The notes under the pieces were generated by a model, which ran no database searches, was not told the origin of the DNA, and saw only the letters and a program-made list of their open reading frames with translations. This document shows positions 1-64,000 of a DNA stretch of 64,000 nt, in pieces. Made by a program: the position numbers and the translations under genes. Origin of the DNA: Mobula hypostoma (Eukaryota); the NCBI RefSeq assembly GCF_963921235.1, contig NC_086097.1:108812001-108876000 (forward strand), written 5' to 3'. Position 1 is the first letter of the stretch. Every line of letters begins with the position of its first letter.

Positions 1-1250
1 AGGGCAGATCGTGTCTAACAAGCCTGATAGAGTTCTTTGAGGAGGTGACCAGGCATATAGATGAGGGTAGTGCAGTGGATGTGATCTATATGGATTTTAG
101 TAAGGCATTCGACAAGGTTCCACACGGTAGGCTTATTCAGAAAGTTAGAAGGCATGGCATCCAGGGAAGTTTGGCCAGGTGGATTCAGAACTGACTTGCC
201 TGCAGAAGGCAGAGGGTGGTGGTGGAGGGAGTACATTCAGATTGGAGGATTGTGACTAGTGGTGTCCCACAAGGATCTGTTCTGGGACCTCCACTTATCG
301 TGATTTTTATTAACGACCTGGATGTGGGAGTAGAAGGGTGGGTTGGCAAGTTTGCAGACGACACAAAGGTTGGTGGTGTTGTAGATAGTGTAGAGGATTG
401 TCAAAGGTTGCAGAGAGACATTGATAGGATGCAGAAGTGGGCTGAGAAGTGGCAGATGGAGTTCAACCCAGAGAAGTGTGAGGTGATACACTTGGGAAGG
501 ACAAACTCCAAGGCAGAGTACAAAGTGAATGGCAGGATACTTGGTAGTGTGGAGGAGCAGAAGGATCTCGGGGTACATGTCCACAGATCCCTGAAAGTTG
601 CCTCACAGGTAGATAGGGTAGTTAAGAAAGCTTATGGTGTGTTAGCTTTCATAAGTCGAGGATAGAGTTTAAGAGTCGCAATGTAATGATGCAGCTCTAT
701 AAAACTCTGGTTTGGCCACACTTGGAGTACTGTGTCCATTTCTGGTCACCTCACTATAGGAAGGATGTGGAAGCATTGGAAAGGGTACAGAGGAGATTTA
801 CCAGGATGCTGCCTGGTTTAGAAAGTATGCATTATGATCTGAGATTAAGAGAGCTAGGGCTTTACTCTTTGGAGAGAGGGAGGATGAGAGGAGACATGAT
901 AGAGGTGTACAAGATAATAAGAGGAATAGATAGAGTGGATAGCCAGCGCCTCTTTCCCAGGGTACCACTGCTCAATACAAGAGGACATGGCTTTAAGGTA
1001 AGGGTAGGAAGTTCAAGGGAGATATTAGAGGAAGGTTTTTTACTCAGAGAGTGGTTGGTGCGTGGAATGCACTGCCTGAGTCAGTGGTGGAGGCAGATAC
1101 ACTAGTGAAGTTTAAGAGACTACTAGACAGGTACATGGAGGATTTAAGGTGGAGGCTTATATGGGAGGCAGGGTTTGAGGGTCGGCACAACATTGTGGGC
1201 CAAAGGGCCTGTACTGTGCTGTACTATTCTATGTTCTATGTTCTATGTTC
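1..1250 (+). mobile_element. CR1 LINE, 3' part of ORF2 (RT) and 3' tail
   Basis: GVPQGSVLGP, FADDTK and RTRGHG motifs with frameshifts; ends in (TTCTATG)n at ~1227-1250. Confidence 0.92.
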
Positions 1251-1340
1251 AACTTCCACCCTGTCCTTAAATTCATTTCGTCCATTTCTGATCCCTTTCT
1301 TGATCTCTGTCTCCATCTCTGGAGACAAACTGTCTTCCAA

Positions 1341-4146
1341 CAACACACCTAAAAAATGCTGGTGAACGCAGCAGGCCAGGCAGCATCTCTAGGAAGAGGT
1401 ACAGTCGACATTTCGGGCCGAGACCCTTCGTCAGGACTAACTGAAAGAAGAGATAGTAAGAGATTTGAAAGTGGGAGGGGGAGAGGGAGATCCGAAATGC
1501 TAGGAGAAGACAGGAGGGGGAAAGGATGGAGCTAAGAGCTGGACAGGTGATTGGCAAAAGGGATATGAGAGGATCATGGGACTGGAGGCCTAGGGAGAAA
1601 GAAAGGAGGAGGTGGGAAGCCCAGAGGATGGGCAAGAAGTATAGTGAGAGGGACAGAGGGAGAAAAAGGAGAGAGAGAAAAAAAATTAATAATAATAATA
1701 ATAAATAAATAACAGATGGGGTACGAGGGGGAGGTGGGGCATTTGCGGAAGTTTGAGAAGTCAATGTTCATGCCATCAGGTTGGAGGCTACCCAGACGGA
1801 ATATAAGGTGTTGTTCCTCCAACCTGAGTGTGGCTTCATCTTTACAGTAGAGGAGGCCGTGGATAGACATGTCAGAATGGGAATGGGATGTGGAATAAAA
1901 TGCATGGCCACTGAGGTGAAGTGTTGCCTCACCTGGAAGGACTGTCTGGGGCCCTGAATGGTGGTGAGGGAGGAAGTGTAAGGGCATGTGTAGCACTTGT
2001 TCCGCTTACAAGGATAAGTGCCAGGAAGGAGATCAGTGGGAAGGGATGGGGGGAACGAATGGACAAGGGAATCACGTAGGGAGCGATCCCTGCGGAAAGC
2101 AGAGAGATGGGGGGGAGGGAAAGATGTGCTTAGTGGTGGGATCCCACTGGAGGTGGCAGAAGTTACGGAGAATTATATGTTGGACCCGGAGGCTGGTGGA
2201 ATGGTAGGTGAGGACAAGGAGAACCCTATTCCTAGTGGGGTGGCGGGAGGATGGGGTGAGAGCAGATGTGCATGAAATGGGAGAGAGGCGTTTGAGAGCA
2301 GAGTTGATGGTAGAGGAAGGGAAGCCCCTTTCTTTAAAAAAGGAAGACATTTCCTTAGTCCTGGAATGAAAAGCCTCATCCTGAGAGCAGATGTGGCAGA
2401 GATGGAGGAATTGCGAGAAGGGGATGGCATTTTTTGCAAGAGACAGGGTGAGAAGAGGAATAGTCCAGGTAGCTGTGAGAGTCCGTAGGCTTATAGTAGA
2501 CATCAGTAGATAAGCTGTCTCCAGCGATAGAGACAGAAAGATCTAGAAAGGGGAGGGAGGTGTCGGAAATGGACTAGCTAAACTTGAGGGCAGGGTGGAA
2601 ATTGGAGGCAAAGTTAGTGAAGTCAACAAGCTCAGCATGCGTGCAGGAAGCAGCGCCAATGCAGTCATTGATGTAGCGAAAGAAAAGAGGGGAACAGATA
2701 CCAGTATGGGCTTGGAACATAGATTGTTCCACAAAGCCAACCAAAAGGCAGGCATAGCTGGGACCCATATGGATGCTCATGGCGACACCTTTAGTTTGGA
2801 GGAAGTGGGAGGAGCCAAAGGAGAAATTATTAAGAGTAAGGACTAATTCCGCTAGACAGAGCAGAGTGGTGGTAGAGGGGAACTGGTTAGGTCTGGAATC
2901 CAAAAAAAAGCAGAGAGCTTTGAGACCTTCCTGGTAGGGGATGGAAGTATATAGGGACTGGGCATCCATGGTGAAAATAAAGCGGTGGGGGCCAGGGAAC
3001 ACAAAATCATCGAAAAGTTTAAGAGCCTGAGAAGTGTCAAGAACATAGGGATTGAACAAGGGGGGATAAACCAGTGTCCAGGTACGCAGAACTGAGTTCA
3101 GTGGGGCAGGAGCAAGCTGAGACAATGGGTCTACCTGGACAGGCAGGTTTGTGGATCTTGGGTAGGAGGTAGAAACGGGAAGTGCCAGGTGTGGGAACTA
3201 TAAGGTTGGTAGCAGTGGATGGGAGATCCCCTGAGCGGATGAAGTTGGTGATGGTATGGGAGACAATGGCCTGGTGCTCCTTAGTGGGGTCATGATTGAG
3301 GGGTAAATAAGAGGAGGTATCTGTGAGTTGTCGCTGTGCCTCGGCAAGGTAGAGGTCAGTATGCCAGACTACAACAGCACCCCCCCCCCCGCTATCAGTG
3401 GGTTTTATAGTAAGGTTAGGATTAGTGTGGAGGGAGTGGAGAGCACAGCATTCGGAAGGAGTGAGGTTGGAATGGGAACAAGGTGCAGTGAAGTCGAGAA
3501 GGTTGATGTCCTATCAGCAGTTAGCAATAAAGAGATCCAGAGCAGGCAGAAGACCAGAGCGGGGTGTCCATGAAGAGGAGGAGGGCTGAAGACGGGAGAA
3601 GGGGTGGGAGGGTCCTTGCCGAAGAAGTAGGCTCGAAGACGGAGCCGGTTGAAGAAGAGTTCAGCATCATGGTGAACACGGAACTCACTGAGGTGTGGGC
3701 GAAGGGGGACAAAGACGAAGCCCTTACTGAGGACAGAGCGCTCTGCCTCAGACAGTTGAAGGTCGGAGGGGATGATAAAGACCCGGCATGGATGAGAAGT
3801 GGGATCAGAGGGGGGAGGGGCAGGGAGGCTGGGGGTGTCAGTGGAGAGGGGAGGGTTAGGGTGAGAGGAAGATGGAGCCTCTGAGGACCCAGGAGCTGAC
3901 GGTGGGATCTGAAGGAGACGGGATTGCAGAATGGTGGTGGGGGAAGGGGAGACAGGAGTCACAATAGCAGCACATAAAGACCCGGCCTGGAGTTCAAGGC
4001 TGGAGTCGCAGTTGGTGGTTGCGCTATCGCTTTGAAGGTGTCCATGGTCATTGCTGGAGTCCGAGTTTTGAATATGCCCTGGGGTGCTGGAGCCAGCGAG
4101 ATCAATGGCAGGGGCCGCAATCTGAAGTTCATGCCGGCTGGCCCCG
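1341..4146 (-). mobile_element. Penelope-like element (RT + GIY-YIG), long degenerate copy nested in an older opposite-strand Penelope copy
   Basis: ORF fragments include FTMDAQSLYTSIP, GVAMSIHMGPSYA, FRYINDC and HLIFRLGSLQPDGMN; flanked by 10-bp TSD TGTCTTCCAA (1331-1340 and 4147-4156). Confidence 0.9.
1403..1438 (-). ncRNA. Minimal hammerhead ribozyme motif (CpG-mutated stem III)
   Basis: Reverse complement AGTC-CTGACGA-AGGGTCTCGGCCC-GAAA-TGTC-GACT. Confidence 0.62.
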
Positions 4147-5045
4147 TGTCTTCCAATATCATTTATACACCTATTGATTCCCATGGCTAAACTGCAGGGA
4201 TTCACTTTCTGCAGGGATTGCTTTCTCTGTGATTCCCTTTGTCCATTTATCCGCACTCATTAGTCTCTCTCCTGGCACTTATCTCCGCAAACAACAGAGA
4301 TTCTTCACCTGCCCATTCACCTCCTTCCTCACCTCCATTCGAGGCTCCAAGTAGTCCTTCCAGGTGAGACAACACATCACCTCCAATACTGTGTACTGTG
4401 CTCCCAACGCAGCCTCCTCTACACTGGTGAGACCCAGTCTAAACTGGGGGACTACTTTGTCAAGCACCTCCACTCCATCTGCAAAAGGCAAAATTTCCCA
4501 GTGGCCAAGCATTTTAATTCTCACTCCCTTTCCATTCTGACATGTTGGTCCAGGGCTTCCTCTTCTGACACAGTGGGGTCTCTCTCAGGTTGGAGGAGAA
4601 CACCTCATATTCCATCTAGATAGCCTCCAACTTGATGGCATGAGCATTGACTTCTACTTCTGATAATTTCCCCTCCTCCTCCCTCGCCTTCTATTCACCA
4701 CTCTGGCCTCTTACCTCTTCTCCTCATGGGCCTATCACCTCCCCCTGGTGCCCAAACACCTTTTCTTTCTCCCAAGGTCCACTGTCCTATCAGTTTCCTT
4801 GTTATCCAGCCCTTTACCTTTTCCAGCTTTTTACTTCATCCCCCATCCCCACCCGCTTGGCTTCACCTATCATCTTCCAGCTTGACCTCTTACCCATCTC
4901 CCCCATCCCCCCCACCTTCTTATTCTGGCATCTTCCCCTTCCTTTCCAGTCCTGATGATGAAGGATCTCAGCCAGAAACAACTCTTAATTCATTTCCATA
5001 AATGCCAGACCTGCTGAGATCCTCCAGCATTTTATGGGAGTTGCT
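4147..5045 (+). mobile_element. Older degenerate Penelope-like element, continuing from 1251-1340
   Basis: Diverged homology to the GIY-YIG region and 3' UTR of the younger copies; degenerate hammerhead motif at ~4948-4985. Confidence 0.75.
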
Positions 5046-5049
5046 TCTC

Positions 5050-6020
5050 ATAAGTAAACCGTTTCATTCCTGGGATCATTTTCATGAACTTCCTCTGAAC
5101 CCTCTTCAATACCTACACATCCATTCTTAGATATGGGGCTCCAACTGCTCACACGACTCCAAATGTGGTCTGACTAATACCTTATAAAGCCTCAGCATTA
5201 TATCCTTGCTTTTATATTCTTGCTCTCTCAAAATGAACGCTAACCTTGCATTTGTCTTCCTTAGTACCAACTGCAAATGAACCTTTAGAGAATCCAGCAC
5301 TAGGATTCCCAAGCCCCTTTGTATCTCTGCCTTCTGAATTCACTCCCCATTTAGATTAGTCTTTGCCTCTGCTTCTTTTACTAAAGTGTATGACCCTACA
5401 TTTCCCCATTCTGCCGCCTCCTTGCCCATAAACCTAATCTGTCCAAGTCCTTCTGCAGACCCCCTGTTTCCTCAACACTATCTGTGCCTCCACCGAACAA
5501 GTCAAACGCTGGTTATCCTGTGGCTTGCTGACACCTCGATGCTTTATCACTATCCACATGGCACAAAGCAGCATCTTCAAGCCAGGATGGAATACTCTCT
5601 ATCTGCCTCGATAAGTACAGTTCCAGCAACAGCCCAGAAGCTCAGTGACAGCCAGGACAAAGAAGCAGGCCACATTAGCACCTAATCAACCACCATAAAC
5701 ATTCCACCATTAATGCACAGTAGCTATCATGTGTACTATCTACAAAACTCACTGTACCTCCTAAATCCGTGATCCAACAAGGAAGGACAAGAAGAATCTG
5801 GTAAATGGAAAGTTTACCACTGCATGTTTTCCTCCAAGTTGCATACCACTGTAACTTTGAAATATATCACCAGTTCTTCTTTGTTATTGGGACTAAATCC
5901 TGAACTCCCCATCCAAAAACATGTGGGAGTTTGAAAGACAGTAGTGGTTCACTAGCACCTTCTCAAGGGCAGACAGGGATAAGTAACTAATGCTGGCTTT
6001 CCCAGTGATACCTAGACCCT
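5050..6020. mobile_element. Old CR1 fragment (-) followed by the 3' tail of a CR1/L2-group LINE (+)
   Basis: ORF 5127-5312 contains LYKVLVRPHLE; tail motif caccttctcaagggc…gggat…aatgctggc at ~5955-6000 recurs at ~14495. Confidence 0.6.
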
Positions 6021-7225
6021 AAAAATAATTAAAAGAAAATTCCATGTCCCAGAACTTTTCAGTTTCTGAGAAGTCCTTACTCAATCTAGATGTCCATTTG
6101 ATTGAAAAGAAGATGGTGATCATTGCCGAAAATGACTTTCAATTAGGTGGCCATTTGTTGTTATTTTGGCAACAATGGGAGAAAAGACCAGAAATGTGAA
6201 ACCTGTGATGGTTTATTTTTCACATCTAAAACCAAATTTCCTAGTTGGTTGATTGTTGGATCACCTGATTGATGGATGTACATGTAGGTTGGAACTTTTG
6301 ATGAGGATAGGCTGTTGTCTTACTTGAGGTAACGTGCTTTAACATCATAACAAATGTGCGTATTACTCCCATTGCCCTAGGTCCACTGTTCTGTGCCCTT
6401 TATAGCTATTGCTAGATAACTCTAACCGATTAATCTCACTGATGAATGACTCTATCGTCTGTTATTCTTGCATTGCAAAACCCGAAATCTGTACACTCAA
6501 TCTTTCATGACATGAGGATCTGATGGGTGGCTGATGTCAGTCATATGATGTACACTGTGTTGTTAGAATCCTAAAACCCTCCTGTAAAAACTGCATCCAC
6601 TCTTTTCCATCCTCATGTGATGAATCAGAACTTTGAAGGCAAATATAAATAAATCCCATGTTCAGTGTTTTTAAGTGATCTGGTGATTGATCATTGAATG
6701 ATGGGATATGTAATTCTGCAATATGATATCCCTGAAGGAGATAGTTTTAAAGAAATGAAAGCAAGAGTTATTAGCATAATCAGATGAATTATCATGCAAT
6801 TAAATTTTCTGTGGAGGCAAAGCCAAATATAGCTCCATCCTGTAACGAATGAGTAATATGTTCTTGAACTTCTTGCAGCTGCTCTTCCTGTTTAGGCTCA
6901 GCCCCATCCTCGGCAGTACTCACAAGCAATCACAATACTCTCGTATATGGTCTATTCAAAGTTTTATGAAAATTTAACCCTGTAATTTCTTTTCTACAGA
7001 CTAATTAGAAAATATGACAGTACACATTATATACAACCATGCAAGTTGAAATTTATACATATATATACTCAGATCCCCATTTCTGAAAATTCATTTACAT
7101 GAAAAACATGAAATATTCAAGTGTTTTCTTTTGAACGTAGGACATCTGCAGTGATTTTGTTCTAATTGAGATTTCCGCAGACACCATCTTTCTTATTTTT
7201 ACTCTCTGATGGGCATATTCAAAAG

Positions 7226-7550
7226 GATGGCCTGGTAGTGTAGTGGTTAGCACAATTGCTTTGTAATGTCAGTGATCACTGATTAGGGTTTGATTCCCAC
7301 TGCAGCCTGTAAGGAGTTTGTACGTTCTCCCCGTGACTGCATGGGTTTCCTCCGGGTGTTCTGGTTTCCTCCCATAGTCCAAAGACATATGGTTAGGGTT
7401 ATGATCATGAGATGTGGGCATGCTATGTGGCACTAGAAGTATGTTGACACTTTCGAACTGCCCCCTGCACAACCCTCGGACTCTGTTCGTCATTGACGTA
7501 AATGACACATTTCATTGTACGTTTTGATGCAAGTGTCAATTAAAGCTAAT
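7226..7550 (+). mobile_element. tRNA-derived V-SINE
   Basis: A box TAGTGTAGTGG, B box GGTTTGATTCC, V-domain GGGTTTCCTCCGGGTG-TCTGGTTTCCTCCCA; minus-strand relatives at ~14112-14368, ~18530-18822 and ~29070-29260. Confidence 0.82.
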
Positions 7551-7586
7551 ATTATCCTGTAATTATATCGCAAATCATCTACTAAC

Positions 7587-7808
7587 CTCCACAGTGAACT
7601 TGTCATCAAATTTCCAGTGCTGAGCAGTGATATTTTGTTCAAATTTAGGATATTGTTGTTTTGATTTGACTGTCACATTGTAGATCGGGTCAATAGGCAT
7701 GTAAGCCTGCACCAAACCTTTCAGCTGTTTCAAAAGATTTTTCTTGGCGCTGTCAATAATTTCAAATAACTGTCTTTCTTGGTTATACCAAATTTGCTTT
7801 GGAAAGCT
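7587..7808 (-). CDS. RGS22: RGS22-like coding exon 4 (gene continues beyond window start)
   Basis: tctctttttatttcag|SFPKQIWYNQERQLFEIIDSAKKNLLKQLKGLVQAYMPIDPIYNVTVKSK…KFTVE|gttagt; 222 nt open; aligns with RGS22 TFSEAIRFN…FEV…KQLK…PIYDV. Confidence 0.83.
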
Positions 7809-7855
7809 CTGAAATAAAAAGAGAATGTATATTTAAATATGCAAAGACAGAACTC

Positions 7856-8514
7856 CAGACATCCCACCCTGCAAAAACTCATTTCAGGGAGGTAGCACCC
7901 CTGCTTCCCCCGCCACAACCCCATATCTGCCCCCCCCCAGTCCAGTTGACCCCCAAGGGTGTATGTAATACTTTGTTTAGTGATTTTGTCTAATCTGTAA
8001 ATCTGTAAACAAAGTTGCAGAAAGTGTGACATTAAAATATGTACTTATATTATCATGTTTATTCTATTACAACTTTAAGCAAGTCTACATGGAGTTTGGC
8101 CTCATCACATAGGACATTTGTGTAGCTCCTTAGCAGCTAGCCAGTTAGTTTAAATAACGTTAGCTATGCTAATGAACGAATGACACCTGTTAAACTCACC
8201 TCAATGTGTCTTTTACATTTTAACCCACCACGGGCAATAGAAATGTCACTGTTGCAAACAATGCAACAGTGCAGACAGCAAACAGTGCAGCGAGCAACAT
8301 TGTCATTATTTTTGAGGTCGACTGTAAAGCCCGCCCACAGAGAAAACTGATAGGTCTACCTAGCACAAAGAGAGACCAATCAGGATGCTCGCTCTCCCTG
8401 TCCCTCTCAAAAACAAATCAATTTCCGGGATATTGTATATAATTTCTGGGTGTCAGGGAGCCGCTATCAATATGCAGGAGACACCCGGAACTTCCAGGAG
8501 AGGTGGGATGTCTG
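7856..8514. mobile_element. Non-autonomous DNA transposon (MITE)
   Basis: Perfect 13-bp terminal inverted repeats CAGACATCCCACC / GGTGGGATGTCTG; flanks GAACTC / GAATTC. Confidence 0.7.
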
Positions 8515-11419
8515 GAATTCTAATCTCAGCCATATACTTTGCCAACACGGTTACATTGATTAGGAATCTCCATAAAGAATATTTCGCTAGCAAGGAAAAT
8601 ATCATCTGAGCATAAGAAATAAGTATGCATTGTTTCATCTTCTTTGAAAACAGTTTTTAATTTGGAAAAATATTGGAGAAGGGGAAAATATCTTTTGACT
8701 GTGCTATAAGATTAAAGTGCCATGTGATGAACCCATAAAAAACGTATCCAGATAAAGATGAAGAAATACTTAGAATGATGCAACAATTCATCCTTCTTTC
8801 TGACTCTTTGTGCTACCATATTATGAAGTCCAACACATAACATCTATAGAGCAATAAAGTATTAACTGCCTAGCTTATTTGTGTCATGGAGCAATGGACT
8901 AGGTTCAAATTGAATGCTGATCAAATGTGCAAGAACAAACAACATATTTTACATCAAAAAATGACATACCAAGAGATAAGTTACAGTAATTATGTCAGCT
9001 TTGGGTTAATTATTACTTAAGTGGCAAAGGTAGGAGGGATCCGTCAGCAAGAAAGAAAGTTGGTGGTTGACAACCTCATACATTAAAAATAATTATATAC
9101 GGGGATAACAACTATAACGGCTTGAATGAATAATTTGACTTCAATTGATTTTGGAATAGATCCAGGAATCTTAACCATAATAATACAGACAAAATATAGT
9201 ATTTAAAGCAGCATAATTTCCAACATATTCCTATGAATCGGCCTGAAGTATTACTTCAATTTCTCCCTCCAACATTGCTGTTTGCCTACTGAGTATTTCT
9301 AGCATCTTATTATCCTAACGTTAGATTTCCAGCATCTGCAATATTATGCTTTTGGATTCAATTTTTCAATAGTGTCCTGCAGCACTTAAAAAAGTTCTAG
9401 GGCACTGGGAAATAGATGTTCTTTTTTTTTAGCATTGTGTGCTTTTTTTTGAATATGGATTGAAGAAATCCACTGACTGAGAAATTGAGTGTCATGAAAT
9501 CAGGTTATGACTACATGTGGAAGTTGCAGTTGTCACAAGTACAGACTCTGCTGTGCAGTCTGAGTGCCTCGCAGGCAAACAACTGAAAGGGCTCAGCAAT
9601 CACACTCATGAGTATGTATGTTCCAGCCAATTAGAGAGTCTTTGTGATTGTACCTAACTCCCTTCCATTTGTTTCAGTCTTTTCATGTCTTGACTGAAGC
9701 GCAATGACATCAATGCTCCCTGTTTACCTTAGTCCTCATTCTGGGAAAGTGCAAACTGAGCGCAAGATTGACATTGTAAAGGGGAGGATTTAATTTAGAA
9801 TATTGTTACTGCTTCTGAGCTGCAGTGTTGCCGCTGGTTTTAGTTTGAAAGTTTCAGTTAACGGCCCTGTTGGCCTAACATTCACTATTTTCCTTTTCTT
9901 CTACACAGTTCTACAAAAAAAAATCAGCGAACTGTTCAATTTGCTTCAGTGCCTCTCCCTCTGCACTTGGGACACCACTGTATACTGTGGCAGCAAGATT
10001 CGACCATCAAAATGGACGCAGTGGAGAGAGAACAGGTAACTATAGCCCTGACATTCATTTGTCAAGTAGGAGAGGAGTTAAAGTCAGTGGAGGCTGGGTG
10101 AGCACAAGTAGCTCGTGCAGTGTGAGAGCTACTCTCAGAGTGGCAAGCCCAGTCCAAACCGGTTCATCGGTAAGATGGAGGTGAAGTTGGAGTCAGTAAA
10201 GACTGGATTGGCAGTACAGTCTCACAGTGGAACAACTGCTTTCAGAGTGGCAAACACAGTCCAAGCAGAAAGAAGAGATTTGTTAGGATTTGCAGCAACA
10301 ATTCAGCAACTCACCAGAGACAGCCAGAAATCAGGTGGCAGCCATTACTGCTCTTGCTGCTGCTACTCAGCAGCTCTCTGCCAAGACAGTCCCACTCCCA
10401 GCATCAGCATCTCCCACATCCTCCTCGGTAGCAGTCTCATTAGCCTCAGCAACTATGCCCCAGTTCCCTTGGCAGCTTGCAGACCTGAACTGAGTATTCC
10501 TCCAGCAATCTCCAGGATACAATTGGGTCTTATAAGACAAACTTAGATAGGTACACGGAGCTATGTGCTAGGGAAATTCTAGGCAGTTTCTAGAGTAGGT
10601 TGCATGATCGGTACAACATTGTGGGCCGAAGGGCCTGTAAAGTGCTGTAGATTTCTATGTTCTAATCAGATACTTAAGTGACCTCAACAACTGCAAGAAC
10701 CTCATTACCCAGTGTGAGCTGACTTTCTAAGCTCTGCCAGGTTAGTTCAGTTACATTCTGCTGAACTGGAGTCAAACAACAAAGAAACGGACTCATGCCC
10801 AGTGAGTCTGTGTCACCAAAAAATATCTGTTTGCTATTTTACACTAACTACATTTTGTTCTCCCACATTCACATCAAATCCCTCAGGATTCTGACACTCA
10901 CATGCACACTAGGGATGGCTAATCAACCTTCAAATCTACATAAATTGGCATGTGGGAGGAAACCATTTTAGAAATCATAGGTTGAACTCTGATTGCTGGA
11001 GCTGCATCTAAAAAGTAAATGCAGTTACAACACCCAGTTATCGTGTTCAATATGAGCTAGAAAGACTAAAATTTTTTAAGCACAGCTGAGATCATTGTCA
11101 GCAGAGGTCCCCACCAGCACAAAAGCTGGTCAACTCTCCCAACAGCCCAGCAAGGGTAAGATAGAGGGGGTGGAACAGGCAAGCAGTCTGAGAGGCTGGT
11201 GGCATGATAGGCAGTAAACACTGCCAGCAGTCAGGCTACCTGCTGGCCTCAAAAGAAAGGAAGTGCCGGTAATTACAGCACTAACTTGATGTCATGGAAT
11301 AGATGATCTGGTCCAAGATCAGAGACAGCACTGGCAAAATGCTTGAAACATATACAGTAATTATATTGACTGCACAATTACCAGGTTACGGATCAGTTTG
11401 AATTTATATTGGAAGATAT

Positions 11420-13290
11420 TTCTGCTGTGTATTTAATATTTCAGTAGTATTTGAGTAATATTGTAAATATATTGTTTGACAAAGCATACTTGTTCATAAT
11501 TAATTATATGTTATATATAAAATGAATTGCATATATCATGACATTACCATGTGGTATGTATGCACCTCACTTAAACTAAACACAAAACTAAGACTCTCAT
11601 CATTTTGGACTCCCGCCTTTTTACTACAATTAGTTTTTCTGTTGTGAAGTTGCAAAACAAAACAGTGGTGATGAGAAAGTTTTAAATAAACCCATGCAGC
11701 AAGACGTTCAAGTTTAAAAAAAAAGAAACAGTTGAGTTTAAATGAAAATGCAACGCAGCATGTGCAGAGACAATCAAGTTAAAAATGAAAGGCAGAAAAC
11801 CTAAGAATTAACGGGTTCATACACAATGAGTACTGGGCGAAAAGAATCATTAAAAAAAAGAGCAGAAATCTGTGGCTACATTGAAAAAATTGATGTGTTT
11901 GATTACATAAAAGATAACTGGATTTTGTATACCGAACCAATTAAGCAGTATTTTAAAACAAATGAAATAGCCAATGAGAAACAAGTATTAATTTTGCTGA
12001 GTGCATTGGTTCAAAGGTCAAGTTTAATGTCAGAGAAATGTATACAATATACATCCTGAAATGCTTTTTCTTCACAAAACATCCACGAAAACAGAGAAGT
12101 ACCCCAAAGAATGAACAACAGCTAAACGTGAGAACTCCAAAGTACCCCCCCAGCTCCCCCCTCCTGCACGTAAGCGGCAGCAAGCAATGATCCCCCTCCA
12201 AGGGTTAAAAGATTCAAAGATTAACTGCTCCAATCAAACCAGCCGAAATTAACTTTGCTAATATAGTGAAAGTAATGCAGGAACATTTAGAACCAGAATA
12301 CTTTAGGTTTCATAAGCAAAATGAAAAAGAAGGGGAGTTCATTTCATCATGCTGAAATTGATGAAATTGGCTGAATTGAAGAGATTGGGCATTGTCAGTT
12401 AAATGATGAGCTTAATGATGCACTGAGAGATTATTTAGTTTGTATGGAATCTTATAAGAAAGCATTCAAAAAATGGCTTCTAACTGAAGTACAACTTAGA
12501 TTTAAAAGAGCAGTTGAAATAGCTATATCAATGGCAACTGCAGACAGAGATGCAATTGAGTTGCAGTCAGGAATGAAAGTGAGCGTGAACAAAATTACAG
12601 CATCTAGATGGAGGCCAACCGAGCTGATCACGTTGTGTTACCTTTATGGCAGGGGCTCACATACACCAGATCAATGCAGGTTTAAGAGTGAAAATGCAGA
12701 AAATGCAACAATGTAGGACACATACAAAGAGCATGTAGGGCAGACAGGAATTAATGGACCGCACAGGGAAGAGAAAAAAGCTAAAAAGTAAAGTTGTAGT
12801 TTCAAATCCAGCACTAATCCGCAGACTGTTAATGAAAATTCTGATAATGATGAGAGTGACACTGGACTGCGTAGCTTTGAGATTTACAATGAGGAAGCTA
12901 ACAATAGGCAAGCAATAAGGCTTACACCAGAAATGAACAACAAATTAATTAAAATAGAATTGGACATCTGCCTGGCTGATTCAGTCGTTCCACAAATGAG
13001 TTTGAACAGCATTTCAAAGATACTGAAATGAAGTCTACAGATATCCAACTAAGAACTTATACCAGGGAAAAGATAACCCTTGTGGGAATGACATCTGTTA
13101 CAATGAAATACAGCAACAAACATGCCACAATGGGCTTGTATGTGGCAAAAACAAGAGGGCCAGCACTGTGGGGGCATGATTGGCTGAGACAACTACAACT
13201 TGATTGGAAACCTATCCACTATTTCCATGCCGCATTCCCTGCAATAGAGTCAACTGAAAATAAATTTAAATAGGTAATGATGATGCCATA
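11420..13290 (+). mobile_element. Gypsy LTR retrotransposon remnant (LTR, PBS, gag, protease)
   Basis: PBS-like ACAgTGGTGATGAG at ~11662; gag-like KIDVFD…NWILYTE…QYF…NEI; degenerate Zn knuckle; protease-like IELD, LRTYT and GPALWGHDWL. Confidence 0.78.
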
Positions 13291-13362
13291 ACTCTCTCCA
13301 TGCTGGACGCCATAAACAGTTGTATAACAGGCAGCAAATAGGAATTGGTGTCAAGCTCAGGG

Positions 13363-13630
13363 CCTCTGGTTGGAAAGCATATTGGACCAAAGACGGACGA
13401 TGCTGCTCAGAGGAGTCGTGAAAGTGATGAAAGCAGTAATCAGACTACAACAGTTTTTATACGCAACATATCTGAAAAAGCTTCTGATATGTTAATCAGG
13501 CAGTTACTTGAAAAATTTGGATTGGATTTAAGTTGGAATGGTCTTCAAGGAGCTACAGGAAAGTTGCAAGCATTCGGCTTTTGTGAATATAAAGAACCAG
13601 AATCTACTCTGCGTGCATTAAGGTTATTGC
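13363..13630 (+). pseudogene. RBM25: Processed (intronless) fragment of RBM25, RRM region
   Basis: LVGKHIG…TTTVFIRNISEKASDMLIRQLLEKFGLDLSWNGLQGATGKLQAFGFCEYKEPESTLRALRLL matches the RBM25 RRM; contiguous, truncated at both ends, with substitutions at conserved positions. Confidence 0.88.
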
Positions 13631-13994
13631 TTCTGAACATTTAAAGAGAATTCAGGAAACAGTTAACAGGTCTTTAGTGTGTTGACCAAAGAAACCAATA
13701 ATCAAAATACTGGCAAAAGGATTTTAAAAGTTAATTAAAACACATTCTGTTAAGTTTGCACTTATGGGAGGGGAAATAATGAAATTCCTGCTAAAGGAGA
13801 ACTTATAAAATCATCTAGAAAACAAAAATATCGAATGGTCATTATTTATTCTTTTCCTCCTTCATTGTAGCATAGGAGGCAGCACCTGTAACTATCCACG
13901 AAACGTACTACAGTTAATCACAGACCGACAGTGTGTCCAAAACCCAAGAAAGGAGCATGCATACATGGAGTCATCACCAGCTGCAGATTTCTCT

Positions 13995-14111
13995 GGATCA
14001 AACACTAGCCTGAGTTAGTTAGTTAGTTATGTAGACCAAACACTCCCCCGAGTTAGTTAGTTATGTATGTGGATCAAACACTACCCCGGGTTAGTTAGTT
14101 AGTTATGTAGA
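13995..14111 (+). repeat. Three-copy ~38-bp tandem repeat containing (GTTA)n
   Basis: GATCAAACACT…GAGTTAGTTAGTTATGTA repeated three times at the tail of a minus-strand V-SINE. Confidence 0.8.
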
Positions 14112-15272
14112 GATACAGTGTGGGATTGGCCCCTCTGGCCCAATGAGCCACATTACCCAGCAACATAATCACAGGACAATTTAAAATGATCAATTAACCT
14201 ACCAACGAGTACATCTTTAGCCTGTGGGTGGAAAATTGAACAACCAGAGGAAACGCATGCATTTACAGAGAGGATGTACAAACCCCTTACAGAAGACACT
14301 GGGATTAAACTTCGAGCTCCAAAGCTCCGAGCTGTAATAGCGTCACGTTAACTGCTACACTACCATGGTGCCTTGGGAATACATCTCCATTCTTTCATTA
14401 GTGCGGGGCCTAAATCCTGGAACTCATTCTTTCAACAGTGTCATGAGAATTAAGAAACGTGACAAGCAGCATTTCAATGTGCCAGTTCACCATTACCTTC
14501 TCAAGGGCAAATGGGATGGGCAATATGTGCTGCCTTCACCGGTGATGCTCAGATGGCAAAAATTTTGAATAGAAATCTCAGGAGGGGTCAAAATTTGGAA
14601 CTGAGTTGATGATAAATTTTTGGAAACCATCCACCGGGTTTTGCACATACAAGTCACAGAATGATGAATTTTTGTTTAAAGAAATGAAGGATAGGAGGAG
14701 TGGTTCAGAATATGGAGGAGGTGCAAGATTAGTAAGAAGCAATGATGAGGATGGGGGAAGAAGCGGCTGTGAAGATGCAGATGATCTAGCCTTCACAAAC
14801 ACAAGAAAATCTGAAGATGCTGGAAGTCCGAAGAAACACACAAAATGCTGGAGGAATTCAACAGGTCATACAGCATCTATGGAAATGAACAGTTGATGTT
14901 TTGGGCTGAGACCCTTCTTCAGGGCTGAGAAGGAAGGGGGAAGACAGCAGAATAAAAAGGTATGAAGAGGGGAAGGAGGCTGGCTGGAAGGTGATAGGTC
15001 AAGCCAGGTGGGTGGGAAAGGTCAGAGCTGGAGAAGAAAGAATCTGATAGGAGAGGATAGGAGAGGAAAGTGGACCATAGGAGAAAGAAAAGGAAGAGGG
15101 ACCCGGGGGGTGGGGGGGGGGCGGAATTAAGCAGCTGAGAAGTGAAAGGTCAGAGCCAGGAAAAGAGGAGGCGGGGGTAGAATTTGTTTATCGGGAGGAG
15201 AAATTGAAATTCATACTATTGGGTTGGAGGGTACCCAGACACAATACAAGATGTTGCTCCTCCACCCTGAAG

Positions 15273-15795
15273 GTGGACATCTTTGCCATAGAGGGAGTAC
15301 AAAGAAGGTTCACCAGATTGATTCCTGGGATGGCAGGTCTTTCATATGAAGAAAGACTGGATGAACTGGGCTTGTACTCGTTGGAATTTAGAAGATTGAG
15401 GGGGGATCTGATTGAAACGTATAAGATCCTAAAGGGATTGGACAGGCTAGATGCGGGAAGATTGTTCCCGATGTTGGGGAGGTCCAGAACGAGGGGTCAC
15501 AGTTTGAGGATAGAGGGGAAGCCTTTTAGGACCGAGATTAGGAAAAACTTCTTCACACAGAGAGTGGTGAATCTGTGGAATTCTCTGCCACAGCAAACTG
15601 TTGAGGCCAGTTCATTAGCTATGTTTAAAAGGAAGTTAGATATGGCCCTTGTGGCTACAGGGGTCAGGGGGTATGGAGGGAAGGCTGGGTTCTGAGTTGG
15701 ATGATCAGCCATGATCATAATAAATGGCGGTGCAGGCTCGAAGGGCCGAATGGCCTACTCCTGCACCTATTTTCTATGTTTCTATGTTTCTATGT
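15273..15795 (+). mobile_element. Young 5'-truncated CR1 inserted in a Penelope remnant (14795-15840, -)
   Basis: LYSLEFRRLRGDLIETYKILKG…; near-identical to copies at 25455-25926 and 62988-64000; (TTCTATG) tail. Confidence 0.9.
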
Positions 15796-18700
15796 TAACA
15801 TGTTGGAACGGGAATCAGAATTAAAACGTTTGGTCACCGGGAAGTTTTCACACTTTCTTAAACACTTTAACATACCTACTACGCATTTGCTTATATTCCT
15901 TGCGCAAAATGATTAAGTCTAAATTAACTGATCCAAGAATATCCGAGTAACTAATATCCACACAATGAAGAATCAAAACCACAGAGAAAACATGTCAATT
16001 ATTATTTTCATTAATTTATTTATTTTTAATTGTGGTTCCAATGTACCAGTTTTATCTGCAAACAAAAGAATTGTAGCAATAACAATCTATTCTTGATTTC
16101 CAAGACTATGAAATTTTTACAACAGGAAAACTAATAGGAAAACATGTACAGTGAATCTAGAATGAGAGACAACATAGCAAATGGAATGGTATAGGATAGC
16201 ATTTTCAAAGCCTAGATTGTCAGGAGGAGACCTGCTATATTTTTAAACAGTCTTGCTGTTAATCTTTTAACAAAATGAAGTTTTGTGCATTTTCTTACTG
16301 ACTCTGCATTGCCATATCTTTCAAGGTGATTTTTAACAGTGGAATCTGCTGAAGGGCTTGAAAGGTGGCCATCAACTGCTGTGGGTCTTGAGATCCTGGC
16401 ATCAGATTGAGCTGACCTGGACTAGGGATAAACGAGGACTCGCAGGACAGAGGTATGGTGTTGTCATAGAAAATGCCCCTTGGTCTACTTTGTACATCCC
16501 TATCACCAACTAACCATCTACACCAATCTTTTTTCCAACATTCATCCTGTAGCTTTCTATGCCTTGCCATTAGAAGTCAAGGGAAGGGGTTTGGACTTCC
16601 TTTGTTTCAGATGTGGCACTTGAGAACTTGAATAGAATTTTCCATATCAGCTCGAAGTTGATTAAAAGTAAAACAACAAAAACTATTTTGATGCTGGAAG
16701 TCTGAAATAAAAACAGAAAATGCTGGAAGGGTCAGGCAGCATCTGTGGAAGGAGAAACTGTTAAATGTTCAGGTTGACGACCATTCATCAAAACCAAGAA
16801 AGAGAGCAAGTTAGTCTAAGCAACAGAGGTAGGTTCATCAAAGAGAATATCTGAATTAACTGATTCCACCATCTCCTCTACACTTTCGGCGTTAAAAACC
16901 TACCCCTCTGATCCCTTTTAAAACTCCTGTCATTCACTTCAAAATTGTGCTTTCTTGTTTTTGGTAATCCTACCATCGGAAAATATATTTGATCACTAAG
17001 GAAAACAAGCCCAGTGCATTCAATCTCTCCCCATAAATAAAATCCTCCAACTCGGGCTATGTCATGATGAATATCCTCTGCACTCTGTCCAGTGCAAACC
17101 CATTCTTCTTAGAGTGTGGCCCCCTCTACAATGGACTGGGTGATTGCTTTCCGGAGCTCCTGCAATCATTTTGCTAAAGTGACCCTGACTTTTCAATTTA
17201 ACATCTCACACACTCCCATCTTTCATTGTTACAATGAGGTCCAATGTGGGAGTGCAAGAGTAACATCTCATTTCTTGTCTGAAATCATTGCAGCCTGCAA
17301 GACTGTAATGAATTCTCCAAATCTGACAACTGGCTTTTGCTTTCTGCTTAAATCAGGGCCCGCCATTCCTATTTGAAAATTCTGGCACATCATCCTGACT
17401 TTACATTAGCAATATATTACAAGAGCAAAGCAGTTTAACTGACCACTTAATGGTTACATGCTTTCACCTACTACAGTCATTCACTTTATTCTACATTTAC
17501 TAATCAGCCCACCCATATTTTTGACAAATCAGCTGAGATCCCAGCACTGATCCTTAAGAAACATTGCTGGTAATATTCCATAGATCCGAATAGCACCCTT
17601 CTGCCACTACCCTCTGTCAGAGATGAGGAGGAAAATTTTTAGCCAGAGGGTGGTGAATCTGTGGAATTCATTGCCACAGACATCTGTGGAAGTTAAGTCA
17701 TTGGGTATATTTAAAGCAGAAGTTGATAAGTTCTGGATTAAGGGTGTCAAAGTTTACAGGGAGAAGGCAGGAGAATAGGGTTGAGAGGGATAATAAATCA
17801 GCCATGACGGAATGGGGAGAAGACTCAACAGGTCGAATGGCCCAAATCTAATCTTATGTCTTATGATCCTAAGGTGATGAACTTATAAACATATTGAATT
17901 GATATTAACTTCACCCATTGAAGAATTTTAATTTTTCCTGATTTTTATTAATCAAAGTTCAGTGTTTTTTTTTACAAAAAATGCTATGATCTGTGCTCAA
18001 TGACTAAAGAATGTTGAGGAAGTCCAATGCTCCTGTTTGTTAATTAATGTTCCACCAAAAATCACCATGAGATCTGTTAGGACAACAGAAGCTTGACGTG
18101 TGGTGTTGGTTGTGAACTACTTAACTCTGTTTATAGAATGCTGCTTCAGGTCTAAATCCATCCTGCTTATCACAGCGAATGTTCTAGGTGAAAGTTTCCA
18201 CACTGAACTCAAGAATTCCTCCATAAGAATAGCACAGAATCTTCCCAAATTGGCACAGATACTTACATCCGAATAGGTCATTGGTGAGGATGATGCCTTA
18301 GAGGCTTTCCACTTCATGTTAGTGTTCTCACTGTAGTACACAACATAACTAGCCTAGCAACTATTTCCTTCAGTCAGTTTGGTCAATAAATCTAAAACTG
18401 TTGCTGGACATACTGGATATAGCACCACCTCCAGCTTTTCTAAGTGTTTATTTCAAACAAGAAATAATACGTATGCATCAGCATCATCGTAGGTGATGGA
18501 CAGCGCATTTCTCTGCTATGAAAAATGAGCTTATTTATCACATGTACAGTGAAACATAGTAAAATATGACATTTCATCAAACCAAATCAGCAAGATTTAT
18601 GCTGGGGCTACTTGCAAAAGTAGCCACACTTCCAGCGCCAACAACTCCAACCCTAACAGAATGTCTTTGGAATGTGGGAGGAAACCAGAGCACCTGGAGG

Positions 18701-18889
18701 AAACCCACACAGTCATGGGGAAAACGTACAAGTTCCGTACAATTAGAGGCTGGAATCAAACTTTAATCAGTGATCTCTGTCACTATAAAGCAACTGTGTT
18801 AACTGCTACACAACCATGCCACCCCAGCAGGGTGCATTGGGCCAGGTCATATTGGAGTAGGTACGTTACCAAGAATCATCCATCCATGA

Positions 18890-20120
18890 CATAAGGCCAT
18901 TAGATATAGCCGCAGAATTAGGCCATTTGGCCCATCGAGTCTTCTCCAATATTTCATCATAGGGGATCCATTTCCCTCTCAGCCCCATCTGCCACTTCTT
19001 TGCCCATTCTCCTAATCTCTCTAAGTCCTTCTGCAGCCTCCCTGCTTTCTCAACACTACCTGCCCTGCCACCTATCTTTGTATCGTCCACAAATTTAGAC
19101 ACAAAGCCATTAACTCCATCATCCAAATCACTGACATACATACAACATAAAAAGAAGCGGTCCCAATACAAACTCCTGTGGAACACTGGTAGCCAACCAG
19201 AAAAGGCTCCCTTTATTCCCACTTCTTACTTCCTGCCAATCCATACTGGTATCTTTCCTGTATACCATGGGTTTTTAAACTTGTAAAGCAATTTCATGTG
19301 CAGCATCTTATCAAAGGATTTTTGAAAATCCAAGTACACAAGATCCACAGATTCTCCTTTGTCTATCCTACTTATTATTTCTTCAAAGAATTCCAACAGA
19401 TTTGTCAGGCAAGATTTTCCCTTAAGGAAGCAACGTTGACTTCAACCTATTTTATCATGTGCTACCAAGTATTCCGAAACCACATCCTTAACAATCAACT
19501 CCATCCACTGAGGTCAGAAACCTAGGGTGTAGACTATCTGATCTAGGTGATTGATCTACTTTCAGACCTTTCAGTTTCCTAAGCACCTTCTCCTTAGTAA
19601 TGGCAACTTCACTCCTTCTGCCCCCGGCACTCTCAAACTTCCACCATACTGCTTGTGTTTTTCACAGTGAAGACTGATGAAAAATACTTATTCAGTTTGT
19701 CCACCATTTCCTTCTCCCCCATTACTACCCCTTCTGCATCATTTCCAGTGGTACGATATCTACTTTTGCCTCTCTTTTACTCTTTATGAATCTGAAGAGA
19801 CCACTGGTATCCTATTTAATATTATTGGCTAGCTTACCTTTGTATTCCACCTTTTTCCTCTTTATGACCTTTTTTATTTGCCTTCTGTTGGTTTTTAAAA
19901 GATTCACAATCCTCTAATTTCCTACTAATTTTTGCTCTATTATATGCCCTCTCTTTGGTTTTTATGTTGGCTTTGAATTCCCTTGTCAGCCACGATTGCA
20001 TCATCCTGCCATTAGAACACTTCTGCATTTTCCAAATTGCTCCCAGAAATTCCAGCCATTCCTGATCTGCCGTCATCCCTGCTGATGTCCCCTACCAATC
20101 AACTTTGGCCAGATCCTCCC
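18890..20120 (-). mobile_element. Degenerate CR1 ORF2 fragments
   Basis: VSKFVDDTKIGG and RLQKDLERLGEWAKKWQM motifs with internal deletions. Confidence 0.8.
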
Positions 20121-20574
20121 TTATTCCCACATTGCTCACATTGACTTGATTTAGATAGTCTGGGCTTTACTTGCTGGACCTCCACACTTAAGCCCACAGC
20201 TGAGGACCGGACTAATCAGCAATGCTGGGTTGTACAGAGGATCCACAACCAAAACAGAATGGTGGGATTGTCACCTGTCAAAACTGTCACAGATGTTAAG
20301 TTTTTAAAATATCTCTGACATTCAGTAACATTTAAAAAACAATTACATTTGAAGTGAAGTTAAATGTCCAAAATAACAAATAATTTAAAACCTTACATTA
20401 AAGCAAAAAAATTTAATTTAAAACTTACTTCCACCTTTTCCTCATTTGCAGGTTTGAAAACCCCATTGGATTGCAGAATCAGCAACACAACAATCTGACA
20501 GATTCAATTCTCCAAATATGTCAGAGTGCCAGATTTACTCCACGTAAATGCAACCAATGCAGCATAGAGGTAAA

Positions 20575-21040
20575 TACATAGAAATTTACAGAACGTTACA
20601 GGCCCTTCGGCCCACAATGTTGTGCCGACCATGTAACCTACTCTAGAGATGGCTAGAAATTCAATAGCGCATAGCCCTCTATTTTTCTAAGCTCCACGTA
20701 CCTATCTAAGAGGCTCTTAAAAGACCGTCTTGTATCTGCTTCCACCACCACCGCCAGCAGTGCCTTCCACACATCCATCACTCTGTGTGAAAACTTACCC
20801 CTGACATCCCCTCGGTACCTATTTCCAAGCACCTTAACTATGCCCCCTCATGTTAGCTATTTCAGCCCTGGGGAAAAGCCTCTGTCTATCCACATGATCG
20901 ATGCCCCTCATCATCTTATCAGGTCACCTCTCATCCTCTGTCATTCCGAGGAGAAAAGGCCAAGTACACTCAACCTATTCTCATAAGGTACGCCCTCCAA
21001 TCCAGGCAATATCCCTGTAAATCTTCTCTGCACGCTCTCT
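20575..21040 (-). mobile_element. CR1 3' end
   Basis: Reverse complement of the CR1 3' ORF2/UTR seen elsewhere in the window. Confidence 0.75.
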
Positions 21041-21319
21041 ATAGTGCTCACAATACACTATGATTTGATAACCTATGCACTCACTTTCAAGAACTATCTT
21101 TTTTTTCTTTTGTATTTGTACAATTTGGTGTCTTTTGCAGTGGTTGTTTGTCTGTCCTGTTGAGCGTGGTTTTTCAATTATGGTTCTTGGTTTTACTGAG
21201 TATGTCTGTACGAAAACAAATCTCAGGGTTGAATATGGTGACATGCATGTGCTTTGATAATAAATTTACTTTGAACTTTGCTTTTGGGTTAAGCCTCCTC
21301 TACACGTCCTGACACTTAC

Positions 21320-21382
21320 CAGCAGACTGAGGAATACGTTGAAATAATCTACCAGTAAATCATCTGCCACCAAGTAGTTTTC
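21320..21382 (-). CDS. RGS22: RGS22-like coding exon 3
   Basis: ttctag|ENYLVADDLLVDYFNVFLSLL|gtaagt, compare RGS22 EDSLATDDFLVDYFNEFLSLP; 63 nt, phase 0-0. Confidence 0.88.
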
Positions 21383-22097
21383 CTAGAAGTGATAATAATA
21401 AAAATCAGGAAATAAAAAAATAGTAAATTCTATTATGTAAATATTTATTTATTTTCCACTATTAATACTTAGTTTTTCAATAGAGGACTTATAATGAAGT
21501 TATCAATCAGGTTGAAGAATTCTCACGTGAGATTAAGAAGAAACTGAAATATTGTAAAGTTTCAAAGAGGCACAGTAGTGTCATTGTCAAATTACTTGAC
21601 TAACAACCAAATTTCTATATAATTCACCTTTGAATCCCACCCTGGAGCGTGGGGAATTTAAAATTAAGTTACAAAATAAATCAGGTATACTCAAAAAAAC
21701 ACTAATACTGGTAACAATTAGGTCAGTCTACAATAGCAGAACACACTAAGTGCTGAGGGAACTCAGCAGGTCAGGCAACATCTATGGAGCGGAATACACA
21801 GTCGACATCTGGGCCGACACCCTTTATAGGGAATGGAAAGGAAAAGGGAAGAAGCCTGAATAAGGTGGGTGGACAGGAAGGAGTACGACCCAGCAGGTGA
21901 TAGGAGAAACCAGGTGAGGAGGAAGGTGGATGAGTGGGGAAGGGTCTGAGGTATAGGGAGCTAGGGGTGATAGGTGGTTGAGGTAAAGGGCTGAAGGAGG
22001 AATCTAATAGAAAAGGACAGTGGACCATAGAAGAAAGTGAAGGAGAGACACCAGAAGAAGGTGACTGAGCAACACACACAAGGAATTTGGTAGAGAT

Positions 22098-22153
<56 letters not shown>

Positions 22154-22190
22154 ACACACACACACGCACACGCACACACACACACACACA
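22098..22190. repeat. (CA)n microsatellite with CG interruptions
   Basis: Directly visible. Confidence 0.97.
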
Positions 22191-24389
22191 GTTTTTGCAA
22201 CTGAAAACTACCCCTCCCACCAAGAGTTTAATGTAATTATTGTGCTGTTTTCCATTATTCCAGAAATTTGACAACACACTTCATGGAGAAACTTGCTTGT
22301 ACGAGTGGTCTAATTTTGGCATGTAATGCACAGCCATTGATGCTAATTGCTGTGCAATCCAAACTGGAGCCTTTGTTTGAGATTTGCTGTCATTGTAGCT
22401 CAAGTGTTAGTCGCCACTAACAAACCAATTAGGTTTTAATTGTGGTTTATCCTGCAATTTTGTTATTTAAAGGGACAGCCACATGAGAAATTTCTCCTCA
22501 ACTCTTTCCTAAACAACTTACTTCTTATTCTTAAAATGTTCTATCACTCAGCCAAATGAAACAATTCCAGCCTGTTCAACTCTAAGACTTCTGTACATTT
22601 CAACAAAATCATTTTCTTCTAAACTCTATGAAACACAAGCCTGAACTATTAAAAGTCTCTTCAATCATTAAACCTACTATCTTTGTAATCTGTCCAGTAA
22701 ATCATAGCCAGAGTTGCAACATTGACAATTCCTTCCCCCCCACCAACCCCAACAGATGCCATTTGATTAGCTGAGTTCCTCCAGCAGATTATTTGTTGTT
22801 CCAGTAAACCTTCACTACATTTCCTCTAAGGTGAGGAAATCAGACTTGTACACACAATACTTTAAGTGCAATCTCATCAAGGACCCACACAGATGCAGCA
22901 GGACATCATTACTCATGCACTCAAAACTCCTTGCAATAAAAGTCACAGCTTTCTACTGAATTGCTTGCTGTACCTGCATGTTAGCCTTGAGTGACTTGTG
23001 TACAAGGACACACTGGTCCCTAGGAACATCAAAGTTGCTCAATCATTCACTATTTTTTAAAAAATTAATTATCTGCTTTATACACCAAACAGATGAGCTC
23101 ATCAGAAATATGTGAGATGACCCCATATTTTTTGCATTATACAGTATTGCTATCTGCCATGTTCTCACCCACACGTTCGTTTATTGTATGTTCCTTAGAA
23201 GTCTCTTTACATCCTCTCTTTGATAGACAATCCCAACAAGTTTGTATCACCAGTGAACTTAAAACTATAACATGTGGTCATCAACTGTCACCCACTCAAC
23301 TAAATTGCTGACATATATTATGAATAGCTGGTCCCTAAAGCACTGGTCTCTATGCACCCTATTTGTTACAACCTGTCAGCTCAAGAAAGAGCACTGCCTT
23401 CCTGCTCTCATGACTCCTAGCATGTGTGTCTAAATTTCTATACAATCCTCCTCGCATGCAACTTTATTGATAACCTTCCAAAAACCACACACCACAACCC
23501 TGTTATCTATTCTATTTGTCACATCCTCCAGGGACTCCAGCACATCAATCAAATATATGTCTCCTTTCATGAATCAATGCTGATTCTCCCCAGAATGCTT
23601 TACATTTCCTACACTTATGCTGCACCTCACCCCCGAATAGAGTTCCCTTGGTCATTATTGTTCACCCACCAGCCAATGCAAGAATCAAATTGATATTCCA
23701 TTGCCAGTCATATCATCCCCCTACCGCCCCCTAAAACCCTCTCTGCTTTCTGTACAGTCATCTGCCTTTATGGCTTCCTGGTTTACCCATCCCTCTCCTT
23801 TCTTAGGCACTTAACCCTGCGACCATAAGAGGTGTAACACCTGTTCCTACACCTGCAACCTCACCCCTATCTAGGGGCCTAAACAGCCCATTCCAGGTGA
23901 GACAAGACACATGCACCTCCTTCAAACTCATTGCATTCAGTGCTCTCAGTGTGGCCTCCTCTGTGTGTGTGCAGACTAGGCAACCTTGTCATTGAGCTGC
24001 CAGGTACTGCCACAGTGGCCAAGTGGATCTACAAGTTGCCAATCATTTTTAATTCCCATACCCACATCAACCTGTCTGCCCTCAGCCCCCGCTGCTGATG
24101 AAGTGAGGTCAAACGCAGACTAAATGAAGAGCACCTCATATTTCTCCTGTGTAGTCAACAGCATTAGATTCTCCAAATTCAGGTCAACTACACCCCAACT
24201 TCTCTTTCTCTCTCTTTCCAATTTATCCAAATTCTTCCACACACATCCTTCTATCCAAATGCCCTAAGCAGTCCCGTCACCCTGTTTCTCTCCCCATCCT
24301 GCACCTACTCCATTTGCCCATCATCGACACATTCCTCCATATGGGTCCCCTATCTACTCCCCACAACATTCCTATCTGTCCAGCATCTC

Positions 24390-24852
24390 TGTGGTGGAAA
24401 TGGTTAAAACTAGTGTCTGACGGGATACTTGACCATTCTGGAACAGCTGGGCTTAAGACTGTTGATGCATGTCGAGAATAACCTTGGATGATAAGTGCAG
24501 TATCAGGAACTCCAATTAATAAGATACTAGGCCCCTGGAACCTGGAGGGAGGATGCATCTGGGGGTAAATTATGAGCCCTGATAACAGGGAACAAAGAGG
24601 ACTGTTAGACTAGTGCTGAGAGAATAAGTGACGTGTCTTTTAAGTGATTGATATTGTACTGACCTTGGGATGCCAAACAAAGTTATGTGAAGTTGTTTGT
24701 CTTGCTGTATAAATATGAGCTCTGTATAACCTAGAATTCAGAGTTCTGGTGGTGGTACAGACTGCTGCAGACTCTCCATGATATCATGTTAATATACTCT
24801 TAAAACGAAACTCGAAGTCACTCTGGTGTTCTTTGTTAGTATTTCCACGACA
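24390..24852. mobile_element. Solo LTR
   Basis: TGTGGTGGAAAT…ATTTCCACGACA termini (TG..CA, short inverted ends); perfect 5-bp TSD ATCTC (24385-24389 and 24853-24857); internal TATAAAT at ~24708. Confidence 0.8.
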
Positions 24853-25099
24853 ATCTCTCTTCACATTCCTTTATTATCAGATCCCATCAGTTCAGCCCTT
24901 TGTTGTCTTCTCATCACCTCTATTCTATCTTCATCTCCCCCTTCCCATCTGACACCATCTGCCAATCAACCCCCCCCCAACTTGGATCCACCTATCACTT
25001 GAAATCTCTTGAGCCACCCTTTCCCCTCACTTCTTTATGTTGGTTCTCCCCCCTCTACTCTTTTAATCCAGATGAAGGACAAAACATTGACTGTCCATT

Positions 25100-26190
25100 T
25101 CTCCCAGTGGCCACACATTTTAATTCCATGTCCCATTCCCATTCTGATATGTCTATCCATGGCCTCCTCTATTGTAAAGATGAAGCCACACTCAGGTTGG
25201 AGGAACAACACCTTATATTCCGTCTGGGTAGCCTCCAACCTGATGGCATGAACATTGACTTCTCTAACTTCAGCTAATGCCCCACCTCCCCCTTGTACCC
25301 CATCCGTTATTTATTTATATACACACATTCTTTCTCTCTCTCTCTCTTTTTTCTCCCTCTGTCCCTTTGACTATACTCCTTGCCCATCCTCTGGGTTTTC
25401 CCCCCTCTCCCCCTTTTCCTTCTCCCTGGGCCTCCTGTCCCATGATCCTCTCATAGAAACATAGAAACATAGAAAATAGGTGCAGGAGTAGGCCATTCGG
25501 CCTTTCGAGCCTGCACTGCCATTTATTATGATCATGGCTGATCATCCAACTCAGAACCCCGCCCCAGCCTTCCCTCCATACCCCCTGACCCCTGTAGCCA
25601 CAAGGGCCATATCTAACTCCCTCTTAAACATAGCCAATGAACTGGCCTCAACAGTTTCCTGTGGCAGAGAATTCCACAGATTCACCACTCTCTGTGTGAA
25701 GAAGTTTTTCCTAATCTCGGTCCTAAATGGCTTCCCCTCTATCCTCAAACTGTGACCCCTCGTTCTGGACTTCCCCAACATCGGGAACAATCTTCCTGCA
25801 TCTAGCCTGTCCAATCCCTTTAGGATCTTATACGTTTCAATCAGATCCCCCCTCAATCTTCTAAATTCCAACGAGTACAAGCCCAGTTCTTTCTTCATAT
25901 GAAAGTCCTGCCATCCCAGGAATCAATCATATTCCTTTTGCCAATCACCTGTCCAGCTCTTGGCTCCATCCCTCCCCCTCCTGTCTTCTCCTATCATTTT
26001 GGATCTCCCCCTCCCCCTCCCACTTTCAAATCTCTTACTAACTCTTCCTTCAGTTAGTCCTGATGAAGGGTCTCGGCCCGAAACGTCGACTGTACCTCTT
26101 CCTAGAGATGCTGCCTGGCCTGCTGCATTCACCAGCAACTTTGATGTATGTTGCTTGAATTTCCAGCATCTGCAGAATGCCTCGTGTTTG
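25100..26190 (+). mobile_element. Penelope 3' end interrupted by a young CR1 3' fragment (25455-25926, -)
   Basis: VATHFNS…EEQHLIFRLGSLQPDGMNIDFSNF; CR1 insert flanked by TCAT duplication. Confidence 0.88.
26056..26091 (+). ncRNA. Minimal type I hammerhead ribozyme motif (Penelope-associated)
   Basis: AGTC-CTGATGA-AGGGTCTCGGCCC-GAAA-CGTC-GACT: stem I AGUC/GACU, conserved CUGANGA and GAAA boxes, palindromic ACGU stem III, GUC cleavage triplet. Confidence 0.78.
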
Positions 26191-26954
26191 CTGTCCATTT
26201 CTCTGCTGTCTAACCTTATTTTTTTTTTAACTTTCAAAGTGCTGGCTCACTTCTGTTATTAGTGACTTGCCATTATTGAATGCTGTGTGATTCTAGGCAT
26301 TTTAATCTTTGCCCTGAATTTTTTTTGGAAAGCTATTTATTCGGATAGTTTTTCAGCTAACCAATAGCTAAAATATGTGATGCAGAAGTCTACTGCTTAG
26401 ATTCTCCAATAACTGGTGCAATGTGGAAACCTACAATTAATTAATTCAATATTCAGTGCCTATGGTCCAGCTCCTGGCCTTCAAATATGGCTTAACTACT
26501 AAGCCCAGCAGAATGGTTTCTACTGACAGGGAAAAGGGCAAAGGTGGGTTAGTGGTGCCTTAAAACTAGTCACTTCAGGCAGATGGGGCTCGACAGCTCA
26601 TCCAGAAGAAGGAAAACTGTGATCCCAAATCTCTGTTGCCTTGCAGCTAAGCCCACTCATGGGGAAGGCTTCTGGAGTAAAACCAGAGGGAAAACCCCAC
26701 AGCTAGAGTTCCAAAGGCAGTCCTACACTGAGTGCAATACTGACTGGCAACTCCTGCAATACTGCTGGTGCCAAACTGTATCGGTCTCTGTCATTCCTTT
26801 GAGTTCATTGGATGTGTGGTGAGGGGGAGCTTGCTCTCCATGTTGTACTGCCTAGGTTTGCATATCTAGACAGCTAGGATGCAATAGCCATGATCGACCC
26901 TGATTGATGGAGGCCTCAAGTCCTATGTTCATTTTGCGATCTCGGTCTTTTCTC

Positions 26955-27352
26955 CTTGGAGCGGTGGAGGATGAGAGGTAACCTGATCGAGGTGTACAAG
27001 ATAATGAAGGGCATTGATCATATGGATAATCAGAGGCTTTTTCCCCAGGGCTGAAATGGCTAACACGAGAGGGCATAGTTTTAAGGTGCTTGGAAGCAGA
27101 TACAGAGGAGATGTCAGGGGTAAGTTTTTCTTTTAAAAACACAGAGAGTGGTGAGTACGTGGAATGGGCTGCCAGCGATGGTGATGGAGGCGGAAATGAT
27201 AGGGTCTTTTAAGAGACTCCTGGATAAGTACATAGAGCTTAGAAAAATAGGGGGTTATGGGTAAGCCTGGGTAGTTCTAAAGTAACGACATGTTCAGCAC
27301 AACTTTGTGGGCTGAAAGGCCTGTATTGTGTTGTAGGTTTTCTATGTTTCTA
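26955..27352 (+). mobile_element. CR1 3' end
   Basis: …RRMRGNLIEVYKIM-like sequence and TTCTATG tail. Confidence 0.78.
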
Positions 27353-28956
27353 TTCACACTGCTTAATTGTGGCAATTGCTCTTTTCATCAAATACCAGTG
27401 ACTATCTTCCCACAAATTCATGGTTCTTCATATGTGCTAACAATTTGGTCATGGATGTCCAGACTTCAGGACATTGAAAAAAGATCTAGATCCTCCTGAA
27501 AGCTACCTAGGAAAATAAAGGTTTTGCCAAGTGCTGCCAAGATTGTCTCATTCTGCCTGCTATCTGAACATTGTGAAAGCCAGAGAGCTATACCATGCCC
27601 AGTTATGTGACCAGCCACTCACCCATGATCCAACACCAAATATTTTAATCCCTTTCAAGCTCATGTCAATTTAGCAGCAACTTCAGAACCAAGATAAGAT
27701 CAAACTTCAAGTAGAAACTGACAGATACCATCCACACCAGAAAGTCTGCAGATGCTGGAAATCTAAAGCAAGACAAACAAAACACTGTTGGGACTCAGAA
27801 GGTCAGGCAGCATCTATGGAAAAGAGTAAACAGTCAACGTTTCGGGCTGAGACCCTTATTCCTCAGGACTAGGCTAGCAGCACTAACAAACCCCATTATC
27901 AGTTGCTTTAGACTACTGAACAACTGAGAAATGCTTATCCACCTGCCTTAGGAACCATCCACATTCACATGATAGTTATTTATCTCCAAGTTACCAGAAT
28001 CATCTCGGATTCACAGAAATCAATGCAATTGAAGTGGCATCCTTATTTTCATAGGAAGACTACCCGGTGGCTGCCTATAAACAGACAAGGGGCCTTAAAA
28101 TTACATCTGCACAAGCCCAAACCCTGCAGCCCACACTGGAACACACAACACTACAGTCTCATGACAGCCTCACCTCTCAATGCTGCCCCTCTTGGCTGAC
28201 CAGAAACATCACCCACCACAGCCTGGCAACTGACCCTCCAAGGAAAACTGGACAATCTTTGATCAGGAGGACAGGCCAGAGAAGATACGGCCACCTGCTC
28301 CACAAGTTAAATACCAGGGACAAAGTTTGTGACGGTAGGGGCTAAGCTAGACCTCTACCTACACACAGAATTCCTTCCCAGAGAGATCAGGATAAAAGTG
28401 TGCCCTATTACTTCATACAGTAAATTGCCCAGCAGGATGAGAGGTGCAAGGTACATGGTTTGAATAATTGGGAGGAAAGGGGTATTTTTAAAAAGAAAAA
28501 AATATTAAGACCAGCTTCTATCTTCATTTAATTGATTGTCCAGAATACCACTGCCAGACTGTTGGCAGTCTGGTCTCAGAAAATGGCAAACGCAGACAAA
28601 TATTTTTTATTTAGTTTTATTGAAGTTTCTTCCCAAGTCTCAATAAGCTATATACCTCCCACCATTCTGTATGAGGACAAAATCGCGGGTATGCAGGCTC
28701 CAGTGCTACAAAAGTTAGCTGAAAAACACGGGGAGCAATTGGCGTGAACGACGCATAAGATTTGAAGCTGAAAAATTAGAGCATGAATGATCAATGTGCA
28801 CCTAATGAGGCACCCACCTTCCACTTGAAAAGTGAGTATAATGACTTCGGTTACTCTGCTAATTCAGCGCACGGTACTCATACACACTCGCATTCGCAAC
28901 ATGCAGCTACACACCAAGCAACACCGGTATTTATATAGCGTAATAATCGCACTTAC

Positions 28957-28985
28957 GAAGTTGCCCACTGTTATGGTCGGAGGCT
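28957..28985 (-). CDS. RGS22: RGS22-like coding exon 2 (29 nt)
   Basis: ttttcag|AG CCT CCG ACC ATA ACA GTG GGC AAC TTC|gtaagt = (E)PPTITVGNF, compare RGS22 EPPTITEEEF. Confidence 0.82.
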
Positions 28986-29606
28986 CTGAAAAACAAATTT
29001 CAAGGTGAAATGTGTAATTAATAATATCTACATTACATGGCTAATTTATTATTTTTAATTTTAATTTCATTGAGATCCAGCGTGGAATATGCCCTTCGAG
29101 CCACGCCGCCTCTCAGTCTCCCGATTTAATCCTAGCCTGATTACAAGACAATTTACAATGACCAATTAACCTGCCAACTGGTACGTCTTTGGACTGCGAG
29201 AGGAAACTGGAACGGGCAGCGCCGGGAATTGAACCTGATTGTGCTAAGCACTTCTGCCGTATGCAAAATTTCCAGTGCATTATTCATACTCAAATTACTA
29301 TCACATTTGTAAGACACCGGCCTTCAATTATAACAATCAGCTGAAGCTGGTGACGCTTTTGTCACATACCAGAACCTAAGTATATGTTGTTTCAAATCGC
29401 CAATTGCCCGCTTCAGAGGTAGAAGCACAAGCATAGGCCTGTCTGTTAGCTTTTTTTCCGGCGTTCTAAATTGAGTATGGTTTCATCAAATTCTTCAGCT
29501 GACTTGAAGTATAGTACAACTAATTATGTACAAACGGATATACAGCGATAAACCCAGTAAAAAAAACACTAACTGCTATGAATATAACGTTCTCATTTAC
29601 ACATAC

Positions 29607-29652
29607 CAGTAGTTAATTTGCCTGGTGGTAGGTTTCGTTGCTCCATTGTCAT
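29607..29652 (-). CDS. RGS22: RGS22-like coding exon 1
   Basis: Minus strand MTMEQRNLPPGKLTT+G then donor GTATGT; resembles the RGS22 start (MPEKRLTA-E); phase matches exon 2. The start could be either ATG. Confidence 0.7.
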
Positions 29653-30211
29653 ACACCAGTTTCAGAGCAATGTCAACAAAAGTCTGTGGACGATTGATCG
29701 ACAGAAGACTGTGATTTGTCAGGACTTTATTCTTAGAAATATCCGATAACCCCGAGTTACAAAATTCTCGGGATACAAGTCAGTGCCGTTGGCCAAAACC
29801 AGTTCGCGAAGCAATTCTGTGGGAAAGGGGATGGAAGGAATTTTGTGTCGTATTGATTGAAGTTGCAGTTTTTAAAAAAGGCGCGCACTTAGCAAGCAAT
29901 TCTGCAGTCCCGTCCTTTGACTTGGATGAGCACCTTAACGAGTTTTCAGCACAGGGAGCATTTGGTCAAAGAAAGATCAAGAAGCTATCTTGACCCAGGC
30001 GAGGGAATTTTCACCTAGGTCCATCCAACACCAGTAACTTCACTTCACTGAAACGATTAAGACCATCACACGCCTTTGGATTGAAAGGCCGTCGCCGTGA
30101 CCTCCACTCTCTGTCATTACTTTTACTTAGTTAGTAAACAAACGTCACAAAGTAGCACGTCACAAACTAGCTAAGGAAGATTTCGCAGATTTGGCTGCAA
30201 ATGATTTAAAA

Positions 30212-30290
30212 CGGGATTCTCAATCTGGGGTCCATGGAGCTCTTGCTCAATGATACTGATCCATGGCATAAAAAAGGTTGGGAGCCCCTG
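30212..30290. mobile_element. hAT-type MITE, same family as 52050-52130
   Basis: Degenerate CAGGGGTTCCCAACC-type TIRs; shares internal sequence with the copy at 52050. Confidence 0.6.
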
Positions 30291-30376
30291 TTTTAATGGA
30301 AGGCTAAATGTTAGCAACACACATAAAAGTTGCTGGTGAACGCAGCAGGCCAGGCAGCATCTCTAGGAAGAGGTGC

Positions 30377-30412
30377 AGTTGACGTTTCAGGCCGAGACCC
30401 TTCGTCAGGACT
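30377..30412 (-). ncRNA. Minimal hammerhead ribozyme motif (one stem I mismatch)
   Basis: Reverse complement AGTC-CTGACGA-AGGGTCTCGGCCT-GAAA-CGTC-AACT. Confidence 0.68.
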
Positions 30413-33038
30413 AACTGAAGGAAGAGTGAGTAAGGGATTTGAAAGTTGGAGGGGGAGGGGGAGATCCAAAATGATAGGAGAAGACAGGAGGGGGAGGGAT
30501 GGAGCCAAGAGCTGGACAGGTGATAGGCAAAAGGGATACGAGAGGATCATGGGACAGGAGGTCCGGGAAGAAAGACAAGGAGTGGGGGGGAACCCAGAGA
30601 ATGGGTAAGGGGTATAGTCAGAGGGACAGAGGGAGAAAAAGGAGAGTGAGAGAAAGAATGTGTGTATAAAAATAAGTAACAGATGGGGTACAAGGGGGAG
30701 GTGGGGCATTAGCAGAAGTTAGAGAAGTCGATGTTCATGCCATCAGGTTGGAGGCTACCCAGACGGAATATAAGGTGTTGTTCCTCCAACCTGAGTGTGG
30801 TTTCATCTTTACGGTAGAGGAGGCCGTGGATAGACATGTCAGAATGGGAATGGGATGTGGAATTAAAATGTGTGGCCACTGGGAGATCCTGCTTTCTCTG
30901 GCAGACAGAGCGTAGGTGTTCAGCAAAGCGGTCTCCCAGTCTGCGTCGGGTCTCGCCAATATATAAAAGGCCACATCGGGAGCACTGGACGCAGTATATC
31001 ACCCCAGCTGACTCACAGGTGAAGTGTTGCCTCACCTGGAAGGACTGTTTGGGGTCCTGAATGGTGGTAAGGGAGGAAGTGTAAGGGCATGTGTAGCACT
31101 TGTTCCGCTTACACGGATAAGTGCCAGGAGGGAGATCAGTGGGGAGGGATGGGGGGGACGAATGGACAAGGGAGTCGCGTAGGGAGCGATCCCTGCGGAA
31201 TGCAGAGGGGGGGGGAGGGAAAGATGTGCTTAGTGGTGGGATCCCGTTGGAGGTGGCGGAAGTTACGGAAAATAATATGTTGGACCCGGAGGCTGGTGGG
31301 GTGGTAGGTGAGGACCAGGGGAACCCTATTCCTAGTGGGGTGGTGGGAGGATGGAGTGAGAGCAGATGTACGTGAAATGGGGGAGATGCGTTTAAGAGCA
31401 GAGTTGATAGTGGAGGAAGGGAAGCCCCTTTCTTTAAAAAATGAAGACATCTCCCTCGTCCTAGAATGAAAAGCCTCATCCTGAGAGCAGATGCGGCGGA
31501 GACGGAGGAATTGTGAGAAGGGGGTGGCGTTTTTGCAAGAGACAGGGTGAGAAGAGGAATAGTCCAGATAGCTGTGAGAGTCAGTAGGCTTATAGTAGAC
31601 ATCAGTGGATAAGCTGTCTCCAGAGACAGAGACAAAAAGATCTAGAAAGGGGAGGGAGGTGTCGGAAATGGACCAGGTAAACTTGAGGACAGGGTGAAAG
31701 TTGGAGGCAAAGTTAATAAAATCAACGAGCTCTGCATGCGTGCAGGAAGCAGCGCCAATGCAGTCGTCGATGTAGCGAAGGAGAAGTGGGGGACAGATAC
31801 CAGAATAGGCACAGAACATAGATTGTTCCACAAAGCCAACAAAAAGGCAGGCATAGCTAGGACCCATACGGGTGCCCATAGCTACACCTTTAGTTTCTTC
31901 TCACCCTGTCTCTTGCAAAAACGTCATCCCCTTCTCGCAATTCCTCCGTCTCCAGCTGCATCTGCTCTCAGGATGAGGCTTTTCATTCTAGGATGAGGGA
32001 GATGTCTTCCTTTTTTAAAGAAAGGGGCTTCCCTTCCTCCACTATCAACTCTGCTCTTAAACGCATCTCCCCCATTTCACGTACATCTGCTTTCACTCCA
32101 TCCTCCCGCCACCCCACTAGGAATAGAGTTCCCCTGGTCCTCACCTTCCACCCCACCAGCCTCCGGGTCCAACATATTATTTTCCGTAACTTCCGCCACC
32201 TCCAACGGGATCCCACCACTAAGCACATCTTTCCCTCCCCCCCCCCCGCATTCCGCAGAGATCGCTCCTTACGCGACTCCCTTGTCCATTCGTCCCCCGC
32301 ATCCCTCCCCACTGATCTCCCTCCTGGCACTTATCCGTGTAAGCGGAACAAGTGCTACACATGCCCTTACACTTCCTCCCTTACCATCATTCAGGGCCCC
32401 AAACAGTCCTTCCGGGTGAGGCAACACTTCACCTGTGAGTCGGCTGGGGTGATATACTGCGTCTGGTGCTCCCGATGTGGCCTTTTATATATTGGCGAGA
32501 CCCGACGCAGACTGGGAGACCGCTTTGCTGAACACCTACGCTCTGTCTGCCAGAGAAAGCAGGATCTCCCAGTGGCCACACGTTTTAATTTCACATCCCA
32601 TTCCCATTCTGACATGTCTATCCACGGCCTTCTCTACTGTAAAGATGAAGCCACACTCAGGTTGGAGGAACAACACCTTATATTCCGTCTGGGTAGCCTC
32701 CAACCTGATGGCATGAACATCGACTTCTCTAACTTCCGCTAATGCCCCACCTCCCCCTCGTACCCCATCTGTTACTTATTTTTATACACACATTCTTTCT
32801 CTCACTCTCCTTTTTCTCCCTCTGTCCCTCTGAACATACCCCTTGCCCATCCTCTGGGTTCCCCCCCACTCCTTGTCTTTCTTCCCGGACCTCCTGTCCC
32901 TTGATCCTCTCGTATCCCTTTTGCCCATCACCTGTCCAGCTCTTGGCTCCATCCCTCCCCCTCCTGTCTTCTCCTATCATTTTGGATCTCCCCCTCCCCC
33001 TCCAACTTTCAAATCCCTTACTCACTCTTCCTTCAGTT

Positions 33039-33074
33039 AGTCCTGACGAAGGGTCTCGGCCTGAAACGTCGACT
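33039..33074 (+). ncRNA. Minimal hammerhead ribozyme motif
   Basis: AGTC-CTGACGA-AGGGTCTCGGCCT-GAAA-CGTC-GACT. Confidence 0.78.
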
Positions 33075-33710
33075 GCACCTCTTCCTAGAGATGCTGCCTG
33101 GCCTGCTGCGTTCACCAGCAACTTTTATGTGTGTTGCTTGAATTTCCAGCATCTCCAGAATTCCTGTTGTTTGCGAGGCTAAATGTTAGACAGTTTGCCC
33201 ATCCTAACCCAGAATAGAGATCCCCAATCCCATTTACAATCAGCGTTTTGCTTCTTCAATATCTGTAAACCTACTCTTTGGGAAAGCAATGTTCCAAATG
33301 TTCATTACATTAATACTTTCACTCGGAGTGGGAGTATAAGATAGAAGGAAAAGTTGAAATCCAAACATTAAATCTTATTAATTTGAATAATAACTTGTCA
33401 AATTAAATAAAACAGTCCAAGAGTTAAATATCACTTGCCTATCATTGCTCTGCTGTACTTTGAAAAGCTACATGCTACAACCTGTCTTAGGGCAATAGTA
33501 TTTCCGGCTTGGCCAACTGGAATATTGTGAGAAGTGCTGGATACTGTATTTTGAAAGAGATGGTAAGACTCCAGTGAGGATACAGAAAAGATTTACCATG
33601 CATGAAAAACTTCAGTTAATTGACTAAATTATAGAGAAAACCAAATTACATCCTGTTCTGACGAAAGGCCATCAACCTGAAATATTAACTGTTTTTCTTT
33701 CCACAGCTGT

Positions 33711-34320
33711 TTTCTGGAGTAGGAGCAGCACAACGCGCAGGTGTCCAACCTGGTGAGACGAAGGAGGGGCCAGGCCCGGAGTCACCCCATAGTGCCCGGA
33801 TCCTCCAAGTGTTGCAAACTAATCCCTCTAACATGAAGTCTAACAGGAGGCAGATCAAATGGCCTGCAGCTAACATGACTTGACTGTGGAAGCAGTTTGA
33901 TGAAGATGTTAACCAAATTCTGGAGGCAACGGTGAAGGGAGGGGTTGATAGGAAGCTGCAAGCCATGACACAGCAACTGGCAGCAGGCTGGATGGAGAGC
34001 GAGGTGTCTCCCAGTGGAGGGTGGTTGTAGGGGATTCGTAGCCCGTTCTTTAGTTAGAGCCTTCAGCATTTTGGGCATCGAGGGAGAGAGGAAGAGGAGA
34101 GCCATCCGCAGTACCACCGATGCAGCAGAGAGGGCCTCAAGATGGCTGTGGCTCAAAAGAGGGGAGCCATGGAGTCACAAGTAGCTAGCCATCTGGACAC
34201 AAGCTGGGGTCTGATCAGCCCTGGCTGGGTCACCTGGAGGAGGTTGTATGATGTTGAAAGACCTGAAACACCCGATGATTCCAGGAACATCACTGAAGAT
34301 GTGTCCAGAAGCATCAATAG
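33711..34320 (+). mobile_element. Internally deleted Hero-like (R2 group, RLE) non-LTR retrotransposon
   Basis: N-terminal RQIKWPAAN…WKQFDEDVNQILEATVKGGVDRKLQAMT joined directly to C-terminal GWRARCLPVEGGCRGFVARSL…AAERASRWLWLKR*. Confidence 0.7.
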
Positions 34321-34825
34321 ATGTATGTACACAGCAGTGATCCAGCTTGCAATCTTTCTAGCAAATCGAATTAAATCTAGATAAATGAGAGGTAAACACA
34401 AGAGATTCTTCAGATGCTGGAAATCCAGAGCAACCCACTGCTGGAGGAACTCAAGTCAATCAGCATCTATGGAAATAAATAAACGGTTGACGTTTCAGGC
34501 TGAGACCCTTCATCAGGACTTTAAAGGAAGGGGGAAAAAGCCAGAATAAGAAGATGTAGGGGAGGGGAAGGAGTACAGACTAGAAGGTAATTGGTGAAGT
34601 CTGGTGGGTGGGGGAGAGGTTGAAGTAAGAATCTGGGAGGAGTAGGTGGTAAAGGTAAAGGACTGGAGAAGAAGGAAAGGAGAGTGGACCATAGGAGAAA
34701 GGGAAGGAGGAGGAGCATCAGAGGGAGAAGATAGGCAGGTGAGGAGAAGAGAAGAGATAAGAGAGGGACTAAGGTGGGAAATTGAAGAGGAAAAGGGAAG
34801 GGGAAAATTACTAGAAATTGGAGAA

Positions 34826-37107
34826 GCAGCTGAAAATGGTTGGTCCTAGGACACTTCCCTGAGGAACTCCTGCAATGATGTCCTGAGGATGAGATGATTG
34901 ACCTCCAACCACCACAACCACCTTCCTTTGCGTCAGGTAGGAATCCAACCAGCTGAAGGTTTTTCCTCTAATTCCCACTGTCTCCATTTTAGCAAGGGCA
35001 ACTTGATTCCATACTCCGTCAAATGTTGCCTTGATGTCGAGGGCTATCACTCTCACCTCACCTCTGGTATTTAGCTCTTTGGTCCATGTTTGGAGCAAGG
35101 AAGTGACGAGGACTGTTGCTGAGAGGCCTTGGCGGAACCCAAACTGGGTATCCGTAAGCAAGTTATTGCCGAGTAGGTGCTGCATGATAGCACTGTTGAT
35201 GACCCCTTCCATCACTTTGCTGATGATTTGGAGTACGCAGATAGGGTGGTAATTGGCTGGGTGGACTTGACCTGTTTCTTCTGTACGGGACATACCTGGG
35301 GCAATTTTCCAAATTGCCAGGTAGATGCTGGTGTTGTTGCTATACTGGAACAGCTTGGCTAGTGGTGCAGCAAGTTCTGGGCCACAAGTCTTCAGGACTA
35401 TCACCAGGATTTTGTCTGGGCCCATAGCTTTCACCGTATTCAATGCTTTCAGCCATTTCTTGATATCACATGGAGTGAATTGGATTGGCTGCATACTGAC
35501 ATCTGGGAAGCTGTGGACTTCTGGAGGAGGCCGAGCTGGATCATCTACTCGGCATTTCTAACTGGAGATTGTTGCAAATGCCTCAGCCTTGTCTTTTGCA
35601 CAGATGCTCCGGGCTCCTCTATCATTCAGGATGGCGATATTTGTGGAGCCTCCTCCTCCAGTGAGTTGTTTGATTGTCCACCACCACTCACGGCTGGATG
35701 TGGCAGGTCTACAGAGCCTGGATCTGATTCGTTGGTTGTGGGAGCACTTTGCTCAGTCTATTACTTGCTGCTTATGGTGTTTGGCGTGAGAGTAGTCCTG
35801 TATTGTGGCTTCACCAGGGTGACATCTCGTATTGAGATATGCCTGGTATTGTTCTCAGCATGCCCTCCTGCACTCTTCATTGAACCAGGTTGATCCCCTG
35901 GCCTGGTGGTGATGTTAGAGTGGTGGATATGCCGGGCCATGAGGTTACAGATTGTAGTTGAGTACAATTCTGCTGCTCCTGATGGCCCACAGCACCTCAT
36001 AGGTGCCCAGTCTTGGGCTGCTAGATCTGTTCAATGTCTACCCCCTTTAGCAGTGGAGGATTTCTTCAATATGAAGACAGGATTTAGTCTCCACAAATAC
36101 TGTGTGGTGTCACTTCTACCAATGCTGTCATGGACAGATGCTTCCGCAGCAGGCAGGTTGGTGAGAATGAAGTCAAGTGTGTTTTCCTCTCTTGTTGGTT
36201 CCCTCACCACCTGCTGTCATCCCCGTCCAGTAGCTGTGTCCAGTAGGACCTGGCCAGCTTGGTCTGTGGTGGTACTAACGAGCCACTCTTGGTGATGGAC
36301 ATTAAAGTCCCCACCCAGAGTACATTCTGTGCCCTCGCTACCCTTAATGGCTCCTCCAAGTGCTGCTCAACATGGAGAAGTACCGATTCGTCAGCTGAGG
36401 GAGGACAAGACGTGGTAATCAGTAGATTTCCTTACCCATGTTTAACCTGGAGCCATGAGACTTCATGGGGTCCAGAATCGATGTTGGGAGTTACCAGGGC
36501 AACTCCCTCTCTGCGGTATACCACTGTGCCACTACCTCTGCTAGATCTGTCCTGCCAGTGAGACAGTACATACCCAGGAATGGTGATGATGGAGTCTGGA
36601 ATGTTAACTGTAAGGTCTGAATCTGTCAGTACAACTCTGTCAGGCTGTTGTTTGACTACTCTGAGACAGATCTCCCAACTTTGGTACAAGTCCCCAGATG
36701 TTAGTAAGGAGGACTTTGCAGGGTTGACAGGGCTGGTTTTGCCATTGTTGTTTCCAGTGCCTGTTGATGCTAGGTTATCTACTTGGCTTCATTCCTCATT
36801 ATTTTCTTTTTAGCAGTTGTTTACAACTGAATGGCTTGTGAGGACATTTCAGAGGGAATTTAAGAGTCACCCACATTGCTGTGGGTCTGGAGTCACATAT
36901 AGGCCAGGTAAGGACAGCAGATTCCTCCCCTAAAGGACTTTAGTGAACCAGTTGGATTTTTATGACAATCGACGTGGTTTCATAGTCATCAGATATTTTT
37001 TTGAATTCGAATTCACCATCTGCCATGGTGGGATTCGAACTCATATCCCCAGAATGTAACTGGGTCTCTGGATTACAGATCCAGTGGTAATTATCACTAC
37101 GCCAAAT
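34826..37107 (-). mobile_element. CR1/L2-group LINE (APE+RT) with a tRNA-like 5' head
   Basis: RT motifs ALDIKATFDGVW and GVPQGSVLGPTIF; APE fragments (QQPDRVVLTDS, IPGYVLSHWQDR); 5' A/B boxes TGGCGTAGTG / GTTCGAATCC on the minus strand. Confidence 0.8.
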
Positions 37108-37419
37108 CTCCCTTAAAAATGTGTTACTGAAACCCGTAACACATTTTATTGAATCCAAAACCTAAACATAAAAACATGTTAAAACTCTTTACCTAACAAT
37201 GTCATCACTTCAGACCAGCCTCTTAAAGTGAAACCCCTAACTCAATGTCGGTGGTTGTGTACATTTCACTCAATTACGTCACCCTACACAGGGCCCCCAC
37301 CCCCCAGAATTCACTAAAACTGGAATTGTGAGCCTGTCTGGAGCTTGACAAGCCTTCCAGCTCAGGTCCTGTGTTCCAAGGGTGCAGGTGCCTTTGGTTC
37401 ATCCAGAAGGACTCTCACA

Positions 37420-37955
37420 GTCCTCTTTCACCTCAGACGGTTGAGAAAGTTTGGTATGGGCCCCCAAATCCTAAGAACTTTCTACAGGAGCACAACTGAG
37501 AGCATCCTGTCTGGCTGAATCGCTGCCTGTATGGGAACTGTACCTCCCTTAATCACAGGACTCTGCAGAGAGTGGTGCGGTTATCCCAGCGCATCTATAG
37601 CTGTGAACTTCCCATGATTCAGGACATTTACAAAGACAAGTGTGGAAAAAAGGGCCCGGAGGATCATTGGGGACCCGAGGTACCCCGACCACAAACTGTT
37701 CCAGCTGCTACCATCTTGGAAACAGTACCACAGCATAAAAGCCAGGACCAACAGGCTCCAGGACAGCTTCTTCCACCAGGTCGTCAGACTGATTAACTCA
37801 CACTGATTTGAGTGTATTTCTATGTTACATTGACTGTTCTATCTATTATAAATTCCTATGATTGCACATTGTACATTTATATGGAGATGTAACATAAAGA
37901 TTTTTACCCCTCATGTATGTGAAGGATGTTAGAAATAAAGTCAATTCAATTCAAT
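37420..37955 (+). mobile_element. Rex1/Babar LINE 3' fragment
   Basis: Homologous to the ORF at 42522-43190; tail aataaagtcaattcaattcaatt. Confidence 0.75.
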
Positions 37956-39899
37956 TGAATGATGTGACACCAGGGGCATGCAGTACAATACTCCAAATCT
38001 TGCCGAGCCAGTTTAAGGCAATCTACCAAAACGCCTTTAGGTTTACCCCTCTTATTTATGATAAAAGTCTTTTCTCCCCATTCCAAAATATGGAACAGCC
38101 ATCATAAGGGGGCCTAAGGGGATGCTGGTGTGCATCATGGTGGACGAAAACAAATGAGGCAGAATATAGGTCAACAGGAACCCAAGAGTAACCTTACACT
38201 GAGGTTCTGGGGCCATCGCAGCCCAGAGGTCTGAAATGAACTGGGGACCGTGGTCAGGAGAAGAACCAGATGGCGTATCAAACCGAGCAACCCAGGTGCT
38301 GATGAAAGCTCGAGCCACGTCTGCAGCCGTCATCAATGTTAGCGGGATGACCTCTGGCCACCTGGTGGTACGGTCCATCATAGTAAAGAGATGTGCGAAA
38401 CTGTGGGGGGGGCGGGGAATGACAACCGCCAAGGTCCATATTGACATGGTCAAATCACTCCAAGACTTCAAAAGGCACCAATGGTACCTGAACATGACAG
38501 TTAATTTTTGCCCACTGGCTCTCCACACAGGCTGCAATCCAATCACACATATCATTTCTGAGGCCATGTCAAACAAACTTTAGCGCAAGCAGTTTCTGTG
38601 AGACCTTCCAGCCCAGATACGAGAGGCCATATATGGAGTTGAAAACAGTCCATCTCCAGTTTCTGGGTGAGAGCGATCGATTGAGACATCACACATGAGA
38701 AACCCCAGCTTCCTTGAACTTAATGTCAGACAACAACAGGCCCATTACTGCTGCTTGGTAAGCATGGACCTGGAGTCAGTAACTTGGTCGGCTGCCATGC
38801 TGGCACAAGAGGCAATCGGCCACAGCATTATTTTTCTCCTTGATGTGTTGTATATCAATTGTGACTCTGATATGTAGGCCAGATGGTGTTGCTGCCATTC
38901 AGACCAGGGGTCTGATATTTTGGCCATCGCATGCACAAGGGGATTGGGGTTAATGAATGTGACCCTCTAGAGGAAAACAAAAGACATCAGACAGCCAGAT
39001 AGAGAGAGAGAAGTTCAAGGTCAAATGTGCTATACTTCCTTTGGGGTGAGGGAGATAGGGGGCAAAGAAGGTGAGTGGCTGCCACAAGCCTCTAACCAAC
39101 TACTCCCGCGCACAGCACTGACAGTGTCGTCTGAAGCATCAGTAGTAATGGCTATGGGTGTGTTAGGGAGCGGTGTGTCAGTAGGGTTGCATTAGATAGA
39201 GCTCATTTGATATCATCAAATCTGCTGATCAGTCAAGCACTTGATTAGAGATATTGCCTTTAAGCGCACTATACACGGGGACAAGTTCAGCAGATCGCAG
39301 AATGAAGTGGTGATAGAAACTCACCATATCTAAAATCTCCTGTAGTTTTTTTAAGTAGTGCTGGATGGTGGGAAATCCATAATAGCGACTACTTTAGATG
39401 GGAGGGGTTTTGCACCTTCTGCGGAGATGCGATGGCCAAGCAAGTCAATGGTTGACAACCCAAACTGGCATCTAGCAGGGTTAATAATTAAACTGGGTTG
39501 GCTTAAGTGCTCGAAATGTGATGGGATATGCTTTCAGATTTGGGCACACTTGTGACAAGTATATCATCCAGGTTAACCAGAAGAAAATCTGAATATTTTA
39601 ATATAGAGTCCATCAGCTGTTGGAAAATCTTTTCTGTATTTTTCAGCCAAAATGGCACACACAGAAATTCAATAAGGCCAGATAGGGTTATCACAGCTGT
39701 GTTGGGAATATCTTCTGAGCACACAGGCACCTGGTGATGGCCCCTATCTAAATTGACTTCCGACATAATTAACTTTCTAGGTAAATGTGCCGAAAAGTCT
39801 TGGATGAGTGGGATTGGGGCAAGTGTATGAAGGTACTGTAGTTGTGGTGCCTGCTGCTCATTCTTTCCATAATTCTTGTTTCCTTTTTGCTTCAATGTT

Positions 39900-42380
39900 G
39901 CAAATCTTTCTAACTTTGGTGGCACCTTTATTGAGAAGGCTGTGCCAGGATGAATGATTCAAGGCTGAATGTTCATGAGAAGTGTGATCCATCTCAAAAG
40001 TCTTGAGCGAAGTCTGAGCGTGTCCTTGAATCATTTTTGCTGACCATCACGAGAACACTTCCCTGTGGACAGTTCCTTGAAGAACAACAGCTTGGAGATG
40101 TGCTTGTCTGACATCCTGACGACAGGGCCTATCCACCTGACTTGATGTTTCGTCAGCAATATGTGGATGGTGGGCATATCTGCTGCAGACAGCACTTTCA
40201 TATCAGGAATTCTATCTTGACAATTGATTTTCATGGAAAATTTGTGAGCAAATAGGAAGTCTCTCAGCACCATCTCTTTGACCTTAGTAACGCTTGAAGC
40301 CTGCACAGGTTGAACAGCTTGCCATCCATCCTGTATTTGATGTGGACTCCTGGATTGCTGTCCCAGAAGGCATCAGTCAATGTCGCACTGAACTTTATGC
40401 TGAAGAGGGTGGGTGCCAGCACACAACCCAGCTTGACCCCGTTTGTGACAGAACAGTCACCATCATTGAGCACACAAGCTGACATCCCATCGTGAAACTG
40501 TTTGACCATGGTGAGGAATCTGCCAGGGCAGCCAGGCATCACCATGATCTTCCATAATCCCTCTGAGCTCAAGGTGTCAAAGGCCTTGGAAAGATCAACA
40601 AAGGTGGTCCTGCTGAAGGGTCTTGGCCCAAAATGTCAACTGTGCTCTTTTCCGTAGACACTGCCTGGTCTGCTGGATTTGGTGTGTGTTGAAAGCTGGT
40701 ATACAGCTGTCTGTTCTGCTCCTGGCATTTTTTCCTGGCGTTATCTCCCGGCAAATATCATGTCAATGGCTCCTCTTCCTTTCCTGAAGCCGCACTGAAT
40801 TTCCGGGAGATTACCTTGTTCCAGATGAGCATTTAGCCTGTCTAGCAGGACTCTAAGATATTTCTAGCTACTGAGGGCAAAGAGATGTCTCTGTGGTTGT
40901 CACATGCTTGGCGGTTTCCCTTCCTCATGTACAGGTGTACGATGGATGCATCTTTCATTTCTTGTGGAATTTGATCCTTTTCCCAGAAGGACTGGAAGAG
41001 TTCTGTCAGTTTGTTGGACCATTTGCTTTGTAGACCTCCGCTGGTATAGCATCTGCTCCAGGAGCCTTTCTACTTGCCAGCTGGCCTATTACTTTCTCGA
41101 CTTCCTCTTCTTGGGGAAGAGAGCCCGTCTCATGGTTGATGTCTACTTGATCAAGACGATCAATTGCTTGCTCATTTATGGTGGATCTTCTGTTCGGTAC
41201 AGATTCAAAATGCTTTGCCCATCTGTCCAGAATCTTGGCCTGCTTAGTGAAGAGTGTGGTGCCAGCTGTGCTGAGGAGAGGCAAGGTCCCAGAAGACTGA
41301 GGCCCGTACAGTGTTTTGATAGCATCAGTGAATCTCTTTGAGATGTGTCTATTGGGGAAGTGCTGAGTCTCGGCAACCTTTTTGCAAAGTCAAGAGTCTT
41401 GCATCTTTCTGAGTTTGGCTTGAACTATTCTGTATGCATTGGCAACTGCTGTCTTGTTGGTGATGCAGGAAGGGTCCTCCTGATAGGCCTGTGCTTTTCC
41501 AGTAGGAGAGCTTTTATCTCCTCATCACTCTCATCTAACCAGTCTTGGTTCTTCTTGTATGGCTGAAGACCTCAAAGGAGGCAGAGTGAACACGATCTCT
41601 GAAAGCTGCCCAGTCTTCTTCAATACAAACATCAGCGAACTGCGACTGGAAGCTATTAACCAGGTGGTCTGCAGATTTCAGCTTGTTGACGTTGAACTTC
41701 TTGGCAAATTTCCTTGCCTGTGGATGTCATTTGGGTTGGATGTGGACGTTAAGTTTGGAAATGATCAGACCGTGGTCTACCCAGCAGTCTGTACCACACA
41801 AGGCTTTGGTCACTCTGATGTCATGTCTTCTGGTGATGACGTGTCAATCAAATGCCAGTGCTTAGAGTAAGGATGCATTCAAGACATCTTGTTACGGTTT
41901 GGCAGGAGGAAGACTGTGTTGGTGATGATCAGGTCATGCACGGCATAGGTTTTCAGAAGAAGCAGGGCCATTGCTGTTGTATTTGCCTACCCTATAGTGC
42001 CCTAGGACTCCACCCCAGGTATTGCAATCTCTTCCCACTTAAGCATTGAAATCTCCAAGGACAAGGAGCTGTCTGACCTTGGTACAGCCGCAGTCAGGGA
42101 ATCAAGCTCTCCGTGGATCTTGTCTTTGGCTTCCTCTGGGTCGGTCATCGTCAGGTCATAGGCATTGATCAGCGTGACACTGCGTTTTTGTTCCTCAGGG
42201 GTAGGTGATGGTCATTCAACAACCGCTGAATCCTTTCGGCAGACTGGTAAGCTTTCGGACAAGGTGCTTCTTGACAGCAAATCCAACTCCTGCTTCGTGA
42301 TGTTCGATGCAGCTGCATCCATTCCAGAAGAATGTTATAGCCACTTGTGTCAGTTGGTCTTCGTCGGCCAAGCAAGTCTC
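39900..42380 (-). mobile_element. RTE (BovB-like) LINE, degenerate
   Basis: KAPGADAIPAEVYK, QFHDGM, NGVKLGCVLAPTLFS and YRMDGKLFNL motifs. Confidence 0.85.
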
Positions 42381-42399
42381 GAAGAGAGTTTTGATGTAA

Positions 42400-43260
42400 A
42401 AATCTTTATGTTATGTCTCCGTCTGAATGTGCAATGTGCAAATTATAGTAATTTGTAATAAATAGTATGTACAGTAAGATGTACATCAGAACAGTCAATA
42501 TAGTTCAGAAGTACAATTGTGTCAGCATGAATTAATCAGTCTGATGGCCTGGTGGAAGAAGCTATCGCGGAGCTTGTTGGTCCTGGTTTTAATGCTGCGG
42601 TACCATTTCCCGGATGGTAGCAGCTGAAACAGATTGTGGTCAGGGTGACTCGGGTCCCCAATGGTCCTACTGGCCCTTTTTACACACCTGTCACTGTAAA
42701 TGTCCTGAATAGTGGGTAGTTCACATCCACAAACACACTGGGCTGTCTGCACCACTCTCTGCAGGATCCTGCGATTGAAGGAAGTATAGTTCCCATACCA
42801 GGCAGTGATCCAGCCAGTCAGGATGCTCTCAATTGTGCCCCTGTAGAAAGCCCTTAGGACTTGGGGACCCATGCTGAACTTCTTCAACCATCTGAGGTGA
42901 AAGAGATGCTGCTGTGCTTTTTTCACCACACAGCCCGTATGTACAGACCAAGTGAGGTCCTCGGTGATGCGTATACCAAGGAACTTGAAGCTGGTCACCC
43001 TCCCAACCATAGATCCATTGATGTCAATAGGGGTGAGCCTGTCTCCATTCCTCCTGTAATCCACAACCATCTCCTTTGTTTTTGTGACACTGTAGGAGAG
43101 GTTGCTTTCTTTACACCATTGTGTCAGGGTGATGACTTCTTCTCTGTAAGCGGCCTTGTTATTATTTGAGATAAGGCCAATCACCTGCAAATTTAATTAG
43201 CAGATTGGAGCTGTGGGTGGCGACACAGTCATAGATGTACAGAGAGTAAAGGGGGGGGGC
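42400..43260 (-). mobile_element. Rex1/Babar LINE 3' fragment
   Basis: GLISNNNKAAYREEV…KTKEMVVDYRR…FKFLGIRITEDLTWS…SFFHQAIRLIN. Confidence 0.85.
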
Positions 43261-44717
43261 TCAATCACTGAGGGTTCAATCAAACCCTGATGGCTACTTT
43301 CACCACGTTTGGCTGGGCTGTCGAAGCCATTGCCTGGGGTGTGGCCACTGTCACATGCAAACAGCTTACTTGGAACCACAAGTAAGAGCTGAGTGCTGGG
43401 TGAAGACCAAAGGTGGAGGACCTACCTCAGAAGATACAACAGGTCTTCACACCAGAGGTGCTAGCCGTTCCCTGACACCCCATCTCAGCTTGTACAAACC
43501 AAGCGATGGCACTTTGCTCCCAAAACTCCAGCAGTTTCAAAGCGACTGTATTGGCTGACATGTTCAATAACTCTGGAATCGTCCTACAACATCGGGGTCA
43601 CCAATGTAGGTTTCACAAGTAAAATGAAGTGTGGCGTTTTATGTTTAATAAAACCTGTAACACATTTAATTGAACTCCAAAACCTAAACATAAAGCACGC
43701 TATAAATCTTTACATAATTACATCATCACGTCAGACCAGCCTCTTAAAGTAAAACCCCAGCTCAATGTCAGTGGTTGTGAATTATGTTTACTTCCACCAA
43801 TTATGTTACCTTACAGGATTGTCTTGGATGGGTTGGACTCAAGGACCCGATAGCTACAGAATCTTTTCATACCTTATCTACAGATTTTTGCTTTTCCAAC
43901 CTGGTTAAGATCTGCTAGTGAATAAATCTAGGTGTGAATAACTATTTGTTACAGATACATCTGACAAAGGTAAAGGCTCAGCGACCTGAAATTCTCCCAG
44001 GGAATTTCCTAGAATCTCCTAGTGCATTCAAGCTAACCCTGTCTGAACCAAACCAATCACAGAACTGTCCCTTGATTTAACTGTGTTACCACAATCTGAT
44101 TAATTATTTGTTTTTTTTTTGCTCTTTAATAAACACAGATCATGAGGTTTCTTCTTGACTCATTGACATGCCCTTTTCTCATTACTACAATCAAGGAGAA
44201 GATCCAAGAACCCGAAGATCCACAATGAACGTTTTATGAACACATTCTTCCCCTCTGCCACCAGATTTCTGGACAATCCATGAACCCATGAACACCACCT
44301 CACTATTTTGTAACATGCTGGAGGCCAGGCAGCATCTATGAAAAAAAAGAGTACAGTCAACATTTCGGGCAAAGACCCTTCGGTAGTACCGCATTGTGCT
44401 CTCTTTTTGCACTATTGATTTTTAAGCAAAACACACAAAATGCTGGAGGAACTCATCAGGTCAGGCAGCATTCATGGAAAAGAGTGAACAATCGACGTTT
44501 TGGGTTCCTCCAGCGTTTTGTGTGTGTTGCTTGGATTCCCAGCATCTACTGATTTTTAATATTTCTTACAGTAACTCATAGTATTTTATTGCAATGTACT
44601 GTACTGCTGCCCAAAGCAACAAATTCTGATAATTGTAATTCCAACAGATTTTGTACACATGCATGCATTGACTGTAATTTGCATTACAATTTTCCCCAAC
44701 AACATTTGTACAGTAAA

Positions 44718-47700
44718 GGCCAGGGTAGGTTCCGGTAAGTTTTTTGTTCAGATTGTTTAGAGTAGAGAGAATGCCAGGCAGGATGTTGGAATGCTCCTCT
44801 TGCAGGATGTGGGAAGTCAGGGAGCCCTCCGGTGTCCCTGACAACGACACCTGCAAGAAGTGCATCCAGCTGCAGCTCCTGACAAACCGCGTTAGGGAAC
44901 TGGAGCAGGAGCTGGATGACCTGCGGATCATTCGGGAGAATGAGGAGATTATAGATCGTAGCTACAGGGAGGTAGTTACGCCAAAGGAGCAGAGGAGAGG
45001 AAATTGGGTCACTGTCAGGCGAGGGAAGAGGAAAGGGCAGGCAGAGCAGGGTTCCCCTGTGGCCATTCCCCTCAACAACAAGTATACCGCATTGGATACT
45101 GTTGGGGGGGGATGACTTACCTGGGACTAGCTGCAGTAGCCGGATCTCTGGCACTGAGTCTGGCTCTGCAGTGCAGAAGGGAGGGGGGAAAAAGAGGAGA
45201 GCGGTAGTGATAGGGGACTCGATAGTTAGAGGTGCAGATAGGAGGTTCTGTGGTCATGACAGAGAATCCAGAATGGTTTGTTGCCTCCCAGGTGCCAGGG
45301 TCAAGGATGTCTCTGATCGATTGCATGACATTCTGAAGTGGGAGGGTAACCAGCCAGATGTCGTGGTGCACATCGGTACCAATGACATAGCAAGGAAGAG
45401 TGAGGAGGTCCTGGAGAGTGAGTATAGAGAGCTTGGTAGGAAGTTGAAAAGCAGGACCTCGAGAGTTGCTACCTGTGCTACGTGCCAGTGAGGGTAAGAA
45501 TAGGATGCTCTGGAAGATGAGCAAGTGGCTGAGGAACTGGTGTGGGGGGCAGGGTTTCAGATTTCAGGATCATTCTGGGGCAGGTGGGACCTGTACAAGA
45601 GAGACGGGTTACACTTGAACTACAGGGGGACCAATATCCTTTCAGGGAGGTTTGTTAGTGCTATTGGGGAGGCTTTAAACTAGATTTGCAGGGGGATGGG
45701 AACCAGAGTGCCAGAGCTGACGGTGTGGCTGGGGTGAAAATAAATGATGTTAAAAGTTCAAGCAAATCCGCTAATAGAAAGGTTGTGAGTGGTGGTAAAA
45801 ATCTTCTGAGGGGTATATATTTCAATGCTAGGAGTATTGCGGGGAAGGCGGATGAGTTGAGGGAGTGGATTGACACGTGGAATTATGACGTTATAGCAAT
45901 TAGTGAAACTTGGCTACAGGAGGGGCAGAACTGGCAGTTTAGTATTCCAGGGTTCCAATGTTTCAGATGTGATCGAGGCAGAGGAATGAAAGGTGGGGGA
46001 GTAGCATTGCTTGTTAGGGAAAATATTACAGCAGTGCTCAGGCAGGACAGATTAGAGGGCTTGTCTACTGAGTCCTTATGGGTGGAGCTGAGAAACAGGA
46101 AAGGTATGGCCACATTAGTGGGATTGTATTACAGACCACCCAATAGTCAGCGAGACTTGGAAGAGCAAATCTGCAGAGAGATAGCAGGCAACTGCAGGAA
46201 ACATAAAGTTGTGGTGGTAGGGGATTTTAATTTTCCGTACATTGATTGGGACTCCCATACTGTTAGGGGTCTAGATGGTTTAGTGTTTGTAAAATGTGTT
46301 CAGGAAAGTTTTCTAAATCAATATATAGAGGGACCAACTAGAGGGGATGCAATATTGGATCTCCTGTTAGGAAACGAGTTAGGACAAGTGACGGAAGTCT
46401 GTGCAGGGGAGCACTTTGGTTCCAGTGATCATAACACCATTAGTTTCAATTTGATCATGGACAAGGATAGATCTGGTCCTAGGGTTGAGGTTCTGAACTG
46501 GAAGAAGGCCAAATTTGAAGAAATGAGAAAGGATCTAAAAAGCGTGGATTGGGACAGGTTGTTCTCTGGCAAAGGTGTGATTGGTAGGTGGGAAGCCTTC
46601 AAAGGGGAAATTTTGAGAGTGCAGAGTTTGTATGTTCCTGTCAGGATTAAAGGCAAATTGAATAGGAATAAGGAACCTTGGTTCTCAAGGGATATTGCAA
46701 CTCTGATAAAGAAGAAGAGGGGGTTGTATGAAATATATAGGAAACAGGGAGTAAATCAGGTGCTTGAGGAGTAGAAGAAGTGCAAGAAAATACTTAAGAA
46801 AGTAATCAGGAGGGCTAAAAGAAGACATGAGGTTGCCTTGGCGGTCAAAGTGAAGGATAATCCAAAGAGCTTTTACAGGTATATTAAGAGCAAAAGGATT
46901 GTAAGGGATAAAATTGGTCCTCTTGAAGATCAGAGTGGTCGGCTTTGTGCGGAACCAAAGGAAATGGGGGAGATCTTAAATAGGTTTTTTGCATCTGTAT
47001 TTACTAAGGAAATTGGCATGAAGTCTATCAAGTAGTGAGATCATGGAAACTGTACAGATTGAAAAGGAGGAGGAGCTTGCTGTCTTGAGGAAAATTAAAG
47101 TGGATAAATCCCCGGGACCTGATAGAGTGTTCCCTCGGACCTTGAAGGAGACTAGTGTTGAAACTGCGGGGGCCCAGGCAGAAATATTTAAAATGTTGCT
47201 GTCTACGGGTGAGGTGCCGGAGGATTGGAGAGTGGCTCATGTTGTTCCGTTGTTTAAAAAAGGATCGAAAAGTAATCCGGGAAATTATAGGCCGGTGAGT
47301 TTAACGTTGGTAGTAGGTAAGTTATTGGAGGGAGTACTAAGAGACAGAATCTACAAGCATTTGGATAGACAGGGACTTATTAGGGAGAGTCAACATGGCT
47401 TTGTGCGTGGTAGGTCATGTTTGACCAATCTATTGGAGTTTTTCGAGGAGGTTACCAGGAAAGTGGCTGAAGGGAAGGCAGTGAATATTGTCTACATGGA
47501 CTTCAGTAAGGCCTTTGACAAGGTCCCGCATGGGAGGTTAGTTAGGAAAATTCAGTTGCTAGGTATACATGGAGAGGTGGTAAATTGGGTTAGACATTGG
47601 CTCAGTGGAAGAAGCCAAAGAGTGGTGGTAGAGAATTGCTTCTCTGAGTGGAGGCCTGTGACTAGTGGTGTGCCACAGGGATCAGTGCTGGGTCCATTGT

Positions 47701-48655
47701 TATTTGTCATCTATATCAATGATCTGGATGATAATGTGGTAAATTGGATCAGCAACTTTGCTGATGATACGAAGATTGGAGGTGTAGTAGACAGTGAGGA
47801 AGGTTTTCAGAGCTTGCAGAGGGACTTGGACCAGCAGGAAAAATGGGCTGAAAAATGGCAGATGGAGTTTAATACAGACAAGTTTGAGGTATTGCACGTT
47901 GGAAGGACAAACCAATGTAGAACATATAGGGTTAATGGTAAGGCACTGAGGTGTGCAGTAGAACAGAGGGATCTGGGAATACAGATACAAAATTCCCTAA
48001 AAGTGGTGTCACAAGTAGATAGGGTCGTAAAGAGAGCTTTTGGTACATTGGCCTTTATTAATCAAAGTATTGAGTATAAGATCTGGAATGTTATGATGAG
48101 GTTGTATAAGGCATTGGTGAGGCCGAATCTGGAGTATTGTGTTCAGTTTTGGTCACCAAATTACAGGAAGGATATAAATAAGGTTGAAAGAGTGCAGAGA
48201 AGGTTTACAAGGATGTTGCCAGGACTTGAGAAACTCAGTTACTGAGAAAGGTTGAATAGGTTAGAACTTTATTCCCTGGAGCGTGGAAGAATGAGGGGAG
48301 ATTTGATAGAGGTATATAAAATTATGATGGGTATAGATAGAGTGAATGCAAGCAGACTTTTTCCACTGAGGCAAGGAGAGAAAAAAACCAGGGGACATGG
48401 GTTAAGGGTGAGAGGGGAAAAGTTTAAAGGGAACATTCGGGGGGGGGGCTTCTTCACACAGAGAGTGGTGGGAGTATGGAATGAGCTGCCAGACGAGGTG
48501 GTAAATGCGGGATCTTTTTTAACATTTAAGAATAAATTGGACAGATACATGGATGGGAGGTGTATGGAGGGATATGGTCAGTGGGACCAGGCAGAAAATG
48601 GTTCGGCACAGCCAAGAAGGGACAAAAGGCCTGTTTCCGTGCTGTAGTTTCTATG
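44718..48655 (+). mobile_element. Near full-length CR1 LINE (ORF1 zinc-finger/coiled-coil + SGNH esterase; ORF2 APE-RT), disabled
   Basis: ORF1 from 44771 (CSSC…CKKC, GDSIVRG, HIGTND); ORF2 45686-48600 (ISETW, GDFN, SDHN, FADDTK) broken by stops at 46772 and 48243 and by frameshifts; TTCTATG tail; possible GTAAA TSD. Confidence 0.93.
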
Positions 48656-48811
48656 GTAAAAGGGTCTGCTCAACACCGCATCCAGCGTTAAGTGTTGGTG
48701 AACTTGGAGTACTAAAGTACAGTAAGTCATTGAGACATTTAACGACAGTAACAGCGATAACCCCACGTGATCGAGGAACGGAACTCTCACCCCAGTCCAC
48801 AATGAACTCGT

Positions 48812-49003
48812 TGAAACCCATCTCGCGTTGCTGGGTCGCGGCCTCATCTCTGATTGGCTGATTGGCAATACTGCACGCGCATAACTAAGGAGATTCTAAT
48901 TGGGCCGCGGAGAGACTTATTCTCCGCATGCGCACTGTAGGTTGCTCCGTTGTGCTTTGGTTGGTGGACGGAAGGCTTCGCTTTGCCTTATGGGAAGATG
49001 GCG
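48812..49003 (+). promoter_or_regulatory. LSM5 core promoter (CpG-rich, housekeeping type)
   Basis: Local CpG enrichment; three ATTGG (CCAAT/NF-Y) boxes at ~48853, ~48861 and ~48899; NRF1-like GCATGCGCA at ~48926; YY1-like AAGATGGCG overlapping the ATG. Confidence 0.75.
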
Positions 49004-49040
49004 CTGAACTCGACTAATCCTTCGCAGCTGTTACCGCTGG
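48998..49040 (+). CDS. LSM5: LSM5 (U6 snRNA-associated Sm-like protein) coding exon 1
   Basis: ATG at 48998 gives MALNSTNPSQLLPL+G, then donor GTTAGC at 49041; matches the LSM5 N-terminus (…NPSQLLPLE). Confidence 0.93.
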
Positions 49041-49879
49041 GTTAGCATTGGGGTGGAACGGGGAGTCCGGGGATAGGGGGTTAATTCAGGAGCTGAAGCT
49101 ATGGAATTTATTCAGTGAAGAGACCTGGTGGGGAGGTGTGGTCGGGGGAAAGGAAGTTGGTTGGTTGGTTGGTTGGTTTATGGGGGGGGGGTGGACGCGG
49201 TTTATTGGGGGCCAGTGTGGAGTCGGGTTAGTTAGGGAGCATGGGGCTGTGGTTGTGGGCGAGCCCGGGGTGGGGGAGAGAGATGTCATAGGGGTTTCTG
49301 GTTCACCTGGAGGCTATAGCAAAGGCATCAAAATCTGATTTTTAAATCAGAGAATGCTGGAATACTCTAATAAGGCAGAGCCTAAATTATTAACTCTGAT
49401 TCTCAACAAGTTTCACCCACTTATATTATTTTTATTCTTTAGTACTAGTGAATTTGTTTTGCTTATAGTATTGTAAGGTGGGAGAGGGACTGGAGGAGCT
49501 GTTGGTGGTGCCAGTAGAGGTGTGGTGGCATTAGTAGGGAAAGAGATGATAGAAGGCATAAATGATCCATTTAATGGCAGTATGCTGTGATTCTGTTGCA
49601 TAAATGTGATTTCATAGTTTCATGTAACCATAGATAAGTTGCAAACGGAACATTTTCAGATGCTGGAATTCACAAAATGCTGTGCTTTTTTTTTCTAAAG
49701 CACAGTTGGTGTTTTGGGTTGAGACCTCATGAAGGGTTTTGGCCTGAAACATTGACTGTTTACTCCTTTCCACAGATGCATCCTGACCTGTTAAGTTCCT
49801 CCACCATAGATAGGTTAACTAGTCAGAGTTAAATTTAAATGTTTTATTTCTGTGTATTCATATTTCTCTTCTATTTCAG

Positions 49880-49975
49880 AGCTGGTGGACAAATGCATTG
49901 GTTCACGCATTCATATTGTCATGAAAAATGATAAAGAAATTGTAGGAACGCTACTAGGTTTTGATGATTTTGTCA
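49880..49975 (+). CDS. LSM5: LSM5 coding exon 2
   Basis: Acceptor tttctcttctatttcag; encodes (E)[31 protein letters not shown]+A; followed by U12-type donor GTATCCTTTT at 49976. Confidence 0.97.
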
Positions 49976-51601
49976 GTATCCTTTTATATTTTACTTACTA
50001 TTAATGTAGTGTGATTTAAGATTCTAAAACCGATCTTCTTTAAACTGACTAATCCAGATGGCAAGCAGTGTTGGTGTAACCATGGAGTATTTTGTGTCCC
50101 TTGCACAAGGGTGGAAACACTTAGAACTCAGAAGGGATTCACCAGGCAAGGGGTTGTGTCATAGGGCTGCATTTGATTCTCATTGTGTAACTTTTGATCG
50201 TGCTTTGTGTTTAAGGTATAAACATTTACGACAAAAGTCTTAGGCACATCAGTACAGCTCGGGTGCCTAAGACTTGCACAATACTGTACTTATTAACGTG
50301 GTGTGGAGAGCAAGTTTGTATATCTGGCAGGAACAAAAGATGTTGGGAGTGGTGAGAGTGGAGGGGTGTCTGACAGATGGCAGAAAAGGACTGCTTGGGC
50401 AGGGGGTGGTGTGGGTGCAGAACACACAGCCCTGAGACACTAGGCAAGGTAATTTCATTCCAAGCAATTCGTTTATTGATCATTACAGAATGTCTCTCTG
50501 GTGGTTCCTGGTCCTTCCCTCTCCCTTTCCCTTTCCTTTTTGCGACTATGATTCTCTCTTCTCCCTGCCCCCTTCCCATTCTCAGTCCACAATAGAGACC
50601 CACATCAGAATCGGGTTCGTCACTCTCGCACAGTATGTCATGAAATTTGTTTTTTGTGGTAGCAGTACAGTGCAATAGATAAAATTACCACAGTACTGTA
50701 CAAAAACCTTGTGTATTCTAGCGATATATGTGCCTAGGACTTTTGCACAATACTGTATGTACTTGTTTTAATTGGATATTGTAGCCAGTACTTCTCCTTT
50801 CTTGAAGAATTGGAGATAGGCTACTTGCATCTTTTACATCAAATGTTGGAAAATTAGTCTAGGAACGTAGTGCTTGCATCTGATGTGTTGAGTTACAGAA
50901 GCTTTCAGGAAGTTTCCATGGTGACTGACAGATATTAGAATTAACAGGAGGTTGTCTGCTTGAATACTGAGTAGAAGGTGGCATTAGTAGCAGGAGTATT
51001 TCATATCTACACAAATTGGCAGAATGTGATGAGTGACATTTTCTCATCCAGAAAGCCTCTGGCCCTATCCAGAGATTCTTGGTTAAAATGGCACGAAACA
51101 GACATTAAGTGATAAATCTAGGCTAGTGCTCATACAACCATAGATGTTTTTGGCACAGACAATTTGGTATCCATGCTAGTCAAAAGTGGACTTGTGGTTA
51201 AGCCAATTCCCAGCTCTCGGTCTGTAGTACTGTTGGTTCCATCTCTTGTACTCTTCCAAGCACTTGGAAATTTAGCGTTTCTGCTTTTGCCGCCCTTTTA
51301 GATATTGAAAGCATTCACCCACCCTCATTCATTGTGACTTTGTTTTCTCTATCTATATCATTCAAATTAAATTTCTTCTCCCCACCAGTTGCATACACTA
51401 TTGGAGCTTAATACAATTGTAGCCCCATTTGCTGCTGTTACACAACTAAACACAAAAGCAAGATTTAAGGAGGGTAGAGTCTGCAAAGGATTATAGATAG
51501 GTTAAATGAGTAGGAAGATGAGGTTATCCACACTGGAAGAAAGAGCAAAAATAGTAATTATTGTAAATAATTTGGAAAATACTTATCTCAAGTGGTTGAT
51601 G

Positions 51602-51750
51602 GCTGGGTTGAGTTGTTCTCCAATCTTGGTAATTTACTTACAAAGGTTTCATCACTTTGAGATATCAACAGTGCACTGATGATATATCCTCATATGATGA
51701 CAAAATGTTTGTAAGTAAATTGCCAAGATCGGAGAACAACTCAACCCAAC
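51602..51750. repeat. ~150-bp inverted repeat (fold-back of a Penelope-type 3' end)
   Basis: GGGTTGAGTTGTTCTCCAATCTTGGTAATTTACTTACAAA pairs with TTTGTAAGTAAATTGCCAAGATCGGAGAACAACTCAACCC; centre CAGTGCACTG. Confidence 0.85.
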
Positions 51751-52049
51751 AATGGTCATTATCTATATAGTCAGTTGTATAATGTTACAATACAAAGAAA
51801 TTGGAAGTCCTTTTGTGGGGGGAGGGCTGCATTAAAGGACAGGTGTTACAACTTTGGAGAGGGTCCAGAAATTTGGTTTAGAGTATTAACTCTAAGGAGA
51901 ATTTGGACAAACTTGGGTTGTATTCTCAGGAGTATTGGAGGTTAATGAGTGACCTTATAGAAGTATTTAAATTGAGAAGCATAGATAAGGTAAATGATCA
52001 GTGTTATCTCAGCTGAAAATGCAAAATACTAAAAGGCATAACTTTAAGG

Positions 52050-52130
52050 CAGGGGTTCCCAACCGTTTTTTATGCTATGGTCCAATACCATTAAGTAAGA
52101 GGTCTGTGGACCTCAGGTTGGGAACCCTTG
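52050..52130. mobile_element. hAT-type MITE (81 bp)
   Basis: TIRs CAGGGGTTCCCAACC / GGTTGGGAACCCTTG; perfect 8-bp TSD CTTTAAGG. Confidence 0.88.
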
Positions 52131-53611
52131 CTTTAAGGTGAGGGGGGTCAGTCTTTTCCTGCACAGAATGGCAGATGCCTGGAGCATGCTGCCTGGGAAA
52201 GTTGTGAAAGCAGATACATTAACAGTATTAAAGAGGCAGTTAGGTAGGCACATGGGCTGGTAGGGATTAGAGGGTCAAATAGTAGATCATGTGCAGAAAG
52301 ATGGAATTAGTTTAAATAGGCATTACAGCTGGCACCAGTGTTAAGGGGCAAAGCACAGATATCTGTGCTATACTGTTCTGTGATTGGAAATCTGCCAATG
52401 AAGCATCTCTACTAAAAAAAAAAGGAGGCAAGTGTAAAGGCTTGTCATTTGTTCTAACATCCATTGTTGAAAAAATACTTCCATAAACATTGAAACAAAA
52501 ACAGCATTTGGAAAATCCTAATCTAATCAAGCAGAGTTATGGTTTCATGAAATGGAAAGGCCTGAAACGTCGACTGCACCTCTTCCTACAGATGCTGCCT
52601 GGCCTGCTGCGTTCACCAGCAACTTTGATGTGTGGTGCCAAATTTAAATGTTTTTTGTGGAGATTTTGATCAGAGTGAATAAAAGGTTTTGTATTTGAAA
52701 GGTATTCAAGATGCTTTCCTTGCTGATGAAAGAAACAGCTTCATGTGCATGGAGGATTGGCAAATAGGCAAGAAGTAGCAAGTATGGGTGGGGGCGGGGT
52801 TCATTTTTAGTTTGTCAACCTGTGACTACTGGTACGCCATGGGCTGCAGTGTTGGAACTTACACCTGCTTACAATGTATATTAATGACATAGACAAAGGA
52901 AGTAAATGTGCTGTAGCTGCATTTACAGATAATTCAAGACCGACATGACATTGAGAGTCTTTGGAACTCTGTTTGACAATGAATGCAGAGTCCTTGTGTA
53001 TACTGTGTGTTGGAGAGAGATTTGTTAGATTTCTAATTATTGAGAGAATAGAGGATTATGGGAGCCGGGGGGCAGGAAAGTGGACTTCAGCAACGGCAAT
53101 TTGGCCATGGTTGTACTGAATGGTGCAGCAGACTTGAGGGGCTGAATGACCAGTTCCTGTCTCTGAATCAGGTGCACTTGGGATCATAGAATCATTGGTT
53201 CAGTGGCAAATGAAAGGAGGAGGAAGTTCAAAAGAACATCAGAGACTAGGTATATTGTTTGTTGCAGATACAATTGCAGGCTGATATTTCACATCTTTTG
53301 GATGCTTCACATCGTGGTTACCAATATGTGGCTGCAGAACATTCTGGAAGGCGAGGGCGAACAACCAAAGGTTATAGACTATTAGAAAATCAGTAGTGGT
53401 GGGGTGTTGAGGTGAGGTCCTGAAGCCATTTTGTTTAATGCGTTTGGAACTGCACAGATGTACACGATCCAGCGTATTCCACTGTAAAAACATTGTCAGT
53501 GCTAGCCTCCAGTGTTTGCATGGTGGAATGATAAACTGGATAGCATGGGCACATTCATCTGCTGATAACATCCATGCACCATCAACTTGCATGGGGAAAA
53601 AGTCTTAAAAT

Positions 53612-53742
53612 CTGCAGTGCACATGTGGAGATCGAGACTCTCTGTGGCCCAATTAGAATCTCTTTAGTTATATGCATGCGGAGTATTGCCAATCAACCAA
53701 TCAGAGCTGAGGCCGCGACCTGACAATGAGAGATGGGTTTCA
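53612..53742 (-). repeat. Inverted duplicate of the LSM5 core promoter (source 48812-48940)
   Basis: Aligns by eye to the reverse complement of 48812-48940, with many CpG-to-TpG/CpA changes. Confidence 0.85.
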
Positions 53743-56123
53743 TTCATAAACTGGAGAAGGAATCAGCTAGAAACCCTGAGAAGATTGCTCTGTTAATAAT
53801 TAGGTTATTGTCCATCTGGCCTTAAACTCCCATTTTTCTGCCTATTCTGCATTCTTCATTACCCAGTACAAAAATCCTATCAGTCTCAGTGCCTGACTCT
53901 GCCTCCACAACTTTCAGAGTAGAGAATTTCGGAGGTGATTAACCCTCCTTGAAGAAATTTGTGTGCTGTACTACCCCTTTTTCTGAATCTTTGCCACCAG
54001 GTCAAGATTCTTCCATGAGGATCTTCATCATAGAAATTGTCCAAGTGAGCCTTCTGAGTGCAAGTAAATAAGGAGATCAAAGTTGCACGTGTGTGATGTC
54101 ACAATAATAATAATATCAATATGCTTATACCCTATTCCTCTTGCAGTAAAAGACCAGCACCCTGCCTTTTTAATTATTTGCTGTACATGCATGTTAACTT
54201 TGTTTTACTTTATATAAGACTGGGATCCTTCTGCACAAATGGATCTGGTTGTTGATCACAAAGTTCAATAAATCTTCAATTGTAATACTCCCCTGGATCT
54301 TTGATTCAATCCATCTCTTCACTCTAGTTTATCTTTTGCCTTGTATTAACTATTTCTGATCTTATCTCCTCAAATTCTGAGCAATTAGTTATAGCTCTAG
54401 GTTTTGACTTTATTTCCTAACATCGAAGCTCAATGTAACATTGAATCTTTTGTGGCATGAACCTTTGTTTTTTCACCTCGACCAAAGATCTTCTCCCCAA
54501 ATTTACTATGTTCTTCCTGTTTTCAGAATTCCTAATCTACTTGGTTAGCCACGCTCAAGATCTGATTATACAAAACTGCCTGCATGCCTTTGACCTTTTC
54601 CAATTTTCCAGTGCCATGTCTTAATCTAAGCCACACTTCTGAATATGTAACACTGCTCACTGAGAGCAGGCACAGTCAATTTCATCTGTCTTAGAAGTGT
54701 GGTGCTGTAGTTTGGTGAACTGGCTTCTGCTGTACTGAGGCTGCATGCCAGCATTCTGGCACTGTTTTATATATGCTCCTGGACTACCACCCCTACCACT
54801 GACTACATTCTTTTAGAAGTATTCCTTTCCTATTGTAGGTTTCCATCTGTCGATCACCTGCTTTTACATCTTCCCTGAGATCCATAAGTAGAATTAGACC
54901 AAAGGGCTCCTCAAGCAAGCTAATTGAGATCATGGCTGATCTTATTTTAAATTCACTGTAATTTTTATGACTCCACTTTTCCTTTTGCTCTGTTGTGGTT
55001 CAAATCTCTGTCAACTCTGCCTTGAACCTGTTTAATCATTCTGACTCCACAGATATCCAAGTAAAACAATTGTAAAAATCCATGGTCCTCTGAGAGCCAA
55101 AACTATTCATCACTGGAATAGGAAATTGATTGTTCTGAAATAGTGCCTCTTATCCCCCAGTTCTAGATATCCCCTTTAAGGAAATGTCCTCAGAATCAAT
55201 CCATTGAATGCCTGTCAAAATCTTGCAGATTTCAACAAGCTAGCCTGTCAGTTTTCCAAATAGCTGTGAATACTGTATCAACCTTGTTTTTCATATGTCA
55301 ATTACTTAATTGCAGGAATCAATTTAATGAACCTTTTCCATGCTACCTGGATTGAAAATAATACCTCAATATAGAGACAATAACTTGCACTCAGTAATCA
55401 CATCAAATTTTGGCAGCATCCTGTAAATTTGCACCAGGAGTTCCCTGCTTTCATACCTGTACCCCCCCCCCCCCCGGCCAGCCTCAGGGTCCCTGGGCTC
55501 GCTGTCATCTTACAATTAAAGCCAACATTTCATTAGTCTTCCTCAATACTTGCTGTACCTGCATGCTAACCTTTTGTTGAAGGTACCAAAAGTCCTTCAA
55601 CCACTTAAACCATAATAATTGGTGGTCTCTCCATTTAAATTTGCTTTTCCATACTTCAGATTTTTCCTCAAAATCCTCTCGCATGCCATTTTTTTGGGTC
55701 TAATCCAGATCTATCCATAGTTGAGTAAATTTTATTAAAATTTTTTTTTAAAATGTTGGAATTGCTCAGCCGGTTAGGCAACACCTGTGGACAAAGGAAC
55801 AGATAAAGCTTCAAGTTTGGGATTACTATCAAAAACTCAGGGCCAGAACCAGACCTGAACTGTGAATTGTTACTGTTTCCCAGATGCTGCTTGACTTGAG
55901 TTTTTCCCAATATTTTCTGTTGAGACTAGTTTGTTCTTAAATCCAAACTGCACTCTTTCTTCTTTCCCCACCCCTAATTCATGGTTTTCCCAGTTCCTTG
56001 CTCAACATCCTTGCCTGTACATTCTACAGAAGCTTCACTACAGAAATGAAAACTATTGGTATCAATTTGTAATAAACTAAGTACATTTCTGTTGTAAGTG
56101 GATTTCTTAACTCCGATCTCTGG

Positions 56124-56151
56124 ATATGGTACTTGAAGATGTCACAGAATT
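56124..56151 (+). CDS. LSM5: LSM5 coding exon 3 (28 nt)
   Basis: AT ATG GTA CTT GAA GAT GTC ACA GAA TT = (N)MVLEDVTE(F); donor GTAAGT at 56152; preceded by U12 branch TTTCTTAAC and a non-canonical GG acceptor. Confidence 0.92.
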
Positions 56152-56770
56152 GTAAGTATTTTTATTCTTTTTTATTTTGCTATGTAAGACTACTTGCTAG
56201 CAATATTAAAATGTACACCTAGATTTCTTTATTTGCTATTCTGTCCAGATAATCTGAGGAAATGTGTTACTGCCTTTTTAGCACGTTCTTTATTGTGAAG
56301 TCATAGAAGGCTAATGTTTGTATATAATTATCCATTGAATGTAGAATAACTGAAAAATCAATTTGCTTTTAATCTTGTGAGTATGTTCTTTGCTGGATGA
56401 CTTGTAATCAGGCCTTCAGGGAATCACTTCTTCAACAGACCTGTAGCTGAACTAGTTTTGATTCCAGTTCTTTTACTGGAGTAATTTGTTGAATCATTCT
56501 CAAGGACGACCACTGCATCCAGGTTTTGTCAATGACTTGCGTTCCCATTATAAATGCGTTTTGGAATTCAAACTGTCCTGCAATTTTATGTCCTGTAGAA
56601 TATTGCGCATTCTATGTAATAGAATTAAATATTAGTCCTGACAGAAACCATCTTCGGCTCTAATTGAAGCCTTGCACCCTAATTCACTTTTGGACTTGTA
56701 TTCAAGTCTGGTGCTATGTTGTAACTGCTAACTGTAGTGGCTATATTCTTTTACTCTTTATTTTCTATAG

Positions 56771-56843
56771 TGAGATCACGCCAGAAGGAAGAAGAATCAC
56801 AAAACTGGATCAAATCTTATTGAATGGGAATAACATAACTATG
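56771..56843 (+). CDS. LSM5: LSM5 coding exon 4
   Basis: Acceptor ttttctatag; encodes (F)EITPEGRRITKLDQILLNGNNITM; donor GTATGT at 56844. Confidence 0.97.
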
Positions 56844-57914
56844 GTATGTAATGGTAACAAAAAAAAATTCAAAATGTGTCTGAATTATTAAAGCTTTCTG
56901 GTATTTTTAGTCAGAGACACCTAGAAAGTAGGATGAGGCTGTACTTTGAACTCCAGACAGATTTCTGGTATTAAGTTTTCATGCATATTTAAAAAAAGCA
57001 ATAAAAATTGAATTTGTAATTTAACTTTTCAGGGATCATTTGTTCTTTGACCCACCAAATAGAGATCAAAAGAGTACTATTGTCCCTCATTTAAAACAAT
57101 TATATATAGCATTTGAAGCTTAAGGCTGCACTTGAGTCTTGTTTAATTCTGTGTCCATCGATACTCCTCAGTGTCTCTTTATTCTGCCATCTTACAATCG
57201 GAGCACCTTGGTTCTCTTGCCAAGATATTGCCTCATGCAATACCTTTATTAAAATTTGTAAACGGGTACAAAATTCTCAAATTTCAATGTCATATACTAC
57301 ATCAAGGACACTTAGAAGCACATACATTCAGATGTGCTTGACAATGGAAAGATAGCTCAACGGAATGCCATTGTTTCAGCTGTTTCATGCCTGTCCATTT
57401 TTCTTTGGGATCCTTGTGCAGCAATCAACATTTATGAAGCCAGCAAATCAAATCCTTGGTTTATTTGGATGAAGCTTGCTGCTGACAGCAGTTCTTGCTT
57501 CAGAGTTGTACAGCATAGCAACAGCTCCTCTGGCTCACCGTTATCCCTATTTACAATAATCCCATTTGCCTGTGTTAATTTGATATTTCTGTATGGCCTG
57601 CTCATTCAAGATGCCTCTTAAATGTTGTTTATGTTCCTGCCTCCTCCATCTCTAGTGACAGCTCATTCTCAGCAATTATATTATTATACCATGTTTTATC
57701 ATTTTGACTCTATCACATGCATGTACTACTATTATCCATTACGTGTTTTTTTCCTAAATCCTTTGCCTTTATTCATCCATGTTGGCCCATTAGTCTAATA
57801 TATTTTTATTCTCCAGACTTAAAGCTGTTATTACTGTCATCAGACATATGCTGATTAAAAGTAAATGTCCCTCATCAGGATGTTCTTGTGAGATCTATCA
57901 TCTCCTATTATAAG

Positions 57915-58310
57915 AGGCTGGACAAACTTGGGTTGGGAGTGGTGGAGATTTATAAGATTGAGACATGTAGATAGAGTAGACGGGGAATATCTTTTTCCCA
58001 GGGTAGAAATGTCTAATACCAGAGGACATGCATTGAAGGTGAGAGAGGGGTAGATTCAAAGGGATGTGTAGGGTAAGTTTTTTTTACTCAGTGGTGGATG
58101 CACCATGCACTGCCCTGTATGGTGGCAGAGGCAAATACATTAGAGGCTTTTAAGAGACATTTAGATAGCCACATGAATATGAGGAAGATTGAGAGATTTG
58201 GCCATTGTGTAGGTAGGAGCATTGTTTTATTTTGGGATTTTTGATTTACTTAGCTGGTTTGGCTGTGGGATGAAGGGCATGTTCCTATGCTATACTGTTC
58301 TATATTTTAA
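57915..58310 (+). mobile_element. Degenerate CR1 3' end in LSM5 intron 4
   Basis: accagaggacatgcattgaaggtgagaggggg…ttctat tail, homologous to the other CR1 ends. Confidence 0.7.
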
Positions 58311-58477
58311 CCACTTAAATATTTTTTCTAATCTATAAAATAGACTTGTAACTGGATGCAAGATGACATCTTTGTGGTTCTTGTTCCTTAAATTTATAGG
58401 ATTATGTAATCCTGTAGTTTGCCAACTCTAACTGTTTAATATTATTTGTATTTATAAATCATCTTTAACCTTTGCAG

Positions 58478-58510
58478 CTTATACCTGGTGGTGAAGGCCC
58501 TGAAGTATGA
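58478..58510 (+). CDS. LSM5: LSM5 coding exon 5 (terminal)
   Basis: Acceptor ctttgcag; LIPGGEGPEV-TGA. Exons sum to 43+96+28+73+33=273 nt, giving an intact 90-aa LSM5. Confidence 0.96.
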   Translation, partial: LIPGGEGPEV

Positions 58511-58695
58511 TTGAACCTCTCCAACTTTCCACTGTGAAGCTTTGAATCTGGTTTTGTTTTTTCTAACTTTCTACAATATAATTTCATCAGAATTGCCAAA
58601 AGTTTGCTAATATTTTGTATGTTGAGTGAAGTGTATGTGGTCTCAGAAGAGGTGAATCATAACCAAGAGCATGTAAAACTTGTTTTTTTTAGGAA

Positions 58696-58750
58696 AATAA
58701 ATAAAATGTTTTAAGTTATAACTTCAGTTTTGCGTTGTGTGTGGTTTTAC
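58696..58750 (+). terminator. LSM5 polyadenylation signal with downstream GU/U-rich element
   Basis: Overlapping AATAAA at 58696 and 58700, ~190 nt after the stop, followed by ttttgcgttgtgtgtggtttt. Confidence 0.7.
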
Positions 58751-59559
58751 ATTTTTATGAAATACAGCTTTTTTTAAGTAGATCTTGACAATCTTTGGTG
58801 TTAATTCCTTGTTGAAACCACATTTTGCTGAACATTTCATTCAATTTTGTTAGGTACTTTGTAAATGGATCTATGTTAAAATCAACTGTGGAAAAGAATC
58901 AGAAATTTTCCACCTGAAGGCGATCATTGTTAGTGAATTGAAAGGAAGTCTTCTTGCCCTATGTTGGTTTCTACTTGCTTTAAATCTCAATGAAATTTTC
59001 TCGCAGCCTGTTTTATTTCAAAGAAAATGAAGTGTAAAATAGTGCCTAAGATAGTGAATTTAATTCTGACCCAATTTATTTTGTGCTTTGTCTGCATGGT
59101 AATTTGGGACAAAGTTTAACATGGTTACTTCTATAAATTTTCATCCAGGGTGTTGAGCAAAAAACTTCTAATACTTTAGATACGGTGCTACATTGTGTTA
59201 TGAGCATTATTGTGTGCTGTCCAGCTAGTTCTTTTAATATAAAGTAACAAGCTACAACAAGTTCAGAATGGATCAAATAATAAATTAGTACATTTATTAT
59301 TTTACTTGCAAGTGAAATTCTATTTTCCAGCCAAGTATTGTCTGAAAAAATAGCTTTGATCTTGTGTCTCAAACAAAGCACTTTTATACTTTTTACAGAG
59401 AAAATTAATTATGTTGTTCCATTCCTGTTACAGTATCTTCATCCTTATCTGGTTCTGACATTTGTTCTTTAGAAGCACAGTTCTGTTTATCTGTTGTCAA
59501 AACATCCCACCCCAAAAAATAAAAGATCTGTCATAAAGAATACAGTTTTCTATCATAAA

Positions 59560-60830
59560 ACACACACAAAATTCTGGAGCCACTCAGCAGGCCAGGCAGC
59601 ATCTATGGGGAAAAAAAGTACAGTTGACATTTCCGGCTAAAACCGTTCGGCAGGACTGGAGGAAAAAAAGCTGAGGAGTAGATTTAAAAGGTGGGGGAGG
59701 GGAGAGAGAAACACTGTTAGGTGAAACCCAGAGGGGGAGGGATGAAGTAAAGAGCTGGGAAGTTGATTGGTGAAAGAGACAAAAGGCATAGAAGAAAGAA
59801 GAAGGGGGAGGAGCACCAGAGGGAGGTGATGGGTGGGTAAGGAGATGAAGTGAGAGGGTGAAATGGTAAAGGGGTGGGGATGGCATTACCGGAAATTTGA
59901 GAAATCGATGTAGATGACATCAGGTTGGAGGCTACCCAAATGGAATATAAGTTGTTGTTCCTCAAACCTAGTGTGGCCTCATCGTGACAGTGGAGGAGGC
60001 CATGGATAGACATATGGGAATGTGAAGTGGAATTAAAATAGGTGGTCACTGGGAAATCCCACTTGTTCTGGCAGATGGAATGTAGATGCTTGGTGAAGCA
60101 GTCTCCCAATCAACGTTGGGTCTTACTGATACACAAGGCCACACTGGGGCCACTGAACACTGTAACTGACCCCAACAGGCTTACAGATGATGTGTTGCCT
60201 CACATGGAAGGATTGTTTCAGGCCCTGAATGGTAATGAGGAAGGAGGTTTAAGGGCAGGTGTAGCACTTGTTCAGCTTACAAGGATAAGTGCCAGGAGGG
60301 TGATCAGTGGGAGGGATGAATGGACAAGGAAGTTGTGTAGGGAGCAATCTCTGCGGAAAGCAGGACGTGGGGGGAGGGAAAGATGTGCTTGGTGTTGGAA
60401 GTGGTGAAAGTTTTGGAGAATTATGTGTTGGGCATGGAGGCTGGTGGGTGGTAGGTCAGGACAAGAGGAGCCATATCCTTGGTAGGGTGGTGGGAGGATG
60501 GGGGTAAAAGCAGATGTGTGAAATGGAAGAGATGCGGTTGAGGGCAGTGTTGGTAGTGGAGGAAGGGAAGCACCTTTGAAAAAGGAGGGCATCTCCTTTG
60601 TTCTAGAATGAAAACCCTTGAGAGCAGATATGGTGGAGATGGAGGAATTGAGAAAAGGGGATGGCGTTTTTAGAAGTAACAGGGTGGGACGAGTTGTAAT
60701 CCAGGTAGCAGTAAGAGTTCATGGGTTTGTAATAGACGTAGGTGGATAAGCTGTCTCTGGAGATAGAGACAGTGTGATGGAGGAAGGGAAGGAAGGTGTC
60801 AGAAATGGACCAGGTGAATTAGGGCAGGAT
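59560..60830 (-). mobile_element. Degenerate Penelope-like element
   Basis: Diverged homology to 30315-31690 (GIY-YIG region, 3' UTR, decayed hammerhead at ~59620-59658). Confidence 0.8.
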
Positions 60831-60839
60831 GGAAATTGT

Positions 60840-62113
60840 AAGCCTCCCAGCCAAACCAGCAAAACACCTTGGAATTCCATAGGTTCCATTTTGTCATATT
60901 TTACAAAAGTTACAAATCCATTAGACTTAAGGGTTACATCCTTTCCTCCTTTTTGCCTTTGATGATAACATGATAGTCATCAAAACATAATTGTTAAGAT
61001 ACAAGTACAGTAATTAGTGATTTATAGTATTCAAATGTTAGTCTCAGAACATTAGTTAAACAAAATTCCCTTTCCTATTCCAGATCAACAGGTACCCATT
61101 TTCAATATCTTTAGATCTACGATAATACACAAAAATCACAAAAGCATAACTATTGTTGTAATACCAGTGAATACGCCATTATGTAGGATAGTCACCCACC
61201 ATCCTCTTCCTGGAGTGTTATAATTGTGAAACTGATCTCCCACTTAACCTTTTTGGTGACCTCTTGGATATGATCCACAAAGAGAGTTATGCTTTCGGAT
61301 TCATCTGGTATGTAAATGTAACATTCTTGTTCAATAAGAGTATACAATCATGCTCTCTTAATTTAAACAAAGTCCAAAGCCATTCGGTTCTGCAATGGTA
61401 TTGTAGAGACCACCACAAATTCTACCAACAATATAGATATTGCTTATTGGGTGTGAGCGAAAGTTTCACGTGCTGATGCGATGTTAATCAGTTCATATGC
61501 TGCTTTACCAGTTCCATAGTCAGGTGTTACCTTCCCCAGGGAAAACACAAAGTCCTTTTACTCTGGAGTTAGTATTGCCTTATGGAGATTTATACCATCC
61601 TTAAAACCACTTGTTTCCAAATTTATATCCCCATCTTCTCCCAGTGACTTTCTGACTGTACTGATAAGGGGAGGAAGAGGTCTACCAATATGTCCAGGAC
61701 AGAGGGCTTGGACCAATTAGAATAATAGTTCATCCCTGTTCAATTAAAGGGCACGGGCAAAAGAGGCACACCCATTTCCACATGTGCCTGGACATCTATA
61801 CCAACTCAGCAGCTTTGGATATTAGTCCTGTTTGCATATTTGTAAGAAAGTGTTCATGGCAGTTTAGTCTGTCAGAGAAAAGACAAGGGCTAATTGATCT
61901 GCTGTCATTGGGACTCTCAATGGTGTTATTTTTTCCCTCACATTTGAGTCACCTTATAGTGAGAAGCTTAAATCCATGACAGATTTTTGTTTTTACCTTA
62001 AAGGCTGTATTAGTAACCAGAAATACCTGAAATGGTCCTTCAAGTAAAGGTTTCAAACAATTCTTTCTTTTAAATATCTGCACCACAATGTAATCTTTGG
62101 GCTTGATGTCATA
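60840..62113 (-). mobile_element. Endogenous retrovirus remnant (integrase C-terminus and probable env)
   Basis: YDIKPKDYIVVQIFKRKNCLKPLLEGPFQVFLVTNTAFKV…WI*ASHYK (GPY/F module) followed by env-SU-like NRTNIQSC*V…GVPLLPVPFN. Confidence 0.62.
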
Positions 62114-64000
62114 TAGAGCATAAAAAGAAGTGGTCCCAACACTAACTCCTGTGGAACACCTCTAATCACTGGCCGCCAATCACCAATGGATCCTTTTACT
62201 TCCATTCACTGCCTCCTACTAACCAGCCAAGCATACCACGCTAGTAACTTTCCTGTAATACCAAGGGCTCTTAACTTAGTAAGCAGCCTCGTGTGACACC
62301 TTGTCAAAGGCCTTCTGAAAGTCCAAATATACAACATCCACTGCATCCCCTTTATGAATCCTACTTGTAATCTCCTTAACAAATTCCAACAAGTTCATCA
62401 GGCAAGATTTTCCCTTAAGGAAACCATGCTGACTTTTTCCTATCTTGCCCTGTGTCACCAAGTACTCCATAACCTCATCCTGAACAATTCACTCCAAGCT
62501 AACTAGTCTATAATTTTCTGCCTTCCTCCTTTCTTAAAGAGTGGGGTGGCATTTGCAATTTTCCAGTCCTCTGGCACGATGCCAGGGTCCAATGGTTTTT
62601 GAAAGATCATTACTAATGCCTCCAGAATTTCAGAACCCTAGGACGCAGTTTATCTGGTCCAGGTGACTTATGTACCCTTAAGACTTTCGGATTTTTGAGC
62701 ACCTTCTCCCTTGTAATAGTAACTGCACTCAATTCTATTCCTTCACACACTATAACATCTGGCACACTGCTAATATCTTCCACAGTGAAGACTGATGCAA
62801 AATACTCATTTGGTTTATCTGCCATCTCCTTGTCCCCCATTAATATTTCTCTGGCCTCATTTTCTAGCAGCCCTATATCTACTCTTATCTCTCTTTTACT
62901 TTTTACATACAGTACTTGAAAAAGTTTTTACTATCCACTTTGATATTGTTTGTTAGCTTGCTTTCATATTTCATCTTTTCTCTCCTAATAGAAACATAGA
63001 AAATAGGTTCAGGAGTAGGCCATTCGGCCCTTCGAGCCTGCACCGCCATTTATTATGATCATGGTTGATCATCCAACTCAGAACCCCGCCCCAGCCTTCC
63101 CTCCATACCCCCGACCCCCGTAGCCACAAGGGCCATATCTAACTCCCTCTTAAATATAGCCAATGAACTGGCCTCAACTGTTTCCTGTGGCAGAGAATTC
63201 CACAGATTCACCACTCTCTGTGTGAAGAAGTTTTTCCTAATCTCGGTCCTAAAAGGCTTCCCCTCTATCCTCAAACTGTGGCCCCTTGTTCTGGACTTCC
63301 CCAACATCGGATACAATCTTCCTGCATCTAGCCTGTCCAATCCCTTTAGGATTTTATACGTTTCAATCAGATCCCCCCTCAATCTTCTAAATTCCAACGA
63401 GTACAAGCCCAGTTCATCCAGTCTTTCTTCATATGAAAGTCCTGCCATCCCAGGAATCAATCTGGTGAACCTTTTTTGTACTCCCTCTATGGCAAGGATA
63501 TCTTTCCTCAGATTAGGGGACCAAAACTGCACACAATACTCCAGGTGTGGTCTCACCAAGGCCTTGTACAACTGCAGTAGTACCTCCCTGCTCCTGTACT
63601 CGAATCCTCTCGCTATAAATGCCAGCACACCATTCGCCTTTTTCACCGCCTGCTGTACCTGCATGCCCACTTTCAATGACTGGTGTATAATGACACCCAG
63701 GTCTCGTTGCACCTTCCCTTTTCCTAATCGGCCACCATTCAGATAATAATCTGTTTTCCTATTTTTACCACCAAAGTGGATAACTTCACATTTATCCACA
63801 TTAAATTGCATCTGCCATGAATTTGCCCACTCACCCAACCTATTCAAGTCACCCTGCATCCTCTTACCATCCTCCTCACAGCTAACACTGCCACCCAGCT
63901 TCGTGTCATCTGCAAACTTGGAGATGCTGCATTTAATTCCCTCATCCAAGTCATTAATATATATTGTAAACAACTGGGGTCCCAGCACTGAGCCTTGCGG
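62114..64000 (-). mobile_element. Older CR1 fragment (62114-62987) with a young CR1 3' portion inserted (62988-64000)
   Basis: ORF 63059-63988 is an intact RT C-terminus (FADDTK); older fragments contain YLDFQKAFDKV and KSPGPD. Confidence 0.9.

What the first reader, a model, noticed from the sequence alone, without database searches (positions are those of the whole stretch)
56100..56157. LSM5 U12-type intron 2 appears to end in GG rather than AG
Seen: the donor is GTATCCTTTT (49976), a textbook U12 5' site. The branch TTTCTTAAC lies ~13 nt upstream of exon 3, and the intervening ctccgatctctgg contains no AG. Keeping the conserved FV-N-MVLEDVTEF frame requires splicing after GG at 56122-56123; the next AG (56137-56138) would shift the frame. 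Established: the minor spliceosome sets its 3' site largely by distance from the branch point and tolerates unusual terminal dinucleotides, but GT-GG is rare; LSM5 belongs to the LSm2-8 ring that binds U6/U6atac. Inference: a weak minor intron in a spliceosome component could be rate-limiting or autoregulatory.
Basis: partly seen in the sequence, partly recalled or inferred. Interest (0 to 1): 0.75.

Follow-up and report, generated by a model that had tools for sequence, protein, structure and literature searches.

The report
LSM5 minor intron ends in GG
In this animal and four close relatives, one intron of the housekeeping splicing gene LSM5 ends in GG instead of the usual AG and, in the two species whose RNA was checked, is still cut exactly there, likely because the rare "minor" splicing machine finds the intron end by distance; this is a known, rare intron subtype, here likely born from one base change.

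Summary
LSM5 intron 2 (49976-56123) has a U12 donor, one U12 branch site and ends TGG. RNA contigs of two organisms join 49975 to 56124 with GT..GG ends and no room to slide; DNA runs lack the joint. GG is unchanged in four related organisms from four studies, so it is no assembly error. The human intron is U12 GT-AG with the same branch 9-mer and the same 12-base spacing, and 99 of 99 metagenome LSM5 loci with this intron end AG: GG likely arose by one A-to-G change. One first-reader detail is wrong: the next AG is in frame (+15, loses five residues). GT-GG minor introns are known (human SLC12A7, TCTN3, ARAF; 0.2% of conserved animal minor introns). No LSM5 case turned up in the papers searched. 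The proposed rate-limiting or autoregulatory role is untested: contigs give no levels, and conservation over 2-4% divergence does not show selection. New member of a known kind; interest 0.3.

The parts
48998..49040 (+). LSM5 exon 1, coding part (MALNSTNPSQLLPL-)
   Evidence: RNA joint 49039/40 to 49879/80 GT..AG in run X5
49880..49975 (+). LSM5 exon 2
   Evidence: 30 of 31 residues identical to human LSm5 17-47; Pfam LSM 31.4 bits over cut-off 23.4
49976..49985 (+). U12-type donor GTATCCTTTT
   Evidence: pairs with the 5' end of this genome's U11 snRNA gene, 8 pairs, -7.1 kcal/mol
49976..56123 (+). intron 2, 6148 bases, U12-type, GT-GG
   Evidence: joint 49975 to 56124 in RNA contigs of organisms A and B
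56103..56111 (+). U12-type branch site TTTCTTAAC, the only such motif in the intron
   Evidence: pairs with this genome's U12 snRNA gene with one A bulged, -9.9 kcal/mol
56122..56123 (+). non-canonical acceptor GG (TGG), 12 bases after the branch C
   Evidence: human counterpart CAG at the same distance
56124..56151 (+). LSM5 exon 3, 28 bases
   Evidence: length fixed by human residues 48-57
56137..56138 (+). first AG after the branch, inside exon 3, in frame (+15), 27 bases after the branch C; not seen used among the joints shown
56771..56843 (+). LSM5 exon 4
   Evidence: 24 of 24 residues identical to human LSm5 58-81
58478..58510 (+). LSM5 exon 5, coding part with stop

Best explanation
LSM5 intron 2 ends in GG and is spliced exactly at that GG, likely by the minor (U12) spliceosome, which likely places the cut about 12 bases after the branch site, so that a likely single A-to-G change from an ancestral AG was tolerated as a near-neutral lineage variant. 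Shown: the termini, the spliced joint in two organisms, GG in five related organisms, the AG of the human and of all metagenome counterparts, and U11 and U12 genes that can pair with donor and branch. Inferred: U11/U12 bind donor and branch together; the 3' site is set by branch distance and by the last G, so the second-last base is free to vary; the first AG downstream (27 bases from the branch) is out of the U12 range and would remove five conserved residues; the product is a normal 90-aa LSm5. A modest loss of splicing efficiency is plausible but unmeasured.
For: Joint 49975 to 56124, GT..GG, slide 0, in runs X5 (organism A) and X13 (organism B), absent from DNA runs X1 and X9; in X5 all four LSM5 joints stand at one contig depth, as one full mRNA contig would give. 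GG unchanged in 4 of 4 runs of organisms B, C, D, E from four studies. Human LSM5 intron 2 is U12 GT-AG with the same donor decamer, same branch 9-mer and the same 12-base spacing (PMC8280824 supplement); human and mouse introns are classed minor and respond to minor-spliceosome loss in some data sets (human 3 of 9 columns, mouse 5 of 6). 99 of 99 metagenome loci with an intron here end AG (81 of 81 distinct); 7 distinct ones with a U12-like branch have spacing 12. Optimum distance 11-13 and tolerance of odd termini, often with lower efficiency (PMC3584512). GT-GG is a listed U12 subtype and SLC12A7 switches GG/AG between human and mouse. One LSM5 match in the genome; U12 147 bits and U11 123 bits.
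Against: U12 dependence was not tested in this species. The joint has short sides (28 and 22 letters, set by the small exon) and the tool marks letters between as 'not known'; 15 of 551 joints were shown, so minor use of other acceptors cannot be excluded. Both RNA labels are guesses and all data are contigs. The near-neutral part is the weakest: human GT-GG minor introns show more retention in control cells (TCTN3 0.075 and 0.090, SLC12A7 0.28 and 0.11, ZDHHC1 alternative site 0.046, PLCB1 alternative site 0.004) than human LSM5 GT-AG (0.014-0.036) (few introns, different genes). The outgroup is human plus unnamed, mostly distant eukaryotes; no fish or other near outgroup was seen, so the age and direction of the change rest on parsimony.
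Confidence: 0.8

Rival explanations
1. The GG is a selected throttle: it slows removal of intron 2 so that LSm5 supply, and with it U6/U6atac snRNP supply, is limited or self-regulated.
For: Non-canonical U12 termini often splice less efficiently, and slow U12 splicing has been proposed as rate-limiting (PMC3584512). Human GT-GG minor introns show higher retention than human LSM5 GT-AG. GG is kept in five organisms, also in organism D, where the branch spacing shrank by 2 bases.
Against: 94% of the 86 intron positions covered by all four relatives are unchanged too, so keeping GG is what drift predicts. The GG form is the one assembled as the spliced mRNA in both RNA runs. No tandem U12 donor of the USSE kind: one such motif in the intron. 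Both downstream AGs are in frame, so they give no NMD switch. The loop would be positive feedback (inference).
Confidence: 0.1
2. The GG locks the intron into the minor pathway: without AG the major spliceosome's U2AF cannot use this acceptor, so neither cryptic major donors nor an evolutionary U12-to-U2 conversion can bypass the minor spliceosome at LSM5.
For: Cryptic U2 donors splice to a U12 acceptor that has AG when the U12 donor is impaired (PMC1874599 passage); human LSM5 gains alternative-donor events in ZRSR2-mutant cells. This intron position carries a non-U12 GT donor in 69 of 72 distinct metagenome loci with a visible donor, so both classes occur here. U2AF recognising AG is stated in the abstract of PMC13326754 (listing).
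Against: Human TCTN3, a GT-GG minor intron, also gains alternative-donor events in the same data. Major-type introns can end in GG (BANP, RBFOX2). A lock may be a side effect without selection. Nothing was measured in this species.
Confidence: 0.08
3. The G at 56122 is an assembly error or a private variant, or transcripts use the in-frame AG at 56137-56138 or an edited AG.
For: The best DNA run may be the source of the assembly and so is not independent. AG is present in every outgroup seen.
Against: GG stands in contigs of four other organisms from four studies; the spliced joint is at 56124 in two organisms; 16 of 16 distinct loci without this intron keep V-N-MVLEDVTE across the site (MVLED itself was part of the search pattern).
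Confidence: 0.02

Closest known systems
Non-canonical GT-GG U12-type introns (human ARAF, SLC12A7, TCTN3; PMC1557818 Tables 2-3, PMC8280824 supplements, PMC10639083 Table S1)
   Same: U12 donor, U12 branch, short spacing, GG end. The human SLC12A7, TCTN3 and alternative ZDHHC1 acceptors end TGG, as here. SLC12A7 is GG in human and AG in mouse, the same kind of lineage switch. The subtype makes up 159 (0.216%) of conserved animal minor introns.
   Different: Different gene and lineage; here the host gene encodes a subunit of the U6/U6atac-binding LSm ring, and the GG site appears to be the constitutive one in a single-match housekeeping gene. No LSM5 GT-GG case was found in the searches made.
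Human and mouse LSM5 intron 2 (U12-type)
   Same: Same position and phase, same donor decamer, same branch 9-mer, same 12-base spacing, same exon start (human); classed minor in both species.
   Different: Human ends CAG and is about 0.6 kb; this one ends TGG and is 6148 bases. The mouse termini were not seen.
Major-type GT-GG acceptors (BANP, RBFOX2; PMC4176328)
   Same: GG acceptor derived from an older AG in one set of lineages (BANP).
   Different: Those are described as alternative acceptors beside a canonical one; this one has a U12 donor and branch and no AG within range.
USSE feedback of U11-48K and U11/U12-65K (PMC3584512)
   Same: A spliceosome component whose own pre-mRNA carries U12 signals.
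   Different: No tandem U12 donor enhancer and no NMD-target isoform found here.

Membership tests
U12-type intron | 5' site RTATCCTTT at the exon end | tested here: met
   GTATCCTTTT at 49976; predicted pairing with own U11
U12-type intron | conserved branch site that pairs with U12 snRNA | tested here: met
   TTTCTTAAC 56103-56111, same as human LSM5; predicted duplex -9.9 kcal/mol with own U12
U12-type intron | branch to 3' site distance about 11-13 bases | tested here: met
   12 after the branch C, 13 after the last A; 10 after the C in organism D; optimum from PMC3584512
U12-type intron | no distinct polypyrimidine tract | tested here: inconclusive
   pyrimidine share 0.75 in the last 20 bases against 0.65-0.85 in the three major introns; the stretch includes the branch
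U12-type intron | minor spliceosome present in the genome | tested here: met
   U12 and U11 over Rfam cut-offs; U4atac and U6atac not searched
U12-type intron | removal depends on U11/U12/U6atac | not testable with these tools
   reported for the human and mouse counterparts in some data sets, not for this species
GT-GG U12 subtype | genomic GT and GG termini used in spliced RNA, without direct-repeat ambiguity | tested here: met
   joint GT..GG, slide 0, two organisms; GG in four relatives
LSm5 | LSM domain and orthology to LSm5 | tested here: met
   Pfam PF01423 over cut-off; 30/31 and 24/24 identity to human LSm5; one match in the genome
Major-type (U2) GT-GG intron | U1-type donor GTRAGT | tested here: not met
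   donor is GTATCC
USSE-type autoregulation | tandem U12 donor enhancer | tested here: not met
   one RTATCCTT in intron 2; two RTATCCTTT in the whole window, 4.3 kb apart
USSE-type autoregulation | regulated unproductive isoform | tested here: inconclusive
   none among the 15 of 551 joints shown; contigs drop rare forms

The most novel reading that the evidence does not exclude
In this lineage the AG-to-GG change made LSm5, a subunit shared by both spliceosomes and the mRNA-decay ring, strictly and more weakly dependent on the minor spliceosome: the major spliceosome can no longer rescue this acceptor, so minor-spliceosome activity sets LSm5 supply, and the GG is kept by selection across the whole clade.
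Probability: 0.1. Interest if true: 0.6.

Novelty: new member of a known kind. Interest (0 to 1): 0.3.

Why it matters
It is a clean natural test pair: the same ancient intron, with the same donor, branch and spacing as in human, differing at the acceptor (TGG against CAG), in a housekeeping gene. It supports distance-based 3' site choice by the minor spliceosome and offers a ready minigene to measure the cost of GG. It is also a trap for gene finders, since the nearest AG is in frame and would give a plausible but likely broken 85-aa LSm5 (whether databases hold such a model was not checked). It would matter more only if GG proved to be selected and to throttle LSm5, which nothing here shows.

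Tried and rejected
Levels from contig depth: not counted, since the tool says contig depth cannot rank parts of a gene. For the record (table 8, cut list): unspliced intron 2 pieces stood at 4-8 (X5) and 5-32 (X13) beside spliced joints at 387 and 485, with major introns 3 and 4 at 3-10 (X5) and 15-16 plus one piece at 128 (X13), and an intron 1 piece at 68 (X13); unspliced pieces may also be DNA in the library. No run was on record as RNA and none was kept as raw reads. One search's table of other letters showed 40 of 199 rows and was not used for the letter at 56122; on a short stretch was. Of 23 runs listed, 7 were laid (X13 twice). RNA editing of GG to AG: unspliced contigs of RNA-like runs read GG, but these may be DNA, so this is weak. 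Compensation by stronger U12 pairing: the window's branch can extend by two pairs, but its energy (-9.9) lies within that of AG-ending counterparts (-6.4 to -12.5) and organism D lost the extension: rejected. Selection from conservation: 81 of 86 neighbouring intron positions are equally unchanged: rejected as evidence. LSM5 is absent from a human list of non-canonical sites, but that list also lacks the ARAF GT-GG intron, so it is weak. Supplements: none readable for PMC1557818, so its five human GT-GG genes were seen only in part; no LSM5 row in PMC2831892 or PMC10639083 supplements; one file each of PMC4176328 and PMC8280824 was not searched; preprint supplements are closed. No protein database search was run.

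Full report
Observation. The window holds a five-exon LSM5 gene on the + strand: coding exons 48998-49040, 49880-49975, 56124-56151, 56771-56843 and 58478-58510, giving 90 residues. Exon 2 is 30 of 31 identical to human LSm5 residues 17-47 and exon 4 is 24 of 24 identical to residues 58-81, which leaves exactly 30 bases for residues 48-57 and so fixes exon 3 at 28 bases from 56124. Intron 2 (49976-56123, 6148 bases) begins GTATCCTTTT, has its only U12-type branch motif TTTCTTAAC at 56103-56111, and ends TGG, with no AG between 56099 and 56136. Introns 1, 3 and 4 are ordinary GT-AG. The genome gave one match for exon 2 and one for the exon 3 region.

Is GG real and used? Of 23 runs listed, seven were laid. 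On the whole gene, RNA-like runs of organism A (X5) and organism B (X13) each gave a contig joining 49975 to 56124, ends GT..GG, with no letters that fit both sides; the DNA runs X1 and X9 gave none. X5 carries all four LSM5 joints at one depth figure. Caveats: contigs only, RNA labels guessed, sides of 28 and 22 letters, letters between marked 'not known' as for the canonical joints, 15 of 551 joints shown. A DNA contig of organism A covers 55462-57626 without a difference, but may be the source of the assembly. Two of these contigs have depth under 5. Organism D lacks two bases at 56113, shortening the branch spacing to 10. These organisms differ from the window by only about 1-4%.

What was there before? 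In the supplement of PMC8280824 human LSM5 intron 2 is U12 GT-AG with the same ten donor bases, the same branch 9-mer, 12 bases to the end as here, and CAG where this genome has TGG. Human and mouse introns are classed minor and respond to minor-spliceosome loss in 3 of 9 and 5 of 6 data columns (PMC11347168 supplement). A pattern scan of metagenome contigs returned 118 LSM5 exon 3 loci (of about 310): 19 lack this intron, and 99 of 99 with it end AG (81 of 81 distinct); seven distinct loci with a U12-like branch have spacing 12 and one has 10. Of 72 distinct loci with a visible donor, 3 have a U12 donor and 69 another GT donor. AG is therefore the likely ancestral state and GG a likely single transition; no near outgroup was available to date it.

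Mechanism. Shown: termini, joint, and U11 and U12 genes in this genome whose ends are predicted to pair with the donor (8 pairs) and the branch (one A bulged). From the literature: U12 introns are defined by donor and branch, the 3' site lies best 11-13 bases from the branch, and non-canonical termini work, often less efficiently (PMC3584512 passages; the primary mutational papers were not read). Inferred: the minor spliceosome cuts after the G at the inherited distance, indifferent enough to the second-last base; the first AG, 27 bases from the branch, is out of range. The result is normal LSm5. I put this at 0.8, the doubt lying almost wholly in whether GG is near-neutral.

The regulatory idea. 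For it: human GT-GG minor introns are more retained in control cells (TCTN3 0.075-0.090, SLC12A7 0.11-0.28) than human LSM5 (0.014-0.036), though two alternative GG sites are lower (0.046, 0.004). Against it: 81 of 86 neighbouring intron positions are just as unchanged in the four relatives; no tandem U12 enhancer; no frame-shifting AG nearby; LSM5, LSM8, SNRPE and RNPC3 all carry minor introns in human (PMC1874599 Table 1), so the link between minor splicing and this gene is old and needs no GG. Contig depth cannot measure retention. A second idea, that GG shuts out the major spliceosome, fits the alternative-donor events of human LSM5 in ZRSR2-mutant cells but human TCTN3, GT-GG, shows them too.

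Comparison with what is known. GT-GG is a listed U12 subtype: 5 human and 3 mouse cases, ARAF conserved, SLC12A7 GG in human and AG in mouse (PMC1557818 Tables 2-3); 159 introns, 0.216% of conserved animal minor introns (PMC10639083 Table S1). Membership in U12-type and in GT-GG was met on donor, branch, spacing and spliced termini; dependence on the minor spliceosome is not testable here. Searches for an LSM5 case: LSM5 + U12 + GT-GG 0 papers; LSM5 + minor intron + U12 3 papers, two read at their single mention, none on termini; minor intron + non-canonical + cartilaginous fish + U12 0; LSM5 + non-canonical splice + intron 1, on Plasmodium, listing only. The library lacks most subscription papers, and intron databases (U12DB, IAOD, MIDB) may hold the case. 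What I saw of each paper: passages of PMC1557818 (and its section 23), PMC2831892, PMC1635337, PMC8850803, PMC12956336, PMC7367187, PMC10639083, PMC4176328, PMC3584512, PMC1874599 and the TOGA2 preprint; supplement rows of PMC8280824 (main text not read), PMC11347168 (main text not read), PMC10639083 and PMC4176328; listing only for PMC13326754 and PMC3089446. That LSm5 belongs to LSm2-8 and LSm1-7 is recalled; the structure database names it U6 snRNA-associated.

Verdict. A real, used, rare acceptor: new member of a known kind. Interest 0.3; the selected-lock or throttle reading has probability about 0.1 and would deserve 0.6.

Noticed in passing
window 53609-53742 (- strand) and 48812-48943: An inverted copy of the LSM5 core promoter region (three CCAAT boxes and a GC-rich motif) lies inside intron 2, 83% identical, at only these two places in the genome; CpG count 4 against 10 in the promoter, as a decayed copy would show. 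The stop-to-stop frame beside it (53239-53604, -) has no Pfam match.
   Followed up: partly
window 49341-49979: In run X13 (organism B) one contig covers the 3' 540 bases of intron 1 and runs into exon 2 unspliced: retained intron 1 or an alternative first exon or start.
   Followed up: no
window 56113-56114: Organism D lacks these two bases, so its branch-to-GG distance is 10 rather than 12; no spliced RNA of D was seen.
   Followed up: no
window 45659-48245 (+): A LINE-type element (endonuclease and reverse transcriptase domains in two consecutive frames) ends a few hundred bases upstream of the LSM5 promoter.
   Followed up: partly
window 51604-51748: A 145-base imperfect palindrome (83%) in intron 2, in a repeat-rich stretch; perhaps a small transposon.
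   Followed up: no
L002-L119: The LSM5 intron 2 position is shared across very distant eukaryotes and occurs as U12-type (3 of 72 visible donors), with other GT donors (69 of 72) or lost (16 of 97 distinct loci); some copies are only 23-38 bases long.
   Followed up: partly
human SLC12A7, TCTN3, ZDHHC1 rows of PMC8280824 supplement 1: All three human GT-GG minor acceptors whose sequence was seen end TGG, as this one does; a T before GG may be favoured (3 of 3 plus this one).
   Followed up: no
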